Sequence record: KP869113
Length of the DNA stretch: 64,000 bases
Strand: one strand, 5' to 3'
Source of the DNA: Escherichia coli O157 typing phage 15
Part shown: one piece after another, positions 1-64,000 of the stretch
How the letters are laid out: each line of letters opens with the position of its first letter
How positions within the stretch are numbered: the stretch's first letter is position 1
Program-made: the position numbers and the translations under genes
Notes under the pieces: generated by a model
Told to the model about the DNA's origin: nothing
Database searches by the model: none
What the model saw: the letters and a program-made list of their open reading frames with translations, nothing else

Positions 1-34
1 AGACACGCGCTTTAACCATATAAGCTACTTGGAC
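1..34 (-). tRNA. partial tRNA (5' half only; rest lies before window start)
   Basis: D-arm-like ttaaccatataagc followed by ta and acceptor 5' strand, same layout as the Ala/Gln tRNAs in this cluster. Confidence 0.35.
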
Positions 35-41
35 TATAAAT

Positions 42-117
42 TGGGGTGACCTACGGGATTTGAACCCGTATAGACCATGTTCACAGCATGGGTCATTACC
101 ATTTATGATAAGGCCAC
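42..117 (-). tRNA. tRNA-His (anticodon GTG), CCA encoded
   Basis: T-arm acggg/atttgaa/cccgt on plus strand; anticodon stem ccatg/catgg with loop ttcacag (codon CAC); acceptor 7 bp. Confidence 0.65.
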
Positions 118-148
118 ATTTAAGGACTCTCGTAAGAATCCTTAGAAG

Positions 149-224
149 TGGCAGCGGCATAAGGATTTGAACCTTAATAGGACAGCTTCAGAGACTGCTG
201 CATTGCCAGTTATGCTATACCGCT
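149..224 (-). tRNA. tRNA-Gln (anticodon CTG), CCA encoded
   Basis: T-arm taagg/atttgaa/cctta; anticodon loop ttcagag (codon CAG); acceptor agcggta/tgccgct. Confidence 0.6.
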
Positions 225-229
225 AAATT

Positions 230-309
230 TGGTACTCCATATCGGATTCGAACCGATACATAACACAGATTTTAAGTCTGGCCTCTCTGCCAATTGGAGT
301 AATGGAGCA
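230..309 (-). tRNA. tRNA with anticodon TAA (Leu-type anticodon, short variable arm)
   Basis: T-arm atcgg/attcgaa/ccgat; anticodon stem caga/tctg with loop ttttaag (codon TTA); CCA encoded; D-arm short. Confidence 0.5.
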
Positions 310-310
310 T

Positions 311-386
311 TGGCGGGGGATGTTGGAATTGAACCAACTTCTTCGATTTCAAAGACCGAGGTTTTAACCTTGTAAACTAATCCCCT
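311..386 (-). tRNA. tRNA-Gln (anticodon TTG), CCA encoded
   Basis: T-arm gttgg/aattgaa/ccaac; anticodon loop ttcaaag (codon CAA); D-arm gttt/aaac. Confidence 0.55.
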
Positions 387-394
387 TTAAATCT

Positions 395-721
395 TTACTT
401 TCTTAGTGGATGAATAAAGAATGCCAACATAACTCTTTCCCTTGAAAATGCTCTTTCTTCTGGGACAACACTTTTAAGTTTCCACCCAACATAAATTCTC
501 CAGTAAAATTGTTTACCAAAGATTTTGATTGACGGCACAAAAGCGAATAATCCCCAAGCATTACTGTTCCACATTAGGAGATAACCAGTCTGATTATCTT
601 CAGGGTTAGAACTTACGTTGATATTACCTTTCCACTTAGTAACATCTTTTACATCTCTTCCTAATACATGGTAAGAGAAGTTATAAGCTTTGTTTCTCCA
701 GAGCCATCCAACTCTCTGCAT
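395..721 (-). CDS. hypothetical protein (N-terminus uncertain, abuts assembly gap)
   Basis: 108-aa ORF immediately 5' of the tRNA block; Trp/Tyr-rich; the N run starts 9 nt upstream of the listed start. Confidence 0.3.
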   Translation of the reverse strand: MQRVGWLWRNKAYNFSYHVLGRDVKDVTKWKGNINVSSNPEDNQTGYLLMWNSNAWGLFAFVPSIKIFGKQFYWRIYVGWKLKSVVPEERAFSRERVMLAFFIHPLRK

Positions 722-730
722 GTAGACACC

Positions 731-1450
731 NNNNNNNNNNNNNNNNNNNNNNNNNNNNNNNNNNNNNNNNNNNNNNNNNNNNNNNNNNNNNNNNNNNNNN
801 NNNNNNNNNNNNNNNNNNNNNNNNNNNNNNNNNNNNNNNNNNNNNNNNNNNNNNNNNNNNNNNNNNNNNNNNNNNNNNNNNNNNNNNNNNNNNNNNNNNN
901 NNNNNNNNNNNNNNNNNNNNNNNNNNNNNNNNNNNNNNNNNNNNNNNNNNNNNNNNNNNNNNNNNNNNNNNNNNNNNNNNNNNNNNNNNNNNNNNNNNNN
1001 NNNNNNNNNNNNNNNNNNNNNNNNNNNNNNNNNNNNNNNNNNNNNNNNNNNNNNNNNNNNNNNNNNNNNNNNNNNNNNNNNNNNNNNNNNNNNNNNNNNN
1101 NNNNNNNNNNNNNNNNNNNNNNNNNNNNNNNNNNNNNNNNNNNNNNNNNNNNNNNNNNNNNNNNNNNNNNNNNNNNNNNNNNNNNNNNNNNNNNNNNNNN
1201 NNNNNNNNNNNNNNNNNNNNNNNNNNNNNNNNNNNNNNNNNNNNNNNNNNNNNNNNNNNNNNNNNNNNNNNNNNNNNNNNNNNNNNNNNNNNNNNNNNNN
1301 NNNNNNNNNNNNNNNNNNNNNNNNNNNNNNNNNNNNNNNNNNNNNNNNNNNNNNNNNNNNNNNNNNNNNNNNNNNNNNNNNNNNNNNNNNNNNNNNNNNN
1401 NNNNNNNNNNNNNNNNNNNNNNNNNNNNNNNNNNNNNNNNNNNNNNNNNN
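731..1450. other. assembly gap (720 N)
   Basis: run of n; the X-filled ORFs across it are artefacts. Confidence 0.99.
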
Positions 1451-1520
1451 CTCACTAAAGGACTTGAACCTTTTTCTTCATCTTGTAAGGGTGATGTTTT
1501 ACCATATAAACTAAGCGAGT
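1451..1520 (-). tRNA. tRNA-Val (anticodon TAC), 3' end lost in gap
   Basis: T-arm aaagg/acttgaa/ccttt at 1457-1473; anticodon loop ttgtaag (codon GTA); D-arm gttt/aaac; acceptor agcgagt. Confidence 0.5.
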
Positions 1521-1616
1521 ATGAAAGAGGTCTGAAGTTGTGCCGCTAACTCAACTTCGTGGAATTTGTTACGGTCTTCAGTTGACTCAAAGCGGTCTTT
1601 CACTTGACCTCTGAAT

Positions 1617-1692
1617 TGGTGCTCCCACAAGGACTCGAACCCTGATAAGTTGCTTACAAGGCAACCGTAATAACCAATTATACGATAGGAGC
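1617..1692 (-). tRNA. tRNA-Thr (anticodon TGT), CCA encoded
   Basis: T-arm caagg/actcgaa/ccctg; anticodon stem gttgc/gcaac, loop ttacaag (codon ACA). Confidence 0.65.
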
Positions 1693-1699
1693 ATTAATT

Positions 1700-1774
1700 T
1701 GGAGCATCCAGAGGGAATCGAACCCTCAACCTCAGTTTGGAAGACTGTAATTTTCCCGTTTAAACTATGGATGC
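1700..1774 (-). tRNA. tRNA-Gly (anticodon TCC), CCA encoded
   Basis: T-arm gaggg/aatcgaa/ccctc; anticodon loop ttggaag (codon GGA); acceptor gcatcca/tggatgc perfect. Confidence 0.65.
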
Positions 1775-1780
1775 ACTAAT

Positions 1781-1856
1781 TGGTGGAGTCACTGAGAATT
1801 GAACTCAGTTCCCAAGTTTGCAAAACTCGAATTTTAACCATATAAACTATGACCCC
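1781..1856 (-). tRNA. tRNA-Ala (anticodon TGC), CCA encoded
   Basis: T-arm ctgag/aattgaa/ctcag; anticodon loop ttgcaaa (codon GCA). Confidence 0.6.
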
Positions 1857-1862
1857 ATTGTT

Positions 1863-1938
1863 TGGTACAGGTGGAGGGAATTGAACCCATCGTCTTACTG
1901 ATTAAGAGTCAGCCGCATAACCATTTTGCTACACCTGC
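1863..1938 (-). tRNA. tRNA-Lys (anticodon CTT), CCA encoded
   Basis: T-loop aattgaa flanked by ggg/ccc; anticodon stem actga/tcagc, loop ttaagag (codon AAG). Confidence 0.55.
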
Positions 1939-1945
1939 ATTAATT

Positions 1946-2022
1946 TGGTACACCTAGAGAGATTCGAACTCACACTGAGCAGATTCTAAGTCTGCTGCCT
2001 CTACCAGTTGGGCTATAGGTGC
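1946..2022 (-). tRNA. tRNA with anticodon TAG (Leu-type anticodon, short variable arm)
   Basis: T-loop attcgaa; perfect anticodon stem gcaga/tctgc with loop ttctaag (codon CTA); D-arm gcct/gggc; 77 nt including CCA. Confidence 0.55.
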
Positions 2023-2103
2023 ATTAAATCTTTTTAGAGAACTTCTAAGAACCTGAGCAACAAGGTTCCACAACAAGCGACTAATAACCTTAGAAGCCCT
2101 CTA

Positions 2104-2126
2104 AAAAGACCTAAATAGGTCTTTGC
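2104..2126 (-). terminator. rho-independent terminator-like hairpin
   Basis: aaagacc-taaatag-ggtcttt perfect 7-bp stem; on the minus strand the stem is followed by a T run. Confidence 0.4.
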
Positions 2127-2280
2127 ATAGTCTTGTTTAATCCGGTGACTAGAACCTTTGGAGAGCTTGATATTATCTCTTCTCCGTGACACCTACTAGG
2201 TGTTTTATCAGTGTGTACAACAATACACGCGGTATACCAAAGCAACATCCGAATGAAGCTTGGCTTTAAATCTTATTAGG

Positions 2281-2368
2281 CGGTAAGTAAAGGAGTCGAA
2301 CCCTCACCGTATCTCTACAGTGGCAACTGTTTTCAAGACAGTTTGGCTACCATTAGCCGCTACCTACC
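2281..2368 (-). tRNA. tRNA-Ser (anticodon TGA), class II long variable arm, no CCA
   Basis: T-loop agtcgaa; anticodon stem actgt/acagt with loop tttcaag (codon TCA); 88 nt; acceptor ggtaggt/acttacc. Confidence 0.6.
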
Positions 2369-2381
2369 CCTAATAAGACTG

Positions 2382-2786
2382 CTAAATACTTAACAGTCCT
2401 GCATGAACTTTCCTATGACAGTTTGAGCAAAGCACAACACACTTACGAACTTCACGCTTAATAGTTCCCCTAGAGTAAGTCTTAAGATTGCTTGGAGCAA
2501 AATCTTTCTCTTTAGGGTCTAAGTGATGAAAATCTAAAGCTACTGGCTCGGATTCACCACATATTCTGCATTTGCAAAACTTTTTATATCTACTAAGGAA
2601 CTCTCTGTTTCTCTTTTTGTCATATTTTGCTCTAACTTTCCTTTTTGCTTTATAAGTAGGGTCTTCTTTGTATCTCTTTGCTGAGTACTTAGCTTTACAA
2701 TCTTTGCAAGCAGACTGATAGCCATTCCCTCTTTTATGAAAGCAACTTAAAGGCTTCTCTTGAGAACATTTTCTACAAAGTTTCAT
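2382..2786 (-). CDS. HNH homing endonuclease
   Basis: 134-aa ORF; Cys-rich zinc-binding N-terminus and C-terminal DFHHLDP...CVVLCSNCHRKVH HNH motif; sits between tRNA genes. Confidence 0.75.
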   Translation of the reverse strand: MKLCRKCSQEKPLSCFHKRGNGYQSACKDCKAKYSAKRYKEDPTYKAKRKVRAKYDKKRNREFLSRYKKFCKCRICGESEPVALDFHHLDPKEKDFAPSNLKTYSRGTIKREVRKCVVLCSNCHRKVHAGLLSI

Positions 2787-2800
2787 ACAAGCACCTTTTC

Positions 2801-2871
2801 TGGCAGGGGTGTAGAGATTCGAACTCTAATCAAGAATTTTGGAGACTCTATTGCTGCCATAGCTCACCCCT
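2801..2871 (-). tRNA. tRNA-Trp (anticodon CCA), CCA encoded, short D-arm
   Basis: T-arm tagag/attcgaa/ctcta; anticodon loop tttggag (codon TGG); acceptor aggggtg/cacccct perfect. Confidence 0.55.
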
Positions 2872-3019
2872 ATTAAAACTATAATTCGAAGCTTACCGTA
2901 TTATCTCAACACTGTAAAGCCCCTTCTCAGATTATTTACATGTTCTGGAAAACATGAGATACAGACCACCTCCCTACAGGAAGACCCGCTTAGGTCGTCT
3001 AAGTAATCTGCTAACTAAT

Positions 3020-3096
3020 TGGCACACCCTACAGGATTCGAACCTGTAACTAACGATTTAGAAGACCGTTGCTCTATCCAATTGAACTAAGGGTGC
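3020..3096 (-). tRNA. tRNA-Arg (anticodon TCT), CCA encoded
   Basis: T-arm acagg/attcgaa/cctgt; anticodon loop ttagaag (codon AGA). Confidence 0.65.
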
Positions 3097-3361
3097 ATTA
3101 ACATTTTAAAGGGTACTCATTGCATTTAAGCCAAGCCCCATAAGGGATACCCTTTAGAATGTTGCCCACCTTATTAATCATACCGTGGGCTAGTACGCCA
3201 AATTCTTTGATGAGGGATTGGAAGACCTCACTGGTGTTTAGCCTATCAAGCTACTGCCAGAAAAACATTGTCGTTTGCATTTATTTTAAATTTGCAAAAT
3301 AGACGCTACGCAACGAAAACTAAGGTTACTATAAAGTAGTCACATCTCAATGTCAACAACT

Positions 3362-3437
3362 TTATTGAAATTGGTACTGGTAGGTGGAATCGAACCACCG
3401 ATGTTCCCTTATCAGGGGAGTGTTATAACCTTCTTAA
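3362..3437 (-). tRNA. tRNA-Ile (anticodon GAT), CCA encoded
   Basis: T-arm ggtgg/aatcgaa/ccacc; anticodon loop ttatcag (codon ATC). Confidence 0.6.
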
Positions 3438-3438
3438 C

Positions 3439-3515
3439 TATACCAGCTTGGAGGTTCAGATGGGAATCGAACCCACATTCATAGGGCTTATGAGACCCTT
3501 GCATTACCTTATCTG
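3439..3515 (-). tRNA. tRNA-Met (anticodon CAT), CCA encoded
   Basis: T-loop aatcgaa; anticodon stem agggc/accct, loop ttatgag (codon ATG); acceptor ggttcag/ctgaacc perfect. Confidence 0.6.
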
Positions 3516-3603
3516 CGACTGAACCAGAATAAGTACCCTAGTTAGAGAAACTGTTGAGTGGGTGTTTCCAGCCGCGCAGGTGTTTCTTAGTTAAGGGTGA
3601 ATT

Positions 3604-3679
3604 TGGTAGAAGTGGAGGGATTCGAACCCATCGCCTGTCAGATTAAAAGTCTGCCGCATCACCATTCTGCTACACTTCC
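3604..3679 (-). tRNA. tRNA-Lys (anticodon TTT), CCA encoded
   Basis: T-arm almost identical to the Lys-CTT gene; anticodon loop ttaaaag (codon AAA). Confidence 0.55.
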
Positions 3680-3684
3680 ATTAA

Positions 3685-3836
3685 ATTATCTTTGTAGATA
3701 AGCTACCCAGACTTGCTTAAGGTCTGTAGCGATGTGCCTTTTTGGGTTTAAATCTAGAATTTACCCTTTCACCCTTTGTGGTCGCATACTCACAGGTAAG
3801 CTTAATAACTTATCTACAAAGATAATTACCAGACCG
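3685..3836. repeat. perfect 18-bp inverted repeat (attatctttgtagataag / cttatctacaaagataat) enclosing about 116 nt
   Basis: read directly from sequence; arms at 3685-3702 and 3819-3836. Confidence 0.8.
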
Positions 3837-3964
3837 TTGTTTATCATCTTAAGTGCTACCATTACACCAACTCGACATCTGCCGAGTGAAGGAATCGAAC
3901 CTTCGCCTTTTCTTTACCGGAGAAATAGATTGTTTAAGTTTTGCTGTAAACGGTCTTCTGTAAA
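3837..3964 (-). ncRNA. structured RNA, family copy 1 (closing helix agaccgtt/aacggtct) with embedded tRNA-like T-arm
   Basis: conserved 5' box ttaccagacc and 3' box ttgctgtaaacggtcttctg; inside it gaagg/aatcgaa/ccttc T-arm plus gtg-taatggtag-cac D-arm-like hairpin, but no pairable acceptor 5' strand. Confidence 0.45.
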
Positions 3965-3971
3965 TTTGTTG

Positions 3972-4046
3972 AGCCAGACCAAGTTTTAAATTTTTCAAAA
4001 TTAAATTGGCTTGAAATTTTAAATAACTTGCTGTATTTGGTCTTCT
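3972..4046 (-). ncRNA. structured RNA, family copy 2 (closing helix agaccaa/ttggtct)
   Basis: same boxes (gccagaccaag ... ttgctgtatttggtcttctg); compensatory base changes in the helix relative to copy 1. Confidence 0.4.
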
Positions 4047-4106
4047 GCTCCTTTAAAGAATACTCGTAAGAACCCTTTAAGGGAGGGGCTAAATAGCCCT
4101 CTCAAA

Positions 4107-4184
4107 ATTGGCGGTTACGAAGGGATTTGAACCCTCATCATCTCCCGTGACAGGGGAGTATTTTAACCAAATTAAACTACATAA
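4107..4184 (-). tRNA. tRNA-Asp (anticodon GTC), CCA encoded
   Basis: T-loop atttgaa; perfect anticodon stem ctccc/gggag, loop gtgacag (codon GAC). Confidence 0.65.
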
Positions 4185-4189
4185 CCTTT

Positions 4190-4277
4190 ATTGGTGTGCC
4201 GTGTAGGAGTCGAACCTACCGAGTCTCAATGACAAGGGATTTACAGTCCCCACCGCTACCATCTACGGGATAACGAC
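4190..4277 (-). tRNA. tRNA-Tyr (anticodon GTA), class II long variable arm, CCA encoded
   Basis: T-arm gtagg/agtcgaa/cctac; anticodon stem ggga/tccc, loop tttacag (codon TAC); 88 nt. Confidence 0.6.
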
Positions 4278-4346
4278 ACATTTAATTTCTATTCAGGCTA
4301 AGGACTTGTACCTTACAAATCGGTGAGCAATCGCTTCTCTCCTAAA

Positions 4347-4423
4347 TTTGGCGGTTAGTCAGGGATTCGAACCCTGTGCCATTCGCTTAACAGGCGACCG
4401 CACATACCTTATGTGCTTCCTAA
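4347..4423 (-). tRNA. tRNA-Asn (anticodon GTT), CCA encoded
   Basis: T-arm caggg/attcgaa/ccctg; anticodon loop ttaacag (codon AAC). Confidence 0.6.
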
Positions 4424-4433
4424 CCATGTTTAG

Positions 4434-4503
4434 TATTACCAGACCGTATATTTCAATTTTTTCCGCTAAAAATTTAATAAATATTGCTGTAAACGGTCTT
4501 CTG
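4434..4503 (-). ncRNA. structured RNA, family copy 3 (closing helix agaccgt/acggtct, AT-rich loop)
   Basis: ttaccagaccgt ... ttgctgtaaacggtcttctg; no tRNA-like insert. Confidence 0.4.
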
Positions 4504-4509
4504 TAAATT

Positions 4510-4586
4510 TGGAGGCGGGTGCAGGAGTCGAACCTGCCGATACCATGCTAATGAGACATGTGAGACGCCCTTTCTCTATACCCGCA
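4510..4586 (-). tRNA. second CAT-anticodon tRNA (Met, fMet or Ile-lysidine type), CCA encoded
   Basis: T-arm gcagg/agtcgaa/cctgc; anticodon stem catgc/acatg, loop taatgag (codon ATG). Confidence 0.55.
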
Positions 4587-4605
4587 ATTCTTAATGACCA
4601 GACCA

Positions 4606-4672
4606 AATATCTTCTTTGTCCGATTAACTTTCAGATGAGTAGATTAAGTTTGCTGTAATTGGTCTTCTGTCA
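4606..4672 (-). ncRNA. structured RNA, family copy 4 (closing helix agaccaa/ttggtct)
   Basis: gaccagaccaaat ... ttgctgtaattggtcttctg; covaries with copies 1 and 3. Confidence 0.4.
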
Positions 4673-4677
4673 AAACT

Positions 4678-4755
4678 GGCGTTCCAGAAGGGATTTGAAC
4701 CCTCAAATATCCACTTTGAAAGAGTGGTGACTTTACCATTTTGTCTACTGGAACA
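4678..4755 (-). tRNA. tRNA-Glu (anticodon TTC), CCA encoded
   Basis: T-loop atttgaa; perfect anticodon stem ccact/agtgg, loop ttgaaag (codon GAA); acceptor gttccag/ctggaac perfect. Confidence 0.65.
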
Positions 4756-4762
4756 TTAATTT

Positions 4763-4842
4763 GGTCTCCGTTGAAGGATTTGAACCCTCGACCCCTTGCT
4801 CCCAAAGCAAGTGCTGCTAAACCAGACTGAGCTAAACGGAGA
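4763..4842 (-). tRNA. tRNA-Pro (anticodon TGG), CCA encoded
   Basis: T-loop atttgaa; perfect anticodon stem cttgc/gcaag, loop tcccaaa (codon CCA); acceptor ctccgtt/aacggag perfect. Confidence 0.65.
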
Positions 4843-5006
4843 TAAACTTTTCAAACTTTATGTAACCACTTTAACATTATTTTTTAGTGGTTGTCAAGAA
4901 CTTTTTTAAAATATTTTTCAGCATCTTAGAAAAGCTCTCATTTCGTTTCTATGTAGAACATATTAAAGGGTATTAAACACATTGTCAATACCCTTTTTAA
5001 AACTTT

Positions 5007-6422
5007 TTACCAGATATAACGGTCAATCATTACTGCTTTGAGCATTACACTGATTGGGTCAAACTTCTCACCACCAAGCAGAGCTTTTAAAGTGGCTGGA
5101 GAGAACCCTGATACCATTGCTACACCGTTATCCTTAACAGATACTTCGCAAGTACCATTACGGTTTGCTAAGTACCAGAATACCAGTTGTGGCATCTCAT
5201 ATCCAGCTTTTTTGTACTTACTCTGAATTGCTTCAAAGTTTGTACGACCGTTAGCTCCATCAACCTGATTAAACTCCATATCGGAGAAGATGATAAGCTT
5301 ACTTGGCATATCTTTCTGAGTCAAGTTGTTTCTTTTACCTGTTTCAAGAATGCGGTCAAAAGCTGCTTGTAAGTTAGTTGAGCCATATTCAACGTGTCGC
5401 ATCACCTGACGATGACGGTTTCGTAAATCACCACTCAGTTCGATGAAGTGAGGGTTTGTTGAATAAACCATCAACTCATTCTTAAAGCAACCTGTATTGC
5501 GTTCTGCTACATACAAGGCAAGTGATACACCAATATCCAGAGCAGTAATGGAGCCAAAATTCACCCAAGACATTGAACTTGATACATCAGACATACACAA
5601 GATGTTTTCACCTTCTGCCATCCAGTTTGGTAGTGCTTTCCACTGCTCATTAGCAACATCTGCATTACCATACTTGACAGATTTAATCACATCGTATGGG
5701 TAAACAGCACCAGCGTTAATCTTAGTCTCACCTTTTGATAAGGACTCGATGTAAGCTTTGTAACGCTCTCCATCTTTACGGTTAAACAGTTTTTGGTAAC
5801 GTGCAGCAGCAAGTGAAGGAATCTTACTGTAGTCAATCTTACCAAACTCATTAGCAGAGATTTTTTGCTCAACTGTATCAGATAGTGCAGACAACAGTGT
5901 GCGGTACTCTTTCTCACTCAAGTTGGCAAACTTGCAGAAACGTTTTACAAACTGCTTATGACGTGGTTTGACTCGTGGTAACCACTTAGCCGCCAAACCT
6001 GCTGTTGCAGGGTCTAGTAATGCTGCTTCTAAATGTTTGAAGGCATCTGTCTCGAAACGAGTACCTACGAAGATTTTGAAGTCATCAAAACGACCAAGTT
6101 CTGCAATCTTATCCATAATGCGAAGAACCTGCGTAGACTCTAAAACTTTGTCTTCAATCGCTTGAAGTAAAACAGCTCTGAAGGCTTTACGCTCACCCAT
6201 ACCTTCTCGTACATCTCGCATATGCAGTAAAATACGAACTGCAACATCAACATCCTCACGCAAAGCTTTGTAGAACAGGTCTGGTAAGATTTCTACATTG
6301 CTACGGCTTGAACCAGCAGCTTTGTAAAAGTCTACAAGAGCAGACATTGATGAAGTATGGTTTACAGCACCATTTTCAGTTCGACCTGCATGAAGGTGCG
6401 CATGTTTAAATAACTCGCTCAT
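5007..6422 (-). CDS. vWA (MIDAS) domain protein with N-terminal alpha-helical domain; Ro60/TROVE-like or DUF2828-like architecture
   Basis: 471-aa ORF; C-terminal ILCMSDVSSSMSW (DxSxS MIDAS) ... LIIFSDMEF typical of vWA fold; first gene downstream of the tRNA/ncRNA block. Confidence 0.6.
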   Translation of the reverse strand: MSELFKHAHLHAGRTENGAVNHTSSMSALVDFYKAAGSSRSNVEILPDLFYKALREDVDVAVRILLHMRDVREGMGERKAFRAVLLQAIEDKVLESTQVLRIMDKIAELGRFDDFKIFVGTRFETDAFKHLEAALLDPATAGLAAKWLPRVKPRHKQFVKRFCKFANLSEKEYRTLLSALSDTVEQKISANEFGKIDYSKIPSLAAARYQKLFNRKDGERYKAYIESLSKGETKINAGAVYPYDVIKSVKYGNADVANEQWKALPNWMAEGENILCMSDVSSSMSWVNFGSITALDIGVSLALYVAERNTGCFKNELMVYSTNPHFIELSGDLRNRHRQVMRHVEYGSTNLQAAFDRILETGKRNNLTQKDMPSKLIIFSDMEFNQVDGANGRTNFEAIQSKYKKAGYEMPQLVFWYLANRNGTCEVSVKDNGVAMVSGFSPATLKALLGGEKFDPISVMLKAVMIDRYIW

Positions 6423-6503
6423 ATTTTACTCTCTTCTCTCATTTGTTGTTTGATGTGACAGACTTTAGAGCAACTTTATAGAGTCTGTCAACATCTTTTA
6501 AAA

Positions 6504-6875
6504 TTATTTTTTAAGGGTTGCAACAGCAGAGAACGTTGGTTTGTTATCTGTCTGAGACTGACCACCGTTATCAGGAGTCTTCTTAGTGTCTGCTGCAATT
6601 GCTTTCATCTCACCTGCTGAGTGGGTCATGATAGTTTTACCGACTTCAATCATGCTCTTGATGGTTACATCGTCTGTGTTTAACCCGAACTCTGCAAGCT
6701 TAGCAGCGTCCCTTGTAACAATCGCCTCAAACAACTTTGCAGCAAACTCAGCAGAATTATCAATGGTCAGTTGAGCTTTTACAAGTGAGCTTTTGTTACG
6801 AGAGCCTTTTGGTCTTCCAGATGGGTTTCCAGACTGGCCTTTTTTAAACTGGCCTTTGTTTGTTCTGTTTTTCAT
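6504..6875 (-). CDS. hypothetical protein with GNPxGRPKG basic motif
   Basis: 123-aa ORF; N-terminal KGQFKKGQSGNPSGRPKGSRNK motif common in phage proteins. Confidence 0.5.
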   Translation of the reverse strand: MKNRTNKGQFKKGQSGNPSGRPKGSRNKSSLVKAQLTIDNSAEFAAKLFEAIVTRDAAKLAEFGLNTDDVTIKSMIEVGKTIMTHSAGEMKAIAADTKKTPDNGGQSQTDNKPTFSAVATLKK

Positions 6876-7004
6876 TGGTATGCCTCTTATAAGACCTCTT
6901 AAAAGGCTTTTAAGATAAAAGATAGATATCCAGAAAGATATCTGTTTAAATAGCCTTTTTAGAGGAACCTTTTAAGTTATCTTCTAAGTATTTATAAGCC
7001 TACA

Positions 7005-7026
7005 CCTTGTCAAGTACTTTGTCAAC
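7005..7026 (+). promoter_or_regulatory. conserved near-palindromic motif ccTTGTCAAGTACTTTGTCAAc upstream of plus-strand module
   Basis: same motif at 52131-52152 upstream of the DNA polymerase gene and, as cTTGTAAAGTACTTTA, in six intergenic cassettes of the 15-21 kb array. Confidence 0.4.
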
Positions 7027-7124
7027 AACTTTTTTAACTTGCAATAGTTCTTGACTTGTTGTATGGATTACTGTACCATCTTACTTAAAGCTGTAGGTCT
7101 GCCTTGTTCTACAAAGGAGACTTA

Positions 7125-7286
7125 ATGAGAAAATCAAATAAACCGAAGAAAGGTAAGAATACCAATCACTGTAAGGAATCCAAAAGGGTAGAGTTAATCT
7201 ACTATTCATCCTCTGAAATTGGTCTGTACCTGTTCTTTCAAAATTACAGAAGACAAGAGGATTATCTATGTGTAGTTCCCAATTAG
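7125..7286 (+). CDS. hypothetical small protein
   Basis: ORF with AGGAG 7 nt upstream of the internal ATG at 7125; first gene after promoter-like region. Confidence 0.35.
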   Translation: MRKSNKPKKGKNTNHCKESKRVELIYYSSSEIGLYLFFQNYRRQEDYLCVVPN

Positions 7287-7501
7287 AAATCGCAGATATT
7301 ATAGATTTATATCAAACTGCAAAGAGTCATGGCTATATAACCTCAATTGGAAAGAATAGTCACTATGATGCTTTGACTGGAATGTATTTCAGGGCAATGG
7401 CTCAATCTAGTGAACAACACTTAATGGTTTCTTCCAGTGAGTTTACTTCGTTTCTCTATTGCAGCAAAATTATAAATCGCAGGAGAACTGAAAAATGCTA
7501 A
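7268..7501 (+). CDS. hypothetical protein
   Basis: 77-aa ORF in tightly packed same-strand module. Confidence 0.4.
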   Translation: MCSSQLEIADIIDLYQTAKSHGYITSIGKNSHYDALTGMYFRAMAQSSEQHLMVSSSEFTSFLYCSKIINRRRTEKC

Positions 7502-8085
7502 CAGTAAGTTTTAATTACAATAGTGATGGCTCTGTATCAATTAATTCACCATATGCAAATGACCTACTTAAAGAGCTAGTCAATCAGTGTGATAGAGGTC
7601 TTCACTATGTTCAAAATTCTTTTAAACAGAAGACTATTGCTAATAACTTGATGCGTGTAACAGTAACGGCATCGAATCCAAATTATGACTTTGATAGTGA
7701 AAGTCCGTACTCATTAGTTGCGCTTGGAGAGAGCAGCCAATTCAAACTTGTTTGCCACGACTCAGAAACATTCCTTAAGGTCTTTTCCAACCTTATCCAT
7801 AATAATAAGTACAGCTACGTTGATGGTAGTGTAAATTTCTATCCAGCAAACTATACATGTTTGTTGGTTGATAATATGAGAAAAAGTAAGCAAGAGCCTA
7901 CGGAAATTTCATTTGATGTGAACTCTAGTCCAGACGCAGAAACAAGTAAGAACTTTGATATGAGTTACGCATTGTCACTTAGTAAGAAATCCGAGTTCAT
8001 TGATTATGTCAATGGATTTGGTTTTAAGTTTGATGAGAGTATGAATCTTAAAAAACTTAAGAACCTACTTAAGACCAAAGCTTAA
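7495..8085 (+). CDS. hypothetical protein
   Basis: 196-aa ORF, start overlaps previous stop. Confidence 0.55.
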   Translation: MLTVSFNYNSDGSVSINSPYANDLLKELVNQCDRGLHYVQNSFKQKTIANNLMRVTVTASNPNYDFDSESPYSLVALGESSQFKLVCHDSETFLKVFSNLIHNNKYSYVDGSVNFYPANYTCLLVDNMRKSKQEPTEISFDVNSSPDAETSKNFDMSYALSLSKKSEFIDYVNGFGFKFDESMNLKKLKNLLKTKA

Positions 8086-8092
8086 GTGTGAA

Positions 8093-8116
8093 TAGGGGCT
8101 GATGCCCCTTTAACTA
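8093..8116 (+). terminator. terminator-like hairpin
   Basis: aggggc-tgat-gcccct followed by a short T-rich stretch (ttaactattta). Confidence 0.35.
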
Positions 8117-8132
8117 TTTATAAGGATATTTA

Positions 8133-8504
8133 ATGAAAGCTAAGAGTGCAAAAGACTTTTATTGCTTCCTACAATCCTATATCAATTCCGTGCAAAATGG
8201 TGAAAGGTACAACCTTAATGATGTTATCCCAACACCTTTGACATGGAGACTCAGTAAATGGCCTGAAGAAGATATTACACCAACAATCGAACAATGCACC
8301 TACAAACCCGAAATCAATATTCCAGACTCTGAGAATCTATTATATCCAATGTTCCATATTGTTGGTCTTGGAAGATTCCTTATGGATATCCAGTATATAA
8401 TTGGTAAAGGTTATAAGGTTAAAGGTATTGTTGTTGGTGATGTATCTCCGAATCACAAAGGTTATTTTAGGCTAAACGCACATTTAGAGGCTGAAAAGAA
8501 ATGA
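8133..8504 (+). CDS. hypothetical protein, paralog of the N-terminal domain of the next gene
   Basis: shares KRY(D/N), WPE(A/E)DI, YKP(D/E), (F/L)MD(L/I)QY(A/I)I blocks with 8501..9382. Confidence 0.55.
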   Translation: MKAKSAKDFYCFLQSYINSVQNGERYNLNDVIPTPLTWRLSKWPEEDITPTIEQCTYKPEINIPDSENLLYPMFHIVGLGRFLMDIQYIIGKGYKVKGIVVGDVSPNHKGYFRLNAHLEAEKK

Positions 8505-9382
8505 TTAAAGCAAAGACTTACCCAGACTTCAAAGAGTTTGTGAAGGGCTTCATTGCAAACGTAAAGGCTGGTAAGAGGTATGATTTTAGAACATATCAAG
8601 AGGCTATTTTACCACTTACCTATAGCTCGTATTGGCCTGAAGCTGATATTGCAGAAGTTGAGAAGTTTGACTATAAACCAGACTATAAAGTCCCATTTAG
8701 TGATGAGTTGCTTTACAGTGTTGGTGCTCAAATGAGAACTTCTGACTTCTTCATGGACTTACAATATGCAATTATCAATGGTAAAGACGTTGATACAGTT
8801 TATTGTGAATGGCTGGCAAGAGTTAAACCATTCTCAATGTTGAATGCTAAGTTGAAGGACGCTATCAAGCCACCATCAATCACTCAGCAACCAACCAATC
8901 AAACAGTAAATGAAGGTGGTACACTTACCCTAAGCGTTATTGCAACTAATGCCACTGGATATCAATGGAAAAAGGATGGTGAGGATATCACTAGCGCCAC
9001 ATCTGCAACCTACACAAAACAGTCTGTAGAACCTTCTGATGCAGGTTCATACACTTGCGTTGTAACAGGTGCAGGTGGTTCTGTCACTTCTAGCCCTGCA
9101 ACGGTTACTGTTAACGCACTTCCGGTAATCACTCAACAGCCAACCAATCAAGAAATCAATGAAGGTGAGACCTTAACGCTGAATGTTGTGGCAACAGGTG
9201 CGACAGGTTACCAGTGGAAGAAAGGTGAGGAAGACATCCTTGATGCAACTACTGCAACTTACACCAAAGAAGGTGCGACCGCTGCTGATGCAGGAAGCTA
9301 CACCTGTGTAGTTACTGGTGCAGGTGGCTCTGTAACATCCAATGCAGCAACAGTTACAGTTAACCCAGCAGGGGAGGCGTAA
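8501..9382 (+). CDS. protein with two tandem Ig-like domains fused to a paralogous N-terminal domain
   Basis: two ~90-aa repeats ITQQPTNQ(T/E)(V/I)NEG.TLTL.V.ATGYQWKK...YT(K).......DAGSYTCVVTGAGGSVTS...ATVTVN, typical Ig-like beta-sandwich signature. Confidence 0.6.
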   Translation: MIKAKTYPDFKEFVKGFIANVKAGKRYDFRTYQEAILPLTYSSYWPEADIAEVEKFDYKPDYKVPFSDELLYSVGAQMRTSDFFMDLQYAIINGKDVDTVYCEWLARVKPFSMLNAKLKDAIKPPSITQQPTNQTVNEGGTLTLSVIATNATGYQWKKDGEDITSATSATYTKQSVEPSDAGSYTCVVTGAGGSVTSSPATVTVNALPVITQQPTNQEINEGETLTLNVVATGATGYQWKKGEEDILDATTATYTKEGATAADAGSYTCVVTGAGGSVTSNAATVTVNPAGEA

Positions 9383-9846
9383 TGCAACTCTCAAGAAAAG
9401 GTTTAGATGCTATTAAGTTCTTCGAAGGTCTGGAGTTAGAGGCTTACGAAGATTCTGCCGGAATCCCAACAATCGGGTATGGGACAATCCGTATTGACGG
9501 AAAACCTGTTAAGATGGGTATGAAAATTACTGCTGAACAAGCTGAACAGTATCTTCTCGCGGATGTTGAGAAGTTTGTTGCAGCAGTGAACAAAGCTATC
9601 AAGGTTCCAACTACTCAGAATGAGTTCGATGCACTTGTAAGTGAAACATACAACATCGGTATCACAGCTATGCAGGATTCCACATTTATCAAGCGCCACA
9701 ATGCTGGTAATAAGGTAGGTTGTGCAGAAGCTATGCAGTGGTGGAACAAGGTTACAGTCAAAGGTAAGAAGGTCACTTCAAACGGTCTGAAAAACAGACG
9801 TAGAATGGAAGCTGACATTTATCTTGACAGTGTATACCCAAAGTAA
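9382..9846 (+). CDS. endolysin, T4-type lysozyme (glycoside hydrolase family 24)
   Basis: N-terminal FEG.ELEAYEDSAGIPTIGYG catalytic region and overall T4 lysozyme-like sequence. Confidence 0.8.
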   Translation: MQLSRKGLDAIKFFEGLELEAYEDSAGIPTIGYGTIRIDGKPVKMGMKITAEQAEQYLLADVEKFVAAVNKAIKVPTTQNEFDALVSETYNIGITAMQDSTFIKRHNAGNKVGCAEAMQWWNKVTVKGKKVTSNGLKNRRRMEADIYLDSVYPK

Positions 9847-9855
9847 TATCTTCAT

Positions 9856-9882
9856 AGGCTCCTTCGGGAGCCTTTTTTATTT
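9856..9882 (+). terminator. rho-independent terminator
   Basis: aggctcc-ttcg-ggagcct perfect stem followed by tttttta. Confidence 0.7.
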
Positions 9883-9897
9883 TCTAAGGAGAAAGCT

Positions 9898-10296
9898 ATG
9901 AAACTTTGGGCTAGTGACTTTGGAACTTTTAAGTACACTCGTAATGGCTCGCTTGTACGCATTGTCGGGAACAATGTGGTTTCAAGAGGTGACAAGGTAT
10001 ATACACGGTTTACTGTAGAGCTTGTTGAGCTGTCACCTATTGAGTCTGTGAACAATGGCCTGTTCAAGTTTGAGACTTACAATGTCAACGAACATGGACA
10101 ATTCAACCCTCTTGGTGAAAGTGGACTTGATATTATTTCAGAGCACCCATTGACAAAAGAGCAACTCGCAAGTTATTATAAAACTGTTCTGGAAAGGCAG
10201 TTAGCAACACATGAACAAGAAGCTAACTATCATTTACAACATTGCGAAGCTTTAAGAGCAAAAATAGAACAAGCAGAGAGAGGTTTTTATGAATAA
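9898..10296 (+). CDS. hypothetical protein
   Basis: 132-aa ORF. Confidence 0.5.
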   Translation: MKLWASDFGTFKYTRNGSLVRIVGNNVVSRGDKVYTRFTVELVELSPIESVNNGLFKFETYNVNEHGQFNPLGESGLDIISEHPLTKEQLASYYKTVLERQLATHEQEANYHLQHCEALRAKIEQAERGFYE

Positions 10297-10678
10297 AGAG
10301 ATTCAAGTAAAAGTTGACACCTTTGGCCATGATGGTCGAGAAGATGCTGGACTTGCTGACGCAGTGATTTTTGAGTGTAATGGAAATATTAGTCTTCGCT
10401 TTACAGGCTCAGGTAGCACCCTTCGCAGAATGCGAGATGATGCAGATGGTTGCCCTGTATTTGGCTGGTATGACATGGAGTTTCCTCTTTACGCCATCCA
10501 TTATCCAGATGGTGGAGAAGACTGGACAACTCAATCAATCCGCGATGAGCTTAATGGCATTCCAGTTGAGCAAGAAGAGCAAGAGCCTGTTGAACTCACA
10601 TTCACTTTTATCAAAGAAGAGAAAGTTGGTGATTTGTCTGTAACTGAAGCAATTCAAGTCTCACAGGTTATTCGTTAA
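10289..10678 (+). CDS. hypothetical protein
   Basis: 129-aa ORF, ATGA start/stop overlap. Confidence 0.5.
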   Translation: MNKEIQVKVDTFGHDGREDAGLADAVIFECNGNISLRFTGSGSTLRRMRDDADGCPVFGWYDMEFPLYAIHYPDGGEDWTTQSIRDELNGIPVEQEEQEPVELTFTFIKEEKVGDLSVTEAIQVSQVIR

Positions 10679-10971
10679 TGAGTAAAGTACAGGTTGTTTT
10701 CCCTATTTGTGACTTCTCACTAGAGCGTGAACTTGACCTGTACGAAGAAATTACTGACGAAATTATCTGGTCTGTTGTAGAAGAGGCTATCAAGAAGCTG
10801 TATGGTGGCCTCTTAAATCCATCAAGTAAGAAGTTAAGCACTAAGCAAGTAGCTGACCCATATGTTTCATACGATGCCTACAACAAGCCTTTTGAAAATA
10901 CCTGCTTTGACCTTATGGTAGGTAATAACAAAGTCAACTATTTCTTCGTCAGAGAGTTTAACGATGAGTAA
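10678..10971 (+). CDS. hypothetical protein
   Basis: 97-aa ORF. Confidence 0.45.
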   Translation: MSKVQVVFPICDFSLERELDLYEEITDEIIWSVVEEAIKKLYGGLLNPSSKKLSTKQVADPYVSYDAYNKPFENTCFDLMVGNNKVNYFFVREFNDE

Positions 10972-11308
10972 GCTCCATGTCACAGTTTACAAAAACTTCT
11001 CAGATATCAAAGAGTCTTTAACAAATAAGCTTGACTTACAACGTAAAAGACTCTTTTTAATGTATGACATAGACAACTACAACCATCCTAAAGAGTTTAA
11101 CTACAAAGATGGTACAAAGGTTGTTGAGTTTGAAGATTCTGTGACGGTGTATGTCAAGCATGACTTACCAGCAAAGTATATAGGGATGTTAGAGTACTAC
11201 ATATTCAAACATACTGGTATGCGTGGTGAATCTGTTAAGATATCTTCTATAGAAGTTTTTGAGAAACCTAACACACAACTTAAAAAGTATTTAATGAGGA
11301 AACTGTAA
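10964..11308 (+). CDS. hypothetical protein
   Basis: 114-aa ORF. Confidence 0.45.
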   Translation: MSKLHVTVYKNFSDIKESLTNKLDLQRKRLFLMYDIDNYNHPKEFNYKDGTKVVEFEDSVTVYVKHDLPAKYIGMLEYYIFKHTGMRGESVKISSIEVFEKPNTQLKKYLMRKL

Positions 11309-11889
11309 TGTCAGAAGAACATGAGCATATCCAACCAGAAGTTACATTAGTAAAACATTTCGGAAATGTAGAAGGCTGTGTAGCACTTTTTCAGACTAAC
11401 ATCAATTCTCCAGTCAAACTGTGCAAATTGACGATAAACACTAACAACATCAGTGTATGCGTGAATGAAGAAGTACAATACTTCAAATTCAATGATAAAG
11501 AGGTTGATGCTGCACTACTGAAATACAGAGCAAATCTTGAAAAAGATATTGACCATAAAGAGGTTGTGAGTCTCTTTGCAGACCTACATAAGCTTCTTGA
11601 TAAGGTTGAAAAAAGAACATACTACATGAATAATGGCTCTATCATTACCACTATGATTTCACCATGTATCTCTGAGCCAATCTTCACAGATGATGGTGCT
11701 TATTATATTGTAGCTTCGGCAGTGTCTGATTGGTGGTTAAAAAATAACGCCCTGAAAACAGTGATTGATGCTATCAGAGAACACATCCCTACATTTAGTC
11801 CGTGGAAGGGTAAAGGTGATGAATTTATCGCACTGTTGAGTGAAGAGAGTAACAAGCGCAGTGCATTACTGCCTAAAAAATACTCTTGA
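11308..11889 (+). CDS. hypothetical protein
   Basis: 193-aa ORF. Confidence 0.5.
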   Translation: MSEEHEHIQPEVTLVKHFGNVEGCVALFQTNINSPVKLCKLTINTNNISVCVNEEVQYFKFNDKEVDAALLKYRANLEKDIDHKEVVSLFADLHKLLDKVEKRTYYMNNGSIITTMISPCISEPIFTDDGAYYIVASAVSDWWLKNNALKTVIDAIREHIPTFSPWKGKGDEFIALLSEESNKRSALLPKKYS

Positions 11890-11961
11890 CCGAGTATACA
11901 ATATTGATTATGATGGGAGCTATCGAGAGGTAGTTCCCTTTTTAGTTTCTGGAGAATAGAT

Positions 11962-12507
11962 ATGGCTAAAGTGAAAGAACACGATAAAATTATTTTGTAT
12001 GTTAAACAGAATCCTTCAAAGAGTGTTGAGGCTGTTGTAACACACATCTCACACAATGGAACAGTTTATTTTCAACCACTGAAGAACTTAGACTTTGACA
12101 CAACACCAAACCACACATTTAGTACTTCTGCAAGACTGTGTGCTGGAACTGTATACTCGACTGCTGAGATTGAGTCCTTATCTTTCACAGGTGCTTACAA
12201 AAACTTTATAGGGATTGCTTTAAAGGACTCTGAGGAATCTTTTAAATTCTTCATGGAGACCAATAAAGGCTGTTATGCACATGTTATGCCAGTCTATAAG
12301 AAAGTTGACACAGAACTTACAAGCAAGTGCGAAGAGATTAGCAGCGACCTGAAGGAGCGTAAAACAGCTATTCAGAATGCTATTTACATCATTGAGAGGG
12401 ACCACTTAGAAGTTCTTTTCAGAGATATGCTAAAAGCAGGGTTTACCCCAAACGAAATTACAAGAGAAACACAACGCCAGTTCAGAAACGCTATGGTGAA
12501 AGAATGA
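11962..12507 (+). CDS. hypothetical protein
   Basis: 181-aa ORF. Confidence 0.5.
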   Translation: MAKVKEHDKIILYVKQNPSKSVEAVVTHISHNGTVYFQPLKNLDFDTTPNHTFSTSARLCAGTVYSTAEIESLSFTGAYKNFIGIALKDSEESFKFFMETNKGCYAHVMPVYKKVDTELTSKCEEISSDLKERKTAIQNAIYIIERDHLEVLFRDMLKAGFTPNEITRETQRQFRNAMVKE

Positions 12508-12722
12508 AAAAACTAACTACAGTTGAAGATTACTACAAACTGTCCTTGTTAGAACAGTATCGCAGAAGCCAGAATATCAGAAAATGCTATGGTAAACACG
12601 CTGAAGGTGACTTTTACCATTGTTACGATGCAGATTTAAAAGGTGTAACACCTAGAGGAAAAGTTCTGCAAAGATTTGTTGACCTTGAATGGAACAAGAG
12701 ATTGAGAGGGGTTGGAAAATGA
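12504..12722 (+). CDS. hypothetical protein
   Basis: 72-aa ORF. Confidence 0.4.
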   Translation: MKKLTTVEDYYKLSLLEQYRRSQNIRKCYGKHAEGDFYHCYDADLKGVTPRGKVLQRFVDLEWNKRLRGVGK

Positions 12723-13222
12723 TTTACGAAGAAAGATATAAGATAGATTACCAGAAGACTGGTCATCATGTCTCTTTAAGAGTAACCAAACCAAATGGAG
12801 ATACCGGTATCATAGCACATTTTGGTGGTGATTATTGGTATGGTACAGGTTGCTTTGAAGGCTACACTCAAGAATACTTGAAAGCTTTCTACAGAGACTT
12901 TACAAACGACTACAACAGGGTTGTTGACGAAAAGAATAAGTGCATTAAGCATGAATACCATGCCAGAGGTTGTCTGAATATTGTTATGATACTGGCTTTC
13001 TTCTTAGCAATGTTACTGGCAGTATCAGCAATTAGCTGCATAGCTCAAGATTTGACAATTACACAGATTACTGCAAAGCTACATGATATCTGGTACTTGT
13101 ATACTGTTCCTTTAGCTGGTATTATCATCTCACTAATAAGATTCAGAGTTCATAAGAAACGACTTAAGGATTCCGAGGTTAAACTTGAAGAGGTAAGTAA
13201 AGAATGCAACCTACAATTATAG
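12719..13222 (+). CDS. membrane protein (two predicted TM helices)
   Basis: start moved to internal ATG with GAGGGG RBS; hydrophobic stretches LNIVMILAFFLAMLLAVSAISCIA and YLYTVPLAGIIISLI. Confidence 0.45.
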   Translation: MIYEERYKIDYQKTGHHVSLRVTKPNGDTGIIAHFGGDYWYGTGCFEGYTQEYLKAFYRDFTNDYNRVVDEKNKCIKHEYHARGCLNIVMILAFFLAMLLAVSAISCIAQDLTITQITAKLHDIWYLYTVPLAGIIISLIRFRVHKKRLKDSEVKLEEVSKECNLQL

Positions 13223-13298
13223 CTGTATGTGTTCGTTTTGCAATCGCTGAAATGATTAACAAGGCAATCTTAAAAGATGCCTATGGAGAGACTAAGTA

Positions 13299-13523
13299 AT
13301 GATTAAGACGCCTGTACCAATTTTTGGATTTCCTTCTATAGAAGAGTTCAAAGTTTACCTTGACAAAAACTTCTACAACGAGCAACCTGTTACTTTGCTG
13401 AAGAGTGACTTATCAGAGCTTCTTGATATGGTTATCAAGGCAACTTCTGAGAAGGAACCTGAACAGAAAGCTGAGAAGAAGACTAGTAAGAAATCCGATA
13501 AGAAGACTGAAAAGTCTGAGTAG
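13299..13523 (+). CDS. hypothetical protein with Lys/Glu-rich C-terminus
   Basis: 74-aa ORF. Confidence 0.45.
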   Translation: MIKTPVPIFGFPSIEEFKVYLDKNFYNEQPVTLLKSDLSELLDMVIKATSEKEPEQKAEKKTSKKSDKKTEKSE

Positions 13524-13575
13524 TAGCTTGAGGGGTTACTTGATAGCCCCTTTGTAGAACTTAGAAGGTAGCGAA

Positions 13576-13998
13576 ATGAAAGAGCTTATTGGTAAAAGAT
13601 TGACAGTTTACTGCTCTAAAACAAAGAAACCACTTACTTCTGTGAAGGTCTTTGATGTTGACACCACTGGTGTAGAGTACCCAATCCAATGCACAATAAT
13701 TACTCCATTCCATGCAGATGATATGGATTTTAAAGAGTGTGAAGTGATATCTTTTAATGCTGATGGGTATTGGAGAGGTAAGTTAAACAAGCAATCAGAA
13801 GATTTTGATATGCAAATCATTATCAATGAAGGCTATATCGGTGTAAAAGATATCCTCGTAGAAGCCTATGAAGAAGGTATAATTGATATTGTGCATGATG
13901 TTGAAAAAGCTTTAAAGCTTGTTATGCCGCATTTAGAATCTGGAAAGCTGACTTTAGAGATGCTTAATAGGATTATTCGGAGAGCTTATGAAAATTAA
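13576..13998 (+). CDS. hypothetical protein
   Basis: 140-aa ORF. Confidence 0.5.
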   Translation: MKELIGKRLTVYCSKTKKPLTSVKVFDVDTTGVEYPIQCTIITPFHADDMDFKECEVISFNADGYWRGKLNKQSEDFDMQIIINEGYIGVKDILVEAYEEGIIDIVHDVEKALKLVMPHLESGKLTLEMLNRIIRRAYEN

Positions 13999-14452
13999 AG
14001 AAGTAGTGCAAAGAGCAATGCTTGATAATTCTACTAAAGATGAGATGTACACAGAAATTTGTGATAAGTTGAACTGCTCAAGACATGCTGCTAAGGTTCT
14101 TGTACATTGTTTTATTTGGGAATGCTCAGAAGCCTATATGAAACACGTAGCTTTTGAGAGTTCTCATTTACTCGGTGATGTAAAAATAGGTGTAGCACTA
14201 AAAGAGCCTGAGATGAAAACAGTACCTAAGGTCGGTAATGTGTATAAACTAAAAAATTTTATTACAGGCGAGATTGTTGCAGAAGGTGAAGTGCAACAGG
14301 TTTATCATGATGGTAAATATCTGTTTAAGATATTCGAGTATGATAGTCGTTACAGACACTTATGTGGTATTACATTTTTAGTTTCAGAGGATGACCTCAT
14401 CAAGAACAATAGTAATAAATTCGCAGTACCAGAATATCAAGTTTTACGATAA
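13988..14452 (+). CDS. hypothetical protein
   Basis: 154-aa ORF. Confidence 0.5.
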   Translation: MKIKEVVQRAMLDNSTKDEMYTEICDKLNCSRHAAKVLVHCFIWECSEAYMKHVAFESSHLLGDVKIGVALKEPEMKTVPKVGNVYKLKNFITGEIVAEGEVQQVYHDGKYLFKIFEYDSRYRHLCGITFLVSEDDLIKNNSNKFAVPEYQVLR

Positions 14453-14465
14453 TGGTGTGATAGAT

Positions 14466-15014
14466 ATGGAAAAAGATAACTTAAAAGATGTTGAAGGTAA
14501 CTATCTAGTCCTTGACTGGAAGGATGTTCGGGAAGCACTCTCCGAAGAAAATCTTGACTGGTTCGAACAAATTATCTTTGCAGTACGGCATAACCGAGAA
14601 GTTGAAAATGGTAAAGAGCCACTTGAAGGAATCTTTGTAGATAGGTCTTATCCATTCTATGAAGACACTTTGCAGAAAGTTAAGATGTACTTTAGACAGA
14701 AGAACCGTAAAGTGGTCACTATGGTATCTCTTGGTGGACAGAATATGTCTGTGATGGAAGATATTAATCCTAAGAGACCGAGTAAAGGTATCTGTATAAA
14801 AATCACAGGACATGAAGAGTATATCTCAGTGGATGACTTTAGTGCATTCTGTAATGGCTCTTGTGTCTTTAATGGTTTTCACTATGATATCCGAGTGTAC
14901 CCAATCAAGGGAGATGATATCATGATGCAGGTATTCGATAATAACAACGGCTTTACTCATTTTTATCAGACAACCAAGTCATCACTAAAAACAGTTCTGG
15001 AAACACTGATTTAA
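14466..15014 (+). CDS. hypothetical protein
   Basis: ORF 14391..15014 trimmed to internal ATG to avoid 62-nt overlap; start uncertain. Confidence 0.45.
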   Translation: MEKDNLKDVEGNYLVLDWKDVREALSEENLDWFEQIIFAVRHNREVENGKEPLEGIFVDRSYPFYEDTLQKVKMYFRQKNRKVVTMVSLGGQNMSVMEDINPKRPSKGICIKITGHEEYISVDDFSAFCNGSCVFNGFHYDIRVYPIKGDDIMMQVFDNNNGFTHFYQTTKSSLKTVLETLI

Positions 15015-15024
15015 AATATCTTAA

Positions 15025-15052
15025 GAGCCTCCTTAATTGGGGGCTTTTTTTA
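15025..15052 (+). terminator. rho-independent terminator ending the plus-strand module
   Basis: agcctcc-ttaatt-gggggct followed by tttttt. Confidence 0.6.
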
Positions 15053-15307
15053 ATTTTTATAAAAATTTTATCGGTTGTTCCAACCTCTGGGTCACCATCA
15101 TATGTGAATAAAATATCTATCCTTCTTAACAACCTTCTTAATCTTACTCTCTATATATAGTTATATAGTACTATATAGTGTCTTAGTAACTATCTAGTGG
15201 TCTTAATAGCCCCTCTGTATAACCCTTCTAAATAGCCCTCTAAACACTCTTCTAACAAGCCTTCTTAACAACCTATACAATCACCTTAACCATCTCTCTA
15301 TACGCTC

Positions 15308-15532
15308 TTAGAAGCCTCTATACACCTCACCCCAATAATGGTAGTGAGATTCCTCGTTTATGGCTTCTTTTACGGCATCTTTCCAGAAGTCATCAGTAGG
15401 GTTATAATCTGGTATCACCTGCTGAATCAGCATTTTGATAAGGTCAAAGGTATTATCTGTTCCACCGATATCGAATTTTGCATCAAGTTGGTGGCAGCCA
15501 TAAGCATTAACAGTTACGCGGATAGTTGACAT
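15308..15532 (-). CDS. hypothetical small protein
   Basis: 74-aa ORF preceded by family-A cassette with AGGAG RBS. Confidence 0.5.
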   Translation of the reverse strand: MSTIRVTVNAYGCHQLDAKFDIGGTDNTFDLIKMLIQQVIPDYNPTDDFWKDAVKEAINEESHYHYWGEVYRGF

Positions 15533-15600
15533 AATTTAGAATCTCCAGTTTAGGACTTTATTTAGTGGGGAAGGTCATTCCCTCCCCGTTGTTTAGTAAT
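15533..15600 (-). promoter_or_regulatory. upstream cassette family A (hairpin GGGGAAGG-tcatt-CCCTCCCC plus RBS)
   Basis: gaatctccagtttaggactttatttagtggggaaggtcattccctccccgttg; near-identical copies upstream of five other genes in this array. Confidence 0.6.
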
Positions 15601-15857
15601 TTACTGCATATTGGCGTAGGTTGCAAGCCTTTTTTCGTTGTATTTTGTCAGAATTTCACAAGATAGAACATCGTACATTGTAACCGCTTTGCTTTTGTCG
15701 AGGTCAAAAAAGCCAAATGCTTTACCATCTTTGAATCCGACAACTTCGTAAGATTCTTTAATGATTTCACCATTGAACAAATCACTTTCGATACGGTGAA
15801 ACAACGCTACGTCTTCTTTGTCAGTTGCAATCTGCAATAGTGTGGTTAATTCTACGT
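15601..15857 (-). CDS. hypothetical small protein (start corrected to internal Met)
   Basis: the longer ORF 15601..15969 runs through a family-A cassette; ATG at 15857 is preceded by the conserved ctaggagattcaaaa RBS. Confidence 0.5.
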
Positions 15858-15931
15858 GTTCCATTTTTGAATCTCCTAGTTTAAGGACTTTACTTAGTGG
15901 GAAGGTTAATCCCTCCCCGTTGATTGACAAT
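15858..15931 (-). promoter_or_regulatory. upstream cassette family A
   Basis: ttttgaatctcctagtttaaggactttacttagtgggaaggttaatccctccccgttgattg. Confidence 0.6.
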
Positions 15932-16462
15932 TTACAGACTTTTGATTGTCTCGTCAATATCTTTTTCAATATCTTTTAAAGTTTTTTCTAAGTTCTTGAT
16001 ATTGAAGGATAAGCCTTCACCGAGAGTCTTAGAATAACTGCTAGGACGTAAATCATAAAGGCCAATTTGTTCTACATTGGAGAGGTTGACCATTTCACCG
16101 CTTACATCATAAGCTATTGATACGGTGTTTTCAGGGGCTTTATAGAACTTGTTAAGATTCTTGATAGAACGTTCATAAGCCATTTTATAACCATTTAAAA
16201 GGTCTTTAACGTGGTTGCGAACGTTTTTACACTCATCTAAGTAAATACCTAAGAATAGCGGTAACAGTTCTGCTACAGCTTGCATAAAGTGAGATACTAC
16301 AACAGTAGAAACATTACGACGATGTATATAATAAGCCCCGTTTTCTGATTTAGTGATAGTTGCAAAGTGTACACCGTTGCAACGAAATTCGAAGGTATCT
16401 TTAACGGGTTTAGTCATAACGTTAGATGAGCGAATGTAGTTGATAGCTTGAAACTTGTTCAT
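15932..16462 (-). CDS. hypothetical protein
   Basis: 176-aa ORF behind family-A cassette. Confidence 0.55.
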   Translation of the reverse strand: MNKFQAINYIRSSNVMTKPVKDTFEFRCNGVHFATITKSENGAYYIHRRNVSTVVVSHFMQAVAELLPLFLGIYLDECKNVRNHVKDLLNGYKMAYERSIKNLNKFYKAPENTVSIAYDVSGEMVNLSNVEQIGLYDLRPSSYSKTLGEGLSFNIKNLEKTLKDIEKDIDETIKSL

Positions 16463-16530
16463 TTTGAATCTCCTAGTTTAAGGACTTTACTTAGTGGGGA
16501 AGGTCATTCCCTCCCCGTTGATTAGTACTA
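16463..16530 (-). promoter_or_regulatory. upstream cassette family A
   Basis: conserved hairpin plus RBS. Confidence 0.6.
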
Positions 16531-16683
16531 TACTTGTTTTGATTTGCCTTTGCAAGCAATTTTTTAAGTTTATCTATAAAGAATCTATTAAGTGAATCCC
16601 TTTTAGATAACCCCCTCGAACAAAGTTACCAATGTCAATGGGTATTGTCAACACTTTTTTAAAAGTTTTTTGTAAGTTATTGA

Positions 16684-17025
16684 TTAACTTATGAAGATTT
16701 TTTCAGGCTTTACATAGCTGATACGCTGACTTTTTAGCAGGTCATCCCAGATTAAAGCGGCAATATGTGCATAACCGGATTCACGTAAAAGCTTCATTGT
16801 TTTACTTCTCGTTTCAAAACGGCTTGCGTAGTATTCACTGTTCAAGGTCGTTTTATTCCCTTCGTTATCTGTATGGATGATTTGCATCACTTGAAAGGGG
16901 CTTACACCCTCGCCTTTGTTCCACTGTTCAAAGTATTTTAGGCACTGCATAGGTGACATCTTATCACTTACTTGAGTTGACCAAGATGAGCCAGCTTTAT
17001 CGGTAATTACGGTTACATAAGCCAT
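16684..17025 (-). CDS. hypothetical protein
   Basis: 113-aa ORF behind family-B cassette. Confidence 0.5.
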   Translation of the reverse strand: MAYVTVITDKAGSSWSTQVSDKMSPMQCLKYFEQWNKGEGVSPFQVMQIIHTDNEGNKTTLNSEYYASRFETRSKTMKLLRESGYAHIAALIWDDLLKSQRISYVKPEKIFIS

Positions 17026-17110
17026 TTTAGAATCTCCAGTTTAGGATTGAGTGGTAAAGCTCTTTATCTGGGGCTTACTATACAGACTAATAAGCCCCAT
17101 GTAAAGTACT
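17026..17110 (-). promoter_or_regulatory. upstream cassette family B (hairpin GGGGCTTA...TAAGCCCC plus palindromic TTGTAAAGTACTTTA motif)
   Basis: gaatctccagtttaggattgagtggtaaagctctttatctggggcttactatacagactaataagccccatgtaaagtacttta; minus-strand reading gives TTTACA-17nt-TAAAGT (sigma70-like). Confidence 0.55.
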
Positions 17111-17359
17111 TTAAGCGTCTTTATATTCTATCTCTGTGCACTCACCTTTTACTAGCTCAAAGGTCCAAATAATTCGTTTATACTCAATCACTACTACAGT
17201 AACAAGGTCAGTCCTCTTCTCATTGGTTTTAAAGTCTATTGTGTGGGTATACTCATAACTAGTCTTATCCTTAATTTCCCCGTAGCGTCTACACTCTTTA
17301 TAGACTTCATCCATTAAGCCATTGCTAACCATGTTTTTTAGTTGAGTTTTAGTATACAT
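17111..17359 (-). CDS. hypothetical small protein
   Basis: 82-aa ORF. Confidence 0.5.
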   Translation of the reverse strand: MYTKTQLKNMVSNGLMDEVYKECRRYGEIKDKTSYEYTHTIDFKTNEKRTDLVTVVVIEYKRIIWTFELVKGECTEIEYKDA

Positions 17360-17452
17360 TTTTTGGAATCTCCTAGTTTAAGGACTTTACTTAGTGGGGA
17401 AGGTCATTCCCTCCCCGTTGATTGATAATTTACAGACTTTTATCAGGCTTGT
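17360..17452 (-). promoter_or_regulatory. upstream cassette family A
   Basis: conserved hairpin plus RBS. Confidence 0.6.
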
Positions 17453-17686
17453 CTAGTCTTTTTCAATGATAATTTCATATTGACCATCGACACTGTCGAA
17501 ATAGATTCCTTCGTCATCTTCTGTCTTAAAGTAACATTGTATATCATCACTGGCGGGGTAGTCTTGTCTTGCTATCTGGCAAACTTGAATAGCATTTTCT
17601 TTACTTCCTGTAAACTCTTCAAGCCCTTTAAAGTCACATGAATGGCCGTTACAAATGGAAAGGATGAGATAAATGGTTGTAAGCAT
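17453..17686 (-). CDS. hypothetical small secreted or membrane protein
   Basis: 77-aa ORF with hydrophobic N-terminus MLTTIYLILSICNG. Confidence 0.45.
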   Translation of the reverse strand: MLTTIYLILSICNGHSCDFKGLEEFTGSKENAIQVCQIARQDYPASDDIQCYFKTEDDEGIYFDSVDGQYEIIIEKD

Positions 17687-17752
17687 GATTTAAGCCCTCT
17701 AAAAGCCCCTGTAAGGGGTTAATCAGTGTTTATAAGGTGAATGTATAGGTTT

Positions 17753-18295
17753 TTAGAAAAAGACCTTTAAATCACTCTCTACAATGTTTTCTGTCAGTGT
17801 ATCCATGATGTCACAAAAAACCTGAATACTGTCGGATTGTTGGATACTTTTAGCAAGTAGCTCCAATGTTTCATCAAGATAATTTAAATTTGGGTTATCC
17901 AGTGAAGGGAGACAAAAAGGTGAATACATAGCGTTGAACTCTGTTGTATAGACCTTTTTAATCCAATTTACATCAAAGTACTCTGTAAAGCTTGCTATAT
18001 TTGACATGTTATCACAAGAATAATCATCATTTAGCTCATCCTCTGGAATGTCAAGTTCTAAGATAACAATATTTTGAGTTTTCATCTGAAAAGCTGCCGT
18101 GATAGTGGCATTTCCTAGAGCTTGCTGGATACCTTCCGATGCTATCTCTTCCTCATCATCACCATAGAGTTTATTTTCTGGGTACACGTAAAAATTGCCG
18201 TCCATATCCGAACAATTCCATACACCTGATGGTTTATCACCGTTATTAATCAGGTTGATAAAGTTTTCTTGAGTAGTACCGTGAAAGCATTTCAT
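17753..18295 (-). CDS. hypothetical protein
   Basis: 180-aa ORF behind family-B cassette. Confidence 0.5.
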   Translation of the reverse strand: MKCFHGTTQENFINLINNGDKPSGVWNCSDMDGNFYVYPENKLYGDDEEEIASEGIQQALGNATITAAFQMKTQNIVILELDIPEDELNDDYSCDNMSNIASFTEYFDVNWIKKVYTTEFNAMYSPFCLPSLDNPNLNYLDETLELLAKSIQQSDSIQVFCDIMDTLTENIVESDLKVFF

Positions 18296-18388
18296 TTTGA
18301 ATCTCCTAGTTTAAGGATTTAGTGGTAAAGCTCTTTATCTGGGGCTTACTTTATCGAACTATAAGCCCCTTGTAAAGTACTTTATCAG
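18296..18388 (-). promoter_or_regulatory. upstream cassette family B
   Basis: conserved hairpin ggggcttac...ataagcccc plus palindromic motif. Confidence 0.55.
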
Positions 18389-18586
18389 TTAATTTTTGAC
18401 AACTTTTAAAACTGCAAGATAACCTAAGCAATAAGAATCACCGAAGAGAGTTCTACCCATGAAAGAATCATCTTTGATATCCTTTGCAGTGACTGTTTTT
18501 TCTACGCCGTGGGAAAGAACTACATCACCAACTTTAATGTCTTTGATGTGCGTGGTTTCAATGGTTAAACCGTTGATAATAGCCAT
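18389..18586 (-). CDS. hypothetical small protein
   Basis: 65-aa ORF. Confidence 0.45.
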   Translation of the reverse strand: MAIINGLTIETTHIKDIKVGDVVLSHGVEKTVTAKDIKDDSFMGRTLFGDSYCLGYLAVLKVVKN

Positions 18587-18687
18587 TTTGAATCTCCTAG
18601 TTTAAGGACTTTACTTAGTGGGGAAGGTCATTCCCTCCCCGTTGATGTGTAATTTAATCTATCTAAAAATCAGTGTCAATAAAATTT
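18587..18687 (-). promoter_or_regulatory. upstream cassette family A plus conserved gatgtgtaatttaatctatctaaaaatcagtgtcaa box
   Basis: the box recurs at 19500-19540. Confidence 0.55.
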
Positions 18688-19092
18688 TTAGAGTTCTGCA
18701 TAAATTGCGTCGCAGATGTCACGAAAGTCATGATTTGCCAAATTACGTTGTAACCAAGTGGCAAAGAAATCAGCGATTGCAAAATTAGCATCATACTCAA
18801 CAGATAGCCACACTTTCACGGCAAATCTAAACATTTTCAAGTCTAACTCTTTATTCATTACCTTAGATTTGCCTAACATGTCGACCATTTCATATTGTGC
18901 ACCGTCTAGCGTGATACCTGCTGCAACGTCAGCCAATGAGTTTTTTACGTTTTCAACGTCTAAGATAACGCTTTGAATCTTTCCGATAATGTTGTGCAAT
19001 GTTTCATCCGGTGCTGATGATGTAATAACATTGATTCGATTAACGGTTAAACGTGCTTTTAAGATTGACAACTCACGATTATTAATAGCCAT
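18688..19092 (-). CDS. hypothetical protein
   Basis: 134-aa ORF. Confidence 0.5.
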   Translation of the reverse strand: MAINNRELSILKARLTVNRINVITSSAPDETLHNIIGKIQSVILDVENVKNSLADVAAGITLDGAQYEMVDMLGKSKVMNKELDLKMFRFAVKVWLSVEYDANFAIADFFATWLQRNLANHDFRDICDAIYAEL

Positions 19093-19177
19093 TTTAGAAT
19101 CTCCAATTTAGGATTGAGTGGTAAAGCTCTTTATCTGGGGCTTACTGTACAGACTAATAAGCCCCCTGTAAAGTACT
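19093..19177 (-). promoter_or_regulatory. upstream cassette family B
   Basis: conserved hairpin plus palindromic motif. Confidence 0.55.
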
Positions 19178-19450
19178 TTATACTAAATGCAGTTTTTTAC
19201 CTTTTACTATGATGTAACTTGATGTGCTATTGCTACATACATCCTGATAAATTCTGCGCAAACGTCCTTCATAGTATACTTTCCAGCTAGTTGGAATCTT
19301 TTTGCCGTATCCGGTAGCAGTTTTTTGGAGTCCTGCGACTTGCCAATCTAAGATATGTTGCTCAGCCTGTAAATCCTCAAAGTGCATCACACCGTCTACA
19401 TAGTGACGTAGAGTGACATTTAAAGTGCGACCGTTGTTAGTAGTATACAT
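19178..19450 (-). CDS. hypothetical protein
   Basis: 90-aa ORF. Confidence 0.5.
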   Translation of the reverse strand: MYTTNNGRTLNVTLRHYVDGVMHFEDLQAEQHILDWQVAGLQKTATGYGKKIPTSWKVYYEGRLRRIYQDVCSNSTSSYIIVKGKKLHLV

Positions 19451-19539
19451 TTTAGAATCTCCTAGTTTAAGGACTTTATTTAGTGGGGTGTTTATTGCCT
19501 CCCCGTTGATGTGTAATTTAATCTATCTAAAAATCAGTG
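19451..19539 (-). promoter_or_regulatory. upstream cassette family A (variant hairpin ggggtgtttattgcctcccc)
   Basis: variant of the family-A hairpin with the same flanking RBS block. Confidence 0.5.
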
Positions 19540-19872
19540 TCAACAGTTTTGTTTTCGTTTGCTCAACTCTTGAACAATTACAGTATGATAGTCTTTTAAG
19601 TCACTAATATTTAAAGCATTTATCAGAGAATTATAATCATCGACTAATTGAAAATCATCTTTGAAAATGTCGCTGATTTGATAAGTTCTCGCCCTGAATC
19701 TGAAGCTCATTTCTAACCGCTTTAATTGTTCATCGCTCAACCGCTCTAGAAAGCTCATTACAAGGCTATTGCTAACCTGTTGTGTGATTGCCTTATTTGC
19801 TAGATTATAGGCTTTATATGCCTTATAGAGCGCGAAAATGGCAATGATTGCAGTGATACCAGTCATTAACAT
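19540..19872 (-). CDS. hypothetical protein with C-terminal hydrophobic segment
   Basis: 110-aa ORF. Confidence 0.45.
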   Translation of the reverse strand: MLMTGITAIIAIFALYKAYKAYNLANKAITQQVSNSLVMSFLERLSDEQLKRLEMSFRFRARTYQISDIFKDDFQLVDDYNSLINALNISDLKDYHTVIVQELSKRKQNC

Positions 19873-20162
19873 GGTGCTTCCTCTTTACGTGATACTTTGC
19901 CATTTACAGTTATCTCATAAGAATCTAGTAAATCGCTTTTAGATTTGACAGGACTTTTAAGAGTATCATCATAGATATTAACTTGCAATACAGGTTTTTT
20001 ATACTCCCTGCAACTATTCCATAAGCAAATCACTACACGACGACCTTTTATTTTGCCGTGTAACCATTCCATAACATCATGGCTATTTCTTGATGTTTCA
20101 ATGAAATCAATTTTGTTGAGTAATTTGCTTAGATTTTCACGAACTTTATTTGATAATTTCAT
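19866..20162 (-). CDS. hypothetical protein
   Basis: 98-aa ORF. Confidence 0.45.
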   Translation of the reverse strand: MKLSNKVRENLSKLLNKIDFIETSRNSHDVMEWLHGKIKGRRVVICLWNSCREYKKPVLQVNIYDDTLKSPVKSKSDLLDSYEITVNGKVSRKEEAPC

Positions 20163-20250
20163 TTTTGAATCTCCAGTTTAGGATTGAGTGGTAAAGCTCT
20201 TTATCTGGGGCTTAAGATACCAACTTTTAAGCCCCTTGTAAAGTACTTTA
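20163..20250 (-). promoter_or_regulatory. upstream cassette family B
   Basis: conserved hairpin plus palindromic motif. Confidence 0.55.
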
Positions 20251-20541
20251 TCAGTTAATTTTCAGCTTTGCATAACCTCTCATTGTACGAATTGGAGATG
20301 TTAAGGCTACGCGTCTAATATATGCCTTTTTCGTGTATACATTTGTCTTTCCGATAGTGTTTACACATGTAAAAAGATTTATTGGTGAATTTTTTAACTT
20401 CAACTGTTTATCAGCCTTCACACCCCATCTTACAGCAGATTGTTTTCCGTTGTCAACCACTTTCCCGCCTAACTTTTTCGCCATGATGCGAGCGTCATCA
20501 CGAGTTTTTACAGGAATTACAACGTTTTTGATAGTAGCCAT
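20251..20541 (-). CDS. hypothetical protein
   Basis: 96-aa ORF. Confidence 0.5.
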   Translation of the reverse strand: MATIKNVVIPVKTRDDARIMAKKLGGKVVDNGKQSAVRWGVKADKQLKLKNSPINLFTCVNTIGKTNVYTKKAYIRRVALTSPIRTMRGYAKLKIN

Positions 20542-20629
20542 TTTTGAATCTCCAATTTAGGATTTAGTGGTAAAGCTCTTTATCTGGGGCTTACTTTATC
20601 GAACTATAAGCCCCTTGTAAAGTACTTTA
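20542..20629 (-). promoter_or_regulatory. upstream cassette family B
   Basis: conserved hairpin plus palindromic motif. Confidence 0.55.
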
Positions 20630-21010
20630 TCAGTTAATTTTGAAGATTGTTACATAACCATCACTACCGATTATTTGAGACACTCCAGCTTTTTCTACTT
20701 GATAGCCCATATTTTCAAGATGATAAACAGCATCATCGTAACCATATGCGCCACCCTGATAACGTCTCTTATCGCATCTTATCAGGTTTTTACCACGTCC
20801 AGCAAGTGCATGTAAAATGGCTTTTTCACTTGAAAGAGTACCATCTAGCATTGTCGCCGTGTAATGGTTAATTTTATTCCCATTGATATCATACTTAAAA
20901 TTAAACGAGTGAACAACAATAACGTTACCTTTAAAATTCTCATCAAGTGACTTCTCCAGTGCGTTGCGAAAGTTGTCTTTGTTGATGAATTTAGGTGCAC
21001 GATATGCCAT
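20630..21010 (-). CDS. hypothetical protein
   Basis: 126-aa ORF. Confidence 0.5.
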   Translation of the reverse strand: MAYRAPKFINKDNFRNALEKSLDENFKGNVIVVHSFNFKYDINGNKINHYTATMLDGTLSSEKAILHALAGRGKNLIRCDKRRYQGGAYGYDDAVYHLENMGYQVEKAGVSQIIGSDGYVTIFKIN

Positions 21011-21101
21011 TTTTGAATCTCCTAGTTTAAGGGTTGATTTGGTAAAGCTCTTTATCTGGGGCTTAAGATATCAGCTTTTAAGCCCCTTGTAAAGTACTTT
21101 A
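21011..21101 (-). promoter_or_regulatory. upstream cassette family B
   Basis: conserved hairpin plus palindromic motif. Confidence 0.55.
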
Positions 21102-21308
21102 TTAGGCATCGTAGTAATAAACTGCTGTCTGTCTTATGTACTTTCTTGTATTTCTTGTAAGGTAGCAATTAGAGTTTATAGCTGTTTCTACATAGTTGCA
21201 ATAGTCAGCCTCTGATATTCTAGACCATGCGCCACATACTTGCATGTAAAAACGTTTTACCTTTGTGTTAACGTTAGTTGTAACCATCAATTCACGACTA
21301 TAAAGCAT
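21102..21308 (-). CDS. hypothetical small protein
   Basis: 68-aa ORF; first gene of the array. Confidence 0.4.
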   Translation of the reverse strand: MLYSRELMVTTNVNTKVKRFYMQVCGAWSRISEADYCNYVETAINSNCYLTRNTRKYIRQTAVYYYDA

Positions 21309-21814
21309 TTTCGATTCTCCAGTTTAGGAAGTGGGCTTGCTTGCCCGTCTGATGCAAATAGTACGTAAACTTGTTTGGCGTGTCAACGGTTTTTATTAAA
21401 TATTTTTTGTAAGGTTGGGAAATGAACGGGCGCGCACGACTACCACAAAACAGAACACAAATCAAGAATTATTTTTCAACCCGCTACAAATTTTTCTCTT
21501 GACTTTTGGGGAGAGGTGGAGTAAGAGGGGGAGAGGGGTTGGTCTGGCTCTCTATAAAAACCTACCTGCACGATTCTAAAATGATTTTTCTTGCCCGACC
21601 TGAGCGGGGTCTGCACGTTTTGAAAATGAAAAAGCTCTTTGGAGATTACCTGCACAGTTTGAAAATGAATTTTCTCTTTGGAGTTCAAAATTCTCTCTAC
21701 AGATTTCTCTACAGAACTCTACCTGCACAATCCTGAAATGAAAAAGCCCTCCTTACCTGAAAAATTTACCAGATAAAGAAGGCTTAGTCTATTGTGAATA
21801 TTATACAGAGTTTC
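21309..21814. repeat. non-coding region with four iteron-like direct repeats (CTGCACnnTTnTGAAAATGA) and a G-rich tract
   Basis: repeats at about 21566, 21611, 21648 and 21722; gggagaggtggagtaagagggggagagggg at 21511-21540; no credible ORF. Confidence 0.55.
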
Positions 21815-22600
21815 TTAGTTCTTTGCGTCTAAGAAGGTAACTTCTGGTGAAGAGAAGACCGTCTCGATATCCTCATCAGTTCTTGCATAAATATATGTAT
21901 CTGCATCACTGCCAAATGTTACGGCTATCCTGTGATTGCTCTTCGACAGGTGGGTAACTAGAGCGTTACTTAGAGACATCTTCTCAACCGGAGGGTTACT
22001 TTGATGTATCTTACCTTTTCTTCGTCTGAAGAGGGTAACTGTATCATCTTTGAACGTTACTACACCTGCAAAGTATTCTGGTTCACAGTAGTTATTCCAA
22101 CCTGAGCGTAACTTGTGGTACATCTCTCCTTCGTAGACATACAGATAAACATCTACACTCTTCATCACCTGATTAATGATAACTGTGACGGCTTGAGGGT
22201 CAAGTCCACCGATACCTGCACCAATCATAGGTAAACCAACCTTCTTCAACTGATTAACTTCACAGTATCTGTTAAGCTGTTTCAAAGATGACTCTAAAGC
22301 ACTGTATCGGGCATCTTTACCAGTCTTAAGCTGAGTGTAAAGGTTAGCTATACGACCTTGTTTTAAACGTGCTACAGAGAAATTACCCAGTAAATTTTCA
22401 CAGGGTTTGTGTCCTATACCACCTGCATACAGATAAACTTCTGTATCGGTCTCATATGCTTTTGGGTAAAGTTTAGAAATCTTGTCAGCGATACCTGCAC
22501 CCATTAAATTCATACAGTTGCAACCGTGACCGATGATGTCAAACTTACCTTTATCAAATGCGGCAAAGATATCACCATTAATTATTTTTACAATACCCAT
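21815..22600 (-). CDS. macro domain protein (ADP-ribose binding or hydrolase-like)
   Basis: N-terminus IINGDIF...DIIGHGCNCMNLMGAGIA resembles the macro-domain GDIT / N-x-x-N / G-x-G signature. Confidence 0.5.
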   Translation of the reverse strand: MGIVKIINGDIFAAFDKGKFDIIGHGCNCMNLMGAGIADKISKLYPKAYETDTEVYLYAGGIGHKPCENLLGNFSVARLKQGRIANLYTQLKTGKDARYSALESSLKQLNRYCEVNQLKKVGLPMIGAGIGGLDPQAVTVIINQVMKSVDVYLYVYEGEMYHKLRSGWNNYCEPEYFAGVVTFKDDTVTLFRRRKGKIHQSNPPVEKMSLSNALVTHLSKSNHRIAVTFGSDADTYIYARTDEDIETVFSSPEVTFLDAKN

Positions 22601-22801
22601 TTAACATCTCTCCCAAGATTCTTTGTCTTCTGAAGGTTTTACACGTTGTCCTTCGTGGTCTACCCAGATGCACCCACAACCTTCACAGATTACTGGCATT
22701 GCATAACCAGCTTTAAAGTCATCTTCAGTGATAAGACCTTTTAAGTCACCTGTATCACGTCCGAACATTTCGATAGAACAGTCTTTGCAGAAGTCAGCCA
22801 T
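22601..22801 (-). CDS. hypothetical Cys-rich small protein
   Basis: CKDC...CEGCGC motifs; start moved to internal Met with GAGG RBS. Confidence 0.4.
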   Translation of the reverse strand: MADFCKDCSIEMFGRDTGDLKGLITEDDFKAGYAMPVICEGCGCIWVDHEGQRVKPSEDKESWERC

Positions 22802-23021
22802 TGATAATTGCCTCTTGAATGATGATACCTTTACCACAACGGCTTTTAAAATCTTCCAACGGTTGGGAGATGAAGCCACGCAAGCAATCACTAAACACTA
22901 AGTTTTTCCTGTAGGCTATCACATCGTTTGCTGTAAACGGGATGACTTCATTTCTTCCAATGAATACTGCTGACCGGATGAGTTTCCGTGTCTTTTTATC
23001 TCTGGCTAGAATTACTCTCAT
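22794..23021 (-). CDS. hypothetical protein
   Basis: 75-aa ORF. Confidence 0.4.
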   Translation of the reverse strand: MRVILARDKKTRKLIRSAVFIGRNEVIPFTANDVIAYRKNLVFSDCLRGFISQPLEDFKSRCGKGIIIQEAIING

Positions 23022-23361
23022 AGTTTACCTTCTCAGTTAGCTCATATAAATCAACATGCTCAATACTATCAATGTTGATATCAATCTTTTTGAAGCGTTC
23101 TATCACTTCGTTGTCAGTCATCCATATCAGACACCAATGATTCTGAATGGATTCTTCAAGAAGGTCAACACAATCTTTAAAAGTTTTTGTATCACTTCTC
23201 GTTCCAACTACTGCGATTGTTCCATATAGCCACCCACCATTGCCATAAGATACTTGCGCTACGCCAACTTCTTTACCTTTCTCGTAGTAAACGGCTACAA
23301 AGTCTCTTCCATTAATCTGCATTTGTAAGTTCCTCTGTTGGTAATTCACCATTTTCAGCAA
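22996..23361 (-). CDS. hypothetical protein
   Basis: 121-aa ORF. Confidence 0.45.
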   Translation of the reverse strand: MLKMVNYQQRNLQMQINGRDFVAVYYEKGKEVGVAQVSYGNGGWLYGTIAVVGTRSDTKTFKDCVDLLEESIQNHWCLIWMTDNEVIERFKKIDINIDSIEHVDLYELTEKVNYESNSSQR

Positions 23362-23626
23362 AGTATTGAAGGTACGGCAACAACTCTTTTACCTGTTCTT
23401 GATTGAGCTTCATTCTTTGATTACCTATAAAATCTTTACCAACTAATGCTGGGATATCAAGTGTTTTCCAGCCATTATCTAGGTACTGAACAGAGACCTC
23501 TTTAGCACCTAACCAGATACATGGTTCGTATGATGAACTCTCTTGTAAAGTACAAATTTCCCCTTTAGCATCTTTAAATTCTGCATAAGAAAATCCACGA
23601 TTTGTTGGCTGGAATTGCATAATCAT
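23312..23626 (-). CDS. hypothetical protein
   Basis: 104-aa ORF. Confidence 0.45.
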   Translation of the reverse strand: MIMQFQPTNRGFSYAEFKDAKGEICTLQESSSYEPCIWLGAKEVSVQYLDNGWKTLDIPALVGKDFIGNQRMKLNQEQVKELLPYLQYFAENGELPTEELTNAD

Positions 23627-23895
23627 TTCCTCGTTTTAAGAACTGCTAAGATTTCTTTAGAGTCTGGTAGGAACCATGTGTAGTGATTCTCTTTGATTTC
23701 TGGATGAGTGTCAACCTTTATTTTGCACTCTTTACCAACATGCTTAAGCTGTGCTGTGATACCTTGCATAAAGATGTGACACATTACATTATCCATAATC
23801 GTAGGTAAGAAATCAATCCTCATGTAAGTATCTTTCGGTCTCGGTAGAAGTAAGTAACCTTCTGTGTAGAAAGTTTCATCATTACTTTGTGTCAT
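23623..23895 (-). CDS. hypothetical protein
   Basis: 90-aa ORF. Confidence 0.45.
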   Translation of the reverse strand: MTQSNDETFYTEGYLLLPRPKDTYMRIDFLPTIMDNVMCHIFMQGITAQLKHVGKECKIKVDTHPEIKENHYTWFLPDSKEILAVLKTRK

Positions 23896-24161
23896 TACTG
23901 CTTATTCCCTAATAAAATCATATCAATCAAGTTGTTAGCTTTCATAGTACACTGATAGTACCCGTCACGATAAAACTCAAGGGCTTCTGATAAGTCTGCA
24001 CCAGTGTTACCTTTGACAGCATATCTTACATCTTCCTGAGTGTACTTATCACTTTCACTTACTTGGGAGTTTTTGAATGTATTGCTCACTTTGTTCGTTG
24101 AACACCCTGACATAGTTATCAGTAACACAAACATTATAAAACTCTGGCTTAGTCTTTTCAT
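23895..24161 (-). CDS. lipoprotein, candidate o-spanin
   Basis: signal peptide with lipobox-like ITMSGC; overlaps the 3' end of the upstream TM protein gene by about 107 nt. Confidence 0.4.
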   Translation of the reverse strand: MKRLSQSFIMFVLLITMSGCSTNKVSNTFKNSQVSESDKYTQEDVRYAVKGNTGADLSEALEFYRDGYYQCTMKANNLIDMILLGNKQ

Positions 24162-24402
24162 ATGTCAGTACCTCTTTTGTGTGCTTATTCTTAGCAAGCA
24201 CGTCTTTCAAATCATTTTTGTAATTGGTGCTCAGTGTAGCTAATCCTTCCTGATAAGCATCTTTAGCAACACTTATTAGCTTCTGGTTGTTTAGCTCAGT
24301 TTCAGCAACTTGGTAGTCTCTGTAAGAGTATCCTCCCCAGACACCTGCCCCAACTAAGAAAACAATTATGAAAGTAGCTTGACAGAACTCTTTAAATGTC
24401 AT
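24055..24402 (-). CDS. N-terminal TM protein, candidate i-spanin
   Basis: single N-terminal TM helix FIIVFLVGAGVWGGY followed by a charged helical region; overlapped by the lipoprotein gene. Confidence 0.4.
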   Translation of the reverse strand: MTFKEFCQATFIIVFLVGAGVWGGYSYRDYQVAETELNNQKLISVAKDAYQEGLATLSTNYKNDLKDVLAKNKHTKEVLTYEKTKPEFYNVCVTDNYVRVFNEQSEQYIQKLPSK

Positions 24403-24419
24403 TTAACAATCTCCTGAAA

Positions 24420-24447
24420 TGAAAAAGGCTCCCGAAGGAGCCTGTAT
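24420..24447 (-). terminator. rho-independent terminator (minus strand)
   Basis: aggctcc-cgaa-ggagcct stem; A run on the plus strand gives a U tract on the minus transcript. Confidence 0.55.
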
Positions 24448-24454
24448 CTTAACC

Positions 24455-24934
24455 TTAACCGAGGACTTTAGCAAGGATATTTGCAGCCATCGAAGAAGCT
24501 TTTGCAGCAGCAACTACGCCAGCTTTGACAGTGCTATCCTTAATAGCAGATACCGTTGCAGCATCAGTAAAGAGATAAGTGATTGTTTTGGAACCACTTG
24601 TAAAGGAAAGCATAAGGGTAGTTTCCAGATTGAAAGAGCGATACGGAGCACCTTCTTTAACGATACCTTCAGCACCTAACTCTGAAGCCTTACCCATATC
24701 ATAGATAGTCATCAGGTTTTCTTTGTGTGCAGTCGTTGAACCAACACCTTTTACGTGCTTCTTAACGTTCAACAATGCACGATATTCACGAATGCTACCA
24801 TCAGCTTTTACATTAACAGCACGGAAAATTTTACCTTCAAAGTTACCTTGAATCATTTTACGAACTACTTCAGATTTGTTTGCCGTATCGTCCAGTGCTA
24901 CCGTAATGATATTGTTCATAAGTTCTTCTCTCAA
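24455..24934 (-). CDS. hypothetical protein
   Basis: 159-aa ORF. Confidence 0.5.
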   Translation of the reverse strand: MREELMNNIITVALDDTANKSEVVRKMIQGNFEGKIFRAVNVKADGSIREYRALLNVKKHVKGVGSTTAHKENLMTIYDMGKASELGAEGIVKEGAPYRSFNLETTLMLSFTSGSKTITYLFTDAATVSAIKDSTVKAGVVAAAKASSMAANILAKVLG

Positions 24935-25626
24935 TGTTTAACTAACATGGTTTTAATGTGTGGAAGGATTCTGTTTACCTTCTGAACATTCTTCTCTGTA
25001 TCTTCTATAAAGCATACTATATTAAAGTAAGGAAGAATGCAAGACTGAATCATCCTCACTTTCAAACTTTCTGCACTTATAGAGTTAGTTCCAAAACCAC
25101 GCATAAAAAGCAAGTAATCATGCTCTATATTGTGCCTTAAAAACATCTCAGTAGGTATTCTCTGAGATTCACCTCTTGCTGTCAAGAGTCCAACTGCTGC
25201 ATGATTTGCAATTGCATCAATAATGTTGAAAACATATGTTGGTTTTGCTCTTACAGAATCAAGAAGATTAGTGTACTGTGAGAATGACCCATCAGTCAAT
25301 TCCGTTGAGCAATCTTCGTGATTAAAATTTGTAAGAACACCATCAATATCTGCTAAGATGAGGTTACCTTTTTCTACAAGGTCTTTATTGACTATCACTA
25401 AACTATCACGCCTTACACCTATAGTTTGTCCAGTCTCTTTGTCCACAACGTTCACAATGGGTTCTGATGTGTGGAACTCTTCAAGTGAACATACAACCTC
25501 TCTTGCAGTGTCTTCAAAATCTCTGCACTGTTCTGGAGTCCATACACAGGAATCAAGACCTAACTCATGAGGATGCAAGTCATAAGCGTGGCACAGGACT
25601 TCATCAGACTTTCTTAATTTTTTCAT
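24931..25626 (-). CDS. HAD-superfamily phosphatase or nucleotidase-like protein
   Basis: LILADIDGVL (DxDG motif I), GLLTAR (motif II), later FIED acidic motif. Confidence 0.45.
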   Translation of the reverse strand: MKKLRKSDEVLCHAYDLHPHELGLDSCVWTPEQCRDFEDTAREVVCSLEEFHTSEPIVNVVDKETGQTIGVRRDSLVIVNKDLVEKGNLILADIDGVLTNFNHEDCSTELTDGSFSQYTNLLDSVRAKPTYVFNIIDAIANHAAVGLLTARGESQRIPTEMFLRHNIEHDYLLFMRGFGTNSISAESLKVRMIQSCILPYFNIVCFIEDTEKNVQKVNRILPHIKTMLVKH

Positions 25627-26152
25627 GATTTACCTTAGAAATGTTTGTTGCAAATTCACATTGAGCGATAACTTTCATATTGTTATAGACATCTTGAGAG
25701 TATTTCTTAGCTTTAGGGATTCTGTACGAATACCCAGCATTATATGATGCTAAAACTTTTTGTAAAGTCTTCTTTGACTTTGGGTGACCATGCACCTTCG
25801 TCCAAAACTCAAGCTCTTTATGTGTTTCTTTTGCGGCATAGTCAAAATCTTTTAAGAGTTTCTTTTTAGCAACATTAGGACTAATTTTGTTACGCTTTAC
25901 AACAGTCTTCAAGTGATTCTGGAAGATACCATAGTCATGGGTCTTTTTATTTTCTACCTTCAGACCTAACTCTGACTCTTGTAAGGCTATAGCTGCTAGA
26001 GTGATACCCCAACCTTTACCCATGTTATTCTCACCATACTGGTAAGCTTTTAACATGTTCACTTTTTGGCTAATTGATAGCTCTGGGCAGTCAACTGCAT
26101 AAGATAAGTGTGCTGTAAACATTAAGCACAAACCTAGAATCAATTTCTTCAT
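25604..26152 (-). CDS. secreted lytic transglycosylase (SLT domain)
   Basis: N-terminal signal peptide; AIALQESELG (catalytic E-S), YGIFQ, SYNAGYS motifs matching SLT family 1. Confidence 0.6.
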   Translation of the reverse strand: MKKLILGLCLMFTAHLSYAVDCPELSISQKVNMLKAYQYGENNMGKGWGITLAAIALQESELGLKVENKKTHDYGIFQNHLKTVVKRNKISPNVAKKKLLKDFDYAAKETHKELEFWTKVHGHPKSKKTLQKVLASYNAGYSYRIPKAKKYSQDVYNNMKVIAQCEFATNISKVNHEKIKKV

Positions 26153-26215
26153 TGGTTCTCCTGTTTAGTTTATCGTGACAACAATTATACAGCACTCTGC
26201 ACAAAATACAAATAA

Positions 26216-26240
26216 AAAAGGCCGCCGAAGCAGCCTTTTA
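26216..26240 (-). terminator. terminator-like hairpin
   Basis: aaaaaaggccgccgaagcagcctttt; hairpin with A and T runs on either side. Confidence 0.4.
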
Positions 26241-26252
26241 AGAAATTACTTA

Positions 26253-27362
26253 TTAGATTTCACGTTTACGTTGAGAGATGAGTTCACCAGCAGTGCCAAC
26301 GATGACATGCAAAGCTTCAGTCTTACCATCCCATGCTTCCAGCACTTTACGTTGATTATCAACGATTGCTGCAACTTCATAACGAGAGGAACGCATCTTC
26401 ATATCGTTGTAATCAGTTGGAACAGATACAACATCTCGTGGATGTACGCGAACCTTCAGGATTGTATCACCTGAGAAGCAACGAACATAATCCCAAGCAC
26501 CAACATGAAGACCTTGAGAGCAAGTTACGTTACGGTTATTATCAACCATCCAACGTGGCATTTCTACAATGTTACCCAAATCATTAGGCACTTTGTAGGT
26601 GTGAGAGTCAACCAGCTTGCCTTCACGAGTAGAGACTTTCTTCCAACCAATGATGTAGCCTTCTTCATCAATTTCAACATCAAGGTGAGATACAAATCCC
26701 CAAAGTTGTTCTACAGAATCTTTAGATGGGTTTTCCATCAGTTTTTCGAAGAACATTACAAGTCGTTCAAAACCTTTATCGCCAGTTTTCATCATGTGAA
26801 GAATACGGTCAACCAGAGTAGAACGCATCTCAACAGCACCGTAGAATAGCTTGTCACCTTTGATTGTGATAGCACCCTGAGTGAAGTTTTCGATAGACTT
26901 ACGAATGTTCATCAGTTCAAATGCTTTCTTGAACTCACCTTTCACAACATGAACTACAATCTCTTGATAGTTCGGATGAGTAGACTCAACAATTTCAGAT
27001 TCTGAACCATAAGTCATAATTACAGAATCACCAGTAATCATGTACTCAATCTTGTCATCTTTCTGCATAGCTTCGTGCAGTTTATTTACTGGAGCTTTCT
27101 GTACAGTGTCTTTAACGACCTTTTCAACTGGTTTGCCAGCTTTCTTTTTAAAAGTCTTAGCAAATTGTTTCAAAGTCTTCGTAGCTGGTGTAGAAGTTGC
27201 CTTCTTCTTGCCTTTTAAGGTTGCTTCATGACGCTCTACAGCACGACCAACTGAACGGGTTGAAGTATTGAACTTCTGTGCAATAGCTGTTTTAGTCAGC
27301 TTACCTTCTTTAACCAGTTTGTAAATTTCTGCGTCAATCTGTGCTTTAGTTTTAGTAGTCAT
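26253..27362 (-). CDS. hypothetical protein with N-terminal helix-turn-helix
   Basis: 369-aa ORF; KTAIAQKFNTSTRSVGRAVERH HTH-like; conserved C-terminal block GLHVGAWDYV...VRVHPRDVV. Confidence 0.5.
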   Translation of the reverse strand: MTTKTKAQIDAEIYKLVKEGKLTKTAIAQKFNTSTRSVGRAVERHEATLKGKKKATSTPATKTLKQFAKTFKKKAGKPVEKVVKDTVQKAPVNKLHEAMQKDDKIEYMITGDSVIMTYGSESEIVESTHPNYQEIVVHVVKGEFKKAFELMNIRKSIENFTQGAITIKGDKLFYGAVEMRSTLVDRILHMMKTGDKGFERLVMFFEKLMENPSKDSVEQLWGFVSHLDVEIDEEGYIIGWKKVSTREGKLVDSHTYKVPNDLGNIVEMPRWMVDNNRNVTCSQGLHVGAWDYVRCFSGDTILKVRVHPRDVVSVPTDYNDMKMRSSRYEVAAIVDNQRKVLEAWDGKTEALHVIVGTAGELISQRKREI

Positions 27363-27441
27363 CTTATTACTCTCTCTTGTTAGTTAATCAATCAATTTGT
27401 GAGGCTATTCTAAGGGGCTTCAAAGCCCCTTGTCAAACACT

Positions 27442-29808
27442 TTAATCGTAAATTGTTGTACCTTCTGGAACACATTTCACATTAAAGCCTAAAAACTTAC
27501 TCACTTCGATAGGTGATACTTTATTCCAATCTAAGTGTGAAAGCAAGAAGTTTTCTTGTTTTCTTTTTGAAAGATAGTTTGTCAGCTTGATAACCATGCG
27601 GTCACCTGCTTTCTTAATCTTTTTGTACAGTTTTGTGTCATTATCAAGGCATGTCTTCAAATCCTGAAGAACACTGATAGTGTAAGTGTATGCAAACGGT
27701 GCAGCCACATACTGAATCTTACCAAACATTGCCTCAACAGCATCTTCATTCCCTTCTAAGAAGATTGTCTTAATAGTATCCCTTGAATAACAATACCCGC
27801 GAGAAATCTTCCTGTTATTGAACGTAAAGTTTCTGGCAATAATCCAACTGCTTGTAAGGTCGAGGACACCATCCATGTAGATGCGTGTCATATACCTGTT
27901 ATGGTTAATCCAATGAACATCAGTTAAGCTGTCGTTCAAGAGCTTCTCATCTACTTCAATCCAGTCTTCTGGTATCTTTTTCCAATTTGCTTTTCGGAAA
28001 ACATAGACTGTCTTGCCTGTAACATTAGCAACTGACTTAGCTACATCCTCTGGAGATGAGCAAAAACATCTACCATCAACTGTGTCACCTACTGCCTTAA
28101 TATAAAGCTGAGGCTCTTCAATTGTGTCTAAGTCTTCTGACACCTCTTTGTATGAAGCTTTAGTTTCTGCTGGAACAGCTTTCCAGAGTTTTACAACACC
28201 CCTTACAGCTTCTTTACGCTGATAGTGGTGTTCCTTATCAGACATCTTCACAATCTTTAACAAGCTTTTATCAAGTTTGTGTAGATTGATTAAATCATCT
28301 AACTCTTTTTCAGTCGAGAATACAAAGACAATACCATTGTATCTGTGAAACAGATTTGACTCACTGGCGTAGTCTCGACATGCACCACGCAAAATTTGAT
28401 TGCGTCCTACAGTCTTCTCAGTACCGTTTTTATTGCGACGGTCATTAATCACGAACAAAAACTGTTCAATTTGGCTTTTACGCATTGCACCAAAGATATT
28501 GAACATACTTGCCTCTTGAGTGTAGGAAAGTGCTGTTGCACGAATCTTACTCTCTAAAGAGTTGAACTTGACATAAGCAACTGGGTCATAAAGATAATCT
28601 ACTTTAGGGATATTGTTCCCGTTCCTATCAACCTTAATATTGCCTTTACCGTCACGTTCATAAATGACTGAGCCGTCTTCTGCGTAGATAATTCCACGAC
28701 GAATGTTTAACAATTCTTCTTCCAGAGAATCAAGCTTAATGCCTCCCCACTCTAGCTTTGGACACACAGCATTAAACATCTCTCGTGAGTTCAAACGTAG
28801 CTCTGCATAAGCCTGTGCAGCATCCATGAGTGTAGGTTGGCTATTAACTTTCTTGATAACATCCTTTGTAATTGCTTCAGTTATCTTTTTGGTAGCCTCG
28901 ATGATAACATTTTTTGTCGTATCATTCATCTGCAATGCTTCACGAGAAGCTGCTATAGCAACTGAACCAATAGGCATGTAGATGTTTACAAGGTCTACGC
29001 TCCTACGGAAAAACTCTGGCAAGACTTTGAAGAAATCATCACCAAGTAATGCTTCCATGTTCACTGGATAGGCAATATTACCCATCACCACATTAAACTC
29101 TGTCCTGTTACCACTAGAACGCCAGCTTTGCTTATGAATCATGGCATCATAAACACCTTCTTCACGGGCAATGACGTTCATATCTGCTAATACATCGTCG
29201 TACTCAATATTACTTTCTGGTTTTACAGTGAAGTATGAGTACACATTTCCAGCTTCTTCAAAGAACTTTGAGATACGGTGGTCAGCAACTGCCACACGTA
29301 CAGCTAAACCATTAGGTTCTTTTGTTGGGTTAGTGGTCAGCTTAGTTACTTGAGGGATACCATTCTCAAGATAAACAGAGTACTTATTAACAACACCATC
29401 AACATAGCTAGATACTGTGAATGACTGAGCAATTGCAAATGGGGATTTTGAGCCGATACCCATTGCACCAATGTAGTCATTAGAGTCATTCTTCGTAGAA
29501 GCCCCGTAGTTTAGGTACAAACTCATAACTTTATCATGAGTCAATCCAGTTCCAAAATCACGAACTTCAAAGTAAGGCTCAAAACGAGTAGGTAAATGCA
29601 CATGGAACGGGATGTTCTCTTTTCCAGCTTCTTTCTGAGCATCTACTGCGTTACATGACAGTTCACGAATCACTGCCCTTTCTTTAAAGGTATATACACC
29701 AGAACTCAAAAGGCTGAACATCTCAGGTGTCATTGTAATCTGTGCTTGAGACGTCTCTAAAGAAGTTGAACTCTTAATCACTTCTGCGTGGTCATTTACC
29801 ATGCGCAT
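27442..29808 (-). CDS. rIIA-like protein with GHKL-type ATPase domain
   Basis: 788-aa ORF; N-terminal VRDFGTGLTHD ... IGAMGIGSKSPF (GHKL G-boxes). Confidence 0.5.
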   Translation of the reverse strand: MRMVNDHAEVIKSSTSLETSQAQITMTPEMFSLLSSGVYTFKERAVIRELSCNAVDAQKEAGKENIPFHVHLPTRFEPYFEVRDFGTGLTHDKVMSLYLNYGASTKNDSNDYIGAMGIGSKSPFAIAQSFTVSSYVDGVVNKYSVYLENGIPQVTKLTTNPTKEPNGLAVRVAVADHRISKFFEEAGNVYSYFTVKPESNIEYDDVLADMNVIAREEGVYDAMIHKQSWRSSGNRTEFNVVMGNIAYPVNMEALLGDDFFKVLPEFFRRSVDLVNIYMPIGSVAIAASREALQMNDTTKNVIIEATKKITEAITKDVIKKVNSQPTLMDAAQAYAELRLNSREMFNAVCPKLEWGGIKLDSLEEELLNIRRGIIYAEDGSVIYERDGKGNIKVDRNGNNIPKVDYLYDPVAYVKFNSLESKIRATALSYTQEASMFNIFGAMRKSQIEQFLFVINDRRNKNGTEKTVGRNQILRGACRDYASESNLFHRYNGIVFVFSTEKELDDLINLHKLDKSLLKIVKMSDKEHHYQRKEAVRGVVKLWKAVPAETKASYKEVSEDLDTIEEPQLYIKAVGDTVDGRCFCSSPEDVAKSVANVTGKTVYVFRKANWKKIPEDWIEVDEKLLNDSLTDVHWINHNRYMTRIYMDGVLDLTSSWIIARNFTFNNRKISRGYCYSRDTIKTIFLEGNEDAVEAMFGKIQYVAAPFAYTYTISVLQDLKTCLDNDTKLYKKIKKAGDRMVIKLTNYLSKRKQENFLLSHLDWNKVSPIEVSKFLGFNVKCVPEGTTIYD

Positions 29809-29994
29809 AATACTTTCCTCTTAGTTTACTGTTAAATTACTTATTAAACATTTTACCAGAACCACCACACATAGGGCAACAACCTGCTCTTGTATACCCT
29901 TCTCCGTTACAGTAGTCACACTTCTTGTGTTCTGCAAAGTACTTACAAAGAAGATAAACAAGGACTGCTACACTACCAAGTGACAGTAAAATTT

Positions 29995-30342
29995 CTACCC
30001 AATATGCTTGCATGACTCACCCCTCATGTTTTTGTAAAGGATAAAGCTTCTGTCATGGACGATACTTGTAGATACTGCAAAGTTACTTTCAAGCATCTGT
30101 TTGTTTGGATTGTAGAAGCTTTTTTTAAACTCGTCAAGTGCAAATTGGTGATGGTCTGGAAGACCTTTTACACAAACTTTTATTGTGATTGCTGCTGCAA
30201 TCTTGCCAGTCAGTTCTTCTTTAGCTGCTACTAAAATTTTGTTAAGGAACTTTTTACCATCTTCAGGTTTCTTAATGTTCTCCCAACGTTCTTCTAAGAT
30301 AATGTTGATGTTCATCTCTTTGATTTTCATAGTTTTCACCAA
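29995..30342 (-). CDS. hypothetical protein
   Basis: 115-aa ORF. Confidence 0.45.
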   Translation of the reverse strand: MVKTMKIKEMNINIILEERWENIKKPEDGKKFLNKILVAAKEELTGKIAAAITIKVCVKGLPDHHQFALDEFKKSFYNPNKQMLESNFAVSTSIVHDRSFILYKNMRGESCKHIG

Positions 30343-30680
30343 GTCCAGTTAATGAGTATGCCATCGAAACCTTTTGCTAAAGGTACACCCTCATGTTCAT
30401 AAAATTCAGGATTAACTTCGAATCCACGATTTTCAATATACTCTATCATGTATTTCATTACAAAGCTAATCTCTTCGTAGTCATCTGGGTCTCTGCCAAA
30501 GAACTGTTCTATGACAAACATACCTTCTTTTGTAGCAAATTGGCAGTGGTGATTGTAGATACCTTCACAAAACTTTTCAAACTTTTCTTTACCGAGAACT
30601 TTAAGGATGTCTGTATAGGCAACTTGTAAGTATTTCGGTTGTACAGGTTTATTGTTAAACCATATGGAAAGGTTGTCCAT
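30336..30680 (-). CDS. hypothetical protein
   Basis: 114-aa ORF. Confidence 0.45.
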   Translation of the reverse strand: MDNLSIWFNNKPVQPKYLQVAYTDILKVLGKEKFEKFCEGIYNHHCQFATKEGMFVIEQFFGRDPDDYEEISFVMKYMIEYIENRGFEVNPEFYEHEGVPLAKGFDGILINWTW

Positions 30681-30696
30681 AGCATTCTCCAGAAAT

Positions 30697-30724
30697 TAAA
30701 AAGGCTCCCGTAGGAGCCTCTTAT
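30697..30724 (-). terminator. rho-independent terminator (minus strand)
   Basis: aggctcc-cgta-ggagcct stem with A run on plus strand (U tract on minus). Confidence 0.5.
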
Positions 30725-30733
30725 CATATACTT

Positions 30734-32515
30734 TTAAAGCTGCTTGTCAATATTATTTCGAATATCACCAAGAGTTGTGTAACCGTACTGCTCAGAGTCG
30801 CTAAAGACTAAACGTAAAGCACAAGCTGGATGTTCAAGTGCATCTGCAAAGCTCTGGAATCCATAGCCATCTACAGCTTTCAAATTCTCACCATCCCACA
30901 TAGGTGCTACACCACCAAAGGCAGATTTCTTAACACCACTATCTGTTTTAGGGTCTTTTGCAAGCATAATCTCTTTGCCACCAATGCTTGCAAGAGTTGC
31001 TTTGACAGCAAATGCAAAGGTGTCACGAGTCATGTACTGGTAAGTGTAAGAGCCTACACCAAACACCACGTTAGAGCTTGCAAACCCCATTTCATACAGA
31101 CGCTTCAGGATTTCGTTTGCACGTTCCAACGTGATAGAGTCGCCATAGATAAGTCCAATGTGCTCATCCAGTACCTTAAAACCTTTAGAGTTGATAGTTC
31201 CTCCAAAGATGTTATACAAGGTCTTAATAGCTCCATCAATCTCTGCTACAGGGCGTGTTACAACGTTTGCAGAACCAACCATATAAGCGTTCTTCAACAT
31301 CACTGTATCAGCAACTTCAAAGTCTTCTCTGTCAACAACCATTTCGTAGCCTTCTGACAGTAGCCATCCAGCAATACCATAGTTGATGTTTTCAAGCTTC
31401 ATGTTAAGAACAGCATTCAACATTGTGTCACTGACTTCCAGCTTGCTTAGGTGCTCGTAATAAGCCTTCTTAGCACATTCTAAGTGGATTGCTTTATAAC
31501 CTGTGACAATATGTACAGGGTCTCCAGAGTCAGGGCGAATTACCAGTTTGCCATCACGTTCCATAATTTCTTTACGAAGTGCTGGTAAGATTTCTGACAC
31601 AGTTCTCCAGAAGTTATAAGTATCTGAAACAATACTTGCAATACCTGTTGGGTAAGTTTCTGTTAAGAAACGACGGAAGGTTTGTAACTCACCTTTAAAG
31701 CGTCTTTCTTCTTCAATCAACTCATTACCACCTTCCCAAGCAATGTTTGCACACATTACAGAGTGCTCAGTGGCTGGTACAGAGCTACCAATATCAGAGA
31801 TTGGGTAGGACTGTCCATAGATTCGTTTAGCCGTGTATACAGCAGGGAAGCTATCAGTCCCTTTAAAGCTGGTTAAGTGACCTACAGCGTTAAATGCGTC
31901 ATCAGTAAAGCCGGACATACCACGCATAGCAAAATCATGGCACTGATAAGGTAAATGTAAGTCATTGTCACAAGTAAGGTCAGCCCACTTCTTACAGATG
32001 CGTTTGTAATGCAATGCAATAGTTGCAATGGTGCAAGCCTTCCAAATTTCAGCAGAGAAAGCATCTTCCAGATAACCTGCTACCCAATGAAAACCTGAAA
32101 CAGTGTTCTGAAAGACAATCATCGGGACACGCATTGGAACAACTGTGCCTTCTTCTACAGCGTATACTTCAACTGGTAGATAACCTAAGTCGTGAAGTGC
32201 TTCCCAATGCTCTCGACCGATAGCATCTTTACCCAGAACACCATTCATGACTTCTAAGATTTCATCAATGGCTTCTTTTTTATCACGTTCAAAGAAAGTG
32301 GCATTCCAGTGGTCTATCAAGTAATCTTTAACAAAACGTTGAATACCAAAAGCCACTACACCGTCAATTGCTAAAGGGCTGTTAAACCATTTATCACTAC
32401 GTGGTGTCAGGTTGAACATCAAGTATTCTGTTGCACTAGGATACTGGTAAACATGACCAGATTTGTAAGCATCTGCATTTAAACCTGCTGGTACTGCATA
32501 AAGTGATTTAGTCAT
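30734..32515 (-). CDS. nadV: nicotinamide phosphoribosyltransferase (Nampt/NadV)
   Basis: 593-aa ORF; N-terminal DAYKSGHVYQYP matches the Nampt DSYKVTHYKQYP signature; correct length. Confidence 0.8.
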   Translation of the reverse strand: MTKSLYAVPAGLNADAYKSGHVYQYPSATEYLMFNLTPRSDKWFNSPLAIDGVVAFGIQRFVKDYLIDHWNATFFERDKKEAIDEILEVMNGVLGKDAIGREHWEALHDLGYLPVEVYAVEEGTVVPMRVPMIVFQNTVSGFHWVAGYLEDAFSAEIWKACTIATIALHYKRICKKWADLTCDNDLHLPYQCHDFAMRGMSGFTDDAFNAVGHLTSFKGTDSFPAVYTAKRIYGQSYPISDIGSSVPATEHSVMCANIAWEGGNELIEEERRFKGELQTFRRFLTETYPTGIASIVSDTYNFWRTVSEILPALRKEIMERDGKLVIRPDSGDPVHIVTGYKAIHLECAKKAYYEHLSKLEVSDTMLNAVLNMKLENINYGIAGWLLSEGYEMVVDREDFEVADTVMLKNAYMVGSANVVTRPVAEIDGAIKTLYNIFGGTINSKGFKVLDEHIGLIYGDSITLERANEILKRLYEMGFASSNVVFGVGSYTYQYMTRDTFAFAVKATLASIGGKEIMLAKDPKTDSGVKKSAFGGVAPMWDGENLKAVDGYGFQSFADALEHPACALRLVFSDSEQYGYTTLGDIRNNIDKQL

Positions 32516-32560
32516 CTTTTAATCTCTCTCAAAATGGGGCTTTTAAGCCCCTATAAAGTT

Positions 32561-33457
32561 TCAATCAAGGTTTGCTACAGTAACTTGACCATAATGTGTT
32601 AAGCCACGGTCTTTAGCTTCCCCTAAAGAGTTTGTAGTGTAGATATGGTCAATACCATTGTCAAGAAGGTTTTCAACATCTTTAGAGAAGATACCATGTG
32701 TTACATAGAGTTCCACACGTTTTGTACCTGCTTCACGGAGATGCTTAGCTGCTTCTATGAAGGTTCGACCACCATCACAGATATCATCCAGAATCATGAC
32801 GGTTTTATCTGTCAAATCAACATCATCAAGGATTCGCATACCAGTAATTTCACCAGTCTTAAGGTTACGCACCTTAGACATTGTGATATATGGTTTATCC
32901 ACCTCTTTAGCGGTCTCTGCAACCTTCTTAGCAGCACCTGCATCTGGGGCTACTAAGTAATCAACCAGTGGGTCATTTGCATAGTGGACTGCAATCTCCT
33001 TTTGAGGAATACTCTGGAAGCAGTTAAACAGGTTATCTGGTACATAGCTGTGAGGGTCAACTGCACAGACTGCGCCAAATCCCATTGCATTAATCTGTTT
33101 AGCAAAAACCTTTAAAGCTGCTGCGTCACCTTTAAACATGTGACGGTCATATCGTGCATTTGGTAAGTAGTAAAAGATGACAGTCTTTAAAGCATAATCA
33201 TGAGGAATTAAATCATCAATTGCTTCTTTAGCAAGTGCCACAGCAAACAATGTGTCCTTGTCATAACCTTTTACAATCATAATCACATTGTTGATGGATG
33301 ATGCTGCATAAGCAGTAAAATCAACAAACTCTGGCGAAAAGTGTCCACCAATCTCACCAGAAGGGAATTGGACGATGTTAAACTCTTCTTCATGAGTCCC
33401 TTTAGTTGGTGAATGAACTGTAACACGGATAGATGTTTTCATAGTTTTCTCTCTCAA
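32561..33457 (-). CDS. prs: ribose-phosphate pyrophosphokinase (PRPP synthetase)-like
   Basis: 298-aa ORF; PRPP-binding VMILDDICDGGRT motif; adjacent to Nampt, which consumes PRPP. Confidence 0.6.
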   Translation of the reverse strand: MREKTMKTSIRVTVHSPTKGTHEEEFNIVQFPSGEIGGHFSPEFVDFTAYAASSINNVIMIVKGYDKDTLFAVALAKEAIDDLIPHDYALKTVIFYYLPNARYDRHMFKGDAAALKVFAKQINAMGFGAVCAVDPHSYVPDNLFNCFQSIPQKEIAVHYANDPLVDYLVAPDAGAAKKVAETAKEVDKPYITMSKVRNLKTGEITGMRILDDVDLTDKTVMILDDICDGGRTFIEAAKHLREAGTKRVELYVTHGIFSKDVENLLDNGIDHIYTTNSLGEAKDRGLTHYGQVTVANLD

Positions 33458-33732
33458 TCAAAAGTTACGTTTGTTACTGCCATTGCAGATTTGCATTTTG
33501 CAGGGTCTACAACGTGATAAAGTACACTACAGTTACCTGTGCTGTCTGGTACAGGTTTAACCCATTGTTGCTTGACAGTTGGTTCGCCTAAGTCTTTGTA
33601 AGAACCATCTGTAAAGTTGTTTACCATCTCAAGTGCAATTGGCTCTGGAACATGACCACGTATCATGTACATTTCACAACCATTACCTCCTTCACTGACT
33701 AATGGTAAAATCTCCCACTTTTCTTTAGTCAT
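33454..33732 (-). CDS. hypothetical protein
   Basis: 92-aa ORF. Confidence 0.4.
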   Translation of the reverse strand: MTKEKWEILPLVSEGGNGCEMYMIRGHVPEPIALEMVNNFTDGSYKDLGEPTVKQQWVKPVPDSTGNCSVLYHVVDPAKCKSAMAVTNVTFD

Positions 33733-34240
33733 TATAAGTTGCCCTATAAACTGTCTCGAACTTCAACAGGAGAGATATTGCCAAATCTGTATAGTTGTTG
33801 TCAAGCACATCTGGCATATTATTTTTGATATATTTCTCTTGCTCTTCATAGGTCATCTTAGGGATACTTAGGAGGCTATCTCCTTGCTTCTGGTTATCAG
33901 CTTTAGTTTGGATAAACCAGTTTGCACAGTGATGTTCACCACCTTTTGTAACAGGTTTGTGATGACCTAATGTAAATATTTGCTTACCCGTATACCTGCA
34001 AAGATTGTTCAGTGTTGCAATGGTGTTCTTCACAACACACCATTCATACAGGTTATCTATTGTGTAGTGTGGGTAATAACGGACAAGTGCTCTTTCACGT
34101 AAGTTACCACGATTCCAAAGAACCATGTGATTAGAATTTGAAGGGTCATATTTGTGGGAGTCTATAAACTCTTGACGCTCATCAAAGCTGAGTCTTAGAA
34201 CTGACATTGCAACCGAACGTTTCAGGTTTGACAGATACAT
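33725..34240 (-). CDS. HNH endonuclease-like protein
   Basis: LGHHKPVTKGGEHHCANWFIQTKADNQ resembles the HNH core. Confidence 0.45.
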   Translation of the reverse strand: MYLSNLKRSVAMSVLRLSFDERQEFIDSHKYDPSNSNHMVLWNRGNLRERALVRYYPHYTIDNLYEWCVVKNTIATLNNLCRYTGKQIFTLGHHKPVTKGGEHHCANWFIQTKADNQKQGDSLLSIPKMTYEEQEKYIKNNMPDVLDNNYTDLAISLLLKFETVYRATYND

Positions 34241-34291
34241 TTTACCTCCAAAATAAAAAGGGAACCTTTACAGTCCCCTTATAGTATCTGT

Positions 34292-34612
34292 TTACTGAGC
34301 TACTTTCAAGATTCTTGTGAATGGAATTTCACTTTCTTCCATTAACTCTTTAGTTTCTTTGGTAACTTTCACAAAGTTATCTAGGCAGATAATCTTCTTA
34401 TCTTTCTTACTATAGGTTAATTTAACCTTTTCAATATCTTTCTCAGAGCTTTTCTCTTCATTGAAGAGTTTTACAGCCTCTTTGAATGGGAGATATGAGC
34501 CATCATTATCACTAATGAATCCTGTACCACAATAGTAGGAGTTATGTTCTCTAGCCATAAACTGGCACAGTAAGAAAATCTGTAATTTACGAGTGTTATA
34601 AACTTTGCTCAT
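34292..34612 (-). CDS. hypothetical protein
   Basis: 106-aa ORF. Confidence 0.45.
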   Translation of the reverse strand: MSKVYNTRKLQIFLLCQFMAREHNSYYCGTGFISDNDGSYLPFKEAVKLFNEEKSSEKDIEKVKLTYSKKDKKIICLDNFVKVTKETKELMEESEIPFTRILKVAQ

Positions 34613-34614
34613 GA

Positions 34615-34878
34615 TTATTTAGCCTTCTTATTACGTTTACGGTTACGGTTACGAGCTTTCTTAGCTGCGCGTTTAATTGCTGCTGCACCAGTCGGACGAT
34701 GGGCTTGCTTCTTACCACCTTTGCCACGGCCTACATAGATGCTTTTCATAATCTCATTAGCCAGTTTCTCATCCATCTTGAAGTTCTGCATAAGATGAGT
34801 CACATCAACACCAGTGAGCATACCTAATGAAGCTAGTGCTGCTTTCACTTTTGATTTAAAACTATTCCAGAGTCCCAT
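34615..34878 (-). CDS. small highly basic protein
   Basis: C-terminal KRAAKKARNRNRKRNKKAK tail. Confidence 0.45.
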   Translation of the reverse strand: MGLWNSFKSKVKAALASLGMLTGVDVTHLMQNFKMDEKLANEIMKSIYVGRGKGGKKQAHRPTGAAAIKRAAKKARNRNRKRNKKAK

Positions 34879-35002
34879 TTCATATCTCTCTCAATCTTTT
34901 CACAAAATGTTTTAAGTTCTTCTTCAGTGATACCAACGGTTAAGTTTGTTCTGTAGAACATTGTAAAGTGGCTTTTACCGATAACCTACTTTATAACGAG
35001 AT

Positions 35003-35488
35003 TTACTCTGCTCTCCACTGACAATCACCTTGCCATCCGTACTCTTTTCTCCAGAGGTTTTGGTTATCTGAACCACGATACGGTTTAACTGTTGGTTTAG
35101 ATGAATCATACTTACCATCAATCACCACGTCAACATATTTCATCACATCAAGGTGAATTTTTTCATGTAACTGAAAACCTGTCCAGAGCCAGATAGATTT
35201 TTCTGGGTAAACGGTTTTAATACGTTTGCATATGTTGGTAACCTCTTGAATATTTCTATCATCTAGAGGTTCTCCACCAAGTATTGACAGCCCACTGATG
35301 GCATTATCATCCATTAACTTAATGATGCCATAAAGGTTTGCATAAGTGAACTCTTTACCAGCATTAAACTTCCAAGATTCCTTATTAAAGCAACCTTCAC
35401 AGTGATGCTTACAACCAGCTACGAAGAGGCTTACACGAACCCCTTCACCATTAGCTGTGTCAAATGGTCGAATCTCCATGTAATTCAT
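35003..35488 (-). CDS. nrdG: anaerobic ribonucleotide reductase activating protein (radical SAM)
   Basis: 161-aa ORF; CKHHCEGC radical-SAM cysteine cluster; just downstream of nrdD. Confidence 0.7.
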   Translation of the reverse strand: MNYMEIRPFDTANGEGVRVSLFVAGCKHHCEGCFNKESWKFNAGKEFTYANLYGIIKLMDDNAISGLSILGGEPLDDRNIQEVTNICKRIKTVYPEKSIWLWTGFQLHEKIHLDVMKYVDVVIDGKYDSSKPTVKPYRGSDNQNLWRKEYGWQGDCQWRAE

Positions 35489-35497
35489 CTAGTTACC

Positions 35498-35797
35498 TCA
35501 CCAATACATATAAGTGTTCTTAGCGGCTTTCTTTGGAGACTTGCTATCAATATCAAAATCTTCATCTAAGAAGGATGTCTTAGAAAGCTGCCTTATTTGT
35601 GTTCTTGTAAGACGTTTAGTGGCCTTCTTAATCTCTCTACAAGGCTGGCTTGTGAAGTCGTAAGAGCCACCTTTTCTGGACATCATATCAGAATGGAAGT
35701 AGACATCTGAAGCATTTTCTCTGTTACGTACCTCATTTCTCCACTCATAGAGTCCATGAACGTTCTTTAAACCTTTTCTTCGAATTGTTTTACTCAT
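35498..35797 (-). CDS. hypothetical protein
   Basis: 99-aa ORF. Confidence 0.4.
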   Translation of the reverse strand: MSKTIRRKGLKNVHGLYEWRNEVRNRENASDVYFHSDMMSRKGGSYDFTSQPCREIKKATKRLTRTQIRQLSKTSFLDEDFDIDSKSPKKAAKNTYMYW

Positions 35798-36189
35798 TCA
35801 AACACCACCTGACAAGGAACCTGTTTAGTAATAAATTCTTCGCAGTGTTCTTTAATGAAGTTTTGTAATGGCACACAATCTTGTGCACAAGTCATTAGTA
35901 TAATGTACTCTGGATTCATAATGTTTTCAAGAGTGTAGAAGACAACATCGTTAGATAATTCATGACCGTCTTCTTCAGACCAAGTTCCAGAGACTACAGC
36001 TAATTTGTCAAGCAATTCATTAGGTAACGCTACGCCATCTTCTACGGAATCACTTAGAACGTTGTCGCTGATGTACAATGTGAAGGTCGTATGGAATGTT
36101 GAATATCTTACGTGATTCTTTTCGCAAGAGCCACACTCTGAGGCATAATCTTTAATCCACTCTAACTGTTTTTTGTTCAACTTAATCAT
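35794..36189 (-). CDS. hypothetical protein
   Basis: 131-aa ORF. Confidence 0.45.
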   Translation of the reverse strand: MIKLNKKQLEWIKDYASECGSCEKNHVRYSTFHTTFTLYISDNVLSDSVEDGVALPNELLDKLAVVSGTWSEEDGHELSNDVVFYTLENIMNPEYIILMTCAQDCVPLQNFIKEHCEEFITKQVPCQVVFE

Positions 36190-36386
36190 AATTTCACCTT
36201 AGTTGGCAATGCACTGAATGCTATGACTAACCCTAAAAATGGTTTGAAGCATGACCATAAATCCATCTGACCCTGATATGCGAAACTCCATTGTGGGTCT
36301 GAAAAACCCCATACCATAACACTAACCCCAAAGAAGAAGATTAGAATGTGGAGAATGTATATCAACGCTTTTGATATTTTAAACAT
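36186..36386 (-). CDS. small membrane protein
   Basis: 66-aa hydrophobic ORF. Confidence 0.35.
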   Translation of the reverse strand: MFKISKALIYILHILIFFFGVSVMVWGFSDPQWSFAYQGQMDLWSCFKPFLGLVIAFSALPTKVKL

Positions 36387-36540
36387 TTTAACTTGCCTCT
36401 TAATTCACAATAAGAGAGTCCTAAAAAGAACCCTAGTAAGACAGAACCTATGAACAACCCAATAATACTCTCTGCCATATCTAACATCCAATAAAAAAGG
36501 TGATGTAAGCCTATCAAGACTCACACCACCATGTCAAGTT

Positions 36541-38685
36541 TTACATAGAAACTCTGTCACGAATCTCAGCGATTTTTGCATCGTTCATTCGGGATTCACC
36601 TTTAATCTTAGTCCATCCAAGATACCCACACACCCTGTTAATCACAGAGATATCATGTGAGTGACAAACTTCACATTCTTCAACATCAGCCTTTGGCCTG
36701 TTACCACAATGTTCACAGATTGCTAAGTCAAAGTTAAGTCCCTGATAGAAACCTTTCAACATCCCTCTTGTAATACAGCTCTTAAGTGCTGATAAGTTTT
36801 CTGGGTTAGCTACTCTTACATACTGGATTCTACCGCCTCTACAGATATGGAAGAATGGCTCTTCTAAGTCCTGCTTCTCAAATGGTGAGATGTCTGCTGC
36901 AACATTCATATGGAAACTGTTTGTAAAGTATTCCTTATCGGAAACACCTTTGATAACCCCAAACATATCTCTGAACTGTTTTAGCTGAGTCCCACATAGT
37001 GATTCTGCTGGAGTACCATAGACGGCATATAAGAAGCCATCTTCATTTTTAAACTCTTCGGTTTTCATGTTAATGTATGCCAGAACATCATATGCAAAAC
37101 TATAGCTTCCAACTTCATGAAGTCGTTTACCTTCAGCAAGAACAGACAACTCATCAAGCGCAGTAACACCAAAAGAAGCTGTGAAGGACTTCACAATATC
37201 CCAACCAACCTTGTCAGTAGGTTTCTTAGTTCCTTTGTACAGACCACCTTGTGTGAACGCAAGAGGGTTAGAACTTGCTGGCATATTAGCAATCATTTCG
37301 TAGCGTTTCTTGTGGAAGTTGCGAATCATCTCTAGGTACTTATCAAGCTCTTTCCAGAAATCTAAACCATTCTCTTTAGAGTACTGGTAAATCATTGGCA
37401 AGTTCAAAGATACAGCACCAATGTTAGCACGACCAACGTAAAACTCTTCCCCATCCTCATTAAAATATGGAGATAAGAAGGCTCTGCAACCCATCGGTGA
37501 AATTACCTTACCAGAACGCTCAAAAGCCTCTGCTACAGCACCATGACCAGACACACTTAAGAAATCTGGGTACATTGCTTTAGAGCAACACTCAATAGCT
37601 TTACTGTACAGGTGACCTTGACAGATATTCTCATCATGTCTCTTCTGGTCATAAATATAAACCAGTTTAGGGAATACAACAGGTTTTTTACTCTTGCCTT
37701 GTCCATTCATACGAACATCTAGGAGAGTACTTGCAATCATGTATTGTAGTCGATTATCCTCATTAGACATATCTGAGTCAAGTAAACCAAATGTTAAAGT
37801 TGTGAATGCAAAATCACCACGGCTACAAGGTACGGTATTTAGTTTCATCTCAAGTGACTGAAAACCTTGAGTCAGTTCAATTTGTAACTGCTCCATTACA
37901 TAATTGTGGTAATGCTCTTTAGGAATACCATAAGATGATGCTTTCTCAGCATGATAGCGTAGAGACTTCTTAGCATACGGTACAAGTACCTTATCAATCT
38001 CTGCTAAAGTAAAACCACCAAATTGCTGTGCAGTTGCTGAAAGTACTACGTCACCAATAACCTGCAACGCTGACAGTACAGATTTAGGTTCACAGTACTC
38101 AATGCCGGACATTTCAAAGCCACCTTTTAGTACTTTACCAATGTCAAACAGGCAACAGTTAATACCACCAAAAATCAGGTCTCTCAAATCGTGGATATAG
38201 ATAAAGCCTTTCTCAATGGCTTCAAGTTCCTCTGGTGTTAGATGATACTGTTTAAAGATTTCTTTAGTCAGGTAACCACGGATAATTGAACCTTTCGTAG
38301 AAATTAAACTGCTGTCAAAGTTAGCATTTTCACGGTCACCTAAGAAGAGTGTATCTTTAGTCTTCTGGTAGAGTTCGTCCCAATTTTGAGCAACCTCTTT
38401 ACGGTAATTTCTGTATGTTGAGTAAGACTCATAAATCTCGTGATTGACCTCTGCCAAAGCACCTTCAACAATACTGTGAATATCATTTACCGAGATAAGC
38501 AAATTATTCTGCTTAGTGGACTTTACCAAAATCCTCATAAATGCTGACTCAAGAGCTTGGGTAACATCTGGTGGAAGTTCTTTATATCCAACCCTGTTAG
38601 CTGACTTAGCTACTGCTGCTAAAACTTTTTTGATATCGGGTTCTTCAAGTGAGCCGTTCTTTTTAATAATCTGTACTTTGTTCAT
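36541..38685 (-). CDS. nrdD: anaerobic ribonucleoside-triphosphate reductase (class III)
   Basis: 714-aa ORF; C-terminal Cys cluster CEHCG...CEVCH and glycyl-radical motif NRVCGYLGW. Confidence 0.8.
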   Translation of the reverse strand: MNKVQIIKKNGSLEEPDIKKVLAAVAKSANRVGYKELPPDVTQALESAFMRILVKSTKQNNLLISVNDIHSIVEGALAEVNHEIYESYSTYRNYRKEVAQNWDELYQKTKDTLFLGDRENANFDSSLISTKGSIIRGYLTKEIFKQYHLTPEELEAIEKGFIYIHDLRDLIFGGINCCLFDIGKVLKGGFEMSGIEYCEPKSVLSALQVIGDVVLSATAQQFGGFTLAEIDKVLVPYAKKSLRYHAEKASSYGIPKEHYHNYVMEQLQIELTQGFQSLEMKLNTVPCSRGDFAFTTLTFGLLDSDMSNEDNRLQYMIASTLLDVRMNGQGKSKKPVVFPKLVYIYDQKRHDENICQGHLYSKAIECCSKAMYPDFLSVSGHGAVAEAFERSGKVISPMGCRAFLSPYFNEDGEEFYVGRANIGAVSLNLPMIYQYSKENGLDFWKELDKYLEMIRNFHKKRYEMIANMPASSNPLAFTQGGLYKGTKKPTDKVGWDIVKSFTASFGVTALDELSVLAEGKRLHEVGSYSFAYDVLAYINMKTEEFKNEDGFLYAVYGTPAESLCGTQLKQFRDMFGVIKGVSDKEYFTNSFHMNVAADISPFEKQDLEEPFFHICRGGRIQYVRVANPENLSALKSCITRGMLKGFYQGLNFDLAICEHCGNRPKADVEECEVCHSHDISVINRVCGYLGWTKIKGESRMNDAKIAEIRDRVSM

Positions 38686-38703
38686 TATTGCCCCTTTACA
38701 TGC

Positions 38704-38730
38704 TAAAAAGGTCTCCGAAGAGACCCTTTC
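38704..38730 (-). terminator. rho-independent terminator (minus strand)
   Basis: ggtctc-cgaa-gagacc stem; A run on plus strand. Confidence 0.5.
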
Positions 38731-38733
38731 ATT

Positions 38734-38940
38734 TTAAATCTTTTTAGAAAACTTAGAAACGAGTTTTCTAAGTTTTTCAGTGATGCCTAACTGTATCTCT
38801 AATATTTCAAAGATAACCCATAGTAACATGGCCCCAAACAATGAACCTTGTTCAAAATCAGTAAATAGGTTAACAATCAGCATACCAATCACAATAGCTG
38901 GTGCATCAACAACCAAACCTTCCCAAATGCGTTTAAGCAT
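38734..38940 (-). CDS. small membrane protein
   Basis: 68-aa ORF with hydrophobic segments. Confidence 0.35.
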   Translation of the reverse strand: MLKRIWEGLVVDAPAIVIGMLIVNLFTDFEQGSLFGAMLLWVIFEILEIQLGITEKLRKLVSKFSKKI

Positions 38941-39175
38941 TATTCACCTCTGCCATAAAATTCTGTAGCGTCCCAACAGGCTTTAGGTTTTGTCCATCAG
39001 TTTTCATGATGAATGGCATCTGACGAACTGGCATCTGTGCAATATCCATCAGGTCTGACAGTTCATAATCCTGCCCTAACATTCTCACAACATGGTCAAT
39101 ACCACGAGTTTTTGCAAAATTCTTTGCAGTCTCACACTGAGGGCATCCAGTTTTGGAGTAAATCACATAAGTCAT
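38933..39175 (-). CDS. glutaredoxin-like protein (NrdH-type)
   Basis: 80-aa ORF with CPQC redox motif; adjacent to nrdB. Confidence 0.65.
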   Translation of the reverse strand: MTYVIYSKTGCPQCETAKNFAKTRGIDHVVRMLGQDYELSDLMDIAQMPVRQMPFIMKTDGQNLKPVGTLQNFMAEVNNA

Positions 39176-40248
39176 TAAGGAACCTCTAAAAATCCACTAT
39201 TCAAATCATCTACAACAGTATTCAACAGGTACGCACCGTTCTGTTGCTCCTGATTAGCATTCTGCTCTTTATCAATTTCCATCTTCTTAATCATATACTT
39301 CAAAGGTGGTTCTTTAGGAGCTACAAAATCTCTGGGAATACCAAACATATCATACAGTGGGGCAGCATTATAGTAAACCCACTCATGAAGAAGTTTTGTA
39401 TTTAACCCAACTACAGCACGTCCTTCAGAGAAGATATAATACGACCATTTCTCTTCACTTTCAACTACTTCATCTAAGATTACTTTAATCTCTGGAAGAA
39501 TTTGTTGAAAAGCTTTCTGCCACTCATCATCTCTTAAAGTTTCTTTTAAAACTTCAATATCAATTTTAGTGTGAAGGATTTCGTCAAGCATAATTTTCTG
39601 GACAGCTTGAGCAATACCCTGAAATTTATCTTGAGCATCAAGTGCAAAAGTACATGCAAAGGATGCCATAAAAGATATACCTTCAAGTGCAGTCACTGCA
39701 AACAGCCCTTTCAGAATCACTTTATGGAAGTGTAAAGGGTCTTTGTCAAGAAGTGAATCACGGACATAACTCAGGCGATAGTTTATACCTTCATCCAGTA
39801 ATTCTTCAAGAACACGATTCACAGTTTTTAATCGGTCTTGTACAGCAACATTCTGGTTAATCTCATCTAAGATTGTTTCAGGGTTTTTAATACATTGCCT
39901 TACAATCTCTGAGTAAGTAAGAGCATGTAGGTTTTCAATCTCAGACTGCTTCATAATTGCAGTTGCATAGATGTCATCAGAGATGAATGGTGCAAAGGCG
40001 AATGCCAAGCTCTTAGCAACTTGGGTATCTGCTTCCCACTGCCACTTAAGAATCTCAAGCATTACACCTGACATTGATGCTGGCACACTCTCAAAATCAA
40101 GACGTGATTGTTCAAAAGGAAACTCATCTTCTGACCAGTCTTGCGCTTTTTGTTGTTTATATAGCTCAAAGATTTTTGGGTAGTGCTTATTAAGTGAGTC
40201 AAATGTCTTTCTCTCACCACCTAAAAAGATTGGGTGTTGGTTAATCAT
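39175..40248 (-). CDS. nrdB: ribonucleotide reductase class Ia small subunit
   Basis: ferritin-like di-iron protein; start trimmed to MINQHPIF so it abuts the upstream gene. Confidence 0.75.
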   Translation of the reverse strand: MINQHPIFLGGERKTFDSLNKHYPKIFELYKQQKAQDWSEDEFPFEQSRLDFESVPASMSGVMLEILKWQWEADTQVAKSLAFAFAPFISDDIYATAIMKQSEIENLHALTYSEIVRQCIKNPETILDEINQNVAVQDRLKTVNRVLEELLDEGINYRLSYVRDSLLDKDPLHFHKVILKGLFAVTALEGISFMASFACTFALDAQDKFQGIAQAVQKIMLDEILHTKIDIEVLKETLRDDEWQKAFQQILPEIKVILDEVVESEEKWSYYIFSEGRAVVGLNTKLLHEWVYYNAAPLYDMFGIPRDFVAPKEPPLKYMIKKMEIDKEQNANQEQQNGAYLLNTVVDDLNSGFLEVP

Positions 40249-40586
40249 AGTGTGATTTCTCCTTTCTTTATCATTTCTAAGGCTTGTTTTCGGTCTAGAA
40301 CTTCCCAATTTTCTTCATTGAACATTTCATATGGTCTTGCATAGATTTTACCATCTGCTGTAGAGATGTATGACACACCATCAACCCATGAGTCATCATT
40401 TTGTTTTATCATCATATCTGTGCTACTTACATAGTACAACGTTTTCCGAGGTTTGTAGAGCAGATAAATTGGCCACTCATGATTTGCTATTAAGTCCTTC
40501 ATACTCTCTCCAAAGTTATTTTTAGAGGGTCTTTTACGACCCTCATAGTTGTTAAAACTAAACACCGCAGCCCTCGCAATAAGCAT
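40245..40586 (-). CDS. hypothetical protein between nrdA and nrdB
   Basis: 113-aa ORF. Confidence 0.4.
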   Translation of the reverse strand: MLIARAAVFSFNNYEGRKRPSKNNFGESMKDLIANHEWPIYLLYKPRKTLYYVSSTDMMIKQNDDSWVDGVSYISTADGKIYARPYEMFNEENWEVLDRKQALEMIKKGEITL

Positions 40587-42792
40587 CTTGCAGTGCAGAT
40601 TTACCTACACCAATGCGACTGTTAAGGTAGTACATGGTTTTCATACCTACCGAGTTGGCATAAATCATGTACTTCAGAGCTTGAGCCAATGATACCTTCT
40701 TAGACTTTGCATAGTCAACATAGAAGTCTGAAGAGATAGCTTGACCAGTGAACTTTTGAACAATTGCATAACAATCAATCATATCAAAGGTGTCAATATC
40801 CCAAGCAATTTCATAGACATACTTCAACTCTTCATAATCTGGAACAATAAACAGTACGTTACCAGTTGCAGACTTTTTAGTTAAAATAAAGTCACGAATT
40901 GGGTACAAGCCATTTGTCGTATTAGTTGCTAGTGAAGAACTCTCATTAGGCATGTAAGCTTCTAATACAGAGTTTCGGATTCCACCATTCTCTTTGATAC
41001 GTTGTGCTAAGTCATCCCAATCATATCGTAGTTTCGCATCATGCTTTTCATCAATCTTCTTGTTAGCTGTCTTTGGAGGAACCCACCCTTCAGGATACTT
41101 AGTGAACTTCATATACTCAGGTACACCACGTTCTTTAGCAAGTCTCAAAGAAGCTTCGTGTAAGTAGTAAGAGTGCATTTCAGCAAGCTCATGAAGCTTC
41201 GTCTTACCTGCTCTTGAAGAATAGTTCACGTAGTTCTTCGCAAGGTAATGAGCCACATTTGTAAGGCCAATCCCAACAGAACGACGCTTCTGAACATGGT
41301 TACGCATCGACGGATACGGATAATCCATAAGGTCAATAACGGAGTCAACCATTGCAAGAGCATAATAAGCAACGTCAGCGTATTCATCTTCTGAAATTCT
41401 CCCTGCAACCAAACTAGCTAGGAAGCAAAGAGCTACCTCACCATCCTCTTTCACAGCATCGTCTCTGTAAAGGTCTGTCTCTTTCTCAAAACCATACACT
41501 GGCAATACAATTTCCATACAAAGATTTGACATCTTCAATGGTTCTTTAAATGGTGTATGTGTGTTTGCATTGTTAGTGAAGAATGGATACACACGACCTG
41601 TAGCATAACGCTGTTGAATAAACAGCTTAGCAATTTCACGAGCCTTGACTCGTCTGTGTTTAACACCTGAATGTACTGCATGACCAACTGCCATAGCAAA
41701 CTCATCAGCAGATGCTGTGTAGAACATGTCATAGAGTTTTGGTGCATCTTTGTAAGAGAATAGCAACCAATCTGTATCATACTGAACACACTGCCAGAAA
41801 TAATCGTTTGTACCGAATGAGTAGTCCATCTCATTAATACGTTTAGAAGGAACCGTTGTAGGGTGCTTCAAACGCAGTAAATCTTCAATCTGCGGGTCTA
41901 GAGCAGTGTAGAAGTTATTAGCTGAACCACCACGACTCTTCTGTTTGTTTGCCTCTACAGATGAACGTACAAGCTTGTAATAAGGTAGCTTACCCATGTG
42001 CTCAATCGTATTTTGACGGATACCATCACCAATAGTGCGAGTCTCCATCAGCATACCAATACCAGCTTGCTTTGTAGTCATATCATAAGCAACCTTTGCA
42101 GCAATACCAAGTGATTCAGCAGTATCATTTGCCTTAATCAAACAGCATGACGCATAGCCTGATTTAGTTGCTCTTAAACCGTTTAAATAAGGCGTAGGAG
42201 CGTTAATCTTCAGGTCAGATAGGTAAGTGTACAGCTTGATAACATCTTGTAGTCTACGGTGCTTTGGTTGCTTCTCAAAGGCTTTCATAGCCATGCCCAT
42301 AAACATAAATTGTGGTGACTCAAAAAGTCTTCCAGTTTTAATATCACGGATACCATACTTGTCTCTGAACTGTTTCAATACTGCATAGCCGTAAGAGATA
42401 TCTTTTGAGTGTACGATGTAACCTTGCAGATATTCAAGCTCTTCCTGTGAATAATCCATCTTCTCCCAAAGTCCTGCTCTCTCCATATTTTTAACGAAGG
42501 TAATCAGCGTAGGAACCTTAGTAAAGCCTCCAAAGGCTTCTTTGTAGATAATACCCAGAAGTAGCCGTCCAGCCATATCTGAGTACTCTTGAGTTTGTTT
42601 ATCAACACAAACATCAATCATGGCTTGGTGCATCTCTTTTGTGGTGCAACCTTCATAGACACGTTTCATAGCTTCCATAGTGACTTCTGACCAGATAATT
42701 CCACGCTTGTCTGCCCATGATGCCCACTTATTCAGTCTTTCTGGGTCAAAGCTTACTACTGTGCCGTTTGATTTTTTAATTGTCTTAATCAT
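40558..42792 (-). CDS. nrdA: ribonucleotide reductase class Ia large subunit
   Basis: 744-aa ORF; N-terminal ATP-cone-like region, active-site NLCMEI block, C-terminal CEGCGV. Confidence 0.8.
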   Translation of the reverse strand: MIKTIKKSNGTVVSFDPERLNKWASWADKRGIIWSEVTMEAMKRVYEGCTTKEMHQAMIDVCVDKQTQEYSDMAGRLLLGIIYKEAFGGFTKVPTLITFVKNMERAGLWEKMDYSQEELEYLQGYIVHSKDISYGYAVLKQFRDKYGIRDIKTGRLFESPQFMFMGMAMKAFEKQPKHRRLQDVIKLYTYLSDLKINAPTPYLNGLRATKSGYASCCLIKANDTAESLGIAAKVAYDMTTKQAGIGMLMETRTIGDGIRQNTIEHMGKLPYYKLVRSSVEANKQKSRGGSANNFYTALDPQIEDLLRLKHPTTVPSKRINEMDYSFGTNDYFWQCVQYDTDWLLFSYKDAPKLYDMFYTASADEFAMAVGHAVHSGVKHRRVKAREIAKLFIQQRYATGRVYPFFTNNANTHTPFKEPLKMSNLCMEIVLPVYGFEKETDLYRDDAVKEDGEVALCFLASLVAGRISEDEYADVAYYALAMVDSVIDLMDYPYPSMRNHVQKRRSVGIGLTNVAHYLAKNYVNYSSRAGKTKLHELAEMHSYYLHEASLRLAKERGVPEYMKFTKYPEGWVPPKTANKKIDEKHDAKLRYDWDDLAQRIKENGGIRNSVLEAYMPNESSSLATNTTNGLYPIRDFILTKKSATGNVLFIVPDYEELKYVYEIAWDIDTFDMIDCYAIVQKFTGQAISSDFYVDYAKSKKVSLAQALKYMIYANSVGMKTMYYLNSRIGVGKSALQDAYCEGCGV

Positions 42793-42804
42793 TTTTAAAT
42801 CCTA

Positions 42805-42832
42805 CAGATGAAAAGAGCCTCCGAAGAGGCTC
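42805..42832 (-). terminator. rho-independent terminator (minus strand)
   Basis: gagcctc-cgaa-gaggctc stem; A run on plus strand. Confidence 0.5.
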
Positions 42833-42838
42833 CCTAGT

Positions 42839-43174
42839 TTAAATCTTGAAAATTTGCTCATTCTGCCACATATCGTAAAACTTATCACTTACCTTTGTGA
42901 CTGAAGAGGTGTGCATACAATTCAGGAACCATGATGGTGTACTATCATCCATAATTGTTTCAAGTTTTTGTGTGACATTCACATCCATGTCTGCAACAAC
43001 GTAATTGCCTCGCATTTTGCAAACAATTCTTCCAAACAAGATTGCGCTTCTGCCTCTTCGGTCGTCACAGTACATAACTGTGTCACCGTGCTTAACATCT
43101 TGTCCGATACTATCAACACCTAATTTAGCACCTGAGATAATGTCATCATAAGATAGCTTTTTTGCTTTAGACAC
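42839..43174 (-). CDS. hypothetical protein
   Basis: 111-aa ORF. Confidence 0.45.
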   Translation of the reverse strand: MSKAKKLSYDDIISGAKLGVDSIGQDVKHGDTVMYCDDRRGRSAILFGRIVCKMRGNYVVADMDVNVTQKLETIMDDSTPSWFLNCMHTSSVTKVSDKFYDMWQNEQIFKI

Positions 43175-43499
43175 GGTATTTCTCCAAGTTTCTTTTTAGA
43201 TATAACCAACCATAGTCAGTTCTTTCTACACCCATGAATAGTGGAGCCATTACAACTTTACCAAAAGTATTCCTGTGTTGGCAGATTTCAAAAGAATATT
43301 CTTTCTCAATATCAATCCCGTATTTGTACAGGACTGCTTTTAAAACTTGTTCATTGTCCAGAAGTGTATCTGGAGTCTCACCATATTTTTCTAGTAACGG
43401 GTCATTCATAAACACCGTCATAGAAATATTGTAGTTTGAGAAGTGGCTCTTCTGAGCCACACCTTCTTTATTAATGTTCTGTGAATCCATTATAACCAA
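43167..43499 (-). CDS. hypothetical protein
   Basis: 110-aa ORF. Confidence 0.45.
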   Translation of the reverse strand: MVIMDSQNINKEGVAQKSHFSNYNISMTVFMNDPLLEKYGETPDTLLDNEQVLKAVLYKYGIDIEKEYSFEICQHRNTFGKVVMAPLFMGVERTDYGWLYLKRNLEKYRV

Positions 43500-44226
43500 C
43501 CCCTTTTAACCAGCACTTCAGGTTATTAGCATCATAATTCAGTTTCGGGTATGAGGTTACATGGAACTGCTCACCATCATAGTAGACAATATCTGCAATC
43601 CATAGTCCGTTCTCTTTACAGAAATCTTTATCTGCTTTAGAGGTAATTGGATTAACTTCTACAAAACCATCTACACCCAAATCCTTTAAGCTACCTACAA
43701 TACCTTTGCAGATAACGCATGTCTCAGATACTACCACAAAAAGTTCTTGGCTTTCAAGTTCTACAATGTATTCACCAAGCTGTACTTTTGGGAGATTCGA
43801 TTGCTTCATAATCTTCCCATCGGCTACACGAACAATTGCGTACCACTCTTTACCATCAACTACTGACATTCTGACAATACAATCTTGACCAGTACGCTTC
43901 TCAATATCTGCAAGACGTTTTAAAGCTTCTTCATAATCGTCTGTGTATTTCAGGTCATTATTATGGCAAACAGCTTTCATAGCACCGTTATGGTCATGTT
44001 GTGACAGGTAAATCAAACCGTCAAGAACATATTGCAAATCTGCCTGAGCATCCAGTGTCTCAATGGGGTCTTTCTCTTCAATCGCTTTTACAAGCTCTTT
44101 TGCTTCTTCAAGCATACACAGAGATTGAGATTTCAAAGACTCCCAATACTCATTACTGTATGGTTGTTTTTGAGTTTTTCCGCAACGAAGATTCCAGTTT
44201 TTTACTGATTCTCTTGAGTTAAACAT
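43471..44226 (-). CDS. hypothetical protein, possible MazG-like N-terminal domain
   Basis: 251-aa ORF; acidic helical N-terminus EAKELVKAIEEKDPIETLDAQADLQYVL. Confidence 0.4.
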   Translation of the reverse strand: MFNSRESVKNWNLRCGKTQKQPYSNEYWESLKSQSLCMLEEAKELVKAIEEKDPIETLDAQADLQYVLDGLIYLSQHDHNGAMKAVCHNNDLKYTDDYEEALKRLADIEKRTGQDCIVRMSVVDGKEWYAIVRVADGKIMKQSNLPKVQLGEYIVELESQELFVVVSETCVICKGIVGSLKDLGVDGFVEVNPITSKADKDFCKENGLWIADIVYYDGEQFHVTSYPKLNYDANNLKCWLKGVGYNGFTEH

Positions 44227-44465
44227 TTGGACTCCTTAAAATATCTGTTAACCTTTAGCTCTCGTGTTTCAATATATTCCAGATGTTCACGTAGCTCTTG
44301 GCGTTTAAGCATTAGGTGCTGCATTTGAGATTCAACAGCTTCAACTTCTTTAATTATCGACTCTCTAGCATTTGCAAGAATGCGCTCAAGTTCTTCAATC
44401 TTACTGTCAACTTTTGCTACATGACTCACAGCTTTGCTTTTATTAAACATTTTATTCTCTCTCAA
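44202..44465 (-). CDS. hypothetical coiled-coil protein
   Basis: 87-aa ORF. Confidence 0.4.
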   Translation of the reverse strand: MRENKMFNKSKAVSHVAKVDSKIEELERILANARESIIKEVEAVESQMQHLMLKRQELREHLEYIETRELKVNRYFKESKCLTQENQ

Positions 44466-44471
44466 TAGTTA

Positions 44472-44969
44472 TCAAGCACAGTTTGCTTTCATTACCTTAT
44501 GGATTCTTTTTTCAGCATCTTCATAAGTTTCTTTAGTAATAAACTTAATTGCTGCAATATTGGCATTGTAGAAGAGTCTGAGCTTAGAGTCAATCCTTTT
44601 TGTCATTACATCGAATTTATGTTGAAGATTTGCTTCACCATAGACTAGGCCACCTTTTGTGTAGTAGGTCTGAATAATGTAAAAGTCAAAAAATTCTTTT
44701 CCAAAGCTCTCAATATCTTTTTTAATATACTCAGAAGAAGTTTCATAAGTCATCCAATCACTCTCCTTAGTGACTACCTTCTTCCGAGTCTTGCCAGCAA
44801 CTTTTCTTTTAGTCACACTATTAAGCTGTTTCTTTCCGATATAATATTGTCCGGTTTTCTTACAGTGTACTAAATAGACAAAACCAAAATGTTTAGTGGG
44901 GTCAACTTCCCCACATAAAGACACCCAATGACCATAGGTGGGGCAATTGCCAAATCCTTTAATCTTCAT
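44472..44969 (-). CDS. hypothetical protein, possible GIY-YIG-like nuclease
   Basis: FVYLVHCKKTGQYYIGK resembles the GIY...YIG motif. Confidence 0.4.
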   Translation of the reverse strand: MKIKGFGNCPTYGHWVSLCGEVDPTKHFGFVYLVHCKKTGQYYIGKKQLNSVTKRKVAGKTRKKVVTKESDWMTYETSSEYIKKDIESFGKEFFDFYIIQTYYTKGGLVYGEANLQHKFDVMTKRIDSKLRLFYNANIAAIKFITKETYEDAEKRIHKVMKANCA

Positions 44970-45999
44970 TCATACACGGCTCCCAATTATATTTCTTAAA
45001 AGAGAAATTATCTTTTGGATTTCTTTCTTGATAAGCTATCCAGAAATGCTGTTCCATTAGCTCTAACGGTGTCTTTGTAACTGTCTGTCCATCCCATGAT
45101 ACATAGGTGTAAGAGTCTTTTTTAGCATAGAGTTCATAGATAGCATCAAGACACTCTTTGTAGGTCTCTTTACCATCTAAAGCATTCATCACAGCCACTT
45201 TACCAGCACCTTTAAGTCCGAAGTAGTTGTCTGCATTATCTCCAGCAACAGCCTGATAGCACAAGAATTTAAAACCTACACCAACTGTTTTTGCAGCTTT
45301 TGGTTTTGATTTGATAGGACAATCCCAGATATCACCAACATTATTATCAGCAATAAAGATTAGTGGTGATTTTTCATAAGTCATATCAATACAATAAGTT
45401 CCTTCAGCTTGTCGAAGGTCTTTGTCAATACTCATAAGAGCAGCCTTCTTACCCATCTTTTCAGCTTTAGCAATTACGATTGAATCGGCTTCGAAGCCCC
45501 CCTTTAAGAGCTTGAACTCTGGTCTGGATAAAAGGTATTCACGACAAGCGACTAAGTGTGTTGGTGTGACAGCATCTTTACGATTACCTTGATATTGGTG
45601 CTCAAGACCTTTAATGTCTTTATGTTTATGCACACCCTTCTCTGTTAAATAACCTACCCAAGTTCTTTCTTTACCAACAATCTTAAGCCATTCCTGAAGC
45701 ACCTGTTGAGTAGCCATGATAGCTTCTTTTTCACTCTTAGCTTCTTTCCAAGTTTGTCTTTCCCATTCATCTTCCTCAAATGTCAGGCCAAGCTCTTCCA
45801 CAAGGATTCTCTGGTCTGCTAACCATCTTGCAGCATCTTTCGCATTATCAAATGGTTCAGACTCTTCTGCTGTGAGTTTATTAACGTATTTATACTTTGC
45901 TTTCTCAACTACACAAGCACCTTTATAGGCAATACTGTCAGAGTCAATAAAGACATGTGTAACTGAATCGGGAAGCTTTGTTAATGTGTACTTCTCCAT
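44959..45999 (-). CDS. 5'-3' exonuclease / flap endonuclease
   Basis: 346-aa ORF; N-terminal VFIDSDSIAYKG resembles the FEN LxDGxxLAYR motif; acidic clusters. Confidence 0.55.
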   Translation of the reverse strand: MEKYTLTKLPDSVTHVFIDSDSIAYKGACVVEKAKYKYVNKLTAEESEPFDNAKDAARWLADQRILVEELGLTFEEDEWERQTWKEAKSEKEAIMATQQVLQEWLKIVGKERTWVGYLTEKGVHKHKDIKGLEHQYQGNRKDAVTPTHLVACREYLLSRPEFKLLKGGFEADSIVIAKAEKMGKKAALMSIDKDLRQAEGTYCIDMTYEKSPLIFIADNNVGDIWDCPIKSKPKAAKTVGVGFKFLCYQAVAGDNADNYFGLKGAGKVAVMNALDGKETYKECLDAIYELYAKKDSYTYVSWDGQTVTKTPLELMEQHFWIAYQERNPKDNFSFKKYNWEPCMNED

Positions 46000-46017
46000 T
46001 ATGGCTCTCCATATGAA

Positions 46018-46046
46018 AAAGCCCCATACTAAGTACAGGGCTTTAA
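46018..46046 (-). terminator. terminator-like hairpin (minus strand)
   Basis: agcccc...ggggct hairpin with A run on plus strand. Confidence 0.35.
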
Positions 46047-46061
46047 AGTAACTTTTAGAGA

Positions 46062-46919
46062 TTAGTCTTCTGTATCGAAGTCTTCATCTTCTTCGTCATC
46101 TGGGTCTGGCAAATCTTCGTCATCGCCATCATCAGAATCATTCGAAGATTTATGGTCTGTTGCGTCTTCTTCAGTGATTTCACCGTTATCTTCGACACCA
46201 TCAAGACCAAGCATAGCCAGTTCGTCTTCATCCAGTTCAGGTTCACCGTTAGCACCGTTACCACCAGTGTAAGGTACAAGAGTATCAATGATAAACTGTT
46301 CCTGAATAGGTTTTGTCAGAACATTGTTCTCAAAAGTGTAGAAGTGAGTAGAAAGAATCACGCTACCAAAAGAACCGTTACCAACTGCAATATCTGGATG
46401 AATTACATCATAGTTCTTATCATCTTCATGTTTGTCAGATGCTTGAGCTTTGATTTTCTTCATCGGCTGCTTAACAGCTACACGCTTACCATTTACTTCT
46501 TCAATCAGCATTACAGGGAATGACTGTTTAGCTGTCCATACAGCACCATCTTTATAAGCTGCTGCACGACTTACTTTCAAGATGTAGTAAGTGTCTGCTT
46601 CAAATGGTGGTTTGCAACCAAACTTCTCTTCGAAGTCATCTGCATCAACTGCTTCAGTAGTAACTTTATCCCAACCTTCTGGGTTTTTCTTAGACTTAGT
46701 AAACTCTTTAAACAGCTTGTTACCATCTTCTGCCAGAATTGAAACGCTGTAGTTACAGTCTTTGCCTGGGAATTTCTTATCAATAGACTTACCTTTTCCC
46801 GGACGTGGTGAAGTATTCAGGTAATAAAACCATACATCTTTCAGCAGGTAACGCAGAGTTTGACGTTCAGTACCGTTGTACTTCTCTACCGGAGCTTTCA
46901 TTTTAACAACTTTAGACAT
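46062..46919 (-). CDS. putative ssDNA-binding protein with acidic C-terminal tail
   Basis: 285-aa ORF ending DEDLPDPDDEEDEDFDTED, like T7 gp2.5-type SSB tails. Confidence 0.4.
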   Translation of the reverse strand: MSKVVKMKAPVEKYNGTERQTLRYLLKDVWFYYLNTSPRPGKGKSIDKKFPGKDCNYSVSILAEDGNKLFKEFTKSKKNPEGWDKVTTEAVDADDFEEKFGCKPPFEADTYYILKVSRAAAYKDGAVWTAKQSFPVMLIEEVNGKRVAVKQPMKKIKAQASDKHEDDKNYDVIHPDIAVGNGSFGSVILSTHFYTFENNVLTKPIQEQFIIDTLVPYTGGNGANGEPELDEDELAMLGLDGVEDNGEITEEDATDHKSSNDSDDGDDEDLPDPDDEEDEDFDTED

Positions 46920-47137
46920 TATTTAAACCTCTATCTCAATTTATGAAGAGTACCAATTCTAGTTTGTTGATACTCTATTGTCAAACACTAATTACTGGAA
47001 GTTGTGCTTATCTTTAGAAGCTGCTTTACGTGCAGTTTTTCCAGTTCTTACACGTTTTTCTTCATAGTATTTTGCTGGTTTTCCAGCAGTGGCTTTTAAG
47101 GAATCCCCAAAAACTTTTTCAAATGCTTTAGAGTGTT

Positions 47138-47431
47138 TCATGATATTCTCCGATATACTTGATATTCAAACACATTTTCTTTCATTATAAACAGCCAACC
47201 AATATTATGCTGAGGTATAGTAATAGTGACTGTGATAATACTGTGATGGAACTTTTCTTCTACCTCAACACCTCCATCACATTTCATGTAGAGCATTCTA
47301 TAGAACCTATCAACCTTTGTCAAACACTCTTCCTGAAATTTATTTAAACTTTTTTCTTCAAAGAAGGGTGTGAACCCCTCTCTTTTATAACTATCACTCA
47401 GTTTCGAATGGGCAGTCATCTGCATCCTCAC
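47138..47431 (-). CDS. hypothetical protein
   Basis: 97-aa ORF. Confidence 0.35.
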   Translation of the reverse strand: MRMQMTAHSKLSDSYKREGFTPFFEEKSLNKFQEECLTKVDRFYRMLYMKCDGGVEVEEKFHHSIITVTITIPQHNIGWLFIMKENVFEYQVYRRIS

Positions 47432-49385
47432 TTAATACAGGTGGAATCGTTGAGCTTTGACGCTGCTCTTCAGTATAGACTTCACCAGTCTCACGGTCAA
47501 ACACTTCATCCTCATAATGTGGCAAAGAGTCATCGTAATGGTCTTCAGCTTCACCAATACCAAACTGTTGGCGAATATTTTCTGCTGCACCATCAATGTC
47601 AACTCCGCAACCAGATGCTTTGATGAGGCGTCCTGTATCTGGATTGTACCAAGTATGACCAGCAATACCCGTTGACTTACCATGACGACGACATTTAGTT
47701 AGCTTGATTTTTGTCAAGTTTTTCTTAACAGGGTCTGGGTCAACCTTGTTACGCATTAACAGAATGTTGTTCATAGAAATCTGGAAATACGCACCAGAGC
47801 CTTTAATATCCTCTTCAGAGATATCCCCACCTTCAGAGTTAGCCTTCTGACCACCTGCACTCTTACGAACGTGACAGACGTTCACTTGTGCATACTGGTA
47901 GCGTTTGCAACGACGCAATAGCTCAGATAAAACTTCCTCTTCATCCGTATCTGAACGTGACAGAGCCAACGTAATAGGGTCAAGAATAATAATCTTGCAG
48001 TCTAAACTGTTAACCAGATAATCAACAAATTCCAGCAAGTTATCTTGGTCAATTGCCCCTTGATGGTCAACGATGTGGATACGACGACCTTTAGACAGTT
48101 CTGCGTGTGCCTCCTTCAATTCATCCCAATCACGTTCGTCATAAGGAATCTCAGAAATCTGCTTGCTCAGGTGGATTGCACAGAGCATCTCCATCAACTC
48201 TTCATAGGTATCTTCAACCGGAATTACACCAATATTGTAATCAGTATCTTTCCAAGCTGAATAAATCATCTCACGAGTGTAAGCTGACTTACCTACTGAA
48301 GATGGTGCTGCAATAGTTGTAATCTCACCCAAACCATAACCACCGTAAGTCAGTCTGTTCAAATCCCCGAAAGATTCTGGGAAAGGAATCAATGGAATCT
48401 GACCACGATTCTTCATTGCCTCAAAACCATCTGCAAAGTTCTTGATACCAGCAGGACAGTAACGAGGTGCGTTGTAGATACGCTGCTTAAATCCTTCCAG
48501 AACTGTGTCTTTCTCTTTATAGAACTTTGTCCACCATTCGTTAAGGTCTTTTACACCCTCTGGATACTGGAATAAACGAACCTTCTCAATAGGTAAGATA
48601 CCAGCAGCCTCTTTGGTAGCTTTAGCACCTGCTTCATCGTTATCAAAGCACAAGTAAATTTCATCAAATGATGTGATGTACTGATAGTTATCTTTGATAG
48701 ACTTGATGTTTGCACCTGACGGAACAGATACATGACAGTAATTCTTACGACGAGACTTGTCTTTAATCGCAAGAGAGGTCATATAGATTGCTGTCGCACA
48801 TTCCATCTCACCTTCCCAGATGAATAGACGGTTACCACCTTCTGGAGCAATCCATGAACCGAACATTGCCAGTTCACCTTTAATGTCTCCAACACCACCA
48901 GAAAAGTCTTTTAGCTTACCACGTAGGTGCTCTTTTGGATGGTCTTCTGGGTAACGGTGACGAACACGGTAGCCAACATGTTCTAGCTTACCATCTTCAT
49001 TACGTTTGTAAGTTGGATAGAAGTGCGCATCAATTTCACCGTCACTGTCAATGTCAACCTTGATACCTAAGCGTTCAAGGACTTTTGCAGGAATCTTCCT
49101 ATCTTTCAAGTCCATTGCTTCTAGGTTTTCTTTTACATCGTCTAAATCCATTCCACGGAAAGTACGGTTTTTATTGTCTGAACCAGTAGAATAAGTGCTC
49201 ACGATTTGTCCTTTATCAAAATCCCACTCTGGGAAACCTTTGTTACAACTAAAGCAAGTCATTGAATAAGAATCATCGTCATGATGATAGATTGAACCAG
49301 CATCTGATGAACCACAACGTGGACATGCGCAATGACCAACAAACTGACCAGCCTCTTTCAATTTACGACCTTTAGACATTAGCAC
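47394..49385 (-). CDS. DNA primase-helicase (zinc-ribbon primase plus DnaB-like helicase)
   Basis: 663-aa ORF; N-terminal CPRCGSSD...CFSCN zinc ribbon; Walker A APSSVGKSAYT. Confidence 0.75.
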   Translation of the reverse strand: MLMSKGRKLKEAGQFVGHCACPRCGSSDAGSIYHHDDDSYSMTCFSCNKGFPEWDFDKGQIVSTYSTGSDNKNRTFRGMDLDDVKENLEAMDLKDRKIPAKVLERLGIKVDIDSDGEIDAHFYPTYKRNEDGKLEHVGYRVRHRYPEDHPKEHLRGKLKDFSGGVGDIKGELAMFGSWIAPEGGNRLFIWEGEMECATAIYMTSLAIKDKSRRKNYCHVSVPSGANIKSIKDNYQYITSFDEIYLCFDNDEAGAKATKEAAGILPIEKVRLFQYPEGVKDLNEWWTKFYKEKDTVLEGFKQRIYNAPRYCPAGIKNFADGFEAMKNRGQIPLIPFPESFGDLNRLTYGGYGLGEITTIAAPSSVGKSAYTREMIYSAWKDTDYNIGVIPVEDTYEELMEMLCAIHLSKQISEIPYDERDWDELKEAHAELSKGRRIHIVDHQGAIDQDNLLEFVDYLVNSLDCKIIILDPITLALSRSDTDEEEVLSELLRRCKRYQYAQVNVCHVRKSAGGQKANSEGGDISEEDIKGSGAYFQISMNNILLMRNKVDPDPVKKNLTKIKLTKCRRHGKSTGIAGHTWYNPDTGRLIKASGCGVDIDGAAENIRQQFGIGEAEDHYDDSLPHYEDEVFDRETGEVYTEEQRQSSTIPPVLSEDADDCPFETE

Positions 49386-49749
49386 CTCTTCGTTGTAGTT
49401 CTGCCTTCAATCCATTTTCAATCTTGTCCAGTTCATGAATTTCATCTGCAATCTCTTTCCTTCGTGATTCAACTCTCTTAAGACGTTCAATCATTACCTC
49501 ATTGGAAAGAGATGAGAGTTCCACTAAACGGTGGTCAATAACTTTNNNNNNNNNNNNNNNNNNNNNNNNNNNNNNNNNNNNNNNNNNNNNNNNNNNNNNN
49601 NNNNNNNNNNNNNNNNNNNNNNNNNNNNNNNNNNNNNNNNNNNNNTCAACTCTCTTAAGACGTTCAATCATTACCTCATTGGAAAGAGATGAGAGTTCCA
49701 CTAAACGGTGGTCAATAACTTTAAAATTGTCTTTTACTCTCATCTTCAT
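49372..49749 (-). CDS. hypothetical coiled-coil protein (interrupted by artefactual gap)
   Basis: ORF spans N run 49546-49645 whose flanks are identical, so the true protein is shorter than listed. Confidence 0.3.
   Translation of the reverse strand: MKMRVKDNFKVIDHRLVELSSLSNEVMIERLKRVXXXXXXXXXXXXXXXXXXXXXXXXXXXXXXXXXXKVIDHRLVELSSLSNEVMIERLKRVESRRKEIADEIHELDKIENGLKAELQRRGANV
49546..49645. other. assembly gap (100 N) flanked by identical 76-bp sequence
   Basis: 49470-49545 equals 49646-49721. Confidence 0.95.
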
Positions 49750-49757
49750 TATCTCTT

Positions 49758-50501
49758 TTAAACTTTAATGATGGCTCTTAGCTTGTTCTCAAGGTCTGCA
49801 AGAGTACCATTATTATGAATAATGTCACGCTCATATTTTGTAGAAATCCCATTTTCTGAAACATGTGATGAAACCTTGTCCACATTGTCTCTTTTTACTT
49901 CAATAGTTTGGTGTGCAAATCTACTCAGCCATTCAGCTTCAGAGTCAAATCTTAAATCACTGATTAAGACAAAACCATATTGATTTCTAAGTGAGCACAT
50001 TTCATGGAATCTAACCATTCTTTTTTCAAGGTCTTTAGACCAGAACTTGTCGCCCATTACTTTACGGACAACTTCAGTACCCCAAATCTGTTGAATTTGT
50101 CTTGATGAGAATTTATACTTTTTACTAAATCCCAGACGTGTTAATAGGGTAGGTTTAGCAACCTTCTTAAGCTCCATGATTAATCGTCCGGTTAACTCTG
50201 ACATAAGCTTGAAGTCCATATGGTAACGTTCATCTCTGAAGGTGAACTCCATAGCTTCCGTAACTTTAAACATCAGTTCAGGATATGATAAGTCAAATAC
50301 TTGTGGAGTCTCTTTAGTTTCACCATACAGGTCATTCCAAGTCAGGTCAAATATCTTTGATGCAGACAGTTTAAGGTTGTCTGCAAAGGCCATTACAGCA
50401 ACATTGTAGCCGTACTCATCCTCTAAGATGTTCTTCACAATAGAACATGAGGTGTCTTTTCCAGAACGTGCCTTTCCAGTAAATGCGATAATATTACTCA
50501 T
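49758..50501 (-). CDS. deoxynucleoside monophosphate kinase-like protein
   Basis: N-terminal IAFTGKARSGKDT P-loop resembles T4 gp1 dNMP kinase. Confidence 0.55.
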   Translation of the reverse strand: MSNIIAFTGKARSGKDTSCSIVKNILEDEYGYNVAVMAFADNLKLSASKIFDLTWNDLYGETKETPQVFDLSYPELMFKVTEAMEFTFRDERYHMDFKLMSELTGRLIMELKKVAKPTLLTRLGFSKKYKFSSRQIQQIWGTEVVRKVMGDKFWSKDLEKRMVRFHEMCSLRNQYGFVLISDLRFDSEAEWLSRFAHQTIEVKRDNVDKVSSHVSENGISTKYERDIIHNNGTLADLENKLRAIIKV

Positions 50502-50562
50502 TTTATCTCCCTTAATTACTAAAAAGCCCCCAACTAAGGAGGCTTGTAAGATTTATAAAGAC

Positions 50563-51363
50563 TTAGTGCAGTTGCTCAGCAGACTCTTTTTCAGCCATAG
50601 CTGAGATTTGCTTCACAAAATCATCACCGAAGTTAATGCGTAGTTTCTCTTCAATGATTGAAGCACCGATGTTCACCAAAACATCATTGATTGCTTGCAT
50701 ACTAACGCCACCAGTCATCTCTTCAATGAACTCAATACTTACACCCATCATCTGTGAAAGTTGGATTAGTGCAACGATATTCATCATCGTAGAGATAGCT
50801 GGAATCATCAGTGCAACTTTCACCTGAAGAGGTTCTATATCAGCTACAGAGTCATTTTCAACAGCTTCTTCCAAAGACTCTTTAGTTTGCTGGATAATTT
50901 CTTTGATTCGTGGGCTTAACTCTTCTACGCCCCAATCAAGTTTTTCATATCGTGAAAGTTTCTCTTCCATGCGCTTCTCAAGAACTGCCATAACAGCACT
51001 TGTTGATGAGATTAGTGTGTCAATAAGGAAATCAGTATCCTTAGTCAGCAATAGTTCCTTTTCTTCATCTGACATCCTGATATAGTCATTCTTTTGCATT
51101 TCATAAAAAATGAACTCTGCAAGCGCATCAACACCGACTGCAATAGATGCAAGGGCAAGTGTAGTATCTGACAACATCATATTAACCTGCTCTGCAAAAG
51201 CACCGTTATCAGTTTTATCTTCAGGCAAGTTATAGCTTTTTGGCATAAACTGTTCTGTATAGTTATTTCCACGAAGAATCATAGCCATGCTTTCTACAGC
51301 ATTGATTAAAAATGCTTCATCAATACCTTTTTCTTTAAGCATTTGGTCTACAGTAGTATTCAT
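50563..51363 (-). CDS. hypothetical protein
   Basis: 266-aa ORF. Confidence 0.45.
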   Translation of the reverse strand: MNTTVDQMLKEKGIDEAFLINAVESMAMILRGNNYTEQFMPKSYNLPEDKTDNGAFAEQVNMMLSDTTLALASIAVGVDALAEFIFYEMQKNDYIRMSDEEKELLLTKDTDFLIDTLISSTSAVMAVLEKRMEEKLSRYEKLDWGVEELSPRIKEIIQQTKESLEEAVENDSVADIEPLQVKVALMIPAISTMMNIVALIQLSQMMGVSIEFIEEMTGGVSMQAINDVLVNIGASIIEEKLRINFGDDFVKQISAMAEKESAEQLH

Positions 51364-51364
51364 A

Positions 51365-51964
51365 TTATTTCTCTCTCAGTTGGTTAAGTTTCTTTCTAGA
51401 GCATTTTAAGTTTTCAGATGAAGAAAAGTCAAGTGTCTTTTCAGAACGTGGATAGTAATGCCTGTCCCAAGAAGTTTCAACATCGTTAATCAGTGATGCT
51501 AGATTACACAGGTCTGTACCACTTTGCAACCTCTTTTTAAGAGAATCTAGTAAAGCAACTGTATCTTTAGCTTTACGTCTAGCTATAGCAACGTCTTTCA
51601 TATGCTCGAACACAGAGCATTTTAAGTCATCTTCATAGTCTTCTGATAACTCTATTTCATGTTGTATATCAACCATTCTCCTGTGATGGTGAGCATATTC
51701 CCGTTGAGCAGCAATGTCAAGTTCNNNNNNNNNNNNNNNNNNNNNNNNNNNNNNNNNNNNNNNNNNNNNNNNNNNNNNNNNNNNNNNNNNNNNNNNNNNN
51801 NNNNNNNNNNNNNNNNNNNNNNNNAACTCTATTTCATGTTGTATATCAACCATTCTCCTGTGATGGTGAGCATATTCCCGTTGAGCAGCAATGTCAAGTT
51901 CTTCCAACTTCTGCAAAGCTCTAACAAAGTCAGCTATGTCTGGGTGAACAAACATTTTCTGCAT
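51365..51964 (-). CDS. hypothetical protein (interrupted by artefactual gap)
   Basis: ORF spans N run 51725-51824 with duplicated flanks. Confidence 0.3.
   Translation of the reverse strand: MQKMFVHPDIADFVRALQKLEELDIAAQREYAHHHRRMVDIQHEIEXXXXXXXXXXXXXXXXXXXXXXXXXXXXXXXXXXELDIAAQREYAHHHRRMVDIQHEIELSEDYEDDLKCSVFEHMKDVAIARRKAKDTVALLDSLKKRLQSGTDLCNLASLINDVETSWDRHYYPRSEKTLDFSSSENLKCSRKKLNQLREK
51725..51824. other. assembly gap (100 N) flanked by identical 76-bp sequence
   Basis: 51649-51724 equals 51825-51900. Confidence 0.95.
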
Positions 51965-52130
51965 GTAAGCCTCTTTTAAGTAACTATTAAGTTTTAATCT
52001 TTTATCTTAACGTATTCTATACGTTATACTTTAAAGCTTTTTAAAAGCTATTAAATAATCTTTTAAGAGTTTTAAAGTATCTGTATAGTTAAACTGTTAA
52101 GTAACCTTTTAAGTAAAAACCCACTTCGCA

Positions 52131-52152
52131 AAGATTAACACCTTGTCAAGTA
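52131..52152 (+). promoter_or_regulatory. conserved motif ccTTGTCAAGTACATTGTCAAc upstream of DNA polymerase gene
   Basis: same motif as 7005-7026; followed by tataat-like box. Confidence 0.4.
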
Positions 52153-52221
52153 CATTGTCAACTTGCTTTTTATAATTTTTTGCAGTAATGTATGAGGTTA
52201 ATGATTTTAGAGGGAGTAAAA

Positions 52222-54845
52222 ATGGAAAACGTAGATTTTAAAAACTTACATTTAGTTGGTGATACAGAAACTGATGGTTTACTCCTTGAGTTCACTAAAG
52301 TTCACGTAATGGCTTTCGCAGACTACAAATCTGACGACGAAGAACCACCAGTATGGGTCTTTACTGATGAGCCTATTCTCGGTCACAAGTACACTAAGTA
52401 CATCAAGGGTGGATTACGTGAAGGTATTGAGTTTGCGTTGAAGGCAAAACGACTTTGTATCCATAATGGTCTCGGTTATGACTGGTGGGTTTTCAATCAC
52501 ATTGCACCGGATTTATGGAACTTTGATAATCCAAAGTGTAAGCCATGGAGTAATTTCTTTCAGGATTCTCTTATCCAGTCTCGTGTTCAGTGGATGGATA
52601 GACCAACTCCAAAGGGTTATAAAGGCGCTCATGGCTTGGCTGCATGGGGTGCTCGTGTTGGTGTTCGTAAACCAGAGATTGAACATTGGGGTGTGTGGAA
52701 TGCAGAAATCTTCACTCGTGTTGTAGAAGATATCCGTATTAACGCCAAAACTAAACGGGCACTTGATAACGAGTATCTCAAGCTTAAGAAGTGTGGTATA
52801 GACACTTATGAAACTTACATGCGAGCTAAAGAGACATCTTTCTGGATGAGCCAACAAGCTATCAATGGTTGGAAAGCTGATAAGGAGCTTATGGAGTTCC
52901 ATGTAAAGGAGCTTGACAAATTGACTAATGAACTTGCTTCAGAGGTTGAACCACATCTACCTCCAACTATTAAGACCAAAGGTAAAGTCACTGGAGAAGA
53001 GTTTGCAAAAGCTTGGAATGAGTATGTTGAAACATTCGGTCATGCAGATGGACTGAAGAGAATTACCAAGTACCCTAAAACAAAGTATCGTCAACAGGTA
53101 CGTAACGGTGAGATGCAGACATACGAAATCAAGCCATTTGGTAAGCCAACTACAAAGATTTTTAACATTGAAAAGAGAAATTGCTATACACCAACCAACT
53201 CTGTAACTGGTGAAGAGTACAAGGAAGGCTTTGTAGCAATGAAGGATGCTCGTGCAATTTGCAATGAGTTGAACGCAAAGATTGGTAAGAAATGCAAAGA
53301 CTGGAAGCCAGTAAAAACAGTCAAAACTGTGAAGTACTATAATAGCCACGTTGTTAACCACTTTGAGCTTGAGTCGAGTCGCTACACAGGTTTGATTGAT
53401 GCACCATATACACCAATTGAGTTTGAAGTTTCTCGTATGACTCAGGTAGCAGTTGTTAAAGACTACTTGAAATCAGTTGGTTGGATTCCAGATGACTGGA
53501 ACTACAAGAAAGACTCAGATGGTCGCCCTGTCAAAGTTTGTCGTTTCAAAGACAATAAAAAGATGATTACAAAGCATCCTAAGTGGCAGGAAATGGTTGA
53601 GCGGTGTGGTTTGAGCTATGTTGAGCATGAAGGTGTACAGTACATTGAGCATAACTGGTCTGTGAAGAAATACACAGATTTGCTTGAGCCTTGCTTAATC
53701 CGTACTTCACCAAAACTTACTGAATCATCTTATGATACGATTGAAGGTGAGCTTGGACAGAAGATTGCTAAGTACTACACTTTGATGCACAGACGCAGAA
53801 CTATTGAGAACTCAAAGGATGACGAGAAAGGTTGGCTGAACCAGATTCGTCCAGATGGTCGCCTTAGTGCTGGTGCAATGGTATTTGGTACTTCAACTGG
53901 ACGTATGACACAATATGGTATTGTAAACGTACCGTCTGGTGCGGCTGTCTATGGGGAACCAATGAGGGCAGTGTGGATTTGTGAAGAAGGTACTAATGTT
54001 GTCTCTGTAGACATGAACTCAGCCCAGCTAGTTCTCCTTTGTAACTTTATGGGTGACAAAGACTTCACCAAAGCGGTAACGCAAGGTAAAGAAGAGATTG
54101 AGTTTATTCGTCAAGAAGATGGACGCTATTACTGCAAACATTTTGATGAGTACCTAAACCCAGAAATTGATAAGTACCTTCGCTATGACTCTGAGAATGA
54201 CCTGTACGTTGTCTATTCAGGGACTGATGCACATACACTGAACAGTATTTACTTTAGCTTGAATGATGAGCAGGATATCTTGACTTGTCGAGCTACTCAG
54301 GATGAGAATCTTCTTCATGAGATTAGCAAAGGTCGTAAGAAAGCTAAGAATGGTATCTATGCACTACTGTTCGGTGCAGGTGATGAAAAGTTTGCTAAAA
54401 CTATTAAGGCAGCCACTACTCAGGAAGGTGCATTAACTAAACAGACTTACTTTGTGCGTTTGCCAAAGATTAAGAAACTATTAGATAACTTGGAAGCTGA
54501 CTACAAAGCAACTAAGAAGGCACTTGAAGAGGTGTTTGGTAAGACCGCTGCAATCTCTAAAGGGGGCTTCGTAAAGGTTGCTGGAGCTTGGTTGTGGTGT
54601 AAATCTCCACACAAACTGTTGAACTACCTTTTGATGGGTTCAGAGGCTCAGATTCAAAATGAGGCAATCAACCTTGCTTGTCGTCGTATGATTGACGAAG
54701 GTTTGATGAAATTGAATGGTCGTCAACCAGCTATTGGTGCTCGTTTGCTCTGCGCATATCACGATGAAACAAGTTGGGAATGTCCAGAAAGTATGACGGC
54801 AGAAGTGAAAGCAGTTACTGACTGGTATTATGGACAAGCTTCTAA
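52222..54845 (+). CDS. DNA polymerase, family A (3' end cut by scaffold gap; C-terminus at 59745-59897)
   Basis: start at ATG with GGGAG RBS; family-A motif C region YHDETSWECPE; last 76 nt before the gap are identical to 59745-59820. Confidence 0.8.
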
Positions 54846-55817
54846 NNNNNNNNNNNNNNNNNNNNNNNNNNNNNNNNNNNNNNNNNNNNNNNNNNNNNNN
54901 NNNNNNNNNNNNNNNNNNNNNNNNNNNNNNNNNNNNNNNNNNNNNNNNNNNNNNNNNNNNNNNNNNNNNNNNNNNNNNNNNNNNNNNNNNNNNNNNNNNN
55001 NNNNNNNNNNNNNNNNNNNNNNNNNNNNNNNNNNNNNNNNNNNNNNNNNNNNNNNNNNNNNNNNNNNNNNNNNNNNNNNNNNNNNNNNNNNNNNNNNNNN
55101 NNNNNNNNNNNNNNNNNNNNNNNNNNNNNNNNNNNNNNNNNNNNNNNNNNNNNNNNNNNNNNNNNNNNNNNNNNNNNNNNNNNNNNNNNNNNNNNNNNNN
55201 NNNNNNNNNNNNNNNNNNNNNNNNNNNNNNNNNNNNNNNNNNNNNNNNNNNNNNNNNNNNNNNNNNNNNNNNNNNNNNNNNNNNNNNNNNNNNNNNNNNN
55301 NNNNNNNNNNNNNNNNNNNNNNNNNNNNNNNNNNNNNNNNNNNNNNNNNNNNNNNNNNNNNNNNNNNNNNNNNNNNNNNNNNNNNNNNNNNNNNNNNNNN
55401 NNNNNNNNNNNNNNNNNNNNNNNNNNNNNNNNNNNNNNNNNNNNNNNNNNNNNNNNNNNNNNNNNNNNNNNNNNNNNNNNNNNNNNNNNNNNNNNNNNNN
55501 NNNNNNNNNNNNNNNNNNNNNNNNNNNNNNNNNNNNNNNNNNNNNNNNNNNNNNNNNNNNNNNNNNNNNNNNNNNNNNNNNNNNNNNNNNNNNNNNNNNN
55601 NNNNNNNNNNNNNNNNNNNNNNNNNNNNNNNNNNNNNNNNNNNNNNNNNNNNNNNNNNNNNNNNNNNNNNNNNNNNNNNNNNNNNNNNNNNNNNNNNNNN
55701 NNNNNNNNNNNNNNNNNNNNNNNNNNNNNNNNNNNNNNNNNNNNNNNNNNNNNNNNNNNNNNNNNNNNNNNNNNNNNNNNNNNNNNNNNNNNNNNNNNNN
55801 NNNNNNNNNNNNNNNNN
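54846..55817. other. assembly gap (972 N)
   Basis: run of n; left flank duplicated at 59745, right flank duplicated at 60718. Confidence 0.99.
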
Positions 55818-55885
55818 ATCATTCATAAGTTTGATGTTGCTGGTGATGTTCAAGTTATCGACGTAGAGATTGGTGGTAAGAGAAA

Positions 55886-56053
55886 ATGAAACCTAAGCAA
55901 ACAATGACAGATGCAACCTTCACAGTGCGCAGTTTCGAAAGGTTGCACATCAAAGATGCAAAAGATACACCGAAATGCGTTGTACATTTCATTAAAAGGT
56001 TTAGCGACAGGTCTTATATGAAATCTGACACAGGTGAGAGTACAAATGGATAA
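55886..56053 (+). CDS. hypothetical small protein
   Basis: 55-aa ORF starting at the ATGA overlap with the previous gene's stop. Confidence 0.3.
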   Translation: MKPKQTMTDATFTVRSFERLHIKDAKDTPKCVVHFIKRFSDRSYMKSDTGESTNG

Positions 56054-56264
56054 AGATAACAAATATAATAACGCCGTCCTTACAGAAGAGGGTGAGCTTG
56101 AAACATTCATTCTTCGTGTTGATGGTAAGTTATTCCGGTGTCGTTGTGGGTCAAACTGTTTCCATAAACCAGATAAAAATGACTTAGAGCTTTACGCATG
56201 TAATGCTTGTGACACTTGGTATCACTCAGAGGTTAAAAATGACAATTCTGTACAAACAAAATAA
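56046..56264 (+). CDS. small Cys-rich zinc-finger-like protein
   Basis: CRCGSNC...CNACDTWYH cysteine pairs. Confidence 0.4.
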   Translation: MDKDNKYNNAVLTEEGELETFILRVDGKLFRCRCGSNCFHKPDKNDLELYACNACDTWYHSEVKNDNSVQTK

Positions 56265-57339
56265 AGATGGTTCCTTCAACGTCTGGTCATGTGTTGCTGT
56301 AGGTGACAAAGTTATCACAACCTATGGTAAAGAAAATGGCAAGATGATGTTTGAAGAGTACACAGCAGAGCCTAAGAACATCGGTAAAAAGAATGAGCGT
56401 AACGCTGAACAGCAAGCTCTCTTTGAAGTTTCTGCTAAGTATAAGAAACAAGTAGACCGTAAAGGTTACGCTTACACAAAAGAGTCTGCACAGAATACTG
56501 AGAAGGTAGGTGTACAGCTTGCTCATGATGCTGCAAAGGTTAGCCATGCAAAGTATCTGAAGTTCCCTGCTGATGCTCAACCAAAACTTGATGGTGTCCG
56601 TTGTAGAATTTCAAGAGGTGATGATTCAGTTAGTTTCACGGCTTATTCTCGTGAGAATACTGTTTATAAAATACCTACTGAGCTAACACCTGACATTATG
56701 ACTATGTTAAGACTCCATGCAGACGTTGATGAGTTTGACGGGGAGGTTTATGCTCATGGGTGGGACTTAGAAGATATTGTCTCCATGATTAAAAATGAAG
56801 ACAACCCAGACAGACATCTTCTTAAGTTTTACTGGTATGACATCTGTGATAGCACTAAGACGTGGCCTGAACGTAGGGATATTATTGAGACTTCACCATT
56901 GAATGACTTGGGAGATGGCTGTAAAGTTGTCCCTGTTAAGTCTCGTCGTGTAAACTCTTGGGAAGAATTTGATGAAGCTCATGATAAGTGGGTTGAAGTT
57001 AAGTTTGAAGGTGCAATGTACCGTTCAATCTCTGAAGACTCCTTCTATGAGTGTTGTCACCGTTCATACTTCTTGATTAAGCACAAGAAGATGCACACTG
57101 AAGAGTTTAAAGTGACTGGTGTAAAGACTGATAAACGTGGTCATGGTAAGTTCGTTGTAGAGACTCTTCCTAACGTCTTTGTAGATGTCTCATGGAAGAC
57201 TACTCATGAGAAGAAACAGTACCTTGCTGAGCATCCTGATGAGTTTATCGGGAAACCTTTAACGGTTCAGTTCCAGAAGATGACTCGTAAGGGTTCTTTA
57301 CAGTTTCCTGTAGGGCTAGTTATTAGGGATTATGAGTAA
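56236..57339 (+). CDS. ATP-dependent DNA ligase
   Basis: KLDGVRC (KxDG adenylation motif I); start set to MTILYKQ with GAGG RBS. Confidence 0.75.
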   Translation, partial: KMTILYKQNKDGSFNVWSCVAVGDKVITTYGKENGKMMFEEYTAEPKNIGKKNERNAEQQALFEVSAKYKKQVDRKGYAYTKESAQNTEKVGVQLAHDAAKVSHAKYLKFPADAQPKLDGVRCRISRGDDSVSFTAYSRENTVYKIPTELTPDIMTMLRLHADVDEFDGEVYAHGWDLEDIVSMIKNEDNPDRHLLKFYWYDICDSTKTWPERRDIIETSPLNDLGDGCKVVPVKSRRVNSWEEFDEAHDKWVEVKFEGAMYRSISEDSFYECCHRSYFLIKHKKMHTEEFKVTGVKTDKRGHGKFVVETLPNVFVDVSWKTTHEKKQYLAEHPDEFIGKPLTVQFQKMTRKGSLQFPVGLVIRDYE

Positions 57340-57342
57340 ACT

Positions 57343-57489
57343 ATGTTCAGTACAGTCATTCTGTTTATACTGGTTGTCTTTGTATTGTCATACATTGCAA
57401 GTAAGCTTTTGGACACATCTTTTGCAATGGGTGTTTTGTTCACAATATTCTGTTTTGTAACACATATAGCTATCAGGACTTTTATATAA
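57343..57489 (+). CDS. small hydrophobic protein
   Basis: 48-aa ORF MFSTVILFILVVFVLSYIAS..., below ORF-track length cutoff. Confidence 0.3.
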   Translation: MFSTVILFILVVFVLSYIASKLLDTSFAMGVLFTIFCFVTHIAIRTFI

Positions 57490-57518
57490 AAAGTTGTTGA
57501 CATAGAAAATTTGGTGAG

Positions 57519-57595
57519 TATACTGAGCAGCATAAACCAACGGGTACTCACCAGCATCACTTAAGAGTCTTCTAAGAGGGTTTTTAAGTGATGTG
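57519..57595. repeat. composite repeat head (aagagtcttctaagagggtttttaagtgatgtg), duplicated at 60894-60970
   Basis: exact 77-bp duplicate at a contig end. Confidence 0.7.
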
Positions 57596-57801
57596 NNNNN
57601 NNNNNNNNNNNNNNNNNNNNNNNNNNNNNNNNNNNNNNNNNNNNNNNNNNNNNNNNNNNNNNNNNNNNNNNNNNNNNNNNNNNNNNNNNNNNNNNNNNNN
57701 NNNNNNNNNNNNNNNNNNNNNNNNNNNNNNNNNNNNNNNNNNNNNNNNNNNNNNNNNNNNNNNNNNNNNNNNNNNNNNNNNNNNNNNNNNNNNNNNNNNN
57801 N
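57596..57801. other. assembly gap (206 N)
   Basis: run of n; flanks duplicated at 60894 and 62482. Confidence 0.99.
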
Positions 57802-57935
57802 GTCTTTGAAAAGGGTTTTTAAGTGAGGTTTGGCTCAGTATGGTTATGTGTGGTGATGTGTGGTTCTGTAAGGTCATGTTTGGTATGGAAGGATGGCAGT
57901 AGCCTTATAAAAAATCTGCCAAATAAGCTATAAAA
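57802..57935. repeat. composite repeat unit: conserved head plus GGT-periodic tract
   Basis: aagagtctttgaaaagggtttttaagtgaggtttggctcagtatggttatgtgtggtgatgtgtggttctgtaaggtcatgtttggtatggaaggatgg. Confidence 0.6.
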
Positions 57936-57939
57936 TCTG

Positions 57940-57975
57940 TTGACAAGTCAGGTGTTATAGCTTATTTTTATACTC
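57940..57975 (+). promoter_or_regulatory. sigma70-like promoter (TTGACA-17 nt-TATTTT) upstream of secreted protein gene
   Basis: ttgacaagtcaggtgttatagcttatttttatact. Confidence 0.4.
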
Positions 57976-58012
57976 AACGTAATACAAAATTTAATATAAC
58001 TTTGAGGTCATT

Positions 58013-58396
58013 ATGAAAAAGATTTTATTAGCTGCTGCAATGATTATGGCAATGAATTTACCAGTCAATGCAACAGAACTGCCAAATGTGAACTTATCAG
58101 GTGTCCCAGAGGATACTTGTCAGATTGTAAAAGGTGTTGCTCTAGCTAATGGTGAGCTACTAAAACCAATTTCTGAAGAGTCTTTGACAGAGATGACTGA
58201 TAAGGTGACTGACTATCAATATCGCGTTCTTGCAGAGTATTTCCTGCAATCTGCAAATATTAAAGAGAAGCACCATGATGATATTGATGTACAGGCGATG
58301 CTCAACCACCGTATCCAGTTTAAAGAAGATTTGATGCAAAAAGCTATGTATGGTGTTGAGTATTTCTTAGAAAACAGAAGCTGCACAGGTATTTGA
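58013..58396 (+). CDS. secreted hypothetical protein (signal peptide)
   Basis: MKKILLAAAMIMAMNLPVNA signal-peptide-like N-terminus. Confidence 0.5.
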   Translation: MKKILLAAAMIMAMNLPVNATELPNVNLSGVPEDTCQIVKGVALANGELLKPISEESLTEMTDKVTDYQYRVLAEYFLQSANIKEKHHDDIDVQAMLNHRIQFKEDLMQKAMYGVEYFLENRSCTGI

Positions 58397-58397
58397 T

Positions 58398-58610
58398 ATG
58401 GCTCTTAAAAAGTTACATCCCAGAAGCGGTTATGGTAAGATAATTGACGATACAGACGGCTTTACAGTCTTTACAGTCATCTGTCAAGATGATTCACAGA
58501 TTGAAAAGGCTCTTGATGATTATCTTAATGATGAACGTGAAAAGGTCAGAGCTACAAACATAGACTCATTAATTGATACTTCACGTAAACGGAAGAAGAA
58601 AGATGAATGA
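58398..58610 (+). CDS. hypothetical protein
   Basis: 70-aa ORF. Confidence 0.4.
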   Translation: MALKKLHPRSGYGKIIDDTDGFTVFTVICQDDSQIEKALDDYLNDEREKVRATNIDSLIDTSRKRKKKDE

Positions 58611-58902
58611 GGTTTTTGACCCTTATGCTCCACAAGATGATTGGGAGGCTGATAGAGAGGCTGAAATGGAGAGTTATATTTGTCCAATGGATGTAGACGA
58701 AATGAGAGACTTCGTTGCACATCGTTTTAAGAGAGAGATTAAATCCAGAGGTCTTTCTCAAGAACAAGTCGCTAAAATTTGTGGTATCTCTCAAGCTCGT
58801 GTATCCAACATAATCCACCTCACTGGGAATGTCTCTCTTGAGTATATGTTGGAAGTGTGTGAAAAATTTGGTGTTAATTTCAATTTAAGGTTGGCAGATT
58901 AA
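58603..58902 (+). CDS. helix-turn-helix protein
   Basis: GLSQEQVAKICGISQARVSNI HTH-like segment. Confidence 0.45.
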   Translation: MNEVFDPYAPQDDWEADREAEMESYICPMDVDEMRDFVAHRFKREIKSRGLSQEQVAKICGISQARVSNIIHLTGNVSLEYMLEVCEKFGVNFNLRLAD

Positions 58903-58903
58903 T

Positions 58904-59263
58904 ATGAAACGTGAAAACATTATCCACTCTGAAAACTTCGCATTAGGCTTTTATGGTGCACCTACTCACCTTGAAAAGTACTACGGTGTAAAAATTCTTT
59001 CCAATCTCATTATGGCTTACAAAGATGGTAAGATTAAGCACACTGAGAAGAAACGTGTCATGGGCTACATGGCTGTAGGTTCAGCAATCTCGAACATTAA
59101 GCTGGAAACCACTAGCAGTCAGATTGTAAAAGACCACTTCATCAAAGAGCTTTACCATAATCTTGACGGTGTAGATGTTCAGGCTGTTTGGTTGGATGTT
59201 GATGGTCACAACTACACGAGTTTTGTTTTCAAAAACGATGACATTAAGTGCTTGTTCCCATAA
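58904..59263 (+). CDS. hypothetical protein
   Basis: 119-aa ORF. Confidence 0.45.
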   Translation: MKRENIIHSENFALGFYGAPTHLEKYYGVKILSNLIMAYKDGKIKHTEKKRVMGYMAVGSAISNIKLETTSSQIVKDHFIKELYHNLDGVDVQAVWLDVDGHNYTSFVFKNDDIKCLFP

Positions 59264-59276
59264 TAGGTGATTAACT

Positions 59277-59644
59277 ATGATTGATGTCTACTTACAAGAT
59301 GCTCATGCAGATTTCCTTAAAGAAATGCTTAAAAAGTTTATGGCTTCACAGTATGAGAATGAAGCATCTTTTAAAATAGTTACATGTGGCGATGAAGCTG
59401 GTTTTGTTGAGATTGAACATGAAGGTACTGGAAAGATTGTTTGTAAACTACCTGACAGTATGTTCTCTAGTGCATTCTTAACAAAGACTAGCATAAATGT
59501 TAAGCTTGTCCCTCAGATTGAAACATACTCTGGTACAGATTACCCTAAAGGTTTCAAGTCACTGATGAAGTACTTCTTAGATGACTTTGTGAGTAATCTT
59601 CTGAGGGAGGTAAAAGAAAGTCGTACAGTGTTAACTGTAGAGAA
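59277..59644 (+). CDS. hypothetical protein, N-terminal part (continues at 62658-62882)
   Basis: last 76 nt before the gap are identical to 62658-62733. Confidence 0.45.
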
Positions 59645-59744
59645 NNNNNNNNNNNNNNNNNNNNNNNNNNNNNNNNNNNNNNNNNNNNNNNNNNNNNNNN
59701 NNNNNNNNNNNNNNNNNNNNNNNNNNNNNNNNNNNNNNNNNNNN
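59645..59744. other. assembly gap (100 N)
   Basis: run of n. Confidence 0.99.
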
Positions 59745-59897
59745 ACAAGTTGGGAATGTCCAGAAAGTATGACGGCAGAAGTGAAAGCAGTTACTGACTG
59801 GTATTATGGACAAGCTTCTAAGAACTTAGGTCTTAAGAAAGAAACACTTGTAACAGGTACTGGTAAGGTTGGTAAAAGCTGGCTTGAAGTACACTAA
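59745..59897 (+). CDS. DNA polymerase C-terminal fragment (continuation of 52222-54845)
   Basis: first 76 nt identical to 54770-54845; reading frame continues to a stop at 59897. Confidence 0.6.
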   Translation, partial: TSWECPESMTAEVKAVTDWYYGQASKNLGLKKETLVTGTGKVGKSWLEVH

Positions 59898-59958
59898 TTA
59901 GTATTGACAAGGTGCTCATGGAAGAGTACCTTATACTGTATCTTGTATAGGAGGTCTC

Positions 59959-60177
59959 ATGACACTTTCAGACGTTATTCAGCAACTTCACGACAACTGC
60001 TATACTCCAGAGTTGATTCAGGAGATGCTTATTGTGGTGATGCCTAGTAAGTTCGTAAAAGGTTTTAATAGTGAATCTTTAAGGTCTGCACATATCCTTA
60101 TTGTTGACGGTAAGATTGCAAGAGACCGTACAGGTGTTCTTAAGGGTGAACGCATTGATATCTTGGAATTGTTATGA
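59959..60177 (+). CDS. hypothetical protein
   Basis: 72-aa ORF. Confidence 0.4.
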   Translation: MTLSDVIQQLHDNCYTPELIQEMLIVVMPSKFVKGFNSESLRSAHILIVDGKIARDRTGVLKGERIDILELL

Positions 60178-60334
60178 ATAGGTTATATAGTCTCTGGGGA
60201 AGGATGGGTAAAGACTCTGATTGGAACCTACTAAAAACAAACGTAAAAAGTAATGAGATAGCGTACTACAAAATTCATTACTACAAAACTTTCAGAGAGC
60301 TTGAGTATCGTGAACAACAGACAGGAGAAGTATT

Positions 60335-60571
60335 ATGTGGAAATCAGTAATTGTGCTTGGTGTTATTTTTCTAGCTGGCTGCAATCCTTCTTATGAAGAT
60401 AAAAATGCTTCTTATAGCCTCCCACCAGAGATGCAAGATTGCAAAGTCTATAAGTTGCATGGTGATGCCATAAGTAGAGACATTGTTGTTGTCAGATGTC
60501 CAAACTCTCAAACGACAACATCTTATAGTTATGGAAAAAATGGTCAATCACACACTACGGTTATTGAGTGA
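60335..60571 (+). CDS. putative lipoprotein
   Basis: signal peptide with lipobox LAGC. Confidence 0.45.
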   Translation: MWKSVIVLGVIFLAGCNPSYEDKNASYSLPPEMQDCKVYKLHGDAISRDIVVVRCPNSQTTTSYSYGKNGQSHTTVIE

Positions 60572-60581
60572 GGTTTTCACG

Positions 60582-60788
60582 ATGGAAGTCCTAGTAAACT
60601 ATATCTATTGTTATGATGTTGTTCACTCCACTACAACCGTAGCTCAACGTAACCCAATCGTCCCACGAGAAGGTGAATTGGTTCGCATTGAGGGTTGGAC
60701 TTACACTGTGGAAAGTATCATTCATAAGTTTGATGTTGCTGGTGATGTTCAAGTTATCGACGTAGAGATTGGTGGTAAGAGAAAATGA
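60582..60788 (+). CDS. hypothetical protein
   Basis: ORF whose last 76 nt are duplicated at 55818-55893. Confidence 0.35.
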   Translation: MEVLVNYIYCYDVVHSTTTVAQRNPIVPREGELVRIEGWTYTVESIIHKFDVAGDVQVIDVEIGGKRK

Positions 60789-60793
60789 AACCT

Positions 60794-60893
60794 NNNNNNN
60801 NNNNNNNNNNNNNNNNNNNNNNNNNNNNNNNNNNNNNNNNNNNNNNNNNNNNNNNNNNNNNNNNNNNNNNNNNNNNNNNNNNNNNNNNNNNNN
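60794..60893. other. assembly gap (100 N)
   Basis: run of n. Confidence 0.99.
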
Positions 60894-60927
60894 TATACTG
60901 AGCAGCATAAACCAACGGGTACTCACC

Positions 60928-61862
<935 letters not shown>

Positions 61863-61864
61863 TT

Positions 61865-62305
61865 ATGAATACAAAAGCATTAGCAGCAAAGTTCAGTTAC
61901 GGTGACACTGTATCACATTCTGAGATGGACACCTTCTTAGGTATTGTGAAGCCAACTTATCAAGGTGACATTGTTAAGTACGAAGATGAAATGAAGGCTT
62001 ATGCACTTACACGACTAAACCGACTTGAGAAGTTTATTGAGAAGCTTCTTAAAGAAGAGAAGATTTATCTTGTTGCTTCAATGGGTGTTGGTTATCGTGT
62101 GGTTGAGCCTAAGCATCAAGCGACTATTGCAAAACGTAAAATGTCTGGTAAGATTGGTCGTGCTTTAAAGCAAGCCACTCAAGCAATTGAGAATGTGAAC
62201 ACTATGGCACTGAGTCATCAAGAACGTTCACGGCTGATTGAACAGCAAAACCACTTAGCTGCTATGAAAGCTAACATTAACAAGCAACGTAGAAAACCTT
62301 TCTAA
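61865..62305 (+). CDS. hypothetical protein
   Basis: 146-aa ORF. Confidence 0.5.
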   Translation: MNTKALAAKFSYGDTVSHSEMDTFLGIVKPTYQGDIVKYEDEMKAYALTRLNRLEKFIEKLLKEEKIYLVASMGVGYRVVEPKHQATIAKRKMSGKIGRALKQATQAIENVNTMALSHQERSRLIEQQNHLAAMKANINKQRRKPF

Positions 62306-62317
62306 GTTGACTATGTA

Positions 62318-62345
62318 GCCTCTTCGGAGGCTCCTTTTTAAAAGG
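62318..62345 (+). terminator. rho-independent terminator
   Basis: gcctc-ttcg-gaggc stem followed by tcctttttaaaa. Confidence 0.55.
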
Positions 62346-62557
62346 TCTTTAAGAGGGTCTTTTAATAAGGCTCGGCAATGTTCGGCATGGTCTGGTATAG
62401 TCCGGTGCTGTTCGGCGTGGTAAGGTGAGGTATGGGTAGTTAATCGGAGCTACATAAAAATTCGATTACATCACTTAAGAGTCTTTGAAAAGGGTTTTTA
62501 AGTGAGGTTTGGCTCAGTATGGTTATGTGTGGTGATGTGTGGTTCTGTAAGGTCATG
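62338..62557. repeat. composite repeat units (head aaaggtctttaagagggtcttttaa plus GGC/GGT-periodic tract; second head aagagtctttgaaaagggtttttaa)
   Basis: ggctcggcaatgttcggcatggtctggtatagtccggtgctgttcggcgtggtaaggtgaggtatggg; last 76 nt duplicated at 57802-57877. Confidence 0.65.
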
Positions 62558-62657
62558 NNNNNNNNNNNNNNNNNNNNNNNNNNNNNNNNNNNNNNNNNNN
62601 NNNNNNNNNNNNNNNNNNNNNNNNNNNNNNNNNNNNNNNNNNNNNNNNNNNNNNNNN
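62558..62657. other. assembly gap (100 N)
   Basis: run of n. Confidence 0.99.
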
Positions 62658-62882
62658 AAGTACTTCTTAGATGACTTTGTGAGTAATCTTCTGAGGGAGG
62701 TAAAAGAAAGTCGTACAGTGTTAACTGTAGAGAACATGGGAGGAACTATAAAGGTTACTTCTGACTGTTTTGTGATGAGCCTCTTCGACTTCGTTCCTAA
62801 GAACTTTGATGGTATTCTGGATGAAGAAGATGACTGTGTAGACTTTATATTGGTTCTTGAACCAGTTTTTGAGGTTAAATAG
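62658..62882 (+). CDS. C-terminal part of the protein begun at 59277
   Basis: first 76 nt identical to 59569-59644; frame continues to a stop at 62882. Confidence 0.4.
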   Translation, partial: KYFLDDFVSNLLREVKESRTVLTVENMGGTIKVTSDCFVMSLFDFVPKNFDGILDEEDDCVDFILVLEPVFEVK

Positions 62883-63143
62883 ATGAAAATTGAACACTGC
62901 TATGAGTCTGATGGAACACCTATCCGATGTCCACATTGTGGGTGTACAGACTTGCAAGGCGAGGTAAGTGAAATAGTCAACGGTCATATCGCTGAAGAGA
63001 GTACAAGGTGTACAGAGTGTAATGAAATCATTGCTTTCTGGGCTTATGGTTCATACCAACCTACACCACACTTAATATACCATAGCAATAAAGCTGTGAA
63101 GAATGTTATCAACTGGTTCATTAAGAAAGGATTTACAAAATGA
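62883..63143 (+). CDS. small zinc-ribbon protein
   Basis: CPHCGC...CTECN cysteine pairs. Confidence 0.45.
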   Translation: MKIEHCYESDGTPIRCPHCGCTDLQGEVSEIVNGHIAEESTRCTECNEIIAFWAYGSYQPTPHLIYHSNKAVKNVINWFIKKGFTK

Positions 63144-63685
63144 TTAAATTAATCTTTGCAAGTGGTGAACATGGGGAGTTCGGTACTCCAACTGGTATGC
63201 CGTGGCCTCGACATAAACAGGATATGCAAGAGTTTAAGAGACTCACTAAAGGCAACTTGGTAGTCATGGGTAATGAAACTTTTAAGACTCTGGGTAGTAA
63301 ACCATTACCAGAACGTACAAACCTCGTCTTAACGAACTCTGTTCCATATTTGGGTATAGACTTTGACAAAGATGATGTAATGTATGCTAAGGCTAGTAAA
63401 GAATCCTTTGGAGCATTTTTGAAGTATCTTGATAGCTCTATTGATGAAGATGTCTTTGTAATTGGTGGTGCAGGTGTTCTTGTCGATGCTTTGCCGTATG
63501 CTGGTGTAGTTTTCCATACAGTTTTCCATAAAGTTACTGAAGAGGCCACTGTGTATTTACCTTTTGAAAACTTCTTCGATAAACTGTATGATAGCCGTGT
63601 GTTTGCAAAGGTGCAGTCAAGACCCTCAGATGATGGTAAAGCAACCTTTGAGATTTATGTTCCACAAGTAAAAGGACACTTTTGA
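63140..63685 (+). CDS. folA: dihydrofolate reductase
   Basis: N-terminal LIFASGEHGEFGTPTGMPWP...LVVMGNETFKTLG...PLPERTNLVLT matches the DHFR signature. Confidence 0.8.
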   Translation: MIKLIFASGEHGEFGTPTGMPWPRHKQDMQEFKRLTKGNLVVMGNETFKTLGSKPLPERTNLVLTNSVPYLGIDFDKDDVMYAKASKESFGAFLKYLDSSIDEDVFVIGGAGVLVDALPYAGVVFHTVFHKVTEEATVYLPFENFFDKLYDSRVFAKVQSRPSDDGKATFEIYVPQVKGHF

Positions 63686-64000
63686 TATGTCACAAGCAGA
63701 TTCAAGTTATAAAAATATCCTGAACCATGTTTTATCAGTCGGTGAACTGCGTACTACACGAACTGGAGATGTTATCTCTGCATTTGCTCCACCTAAGTTT
63801 CGTTTTGATATGCGAACTGGTTTCCCGCTTTTAACATCTAAACAGGTGTTTACACGGCAAGTTATTGGGGAAGCTCTATGGTTCCTGAACGGTGAGAATA
63901 AACTTGGTGAACTCCGTTATCGCACTTGGGGTGAAAATGATGGGGAACGCTGGACTATCTGGTCAGATGATTTTAAACGCTGGTTAAGTTCTAATTATTC
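63686..64000 (+). CDS. thyA: thymidylate synthase (partial, runs off window end)
   Basis: N-terminal RTTRTGDV...FPLLTSKQVFTRQVIGEALWFLNGE matches the ThyA N-terminus. Confidence 0.8.

What the first reader, a model, noticed from the sequence alone, without database searches (positions are those of the whole stretch)
3685..3836. Perfect 18-bp inverted repeat enclosing ~116 nt between tRNA-Lys and the first hairpin RNA
attatctttgtagataag at 3685-3702 is exactly reverse-complemented at 3819-3836. A perfect inverted repeat this long is unlikely by chance in a non-coding segment; candidates are a strong RNA hairpin (processing site or bidirectional terminator) or a nuclease / recombination site.
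Basis: seen in the sequence. Interest (0 to 1): 0.45.

Follow-up and report, generated by a model that had tools for sequence, protein, structure and literature searches.

The report
Closing stem of a phage RNA
The inverted repeat is real and forms the long closing stem of a conserved ~144-nt structured RNA that Felix O1-like phages encode just ahead of their tRNA-Lys gene, in an operon headed by a Ro60-like protein; it is probably a processed small RNA of unknown job, not a terminator or a DNA recombination site.

Summary
The repeat exists, but the right arm lies at 3809-3826, not 3819-3836. The perfect match is 19 nt (3684-3702 / 3809-3827). It extends to a 24-bp helix (3684-3707 with 3804-3827). 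No resampled window reached 18 nt.

The window is a Felix O1-like phage. The repeat sits in a 22-tRNA cluster on the minus strand, 5 nt upstream of tRNA-Lys(UUU).

Comparison with relatives shows an RNA helix read on the tRNA strand. It is 98.7% paired, has compensatory changes, a coordinated one-pair deletion, and wobbles that are G·U only on the minus strand. It closes a ~144-nt RNA with an internal hairpin whose 9-nt loop (CYUWWGCAA) recurs once, at the same place, in six diverged lineages. Those lineages keep a 22-30 bp closing helix of unrelated sequence.

The cluster begins with a gene whose predicted fold matches Ro60. It also contains hairpin RNAs with an ACAGCAA motif, one of them YrlA-like.

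Best reading: a new structured non-coding RNA, co-transcribed with the tRNAs and probably excised by RNase III and RNase P. It may be a partner of the Ro60-like protein. Expression, processing and binding are all inferred. Rfam holds no matching family.

The parts
3804..3827 (-). P1, 5' strand of the closing helix (RNA sense AAUUAUCUUUGUAGAUAAGUUAUU); contains the right arm of the inverted repeat
   Evidence: fold; covariation: 24 pairs, 98.3% paired, 4 pairs changed on both sides, plus a one-pair coordinated deletion
3684..3707 (-). P1, 3' strand of the closing helix (GGUAGCUUAUCUACAAAGAUAAUU); contains the left arm of the inverted repeat; ends 4-5 nt before the tRNA-Lys 5' end
3769..3799 (-). 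P2 region. Its fold is predicted only. It differs between allele types A and B and carries a motif GRGUAKGC that I saw by eye in most lineages
   Evidence: minimum-free-energy folds; motif noted by eye, not tested statistically
3744..3766 (-). P3 hairpin (GGGUAAAUU-CUA-GAUUUAAACCC). The core AUUCUAGAUU is invariant in the 22 Felix/Moogle/Susp-virus sequences
   Evidence: inner 4 pairs 100% paired; the outer pairs GGG/CCC versus AGC/GCU were read by eye
3708..3726 (-). P4 hairpin CAGAC-CUUAAGCAA-GUCUG (loop 3713-3721). This is the most conserved feature of the element and a candidate protein-binding site
   Evidence: one such hairpin per locus in window and L086-L090, always here; 8 lineages, 100% paired, 4 of 5 pairs changed on both sides; closing C-G and loop C.U..GCAA invariant
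3604..3679 (-). tRNA-Lys(UUU), immediately 3' of the element on the RNA. Its 5' end is the expected RNase P cut
3829..3961 (-). Neighbouring hairpin RNA 'H-d'. It has a basal helix CAG(AAG)ACCGUU/AACGGUCUG, an ACAGCAA motif, and a circularly permuted tRNA-like insert (T arm, loop-closed acceptor stem, D arm), which makes it YrlA-like. It ends 1 nt before P1
   Evidence: (Rfam tRNA partial hit 22 bits). Equivalent RNAs in L092 and L095 hit Rfam YrlA
3973..4048 (-). Hairpin RNA H-c (AGACCAA-AU-ACAGCAA...UUGGUCU-GG)
4439..4504 (-). Hairpin RNA H-b (same basal helix and ACAGCAA motif)
4598..4671 (-). Hairpin RNA H-a (same basal helix and ACAGCAA motif)
5007..6422 (-). Ro60-like protein gene (471 aa; Pfam DUF2828 + DUF7788), on the same strand, directly upstream of the tRNA / small-RNA cluster
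   Evidence: AlphaFold2 pLDDT 88.8; the top 13 Foldseek PDB hits are all Ro60/TROVE, TM 0.48-0.66; PhageMaP preprint 10.1101/2024.10.10.617714
4868..4897 (-). Sigma-70-like promoter match (TTGACA-18-TAAAGT with TG) upstream of tRNA-Pro. It is a candidate start of the transcript that contains the element; a second match lies at 4960-4988
   Evidence: consensus scan only; the number of matches is no higher than in shuffles

Best explanation
The inverted repeat is the closing helix (P1, 24 bp) of a ~144-nt structured non-coding RNA, window 3684-3827, read on the minus strand.

Shown by sequence comparison:
- The two arms pair as RNA on the tRNA strand.
- P1 encloses conserved hairpins. One of them (P4) carries a 9-nt loop CYUWWGCAA.
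- The whole module is conserved at one position, just 5' of tRNA-Lys, in Felix O1-like (Ounavirinae-type) phages.
- The cluster is headed by a Ro60-like gene.

Inferred mechanism:
1. The RNA is made as part of the polycistronic tRNA / small-RNA transcript that starts downstream of the Ro60-like gene.
2. RNase P cuts 4-5 nt past P1 at the tRNA-Lys 5' end.
3. The 22-30 bp P1 helix is a host RNase III substrate and/or protects the RNA ends. Either way a stable ~120-145-nt RNA would be released and the upstream Y-like RNAs separated from the downstream tRNAs.

Speculative step: the released RNA joins the phage's Y-RNA-like set. Its P4 hairpin looks like a minimal version of the stem-UUACAGCAA motif of the neighbouring hairpin RNAs and would be bound by the Ro60-like protein. 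P1-P3 would then act as a distinct effector module.
For: The repeat is real and not chance.

The window is a Felixounavirus with 22 tRNAs, all on the minus strand.

P1 pairs as RNA on the minus strand:
- Across 22 distinct sequences of two allele types, 98.7% of cells are paired. With the partner columns slid, only 29-46% are paired.
- Five pairs changed on both sides (U-A/C-G, G-C/C-G, U·G/G-C in P1; G-C/A-U in P4).
- One base pair was lost on both strands together.
- Non-Watson-Crick pairs are G·U on the minus strand, which would be A·C on the plus strand. There is one C·A cell at the single P1 pair that carries one (6/146); the 8 C·U or U·U cells at pair 5/147 favour neither strand.
- The minus strand folds better (-48.3 kcal/mol, z -5.9, against -44.8, z -4.3).

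Conservation at one locus:
- A covariance model built from these sequences finds the homolog in a phage whose Ro60-like protein is 63% identical (L086, 61 bits, E 2e-11).
- In six lineages (window, L086-L090; Ro60-like identity 53-63%), a module closed by a 22-30 bp helix of unrelated sequence and spanning 142-166 nt lies just 5' of tRNA-Lys.
- Each contains exactly one hairpin with the loop CYUNNGCAA. Its stem covaries.

Other support:
- About 189 GenBank phages carry type A at 95% identity or more, and 60 carry type B.
- No ORF is conserved across it.
- The upstream gene is Ro60-like by predicted fold. In Bas63 it is reported to counter the ppl defence, and the authors speculated about Y RNAs.
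- Neighbouring hairpins share helix-ACAGCAA. The same design lies next to DUF2828 Ro60-like genes in distant phages, and some of those RNAs hit Rfam YrlA.
- In Chen et al. 2014, Y RNAs lie within 4 kb of Ro60 on the same strand.
Against: There is no expression or end-mapping data. Transcription, RNase III cleavage and stability are all inferred.

The element fails Y-RNA membership tests:
- It has no GNCGAA motif or bulged helix in its terminal stem.
- It has no tRNA-like module.
- It has no Rfam hit.

Other points against:
- The resemblance of P4 to the ACAGCAA motif is 6 of 9 loop positions and was judged by eye.
- The element was not found in Ro60-like loci outside the Ounavirinae-type lineages (L080-L084, L091-L093). 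It is therefore not an obligate partner of that protein family.
- Its fixed position before tRNA-Lys could instead point to a role in cis.
- Most covariation within the 22-sequence set separates just two allele types, so it represents few independent events. The shuffle controls do not correct for that.
- The 8-lineage P4 set was selected by a pattern that required 5 flanking pairs.
Confidence: 0.6

Rival explanations
1. It is only a processing or insulating spacer. P1 is an RNase III site, like the stems that flank 16S and 23S rRNA. It cuts the long tRNA / small-RNA precursor and keeps neighbouring RNAs from misfolding. The enclosed RNA is discarded and has no function of its own.
For: The helix is kept at 22-30 bp while its sequence is replaced.

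Other long-stem modules sit directly 5' of other tRNAs and end in the same ...UUAAU|tRNA junction: 2024-2114 before tRNA-Leu and 3100-3163 before tRNA-Arg. In L087-L089 similar modules lie before tRNA-Pro.

From my own knowledge: phage T4 species 1 RNA in its tRNA cluster is an RNase III substrate.
Against: The interior is not free to drift. The P4 loop CYUWWGCAA and its closing C-G pair are invariant across lineages whose P1 sequences are unalignable. The P3 core is invariant in 22 sequences. Type A is 95-100% conserved in about 189 phages.
Confidence: 0.2
2. It is a cis-acting leader of tRNA-Lys(UUU). The structure controls RNase P access and hence the yield of this tRNA, or it acts as a decoy for nucleases that attack tRNA-Lys (PrrC, RloC, PARIS-type defences).
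For: It always lies immediately 5' of tRNA-Lys: UUU in five lineages, and the CUU-UUU pair in L090.

In L086 the P1 helix abuts the tRNA +1 position with no single-stranded leader.

From my own knowledge: phage tRNA-Lys is a known counter to tRNA-Lys-cleaving defences.
Against: P4 does not covary with the anticodon stem of the phage's tRNA-Lys. The anticodon stem-loop is identical in the window, Sf16 and L086, while their P4 stems differ. The P4 loop is 9 nt and is not CUUUUAA. Conserved gene order alone could explain the fixed position.
Confidence: 0.12
3. It is a DNA-level element: a cruciform, a recombination or nuclease target, a miniature inverted-repeat transposable element, or the footprint of a homing-endonuclease cassette.
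For: It has terminal inverted repeats. The interior is swapped as a cassette between allele types A and B, with sharp boundaries inside the repeat arms: 51.6% interior identity against 91-100% in the outer 11 nt of each arm and 88-100% in the flanks. HNH endonuclease genes are inserted in other spacers of the cluster in relatives.
Against: - The wobble positions are G·U on one strand only, which a DNA cruciform or a protein-bound palindrome would not favour.
- It is single-copy in the window.
- It has no copies in 5,426 E. coli genomes or 72,556 plasmids.
- It occupies the same locus in all lineages.
- I saw no target-site duplication, and no ORF is enclosed.
- Internal hairpins covary as well.
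Confidence: 0.03
4. It is an intrinsic or bidirectional terminator, or an attenuator.
For: The structure is very stable (-48 kcal/mol).
Against: - There is no U-tract after the stem on either strand.
- The terminator scan finds nothing here.
- The stem is AT-rich and encloses 96 nt.
- tRNA-Lys, tRNA-Met and tRNA-Ile follow without a detectable promoter until 3356-3328.
Confidence: 0.03
5. It is part of a small protein-coding gene on the plus strand, annotated as 'ORF94' in Felix O1 and 'mio_111' in phage mio.
For: The window has an 85-codon plus-strand ORF at 3732-3989, and it is annotated in two GenBank records.
Against: The ORF runs antisense through the tRNA-like RNA. It is broken into 32- and 49-codon pieces in Sf16 and is absent in L086. 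The pattern of change is base-pair-preserving rather than codon-preserving.
Confidence: 0.01

Closest known systems
Bacterial and phage Y RNAs (YrlA/YrlB; Rfam RF02553), partners of Ro60/Rsr
   Same: It is encoded about 1.2 kb downstream of a Ro60-like gene on the same strand. Its 5' and 3' ends pair into a long stem that closes a structured interior. It is one of several different small RNAs in the locus, and the immediate neighbour (3829-3961) has the YrlA-type permuted tRNA-like module.
   Different: It has no GNCGAA(N)G motif or bulged helix in the terminal stem, no tRNA-like domain and no Rfam YrlA hit. The terminal stem is a near-perfect 22-30 bp duplex whose sequence is not conserved. 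The conserved motif sits in an internal hairpin loop. Binding to the Ro60-like protein is untested.
Phage T4 stable RNAs, species 1 and 2 (rnaC, rnaD), in the T4 tRNA cluster
   Same: These are small structured RNAs of 119-139 nt with no known function, co-located with phage tRNA genes on the same strand and presumably cut from the same precursor. From my own knowledge, species 1 is cleaved by RNase III in vitro.
   Different: There is no sequence or model similarity: covariance model R1 finds nothing in the T4 region. T4 rnaC ends in a T-arm-like hairpin and lacks a long closing duplex. T4 has no Ro60-like gene in the stretch examined.
RNase III processing stems of rRNA operons and phage T7 early transcripts
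   Same: A duplex of 20 bp or more is formed by sequences flanking an RNA that is to be excised from a polycistronic precursor.
   Different: Here the enclosed RNA is only about 100 nt, and cleavage has not been shown.
Dictyostelium Class I RNAs (Rfam RF01414)
   Same: The neighbouring hairpin RNAs share the design: a short terminal stem starting at a 5' G/A, then UUACAGCAA, a variable region, the 3' strand, and (C)UG. They give sub-threshold RF01414 hits of 17-30 bits. The P4 loop CUUAAGCAA matches 6 of 9 positions of UUACAGCAA.
   Different: All hits are below Rfam's gathering score. P4 has no variable region. Class I RNAs are reported as restricted to Dictyostelia, with the RRM protein Rnp1A as partner (PMC7919456). 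Common descent or a common binding protein is untested.

Membership tests
Y RNA (YrlA/YrlB type) | Encoded near (within ~4 kb of) a Ro60 ortholog, on the same strand | tested here: met
   The Ro60-like ORF is at 5007-6422 (-) and the element at 3684-3827 (-). The fold match to Ro60 is; the criterion is from Chen et al. 2014.
Y RNA (YrlA/YrlB type) | 5' and 3' ends pair to form a long terminal stem | tested here: met
   A 24-bp P1 helix with covariation; 22-30 bp in 8 lineages. The true RNA ends are not known.
Y RNA (YrlA/YrlB type) | Ro-binding motif (GNCGAAN0-1G / CGAA in a bulged helix of the terminal stem) | tested here: not met
   P1 is an uninterrupted duplex without this motif. GCCGAAG occurs in the P2 region of only two type-B sequences.
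Y RNA (YrlA/YrlB type) | tRNA-like module (T arm, D arm, closed acceptor stem) - YrlA only | tested here: not met
   ARAGORN and Rfam give no tRNA or YrlA hit on 3684-3827. The neighbour at 3829-3961 does have such a module.
Y RNA (YrlA/YrlB type) | Physical association with Ro60/Rsr | not testable with these tools
   This needs RIP/CLIP or EMSA with the Ro60-like protein (Bas63 gp130 homolog).
RNase III substrate | About two helical turns (20 bp or more) of mostly Watson-Crick duplex RNA | tested here: met
   24 pairs (21 Watson-Crick + 3 G·U) in the window; 22-30 bp in all lineages.
RNase III substrate | Staggered double-strand cleavage that depends on rnc | not testable with these tools
   No RNA end data are available.
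Intrinsic terminator | Short GC-rich hairpin followed by a U-tract | tested here: not met
   The terminator scan finds nothing at 3680-3832. The stem is AT-rich and no T-run follows.
Miniature inverted-repeat transposable element | Terminal inverted repeats plus target-site duplication, several copies, and presence/absence polymorphism | tested here: not met
   It is single-copy and at the same locus in all relatives. There are no copies in E. coli genomes or plasmids. I saw no flanking duplication.
T4 species 1/2 stable RNAs | Sequence or structure homology to rnaC / rnaD | tested here: not met
   Covariance model R1 gives no match in the T4 tRNA region L085. The folds differ.
Stem-ACAGCAA hairpin RNAs next to DUF2828 Ro60-like genes (family defined here) | A 6-8 bp helix, then (U)U-ACAGCAA directly 3' of the 5' strand, then a variable insert and the 3' strand | tested here: inconclusive
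   P4 has the helix and a 9-nt loop CUUAAGCAA (6 of 9 positions identical to UUACAGCAA; GCAA invariant) but no insert. The resemblance was judged by eye; no model was built.

The most novel reading that the evidence does not exclude
The element would be a new class of Ro60-associated RNA. In this reading its P4 hairpin presents a ...WGCAA motif that is the recognition code of the DUF2828 branch of Ro60-like proteins.

The same code appears as stem-UUACAGCAA in tandem hairpin RNAs beside these genes. I saw it in phages of Escherichia, Yersinia, Aeromonas, Campylobacter, Listeria, Staphylococcus and Mycobacterium. It is also the hallmark of Dictyostelium Class I RNAs, whose function is unknown.

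The element's long duplex and P2/P3 would then be a cargo or effector module that the Ro60-like protein brings to a host nuclease or to a defence system (ppl). One candidate cargo is an RNase III or dsRNA decoy.
Probability: 0.15. Interest if true: 0.85.

Novelty: new variant of a known kind. Interest (0 to 1): 0.6.

Why it matters
Felix O1-like phages are widely used as typing and therapy phages. Their Ro60-like protein (Bas63 gp130) has been reported to counter an uncharacterised defence system (ppl), and its RNA partners have only been guessed at.

This work gives exact coordinates, structures and conserved motifs for candidate partner RNAs. It also shows that the spacers of the 'tRNA cluster' are not junk. 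They hold at least five structured RNAs:
- four stem-ACAGCAA hairpins, one of them YrlA-like;
- the 144-nt element studied here.

That makes direct experiments possible: RIP of gp130, P4 loop mutants, and comparison of rnc and wild-type hosts.

If the GCAA motif is the recognition element of DUF2828 Ro60-like proteins, it would link a protein family found in 709 phage records to a defined RNA family. It might also shed light on the unexplained Class I RNAs of social amoebae.

Tried and rejected
- **Rfam.** I searched the window (1-6000 and 3670-4110) and the relatives. No family matches the element.
- **Pattern scan of IMG/VR.** ATTCTAGATT-N-CTACARACC returned 42 loci. The 49-nt and 54-nt-spaced hits are coding sequence of unrelated phages and were discarded.
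- **Anticodon-stem mimicry of tRNA-Lys by P4.** Rejected: there is no co-variation between P4 and the tRNA-Lys anticodon stem.
- **T4 rnaC/rnaD homology.** Rejected.
- **Plus-strand ORF.** Rejected.
- **Mobile element.** Rejected.
- **Terminator.** Rejected.
- **Retron-type non-coding RNA** (flanking inverted repeats). Considered and rejected: the neighbours are tRNAs, and no reverse transcriptase was seen in the annotated stretches.
- **Sequence search of the Ro60-like protein against PDB.** Both phmmer and a profile gave nothing. Only the fold search worked.
- **Foldseek against AFDB50.** The aim was to ask whether Dictyostelium has a DUF2828 protein. The library was unavailable.
- **Avesson et al. 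2011** (Class I RNA-binding proteins) is not in the paper library.
- **MAFFT alignment of the eight diverged elements** was not structure-aware and was not used for counts.
- **A relaxed scan for any GCAA-ending loop** was dominated by tRNA anticodon loops and noise.

Full report
**Observation**

The 18-mer ATTATCTTTGTAGATAAG is at 3685-3702 as reported. Its reverse complement is at 3809-3826, ten bases left of the reported 3819-3836. The perfect repeat is 19 nt (3684-3702 / 3809-3827). It extends to 22 nt with one mismatch. As minus-strand RNA it forms a 24-bp helix, 3804-3827 with 3684-3707, made of 21 Watson-Crick and 3 G·U pairs.

It is the longest perfect inverted repeat with arms within 300 nt in the window. 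None of 200 first-order Markov resamples reached 18 nt; the maximum was 16. The 18-mer has no other copy in the window, even with 3 mismatches.

**Setting**

The window is a Felix O1-like phage (Felixounavirus). A 2-kb stretch around the finding matches 329 phage records. ARAGORN finds 22 tRNA genes, all on the minus strand.

On that strand the order around the finding is:
- tRNA-Asp
- small hairpins, then hairpin RNAs H-c and H-d
- the element (3827 down to 3684)
- 4-5 nt
- tRNA-Lys(UUU), tRNA-Met, tRNA-Ile

Promoter-like matches on the minus strand lie before tRNA-Pro (4897-4868 and 4988-4960) and after tRNA-Ile (3356-3328). There are none in the element, and no terminator-like site there. 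These are consensus matches only.

**It is an RNA helix on the tRNA strand**

The element exists in two allele types.
- Type A (the window, Felix O1) is 95-100% identical in about 189 GenBank phages.
- Type B is in 60 records: Mooglevirus, Suspvirus and some Felixounavirus.

Between the window and phage bumzen the flanks are 93-96% identical, and the outer 11 nt of each arm are 91-100% identical. The interior is only 51.6% identical. The interior has therefore been exchanged as a cassette.

I aligned 22 distinct sequences. The named structure (P1, the inner part of P3, and P4) gave these results:
- 98.7% of cells are paired, against 29-46% when the partner columns are slid.
- Five pairs changed on both sides.
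- One base pair was deleted on both strands together.

The non-Watson-Crick pairs are almost all G·U as read on the minus strand, which would be A·C on the plus strand. Only one C·A cell occurs (at pair 6/146), and the 8 C·U or U·U cells at pair 5/147 favour neither strand. The minus strand also folds better.

One caveat applies. Most of these changes separate the two allele types, so they represent few independent events.

**Independent lineages**

I used the Ro60-like protein as an anchor to fetch loci from phages whose homolog is 53-63% identical (L086-L090). All keep the gene order DUF5681, Ro60-like gene, tRNA cluster.

Each locus has a module just 5' of tRNA-Lys. It is closed by a 22-30 bp helix and spans 142-166 nt. 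Only L086 is similar in sequence (covariance model R1, 61 bits, E 2e-11). In L087-L090 the closing helix has an unrelated sequence.

A hairpin with at least 5 flanking pairs and a 9-nt loop C-Y-U-N-N-G-C-A-A occurs exactly once in the window and once in each of L086-L090. It is always inside this module, next to the 3' strand of the closing helix.

Across eight lineages its five pairs are 100% paired, and four of the five changed on both sides. The closing C-G pair and the loop positions C.U..GCAA never vary. The pairing was part of the search pattern. The evidence therefore lies in the one-per-locus, same-position recurrence and in the variety of stems, not in the 100% figure.

By eye, a second motif (GRGUAKGC) recurs in the P2 region. 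The interior is therefore under its own constraint.

**What it is not**

- **Not coding.** The 85-codon plus-strand ORF, annotated as ORF94 in Felix O1, is broken in Sf16 and absent in L086.
- **Not a mobile element.** It is single-copy, sits at one locus, and has no match in E. coli genomes or plasmids.
- **Not a terminator**.
- **Not in Rfam**.
- **Not similar to T4 rnaC/rnaD**.
- **Not a mimic of the tRNA-Lys anticodon stem.** P4 varies while the tRNA's anticodon stem-loop stays the same.

**Context that guides the mechanism**

The ORF at 5007-6422 (minus strand; Pfam DUF2828 + DUF7788) has no sequence match in the PDB. Its AlphaFold2 model has mean pLDDT 88.8. Its best 13 structural matches are all Ro60 / Rsr / TROVE proteins, including the Ro60 of Thermus phage phiLo, over the full length with TM 0.48-0.66.

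A preprint on phage Bas63, a Felixounavirus among the hits, reports that the homolog gp130 resembles Ro60 and counters the ppl defence. It speculates that some 'tRNA genes' downstream may be Y RNAs, but it names none.

In bacteria and some phages, Y RNAs lie within about 4 kb of Ro60 on the same strand. They have a terminal stem, and at least one per genome has a tRNA-like module.

Four spacers of the window's cluster hold hairpin RNAs with one design: a basal helix CAG(AAG)ACC.../...GGUCUG, followed directly by (U)U-ACAGCAA. One of them, at 3829-3961, carries a T arm, a loop-closed 7-bp acceptor stem and a D arm in the YrlA order.

The same design recurs in tandem within about 300 nt of the Ro60-like gene in more distant loci. 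It consists of a 6-8 bp helix of any sequence, 0-2 nt, ACAGCAA, 25-105 nt, and the 3' strand.
- Metagenomic loci: L080, L081, L083, L084, L091-L093.
- Cultured phages: Listeria A511, Mycobacterium phage Kingsolomon, Campylobacter F358, Aeromonas LAh_9 and a Staphylococcus phage.

Some members give significant but sub-threshold hits to Rfam YrlA: 40.9 bits (E 1e-7) in L092 and 37.9 bits in Kingsolomon. The Ro60-like gene is present in 709 phage records.

**Most likely mechanism**

*Shown.* The repeat arms form the closing helix of a conserved structured RNA on the tRNA strand, at a fixed place in a Ro60-like / tRNA / hairpin-RNA gene cluster.

*Inferred.*
- It is transcribed with the tRNAs.
- RNase P cuts 4-5 nt 3' of P1.
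- The 22-30 bp duplex is cut by host RNase III and/or shields the ends. Either way this would yield a stable RNA of roughly 120-145 nt and separate the upstream hairpin RNAs from the downstream tRNAs.

*Speculative.* The P4 hairpin (CAGAC-CUUAAGCAA-GUCUG) resembles the base of the neighbouring hairpin RNAs. In the window it even has the same helix, CAG-ACC/GGU-CUG, without the bulge, and its loop shares 6 of 9 positions with UUACAGCAA. P4 could therefore be the docking site for the Ro60-like protein. The element would then be a further, structurally distinct member of the phage's Y-RNA-like set.

*Against the last step.*
- The element lacks the defining Y-RNA motif and the tRNA-like module.
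- It is limited to Ounavirinae-type lineages.
- Its fixed place before tRNA-Lys could mean a role in cis.

I put about 0.85-0.9 on 'conserved structured RNA whose closing helix is the repeat'. I put about 0.4 each on the RNase III step and on the Ro60-like partnership.

**Novelty and verdict**

The Ro60-like nature of the protein is already in the literature, and Y RNAs near Ro60 genes are a known kind. The element itself has no described family. It fails the Y-RNA membership tests that could be run, and it has a distinctive architecture: a near-perfect two-turn duplex closing three hairpins, one with an invariant 9-nt loop.

I rate it a new variant of a known kind, namely small structured RNAs of phage tRNA / Ro60 loci. 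Interest is moderate to good. The value lies mainly in making the RNA partners of the phage Ro60-like anti-defence protein directly testable.

Noticed in passing
window 4598-4671, 4439-4504, 3973-4048, 3829-3961 (minus strand); L080, L081, L083, L084, L086-L098: A family of hairpin RNAs built as [6-8 bp helix]-(0-2 nt)-ACAGCAA-(25-105 nt)-[3' strand]. They lie in tandem directly beside DUF2828-type Ro60-like genes. I saw them in phages of Escherichia, Yersinia, Aeromonas, Campylobacter, Listeria, Staphylococcus and Mycobacterium, and in several metagenomic lineages. The helices covary freely while ACAGCAA is fixed. They are likely the cognate Y-like RNAs of this protein family.
   Followed up: partly
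window 4440-4498 and 3975-4042; L092 7534-7592 and 7619-7670; L097 2523-2897; L094 2661-2716: These hairpin RNAs give repeated sub-threshold hits (17-30 bits) to Rfam RF01414, the Class I RNAs of Dictyostelium. Those have a terminal stem, CCUUACAGCAA, a variable part, and a 3' strand plus CUGU, and they are reported to be unique to social amoebae. Papers that mention DUF2828 concern eukaryotes (plants, a tardigrade genome). I could not check whether Dictyostelium has such a protein, because the AFDB library was unavailable.
   Followed up: partly
window 3829-3961 (minus strand): A circularly permuted tRNA-like RNA, with its ends at the position of the anticodon stem. It has a T arm GAAGGUUCGAUUCCUUC, an acceptor stem ACUCGGC/GUCGAGU closed by an AGAU loop, and a D arm. 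This is the YrlA layout. One GenBank record (Si3) annotates it as 'tRNA-pseudo'.
   Followed up: partly
window 2024-2114 and 3100-3163 (minus strand): Two more modules closed by long stems lie directly 5' of tRNA genes. A 26-bp stem precedes tRNA-Leu(UAG) and a 16-bp stem precedes tRNA-Arg(UCU). Like the element, both end in ...UUAAU followed by the tRNA. L086 has the tRNA-Leu one as well (10906-10993).
   Followed up: partly
L087 8844-9023, L088 8647-8838, L089 8800-8995: In more distant Ounavirinae-type phages, another module bounded by 23-27-nt inverted repeats 134-144 nt apart (about 180-196 nt overall) lies between the Ro60-like gene and the first tRNA (tRNA-Pro). It lacks the GCAA loop.
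   Followed up: partly
window 3695-3816 versus L003 (bumzen) and L002 (fKMPT1): The interior of the element exists as two alleles that are about 52% identical. They are exchanged between otherwise 88-96% identical genomes, with breakpoints inside the conserved outer 11 bp of the closing helix.
   Followed up: yes
L094 1465-2016 (Listeria phage A511): A ROOL RNA-like match (87.5 bits; Rfam gathering score 99.1; E 2e-16) lies about 1 kb upstream of the Ro60-like gene and its ACAGCAA hairpins, among tRNA genes.
   Followed up: no
L003 579-977, L009 63-410, L007 55-402: HNH homing-endonuclease genes are inserted in different spacers of the tRNA cluster in some relatives (bumzen, mio, Sf16). The cluster is therefore a hot spot for insertions.
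   Followed up: no
window 4965-4996 (minus strand): A 12-bp hairpin just after the Ro60-like gene's stop codon carries a perfect TTGACA in its loop. That hexamer belongs to one of the two promoter-like matches upstream of tRNA-Pro. The hairpin could be a combined terminator and promoter.
   Followed up: no
window 3246-3430 (minus strand): A weak Rfam hit to permuted tmRNA (29.2 bits; gathering score 47; E 0.004) overlaps tRNA-Ile and the 275-nt spacer before tRNA-Arg.
   Followed up: no
L093 5231-5305 and 3817-3891; L089 8607-8681: ARAGORN calls a tRNA with anticodon CUA (labelled tRNA-Pyl, a possible amber suppressor). It also calls tRNAs with two-base 'anticodons' in metagenomic phage contigs that carry the Ro60-like gene.
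   Followed up: no
window 731-1450, 54846-55817 and six shorter runs: The window contains 2,398 masked bases (runs of N). One run covers most of the gap between tRNA-Gln and tRNA-Val.
   Followed up: no

What the first reader, a model, noticed from the sequence alone, without database searches (positions are those of the whole stretch)
3837..4672. Four-copy family of hairpin RNAs with covarying closing helix inside the tRNA cluster
Four elements (3837-3964, 3972-4046, 4434-4503, 4606-4672) share a 5' box (CCAGACC) and a 3' box (TTGCTGTA-nnn-GGTCTTCTG). The closing helix changes by compensatory substitutions (agaccgtt/aacggtct in two copies, agaccaa/ttggtct in the other two), which argues for a selected RNA structure rather than chance repeats. 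Loops differ in length and content. On the minus strand (same as the tRNAs) the helix has an internal asymmetric bulge. I am not aware of a named family with this signature.
Basis: seen in the sequence. Interest (0 to 1): 0.8.

Follow-up and report, generated by a model that had tools for sequence, protein, structure and literature searches.

The report
Phage Y-like RNAs beside Ro60-like gene
The four repeats are real, structured small-RNA genes in a Felix O1-like phage that look like Y RNAs (one mimics a tRNA). They sit next to a gene for a Ro60-like ring protein and belong to a large, apparently undescribed RNA family found beside that gene in many phages.

Summary
Four copies share CCAGACC ... 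TTGCTGTAnnnGGTCTTCTG on the + strand, against 0.5 expected by chance. Read on the minus strand, with the tRNAs, each forms a 4-bp outer helix, an AGA/G internal loop and a 7-bp inner helix, followed by single-stranded UACAGCAA. Both helices covary.

- Copy 1 holds a circularly permuted tRNA-like module (V arm, T arm, closed acceptor-like stem, D arm). This is the layout of bacterial YrlA Y RNAs.
- The elements belong to a wider family. A covariance model built only from distant phages ranks three window copies as its top three hits. In 75 distant loci all 56 hits lie on the strand of the Ro60-like gene, at a median distance of 165 nt, often with no tRNA nearby.

No Rfam family matches. One preprint noted that gp130 resembles Ro60 and guessed that some annotated tRNAs might be Y RNAs.

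Best reading: these are partner RNAs of the phage Ro60-like protein. Binding and expression remain untested.

The parts
3826..3963 (-). Element 1: Y-like RNA with a tRNA-mimic module (YrlA-like). Outer helix 3826-3829 with 3960-3963. Bulge G at 3830 and bulge AGA at 3957-3959. Inner helix 3831-3837 with 3950-3956. UACAGCAA at 3941-3948. V arm 3909-3925, T arm 3888-3904, closed acceptor-like stem 3870-3887, D arm 3853-3867.
   Evidence: Single-sequence fold. RNAalifold on 11 variants recovers every helix. Model R2 scores it 168 bits. Covariation on window plus distant phages: 94.9% paired, 29 of 32 pairs with double changes.
3971..4050 (-). Element 2: short Y-like RNA. Outer helix GAGC/GCUC, inner helix AGACCAA/UUGGUCU, UACAGCAA at 4028-4035, AU-rich hairpin in the loop.
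   Evidence: Found by model R1, which was built without any Felixounavirus sequence, at E = 4e-5.
4436..4506 (-). Element 3: short Y-like RNA lying between tRNA-Met and tRNA-Asn. Outer helix UUAC/GUAA, which is UUGC/GCAA in relatives.
   Evidence: R1 E = 2.3e-7, the top hit in the 64-kb window.
4595..4672 (-). Element 4: short Y-like RNA lying between tRNA-Glu and tRNA-Met. Outer helix UGAC/GUCA.
   Evidence: R1 E = 8.3e-6.
5007..6422 (-). Gene for a 471-aa Ro60-fold protein: a helical-repeat ring plus a vWA domain with the DxSxS MIDAS motif. Pfam assigns DUF2828 + DUF7788. It is the ortholog of Bas63 gp130 and the presumed protein partner of the RNAs.
4868..4988 (-). Two sigma-70-like promoter matches (TTGACA-17-TAATAT at 4988-4960 and TTGACA-18-TAAAGT at 4897-4868). 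They lie between the Ro60-like gene and tRNA-Pro and are the likely start of the transcript that carries the tRNAs and elements 1-4.
   Evidence: Consensus scan only. The total number of matches in the region is no higher than in shuffles, so this part is an inference.

Best explanation
The four repeats are genes for small structured non-coding RNAs, transcribed on the minus strand as part of the tRNA-cluster transcript. Processing of the flanking tRNAs probably releases them, since elements 3 and 4 lie only 2-9 nt from tRNA ends.

Each RNA brings its two ends together in a stem: a 4-bp outer helix, an AGA/G internal loop and a 7-bp inner helix. Directly after the 5' arm of the stem comes a conserved single-stranded UACAGCAA. 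I propose that this stem plus motif is the docking site for the Ro60-like ring protein encoded just upstream (ORF 5007-6422, the Bas63 gp130 ortholog). That would mirror the way Y RNAs dock on Ro60 through a terminal stem and an adjacent conserved motif.

The variable loops would be effector modules. Element 1 carries a tRNA mimic with the V-T-AS-D order of bacterial YrlA, which could recruit or decoy tRNA-binding factors. The resulting RNP would act in RNA-level conflict with the host. A preprint reports that gp130 counters the 'ppl' defence system.

Shown here:
- the repeats and their structure, with covariation;
- the transcribed strand;
- the tRNA-like architecture of element 1;
- the Ro60 fold of the neighbouring protein;
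- family-wide linkage of the RNA to that gene, in position and strand.

Inferred, not shown:
- transcription and release as discrete RNAs;
- physical binding to the protein;
- the role of the loops and any anti-defence function of the RNAs.
For: 1. Structure under selection. In the Felixounavirus set both helices covary, with 0 of 500 shuffles reaching the score. In the wider set built with R2, 29 of 32 pairs have double changes and 94.9% of cells pair. All five measures exceed every shuffle, and slid controls pair at 37-40%.

2. YrlA-like layout. Element 1 reads V arm, T arm (GGUUCGAUUCC), a closed acceptor-like stem with three unrelated sequences that all pair, then U8 and a D arm with GG. 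Chen et al. 2014 describe this same order for YrlA (PMC4201824).

3. Ro60-fold neighbour on the same strand.

4. Independent membership test. Model R1 was built from 19 elements of phages whose DUF2828 protein is 47% identical or less, with no Felixounavirus sequence. It ranks elements 3, 4 and 2 as the top three hits in the 64-kb window.

5. Linkage to the gene.
- In 75 distant DUF2828 loci (765 kb, both strands) all 56 R1 hits at E <= 0.01 lie on the gene's strand.
- Their median distance to the gene is 165 nt, and 49 of 56 lie within 500 nt.
- 27 of 56 are in loci with no tRNA at all.

6. The reverse test. Model R2, built from Felixounavirus element 1, finds full-length matches in distant loci, for example L110 at E = 1e-12. 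All matches better than E = 0.003 are on the gene's strand.

7. Co-absence. Three Ounavirinae loci without DUF2828 in the roughly 10 kb fetched also lack the elements.

8. A preprint reports that Bas63 gp130 resembles Ro60 and counters the ppl defence. It speculates that Y RNAs exist among the adjacent 'tRNA genes' (10.1101/2024.10.10.617714).
Against: - There is no expression or binding data. No transcriptome of a Felix O1-like phage turned up in the literature search.
- The motif reported for Ro60 binding in bacterial and phage Y RNAs (GNCGAAN0-1G, or CGAA) is absent from the conserved 5' region. UNCAGCAA takes its place.
- The protein matches Ro60 only by fold. A sequence profile of the family finds no Ro60 chain in the PDB, and Pfam assigns DUF2828, not TROVE.
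- The seeds for R1 were chosen for perfect 7-bp pairing, and the CM alignments are fitted to the model. Covariation counts on A6 and A8 therefore lean towards the structure. The Felixounavirus counts (A3) and the strand and position statistics do not share this bias.
- The four paralogues and their close relatives represent few independent substitution events.
- Co-location with the gene would equally fit a cis-regulatory role.
Confidence: 0.7

Rival explanations
1. The elements are cis-acting processing or stability hairpins of the polycistronic tRNA precursor, such as RNase III, RNase E or RNase P spacers. They would have no function of their own once cut out.
For: They sit between tRNAs with spacers of 2-9 nt. 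They have long stems with an internal loop.
Against: In distant phages 27 of 56 family members lie in loci with no tRNA, and they track the DUF2828 gene instead. A conserved single-stranded motif and an elaborate, covarying tRNA-mimic module are not expected of mere spacers. Most tRNA junctions in this same cluster do without such elements.
Confidence: 0.1
2. The elements are cis-regulatory binding sites. The Ro60-like protein, or another factor, would bind them on the primary transcript to control its own mRNA or tRNA output. They would not be free trans-acting RNAs.
For: Family members lie immediately upstream (22) or downstream (34) of the gene, at a median distance of 165 nt.
Against: In this window the elements lie 335-1180 nt downstream of the gene's stop codon, beyond two promoter-like sites and two or more tRNAs. 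Four tandem paralogues with different loops, and tRNA-mimic modules, fit effector RNAs better than operator sites. Known Y RNAs also lie beside their Ro60 gene (PMC4201824).
Confidence: 0.12
3. The repeats act at the DNA level, as terminal inverted repeats of a miniature mobile element, recombination sites of the attC type, or replication signals.
For: Imperfect inverted repeats flank variable inserts and occur in several copies.
Against: - Orientation relative to a gene is strict, 56 to 0.
- G-U pairs appear in the helices, and these would be C-A mismatches on the other strand.
- The copies hold the same positions across the sampled Felixounaviruses, with no sign of presence/absence polymorphism.
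- No integrase or transposase gene lies in the neighbourhood.
Confidence: 0.03
4. Element 1 is a decayed or permuted tRNA gene, and the other copies are remnants of it. They would be evolutionary debris of tRNA-cluster rearrangements.
For: There is a weak tRNA model hit at 3887-3937 (22 bits against a cut-off of 29). The T and D arms are tRNA-like.
Against: The T and D arms are invariant across 11 Felixounavirus variants, while the closed acceptor-like stem changes by compensatory substitutions. The same permuted order recurs in distant phages with full covariation. The module cannot be a working tRNA: it has no CCA, its acceptor is capped by a 4-8-nt loop, and its 'anticodon' loop has C33 and shrinks to 6 nt in close relatives.
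Confidence: 0.03

Closest known systems
Bacterial and mycobacteriophage YrlA Y RNAs (Chen et al. 2014, PMC4201824)
   Same: They are encoded near a Ro60-type gene on the same strand. A terminal 5'/3' stem has a conserved motif beside it. An internal tRNA-like module runs V arm, T arm, closed acceptor-like stem, D arm. T and D are the most conserved parts and the acceptor-like stem is conserved only as pairing.
   Different: The conserved motif is UNCAGCAA after the 5' arm, not GNCGAAN0-1G. The partner protein is DUF2828/DUF7788, which resembles Ro60 only in fold and not in TROVE sequence. Here the RNAs are embedded in a tRNA cluster. Only 1 of the 4 copies has the tRNA mimic.
YrlB of Salmonella, and Yrl1/Yrl2 of Thermus phage phiLo (PMC12135203)
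   Same: These are short Y-like RNAs without a tRNA module. They consist of a terminal stem plus a conserved motif, occur in several copies next to the Ro60 gene and, in phiLo, are phage-encoded and shown to bind the phage Ro60.
   Different: Those RNAs carry a CGAA motif in an internal bulge and bind a true TROVE-family Ro60. Binding has not been tested for the elements here.
Vertebrate Y RNAs with Ro60
   Same: The general logic is shared. The RNA ends pair into a conserved bulged helix that docks the protein, and a variable loop acts as the effector part. From my own memory of Green et al. 1998, the vertebrate site also has bulges on opposite strands.
   Different: The sequences are unrelated (GGUCCGA motif), they are transcribed by Pol III, and they have no tRNA-like module.
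Stable RNAs C and D (species 1 and 2) of the phage T4 tRNA cluster
   Same: These are small stable non-tRNA RNAs encoded inside a phage tRNA cluster and released by tRNA processing. This rests on my own knowledge and was not tested here.
   Different: No sequence or structural relation was examined. T4 is not known to encode a DUF2828 protein, which I did not check.

Membership tests
YrlA-type Y RNA | Encoded within a few kb of a Ro60 gene, on the same strand | tested here: met
YrlA-type Y RNA | The partner protein belongs to the TROVE/Ro60 sequence family | tested here: not met
   Pfam gives DUF2828 + DUF7788 and no TROVE domain. A profile of 50 homologues finds no Ro60 chain in the PDB by sequence.
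YrlA-type Y RNA | A terminal stem formed by the 5' and 3' ends | tested here: met
   The 4-bp and 7-bp helices covary. The 7-bp stem is 98.9% paired, with 6 of 7 pairs covarying, in 52 distinct distant members.
YrlA-type Y RNA | A GNCGAAN0-1G (CGAA) motif near the 5' end | tested here: not met
   The conserved 5' motif is UACAGCAA. The only GGCGAAG in element 1 lies at the V/T junction, and its C is variable in relatives (column 63 of A2).
YrlA-type Y RNA | A tRNA-like module in the order V, T, closed acceptor-like stem, D, with tRNA-type T and D loops | tested here: met
   This holds for element 1 only. It has the T loop UUCGAUU, a D loop AAUGGUA containing GG, and U8. The helices are recovered by RNAalifold and covary across lineages.
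YrlA-type Y RNA | Physical association with the Ro60 protein, and tRNA-type modifications | not testable with these tools
   This needs pull-down, gel-shift or modification mapping.
CAGCAA-stem RNA family linked to DUF2828 (defined here) | A 7-bp stem that starts A-G and ends C-U, followed by G. After the 5' arm comes N-U-W-CAGCAA. The element lies on the strand of a DUF2828 gene and close to it. | tested here: met
   A model built without Felixounavirus sequences ranks elements 3, 4 and 2 first in the window (E = 2e-7 to 4e-5) and element 1 partially (E = 0.23).
Functional tRNA, including permuted tRNA genes | A free acceptor end with CCA or a processable one, and a 7-nt anticodon loop with U33 | tested here: not met
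   ARAGORN makes no call there and the Rfam tRNA hit is below threshold (22 bits against 29). The acceptor is closed by a 4-8-nt loop with no CCA. The loop reads CCGGUAA with C33 and is 6 nt long in relatives.
Any Rfam 15 family | A match at or near the family's gathering score | tested here: not met
   Only noise hits fall on the elements, such as Dicty_Class_I at 17-21 bits against 41.5. Nothing was found at gathering threshold on nine distant loci apart from tRNAs and a group I intron.
Intrinsic terminator | A short GC-rich hairpin followed by a U tract | tested here: not met
   The scan finds no minus-strand terminator-like site at any of the four elements. Their loops are 30-100 nt and no U run follows them.

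The most novel reading that the evidence does not exclude
The four elements are the local members of a large, undescribed class of phage non-coding RNAs. The class is defined by a terminal stem plus UNCAGCAA, with interchangeable loop modules: tRNA mimics, single T arms and other conserved cargos. These RNAs would be the obligate partners of the DUF2828 family of Ro60-fold proteins, which has more than 2,500 homologues in the protein search and nearly 600 confirmed IMG/VR loci. Together they would form a phage RNP that manipulates host RNA metabolism or anti-phage defence. This would be a second, independently diverged Ro/Y system.
Probability: 0.55. Interest if true: 0.8.

Novelty: new variant of a known kind. 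Interest (0 to 1): 0.7.

Why it matters
Ro60-Y RNA particles are a conserved but poorly understood RNA-surveillance system. Until now, phage versions were known only for proteins recognisable as TROVE.

This result gives concrete, testable RNA partners for a widespread phage protein family of unknown function, DUF2828. In the phage Bas63 a preprint reports that this protein counters the ppl anti-phage defence. Its authors could only guess that some annotated tRNAs might be Y RNAs. The real candidates are unannotated spacers, or spacers mis-annotated as small ORFs.

The work also supplies:
- a sequence and structure signature, and two covariance models, for annotating this RNA family in phage genomes;
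- a natural series of loop 'cargo' modules that could show what the RNP targets.

Tried and rejected
- **Rfam.** Scans of the window and of nine distant loci found no family.
- **Promoter reading of the boxes.** One weak match overlaps element 3 (TTTACA-16-AATATT, 9 of 12). It is not shared by the other copies.
- **Terminators.** None lie at the elements.
- **tRNA-Arg resemblance.** An 11-nt inverted match to the tRNA-Arg anticodon arm (repeats I16 and I17) is close to chance expectation by my own estimate, which no tool confirmed. It is also absent from the wider family.
- **Hairpin ribozyme, bulge-helix-bulge splicing motif, integron attC.** I considered these from memory and dropped them, because the loop geometry and conserved bases differ and the strand bias is absolute.
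- **Working permuted tRNA gene.** Rejected: no CCA, a capped acceptor and a degenerate loop.
- **Small ORFs over element 1.** Their length varies from 0 to 107 aa among 32 distinct relatives. This is not decisive, but no ORF is consistently conserved.
- **Sequence-level link between DUF2828 and Ro60.** None was found. Only the fold matches.
- **MAFFT alignment of 13 distant tRNA-like elements (A7).** It was too inconsistent to annotate by hand, so I used the Felixounavirus model R2 instead.
- **An outer helix in the wider family.** It does not exist at any fixed register, so the AGA/G loop and 4-bp helix are specific to Felixounavirus.
- **Expression data.** The literature search found none.

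Full report
**Context.** The window comes from a Felix O1-like phage (Felixounavirus). The region 3600-4900 is 99% identical to Escherichia phage vB_EcoM_LMP34 and 96-97% identical to many Salmonella and E. coli phages. Twenty-two tRNA genes lie on the minus strand between positions 42 and 4841. The finding sits among them.

**Checking the observation.** The 3' box TGCTGTAnnnGGTCTTCTG occurs exactly four times, against 0.52 expected. CCAGACC lies upstream of each copy. The repeat finder recovers the same four-copy families, D4 and D8.

Folding each copy gives the same picture on the minus strand:
- a 4-bp outer helix (UUAC/GUAA, GAGC/GCUC, UUAC/GUAA, UGAC/GUCA);
- an internal loop of AGA opposite G;
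- a 7-bp inner helix (AGACCGU/ACGGUCU or AGACCAA/UUGGUCU);
- single-stranded UACAGCAA directly after the 5' arm.

The corrected extents are 3826-3963, 3971-4050, 4436-4506 and 4595-4672.

**Covariation without selection for pairing.** I collected every instance in related phages using only the invariant words AGAAGACC, TNCAGCAA and GGTCTG. This gave 73 unique sequences and 31 distinct stem contexts. The positions left free by that filter pair as follows:
- The outer helix is 100% paired, and three of its four pairs change on both sides (UA/GC; UA/GC/AU/GU; AU/GC/GU).
- The two variable inner pairs switch between GC/AU and UA/AU.
- The ninth position is mostly unpaired, so the inner helix has 7 bp.
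- None of 500 shuffles reach the covariation score, and slid registers pair at 22-45% against 93%.

One change occurs within a single orthologous element: UUAC/GUAA becomes UUGC/GCAA in element 3. The G-U pairs fit RNA on the minus strand only.

**Element 1 contains a permuted tRNA-like module.** Read on the minus strand, its 100-nt loop contains, in order:
- a small hairpin (UUUCU-CCGGUAA-AGAAA);
- a canonical T arm (GAAGG-UUCGAUU-CCUUC);
- a 7-bp stem capped by AGAU (ACUCGGC/GUCGAGU);
- U-G;
- a D arm (GUGU-AAUGGUA-GCAC).

In 11 distinct Felixounavirus variants the T and D arms are invariant. The capped stem occurs in three unrelated versions that all pair: ACUCGGC/GUCGAGU, ACACG/CGUGU and ACCCUUC/GAAGGGU. 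RNAalifold predicts all six helices independently.

The module cannot be a working tRNA. It has no CCA, its acceptor is closed, and its 'anticodon' loop has C33 and shrinks to 6 nt in close relatives. The order V-T-AS-D inside a terminal stem is the one Chen et al. 2014 describe for bacterial YrlA Y RNAs (PMC4201824).

**The neighbouring gene.** ORF 5007-6422 lies on the minus strand directly upstream of the cluster and encodes 471 aa.
- Pfam assigns DUF2828 + DUF7788.
- Fifty homologues share an invariant DxSxS MIDAS motif.
- An AlphaFold model with pLDDT 89 matches Ro60 proteins over its full length.
- The 11 best Foldseek hits are Xenopus and human Ro60, Deinococcus Rsr and the Ro60 of Thermus phage phiLo (E = 1e-8 to 3e-6).
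- By sequence there is no detectable link.

The protein is 97% identical to bas63_0130 of phage Bas63 (JohannRWettstein). [quoted passage not shown] In that genome the four elements are either unannotated or overlapped by small hypothetical ORFs.

**A wider family.** I fetched 75 distant loci that encode DUF2828 proteins 38-47% identical to the window's.

A simple pattern for T arm, hairpin, D arm gave 14 hits there, all on the gene's strand, against 1 hit in shuffles. One hit was a pair of adjacent tRNAs. The other 13 were not tRNAs. All 13 sat inside a closing helix, and 12 of the 13 have CAGCA(A/G/U) or CCGCAA two or three bases after its 5' arm. Neither the helix nor the motif had been part of the search.

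A second scan for CAGCAA preceded by a 7-mer whose complement lies downstream gave 107 hits on the gene's strand. The opposite strand gave 30 and shuffles gave 18. Positions that were not selected are also conserved, namely A-A before the stem, A-G at its start, U two bases before CAGCAA, and G after the 3' arm.

**Covariance-model tests in both directions.** Model R1 was built from 19 short elements of distant phages only.
- It ranks window elements 3, 4 and 2 as the three best hits in the 64-kb window (E = 2e-7, 8e-6 and 4e-5).
- It finds the 5' part of element 1 at E = 0.23. The next hit is at E = 0.5.
- On the 75 loci it finds 56 hits at E <= 0.01, all on the gene's strand. They are 98.9% paired, and six of seven pairs covary.
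- Their median distance to the DUF2828 gene is 165 nt, 49 of 56 lie within 500 nt, and 27 are in loci without any tRNA.
- It finds three hits in each DUF2828-positive Felixounavirus locus. It finds none in three Ounavirinae loci that lack the gene within the fetched region.

Model R2 was built from Felixounavirus element 1. It finds full-length matches in distant loci, with L110 at E = 1e-12 and further hits in L152 (three), L098, L104, L138, L158 and others. All matches better than E = 0.003 are on the gene's strand. Its only opposite-strand hits below E = 0.05 are adjacent tRNA pairs in Kolesnikvirus loci.

On the resulting 20-sequence alignment, 94.9% of cells pair and 29 of 32 pairs change on both sides. 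All five measures exceed every one of 500 shuffles, and slid registers pair at 37-40%. That alignment is fitted to the model, so the counts lean towards the structure. The strand, position and cross-detection results do not depend on it.

**Interpretation.** The elements are structured RNAs on the tRNA strand, and their family tracks the Ro60-fold gene rather than tRNAs. Together with the YrlA-type module, the most economical reading is that they are the Y-like partner RNAs of this protein. Element 1 would be the tRNA-mimic type and elements 2-4 the short type, comparable to YrlB or to phiLo Yrl1/2, which bind their phage Ro60 in vitro (PMC12135203).

Promoter-like sites at 4988 and 4897 on the minus strand, and the 2-9-nt spacing to flanking tRNAs, suggest co-transcription and release by tRNA processing. 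That step is an inference. Binding, expression and function are all untested.

The differences from known Y RNAs are real:
- the motif is UNCAGCAA, not CGAA;
- the protein is not a TROVE family member by sequence;
- the outer helix with the AGA/G loop exists only in Felixounaviruses.

I therefore file this as a new variant of a known kind, not as a member of the YrlA family.

**Rivals.** Processing spacers are unlikely because the family persists without tRNAs. A purely cis-regulatory role cannot be excluded. DNA-level repeats are contradicted by the 56-to-0 strand bias and the G-U pairs. tRNA debris is contradicted by invariant T and D arms combined with compensatory change, and by recurrence across distant phages.

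Noticed in passing
window 3684-3827 (minus strand): A second strongly structured element lies between element 1 and tRNA-Lys. It has 22-nt inverted-repeat arms that extend to a closing stem of about 24 bp, around a branched interior of roughly 100 nt (MFE -48.3 kcal/mol, z = -5.45). It is conserved in Felixounaviruses, with one compensatory A-U to G-C change, and has no CAGCAA motif. Its function is unknown.
   Followed up: partly
L006 about 5150-5445 and L004 about 5660-6150 (minus strand of those loci): In Ounavirinae phages that lack DUF2828 within the fetched region, the equivalent position holds a normal-order tRNA-like fold. It lies just after a TTGACA promoter and upstream of tRNA-Pro, enclosed in an 8-bp closing helix (CUUCAGAG/CUCUGAAG). 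It may be a different tRNA-like non-coding RNA.
   Followed up: no
L087, L089, L092, L093 and L110; also L127, L133, L144 and L151: Distant family members carry other conserved loop cargos. One recurring module is GAACCUUUCUGGAGGGGAAAGCAAAAACUCGCC. Others are branched inserts of about 160 nt. Short members often repeat AGCAA inside the loop.
   Followed up: no
window 3246-3430 (minus strand): A sub-threshold match to the permuted tmRNA model (29 bits against a gathering score of 47) overlaps tRNA-Ile and the spacer after it. It is probably driven by the tRNA part.
   Followed up: no
window 2382-2786 (minus strand): A 134-aa ORF with weak HNH endonuclease matches (E about 0.006-0.013) lies inside the tRNA cluster. 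Relatives annotate an HNH endonuclease at this position.
   Followed up: no
window 731-1450: A run of N (masked sequence) lies inside the tRNA-cluster region. Relatives have further tRNA genes there (Arg-ACG, Leu-CAA) and part of an ORF.
   Followed up: no
window 4052-4108 (minus strand): The 57-nt spacer between tRNA-Asp and element 2 contains a GC-rich hairpin (GAGGGCUAUUUAGCCCCUC) that is unrelated to the four elements.
   Followed up: no
L101 10696-10922: A group I intron (Rfam, 71.5 bits) lies in a distant DUF2828-bearing phage contig.
   Followed up: no

What the first reader, a model, noticed from the sequence alone, without database searches (positions are those of the whole stretch)
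3837..6422. Possible Ro60-like / Y-RNA-like module: tRNA-like hairpin RNA next to a vWA protein
Copy 1 of the hairpin family carries a canonical T-arm (gaagg-ttcgatt-ccttc in RNA sense) and a D-arm-like hairpin (gtg-taatggtag-cac) but no pairable acceptor 5' strand, so it is tRNA-like rather than a tRNA. About 1 kb away, same strand, lies a 471-aa protein with an alpha-helical N-terminal domain and a C-terminal vWA/MIDAS domain. That architecture is the one seen in Ro60/Rsr (TROVE plus vWA), and bacterial YrlA-type Y RNAs have a tRNA-like domain plus a bulged stem. This is inference from architecture only; DUF2828-type vWA proteins are an alternative.
Basis: inference. Interest (0 to 1): 0.75.

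Follow-up and report, generated by a model that had tools for sequence, protein, structure and literature searches.

The report
Phage Ro60-like protein with partner RNAs
This Felix O1-type phage encodes a ring-shaped protein with the fold of the Ro60 autoantigen, followed by four unannotated small RNAs (one a tRNA mimic) of a family that travels with this protein gene across phages and bacteria and closely resembles the orphan "Class I" RNAs of social amoebae.

Summary
- 123 hits on the gene strand against 3 on the other in 80 viral loci.
- 65 against 0 in 80 bacterial loci never used for training.
In 18 cases an element ends just before the gene's ribosome-binding site. No Rfam family covers these RNAs. 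A covariance model built only from Dictyostelium Class I RNAs picks them out (34 of 35 hits on the gene strand). Protein-RNA binding is inferred, not shown, and gp130 works against Ppl without these RNAs. I call it a new variant of the Ro60/Y-RNA kind.

The parts
5007..6422 (-). Gene for a 471-aa Ro60-fold protein (helical ring domain plus vWA domain with intact MIDAS). Pfam DUF2828+DUF7788, PHROG 850 'RNA-binding protein'. Ortholog of Bas63 gp130.
   Evidence: It is 459/471 identical to bas63_0130. The published anti-Ppl role of gp130 comes from bioRxiv 10.1101/2024.10.10.617714.
4595..4672 (-). RNA copy 4, nearest the gene, between tRNA-Glu and tRNA-Met. Outer 4-bp stem UGAC/GUCA, 7-bp stem AGACCAA/UUGGUCU, motif UUACAGCAA, 3' unpaired G.
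   Evidence: Fold. R1 scores 43.5 bits at E 2e-8. The Dictyostelium-trained model R2 scores 15.4 bits.
4436..4506 (-). RNA copy 3, between tRNA-Met and tRNA-Asn. Same architecture: UUAC/GUAA outer stem, AGACCGU/ACGGUCU inner stem, UUACAGCAA.
   Evidence: Fold. R1 scores 49.9 bits. Rfam Dicty_Class_I_RNA scores 21.1 bits over the full model. R2 scores 19.8 bits at E 0.026.
3971..4050 (-). RNA copy 2. Outer stem GAGC/GCUC (covaries with the other copies), inner stem AGACCAA/UUGGUCU, motif AUACAGCAA, and an internal hairpin with a GCCAAUUUAAU loop.
   Evidence: Fold (z -2.3). R1 scores 45.3 bits. Rfam Dicty_Class_I_RNA scores 16.6 bits.
3826..3963 (-). RNA copy 1. Same terminal stem and motif, enclosing a permuted tRNA-like domain: T arm 3888-3904, acceptor-like 7-bp hairpin 3870-3887, D arm 3852-3868.
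   Evidence: Rfam tRNA gives a partial hit of 22 bits. The same layout occurs in 12 divergent phage loci, and YrlA hits to homologues are.
6462..6491 (-). Sigma-70-like promoter match (TTGACA-18-TAAAGT) upstream of the protein gene.
   Evidence: This is a consensus match only. It belongs to the repeated box family D10.
4868..4988 (-). Two sigma-70-like promoter matches (TTGACA at 4988 and 4897) between the gene's stop codon and the first tRNA. They are the likely start of the tRNA/small-RNA transcript.
   Evidence: and repeat family D10. Inference only.
42..4841 (-). Array of 22 tRNA genes in which the four RNAs are embedded. This is context, not a required part: related loci carry the RNAs without any tRNAs.
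   Evidence: L073 and L008 have elements but no tRNAs.

Best explanation
The region encodes a phage version of a Ro60/Y-RNA-type ribonucleoprotein.

The 471-aa protein is a Ro60-fold ring (helical-repeat ring closed by a vWA/MIDAS domain) of the DUF2828/DUF7788 family. The four RNAs are probably made with the tRNA array and freed by tRNA-processing nucleases (inferred). I propose they are its cognate ligands.

Each RNA has two modules:
- A constant module: a 7-bp terminal stem closed by A-U and G-C pairs, single-stranded U-[A/U]C[A]GCAA leaving the 5' strand, and an unpaired 3' G. Because it is the only invariant part, and because a bare 32-40-nt version sits directly in front of the gene's ribosome-binding site in other phages, this is most likely the protein-binding site. 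By analogy with Ro60, I propose that the stem docks on the outer surface of the ring and the single strand lies at or in the cavity.
- A variable module that specifies a partner. In copy 1 this is a tRNA mimic that could engage tRNA-recognising enzymes or act as bait for host nucleases.

The biological role is counter-defence. The 97%-identical Bas63 gp130 neutralises the Ppl defence system.

What is shown: the fold, the RNA family and its structure, the genetic linkage, and the gp130 phenotype (literature). What is inferred: protein-RNA binding, which surface binds, autoregulation through leader elements, and what the variable modules recruit.
For: Fold:
- pLDDT 89, pTM 0.88.
- Foldseek top 11 hits are all Ro60/TROVE, E about 1e-8, TM up to 0.67.
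- MIDAS residues and many Arg/Lys/Trp residues of the helical domain are invariant.

RNA family:
- Four copies in the window share the stem and motif, and their outer 4-bp stems covary.
- In 80 viral loci whose proteins are only about 40% identical, the pattern is found 123 times on the gene strand and 3 times on the other. CM R1 gives 98 against 3.
- In 41 aligned elements all 7 stem pairs are kept. Six of them carry 2-4 pair types; the second pair is an invariant G-C.

Independent test: 80 bacterial loci that were not used for training give 65 against 0 hits, in 43 loci. The stem is 99% paired against 36-42% when the partner is slid, and all 7 pairs show compensatory changes.

Reverse association: of 24 motif-plus-stem hits from a blind IMG/VR scan, 10 have the gene in the stored stretch, all on the same strand and mostly within 500 nt. 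Of 99 stemless hits, 5 do.

Linkage is to the gene, not to tRNAs.

Eighteen elements end 11-24 nt before the start codon, with the Shine-Dalgarno in between.

A YrlA-like tRNA domain recurs in 13 elements.

Function: gp130 is 97% identical, and the same four RNAs are present in Bas63. In another phage the neighbours are Acb1 and Gad2.
Against: - No binding experiment exists.
- Bas63 gp130 expressed alone from a plasmid, or inserted into T7, restores plaquing on Ppl hosts. The phage RNAs are therefore not needed for that phenotype.
- 26 of 80 viral and 37 of 80 bacterial loci show no element within the fetched flanks.
- The conserved motif does not resemble the known Ro60-binding helix of Y RNAs or the GNCGAAN0-1G motif of YrlA.
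- No sequence or profile search connects the protein to Ro60 in the PDB, and no Pfam TROVE hit was found.
- The folding z-scores of the individual window RNAs are modest, from -0.8 to -2.3.
- Expression and the RNA ends are not known.
Confidence: 0.62

Rival explanations
1. The elements act mainly in cis. They would be leader or spacer structures that control translation or stability of the DUF2828 mRNA and processing of the tRNA transcript. The protein might autoregulate through them, but they would not be stable trans-acting partner RNAs.
For: - 18 elements end 11-24 nt before the start codon, next to the Shine-Dalgarno.
- Elements always lie on the gene strand and usually within a few hundred nt of it.
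- In the window they sit between tRNAs, where processing signals are expected.
Against: - Up to four or five tandem copies occur per locus, including downstream of the stop codon. In the window, promoter-like matches lie between the gene and the elements.
- Elaborate variable modules such as a complete tRNA mimic are not needed for a leader switch.
- The Dictyostelium look-alikes are abundant free RNAs (Kjellin 2021).
Confidence: 0.17
2. The RNAs are real small RNAs that work without the protein, for example as tRNA-like decoys or baits for host nucleases or other host factors. They would be linked to the gene only because both belong to an anti-defence or tRNA gene neighbourhood.
For: - gp130 alone counters Ppl.
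- Many homologous loci lack detectable elements.
- Anti-defence genes cluster: Acb1 and Gad2 lie next to the homologue in L083.
Against: - Linkage holds over very large distances (proteins 33-45% identical; phages and bacteria of many phyla), with strict same-strand adjacency.
- Linkage persists in loci without tRNAs.
- The invariant module is the same whatever the variable module is, which fits one common binding partner.
Confidence: 0.15
3. The repeats are not functional RNAs at all. They would be promoters, terminators, recombination sites or small mobile repeats that spread within tRNA regions.
For: They are repeated, AT-rich and intergenic. One weak promoter-like match overlaps copy 3.
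Against: - Compensatory base changes occur at every stem position in two independent sets.
- Strand specificity is absolute.
- An invariant single-stranded motif and embedded tRNA-like folds are not properties of DNA sites.
Confidence: 0.03

Closest known systems
Bas63 (Escherichia phage JohannRWettstein) gp130, from the PhageMaP preprint, bioRxiv 10.1101/2024.10.10.617714
   Different: The preprint only guessed that 'some tRNA genes are possibly Y RNAs'. The four RNAs found here are not among the annotated tRNAs. They lie in the gaps between them and are unannotated in the GenBank record, where small opposite-strand CDSs are drawn over copy 2 and part of copy 1 (bas63_0137) and over the structured region downstream of copy 1 (bas63_0138).
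Bacterial and mycobacteriophage Rsr (Ro60) with YrlA/YrlB Y RNAs (Chen et al. 2014, PMC4201824; Rfam RF02553)
   Same: - A ring-plus-vWA protein is encoded next to its small RNAs.
- The RNAs are modular, with a terminal stem plus a tRNA-like domain in the order T arm, acceptor-like hairpin, D arm.
- There are several RNAs per locus, some without a full tRNA domain.
- Homologous phage elements hit the YrlA model over positions 24-84.
   Different: - The protein belongs to a different sequence family (DUF2828/DUF7788, not TROVE).
- The constant module is a stem plus U-WCNGCAA plus a 3' G, instead of the GNCGAAN0-1G / bulged-helix Ro-binding site.
- No element reaches the YrlA gathering score.
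Metazoan Ro60 with Y RNAs (PDB 1YVP, 2I91) and Thermus phage phiLo Ro60 (PDB 9L5Y, PMC12135203)
   Same: Overall fold, domain order and MIDAS motif.
   Different: - Sequence identity is 11-17%.
- The protein is about 60 residues shorter than vertebrate Ro60.
- There is no sequence-level hit.
- The RNA partners share no motif.
Dictyostelid Class I RNAs (Rfam RF01414; Avesson 2011; Kjellin 2021, PMC7919456)
   Same: - Length of about 45-70 nt.
- A 5' (A)AG and a 3' CUG(U), with the G-C pair closing a covarying 6-7-bp terminal stem.
- A conserved unpaired motif ..UUACAGCAA directly after the 5' strand, with the same near-invariant C, C, A, A and an overlapping set of variants.
- A variable middle, an A-rich run before the 3' strand, and occasional T-arm-like hairpins (asu_can_20, ppa_can_99).
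- 60 of 81 Class I RNAs fit the phage-derived pattern.
- A model trained only on Class I RNAs finds the phage and bacterial elements: 34 of 35 and 17 of 18 hits on the gene strand, with best E about 1e-4.
   Different: - The spacing from the closing G to the motif is usually one nt longer in Dictyostelia.
- The eukaryotic promoter element DUSE does not apply here.
- The only known Class I binder is the RRM protein Rnp1A.
- I could not find a dictyostelid DUF2828 protein (searches were inconclusive).
- Rfam scores are below threshold: 15.7-21.1 bits against 41.5.

Membership tests
DUF2828/DUF7788 protein family (Pfam PF11443 + PF25043) | Scores above the curated Pfam cut-offs for both domains | tested here: met
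   DUF7788 scores 148.9 bits (cut-off 27.1) and DUF2828 scores 102.2 bits (cut-off 29). All 38 homologues match both domains.
Ro60 / TROVE proteins | Helical-repeat ring closed by a C-terminal vWA domain (fold) | tested here: met
Ro60 / TROVE proteins | Sequence membership in the TROVE family (Pfam PF05731) | tested here: not met
   0 of 38 homologues match TROVE even at E<=10. Only 7 of 38 weakly match vWA_Ro60. phmmer and hmmsearch against the PDB find no Ro60. UniRef does label some plant members as 'TROVE domain-containing'.
Ro60 / TROVE proteins | MIDAS motif DxSxS...T...D in the vWA domain | tested here: met
   D279, S281, S283, T349 and D381 are invariant in alignment A1.
Ro60 / TROVE proteins | Binds Y RNA on the outer surface and single-stranded RNA ends in the cavity | not testable with these tools
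   This needs RIP/CLIP, EMSA or a structure of the complex.
Y RNA / YrlA (Rfam RF00019, RF02553) | Covariance-model score at or above the gathering threshold | tested here: not met
   No hit at E<=10 in the window. The best relative is L020, at 39.2 bits against a gathering score of 69, covering only model positions 24-84.
Y RNA / YrlA (Rfam RF00019, RF02553) | Terminal stem formed by the 5' and 3' ends, enclosing a tRNA-like domain in the order T arm, acceptor-like stem-loop, D arm | tested here: met
   Met for window copy 1 and for 12 elements from other phages. The YrlA topology is taken from Chen 2014.
Y RNA / YrlA (Rfam RF00019, RF02553) | Conserved Ro60-binding sequence (GNCGAAN0-1G on the 5' strand in YrlA; bulged GGUCCGA helix in animals, the latter from my own knowledge) | tested here: not met
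   The conserved positions are instead AG...U[A/U]C[A]GCAA...CUG.
Y RNA / YrlA (Rfam RF00019, RF02553) | Encoded next to the gene of its Ro60-type protein | tested here: met
Dictyostelid Class I RNA (Rfam RF01414) | Covariance-model score at or above the gathering threshold (41.5 bits) | tested here: not met
   Scores are 21.1 and 16.6 bits in the window and 15.7 bits in L020. My own Dictyostelium-only model R2 gives up to 28.2 bits, with E down to 7e-5.
Dictyostelid Class I RNA (Rfam RF01414) | Short covarying terminal stem closed by a 5' G : 3' C pair, start (A)AG, end CUG(U) | tested here: met
   The Class I definition is.
Dictyostelid Class I RNA (Rfam RF01414) | Conserved unpaired 11-nt motif (CCUUACAGCAA type) directly after the 5' strand of the stem | tested here: met
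   (U)U-[A/U]C[A]GCAA lies at a fixed distance from the stem, one nt closer than in most Dictyostelia. The invariant C, C, A, A are shared.
Dictyostelid Class I RNA (Rfam RF01414) | Eukaryotic DUSE promoter about 60 nt upstream; binding by Rnp1A/CIBP | not tested
   DUSE is a dictyostelid promoter element and was not looked for here. Binding cannot be tested with these tools.
tRNA | Complete cloverleaf with an anticodon arm and an open acceptor end, detected by tRNA finders | tested here: not met
   ARAGORN makes no call at 3826-3963. RF00005 scores 22 bits against a threshold of 29. There is no anticodon arm, and the acceptor stem is closed by a 4-nt loop.

The most novel reading that the evidence does not exclude
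The DUF2828-associated RNAs of phages and bacteria and the 'Class I' RNAs of dictyostelid amoebae are one RNA class. Class I RNAs were discovered in 2004, are abundant and developmentally regulated, have no known mechanism, and were reported as absent from all other organisms. The defining stem/ACAGCAA/CUG module would be the docking site for a Ro60-fold protein of the DUF2828 family. That family also occurs in plants, Naegleria, aphelids and, by name, mimivirus L728. Class I RNAs would then be the Y-RNA equivalents of a second, previously unrecognised Ro-like RNP lineage spanning viruses, bacteria and eukaryotes.
Probability: 0.3. Interest if true: 0.9.

Novelty: new variant of a known kind. 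Interest (0 to 1): 0.78.

Why it matters
DUF2828/DUF7788 is a large family of unknown function. A search with a plant member found 6,378 cluster representatives at E<=0.001, spread over phages, bacteria, plants and protists.

This work gives the family three things:
- a fold (Ro60);
- a candidate ligand, namely a well-defined, covarying and previously unannotated RNA family with a 33-nt minimal version that can be tested at once by gel shift;
- through Bas63 gp130, a phenotype (escape from the Ppl defence system).

It also adds small RNAs to phage annotation where databases currently draw spurious opposite-strand ORFs. It shows that tRNA mimicry inside a protein-docking stem arose in, or was exchanged between, two Ro-like systems.

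If the link to Dictyostelium Class I RNAs holds, a twenty-year-old orphan RNA class gains a testable molecular partner and an evolutionary origin.

Tried and rejected
Searches that led nowhere:
- Sequence and profile searches of the PDB found no Ro60. Only fold comparison shows the relationship.
- The AlphaFold-database fold libraries were unavailable, so taxon sampling by structure was not possible.
- A literature search for DUF2828 returned only incidental plant and tardigrade mentions. A search for the motif as a word returned nothing relevant.
- Avesson 2011, which lists the four proteins pulled down with Class I RNA DdR-21, is not held. The RNP1A paper says nothing relevant.

Attempts to find a dictyostelid DUF2828 protein, all inconclusive:
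The hits are real but the query is not citable.
- A full scan with a plant member, followed by name look-up of AT-rich-looking hits, gave Naegleria, a chrysophyte, a mite and green algae.
- The most amoeba-like hit, P0315, comes from a 42% GC contig of an unidentified protist with no RNA hit nearby. Its nearest named relative is an aphelid.
- Peptide words searched in the truncated D. discoideum proteome held as a supplement gave unrelated proteins.

Ideas rejected:
- The RNAs are tRNA-array spacers. Rejected because elements occur in loci without tRNAs.
- Copy 1 is a degenerate tRNA pseudogene. Rejected because the same permuted layout inside the same stem and motif recurs in unrelated phages.
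- The weak R1 hit at 17838-17905(+) is a fifth copy. Rejected because it is antisense inside an ORF and breaks an invariant motif position.

One technical failure: MAFFT/RNAalifold on the tRNA-like subclass aligned the acceptor and D arms poorly. Those arms are therefore supported by single-sequence folds, not by covariation.


Full report
**What the window is.** The 2.9 kb around the finding is 97-98% identical to many Felix O1-like phages of E. coli and Salmonella (Felixounavirus). The left end of the window carries 22 tRNA genes, all on the minus strand (42-4841). The 471-aa ORF at 5007-6422(-) lies directly upstream of them.

**The protein.**
- Pfam places it in DUF2828 plus DUF7788, far above the cut-offs. 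PHROGs places it in family 850, 'RNA-binding protein'.
- Homologues are numerous in large phages of Vibrio, Yersinia and many metagenomic viruses.
- An alignment of 38 homologues (A1, down to 40% identity) has an invariant MIDAS set (D279, S281, S283, T349, D381). It also has many invariant basic and aromatic residues in the helical N-terminal part.
- Sequence and profile searches of the PDB find nothing, and no member hits Pfam TROVE. Seven of 38 weakly hit vWA_Ro60.
- The AlphaFold2 model is confident (pLDDT 89, pTM 0.88).
- So the protein has the Ro60 fold but belongs to a separate sequence family.

**What is already published.**
- The protein is 459/471 identical to bas63_0130 of phage Bas63 (MZ501086), which has the same gene order.
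- Deleting gp130 cripples plaque formation on hosts carrying the Ppl defence gene.
- gp130 alone, from a plasmid or inserted into T7, overcomes Ppl.
- The authors speculated that some of the neighbouring tRNA genes might be Y RNAs. The protein part of the finding is therefore known. The RNA partner was not identified.

**The RNAs in the window.** Four related elements lie on the gene strand in gaps of the tRNA array: 4595-4672, 4436-4506, 3971-4050 and 3826-3963. In RNA sense each reads as follows:
- a 4-bp outer stem whose sequence covaries between copies (UUAC/GUAA, GAGC/GCUC, UGAC/GUCA);
- an AGA/G internal loop;
- a 7-8-bp stem AGACCNN/NNGGUCU;
- then, unpaired, (U)UACAGCAA;
- a variable middle;
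- the 3' strand, followed by an unpaired G.

Copy 1 carries a 90-nt insert. It folds into a T arm (GAAGG-UUCGAUU-CCUUC), a directly abutting 7-bp hairpin, two nucleotides, and a D arm. This is a tRNA permuted at the anticodon position with the acceptor end closed. It is the topology described for bacterial YrlA (Chen 2014). Rfam has no family for the elements. The only hits are a sub-threshold partial tRNA match in copy 1, and sub-threshold but full-length matches of copies 2 and 3 to Dictyostelium Class I RNA.

**The RNAs are a widespread family tied to the gene.**
- I fetched 80 viral loci encoding homologues, most only about 40% identical. The heptamer ACAGCAA is concentrated on the gene strand right next to the gene.
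- A strict pattern was defined: [A/U]G plus 7 nt, then NCNGCA[A/C/U], a terminal stem of at least 6 bp starting at the [A/U]G, and a 3' partner followed by G. It occurs 123 times on the gene strand and 3 times on the other, in 54 of 80 loci.
- The logo is (A)A|A/U-G-R-N-U-N-N-N-U|[A/U]-C-[A]-G-C-A-A ... C-U/A-G. The first pair switches between A-U and U-A.
- In an alignment of 41 short elements all seven stem pairs are kept. Six of them show two to four pair types; the second pair is an invariant G-C. Selection required pairing, so the slide controls and strand asymmetry are the fair tests.
- A covariance model R1 gives 98 hits on the gene strand against 3 weak ones on the other. It also finds the same four elements in Bas63.
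- As an independent test I fetched 80 loci from bacterial genomes and MAGs of many phyla. R1, which had never seen them, gives 65 hits at E<=0.1, all on the gene strand, in 43 loci.
- In the 42 best of these, the stem is 99% paired against 36-42% when the partner is slid, and every pair has compensatory changes.
- In the reverse direction, a blind scan of IMG/VR for a 14-base version of the motif returned 123 matches (capped). Of the 24 with a proper stem, 10 have the gene in the stored stretch, always on the same strand and usually within 500 nt. Only 5 of the 99 without a stem do.
- The linkage is to the gene and not to tRNAs: L073 and L008 have elements but no tRNA genes.

**Three sizes of element.**
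- Most are 50-75 nt.
- About 15 are 100-130 nt and contain a T loop. Thirteen examined have the order T arm, acceptor-like hairpin, D arm, often with the canonical UAGCUCAGUUGGUAGAGC. L020 and L079 hit the tRNA-like core of Rfam YrlA below threshold (39.2 bits at E 4e-5, and 26.7 bits).
- Eighteen elements end 11-24 nt before the start codon of the protein gene, with the Shine-Dalgarno in between. Nine of these are bare 32-40-nt versions consisting of little more than stem plus motif.
- That placement is what one expects of an autoregulatory operator. It is the best indirect evidence that the constant module is the protein's binding site.

**Mechanism proposed.**
- Shown: the Ro60 fold, a structured RNA family, tight genetic linkage, and the counter-defence phenotype of the ortholog.
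- Inferred: the protein binds the constant module, with the stem on the ring surface and the ACAGCAA strand at or in the cavity, by analogy with Ro60.
- Inferred: the variable module, a tRNA mimic in copy 1, brings or baits other factors.
- Inferred: leader copies give feedback control.
- Inferred: in this phage the RNAs are released from the tRNA transcript, which probably starts at the sigma-70-like sites at 4988 and 4897.
- Context elsewhere fits a conflict role. One homologue sits between Acb1 and Gad2 anti-defence genes. Another sits inside a 26-tRNA array next to NAD-salvage genes.
- Against an obligatory RNP: gp130 alone suffices against Ppl, and a third to a half of loci show no element in the flanks I fetched.

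**The Dictyostelium resemblance.**
- Class I RNAs are defined by a start AAG, a 6-bp covarying terminal stem, an unpaired 11-nt motif (CCUUACAGCAA type) next to the 5' strand, a variable middle and an end CUGU. They were reported to be absent outside Dictyostelia (Kjellin 2021).
- Real sequences from that paper's supplement show an overlapping set of motif variants (ACAGCAA, UCAGCAA, GCAGCAA, ACUGCAA, UCCGCAA). In 14 of the 77 that matched the motif, the spacing is also that of the phage RNAs. Two members have T-arm-like hairpins.
- 60 of 81 fit the pattern I derived from phages.
- For a test free of my pattern, I built a covariance model (R2) from 24 Class I RNAs only.
- On 708 kb of phage DNA including the whole window, R2 gives 35 hits at E<=1. 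Of these, 34 are on the gene strand at the elements already mapped (best E 1.4e-4; window copies 3 and 4 included).
- On 506 kb of bacterial loci, 17 of 18 hits are on the gene strand (best E 7e-5).
- The shared signature is therefore real. Whether it reflects common descent, transfer, or convergence on a similar protein surface is open.
- The protein family does occur in eukaryotes: plants, Naegleria, an aphelid and others. I could not establish whether dictyostelids have it.

**Verdict.** This is a Ro60-fold protein with Y-RNA-like, partly tRNA-mimicking RNAs. It is not a member of the TROVE, Y RNA or YrlA families by their sequence definitions. It is best described as a second, DUF2828-based lineage of the Ro/Y-RNA kind with its own RNA docking module. 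The protein's fold and anti-Ppl role are already in a preprint. As far as Rfam 15 and the searched literature show, the RNA family, its breadth, its leader copies and its likeness to Class I RNAs are new.

Noticed in passing
window 3681-3830 (- strand): A 150-nt region between RNA copy 1 and tRNA-Lys folds into a roughly 24-bp closing stem with three inner hairpins (MFE -48.3 against -27.6 +/- 3.4 for shuffles, z -6.1). It is almost invariant in Bas63 and five other Felixounaviruses, so covariation cannot be judged. One inner hairpin, CAGAC-CUUAAGCAA-GUCUG-G, looks like a minimal, one-base-short version of the stem/motif/G element. It may be a fifth related RNA or an RNase III-type processing site.
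   Followed up: partly
L007 3951-3990; L012 1761-1799; L013 2856-2894; L029 3947-3989; L052 3904-3947; L075 3903-3943 and others: Bare 32-40-nt elements (stem plus motif only) end 11-16 nt before the start codon of the DUF2828 gene, with the Shine-Dalgarno in between. Counting longer ones, 18 such leader elements exist. This suggests translational autoregulation.
   Followed up: partly
L085 (Bas63, MZ501086) 22749-23023; window 3732-3989 (+): GenBank annotates small opposite-strand 'hypothetical protein' CDSs in this region. bas63_0137 lies over RNA copy 2 and part of copy 1, and bas63_0138 lies over the structured region downstream of copy 1. The window's own 85-aa ORF at 3732-3989(+) overlaps the same RNAs. 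These ORFs are probably spurious.
   Followed up: no
Dictyostelid Class I RNAs asu_can_20 and ppa_can_99 (Kjellin 2021 supplement): Two published Class I RNAs contain T-arm-like hairpins (CCUAGGUUCGAUCCCUAGC and UUGGUUCGAAUCCGAU). This parallels the tRNA-like subclass of the phage RNAs. The passages of the paper that I read do not mention it.
   Followed up: no
L057 3755-3857: One element encloses an unpermuted tRNA-like body (D arm, anticodon-like arm, T arm), which ARAGORN calls tRNA-Asn(att), inside the usual stem/motif/CUG frame. The variable module can therefore hold either orientation of a tRNA mimic.
   Followed up: no
L083 9555-14431; L081 2055-4955: In one metagenomic phage the homologue is flanked by Acb1 (anti-CBASS) and Gad2 (anti-Gabija) genes and a DNA methyltransferase. 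No tRNAs or elements were detected within 8 kb there. In another phage it sits inside a 26-tRNA array next to NAPRTase and a PRPP-synthase-like gene (NAD salvage).
   Followed up: partly
window 2382-2786 (- strand): A 134-aa HNH endonuclease ORF (PHROG 2255, E 1.5e-45) sits inside the tRNA array between tRNA-Ser and tRNA-Trp. It is probably a homing endonuclease.
   Followed up: no
window 3097-3371 (- strand): A 275-nt stretch without a gene lies between tRNA-Arg and tRNA-Ile. It has a 16-bp inverted repeat (3100-3115 / 3148-3163) and a weak Rfam permuted-tmRNA match (3246-3430, 29 bits against 47). It is unexplained.
   Followed up: no
window 3350-3376, 4891-4917, 4982-5008, 6485-6511: A repeated 27-nt box (TTGTCAA..CTTTTTTAAAA on the plus strand) carries the TTGACA hexamers of the promoter-like sites on the minus strand. 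It occurs upstream of the protein gene and at the head of, and within, the tRNA array. It is probably a phage promoter class.
   Followed up: no
window 17838-17905 (+ strand): A weak hit of the RNA model (18.1 bits, E 0.05) has the motif UUAGCAA. It lies antisense inside ORF 17753-18295(-) and breaks an invariant position, so it is probably chance.
   Followed up: yes
L206 (Logan SRR29340334 contig, 5.8 kb, 42% GC): An intronless 631-aa DUF2828/DUF7788 gene with Asn/Asp-rich N-terminal runs comes from an unidentified eukaryote. It sits next to RING-finger and Mpv17/PMP22 genes. Its nearest named relative is Amoeboaphelidium (39%). No RNA element was detected on the contig.
   Followed up: partly
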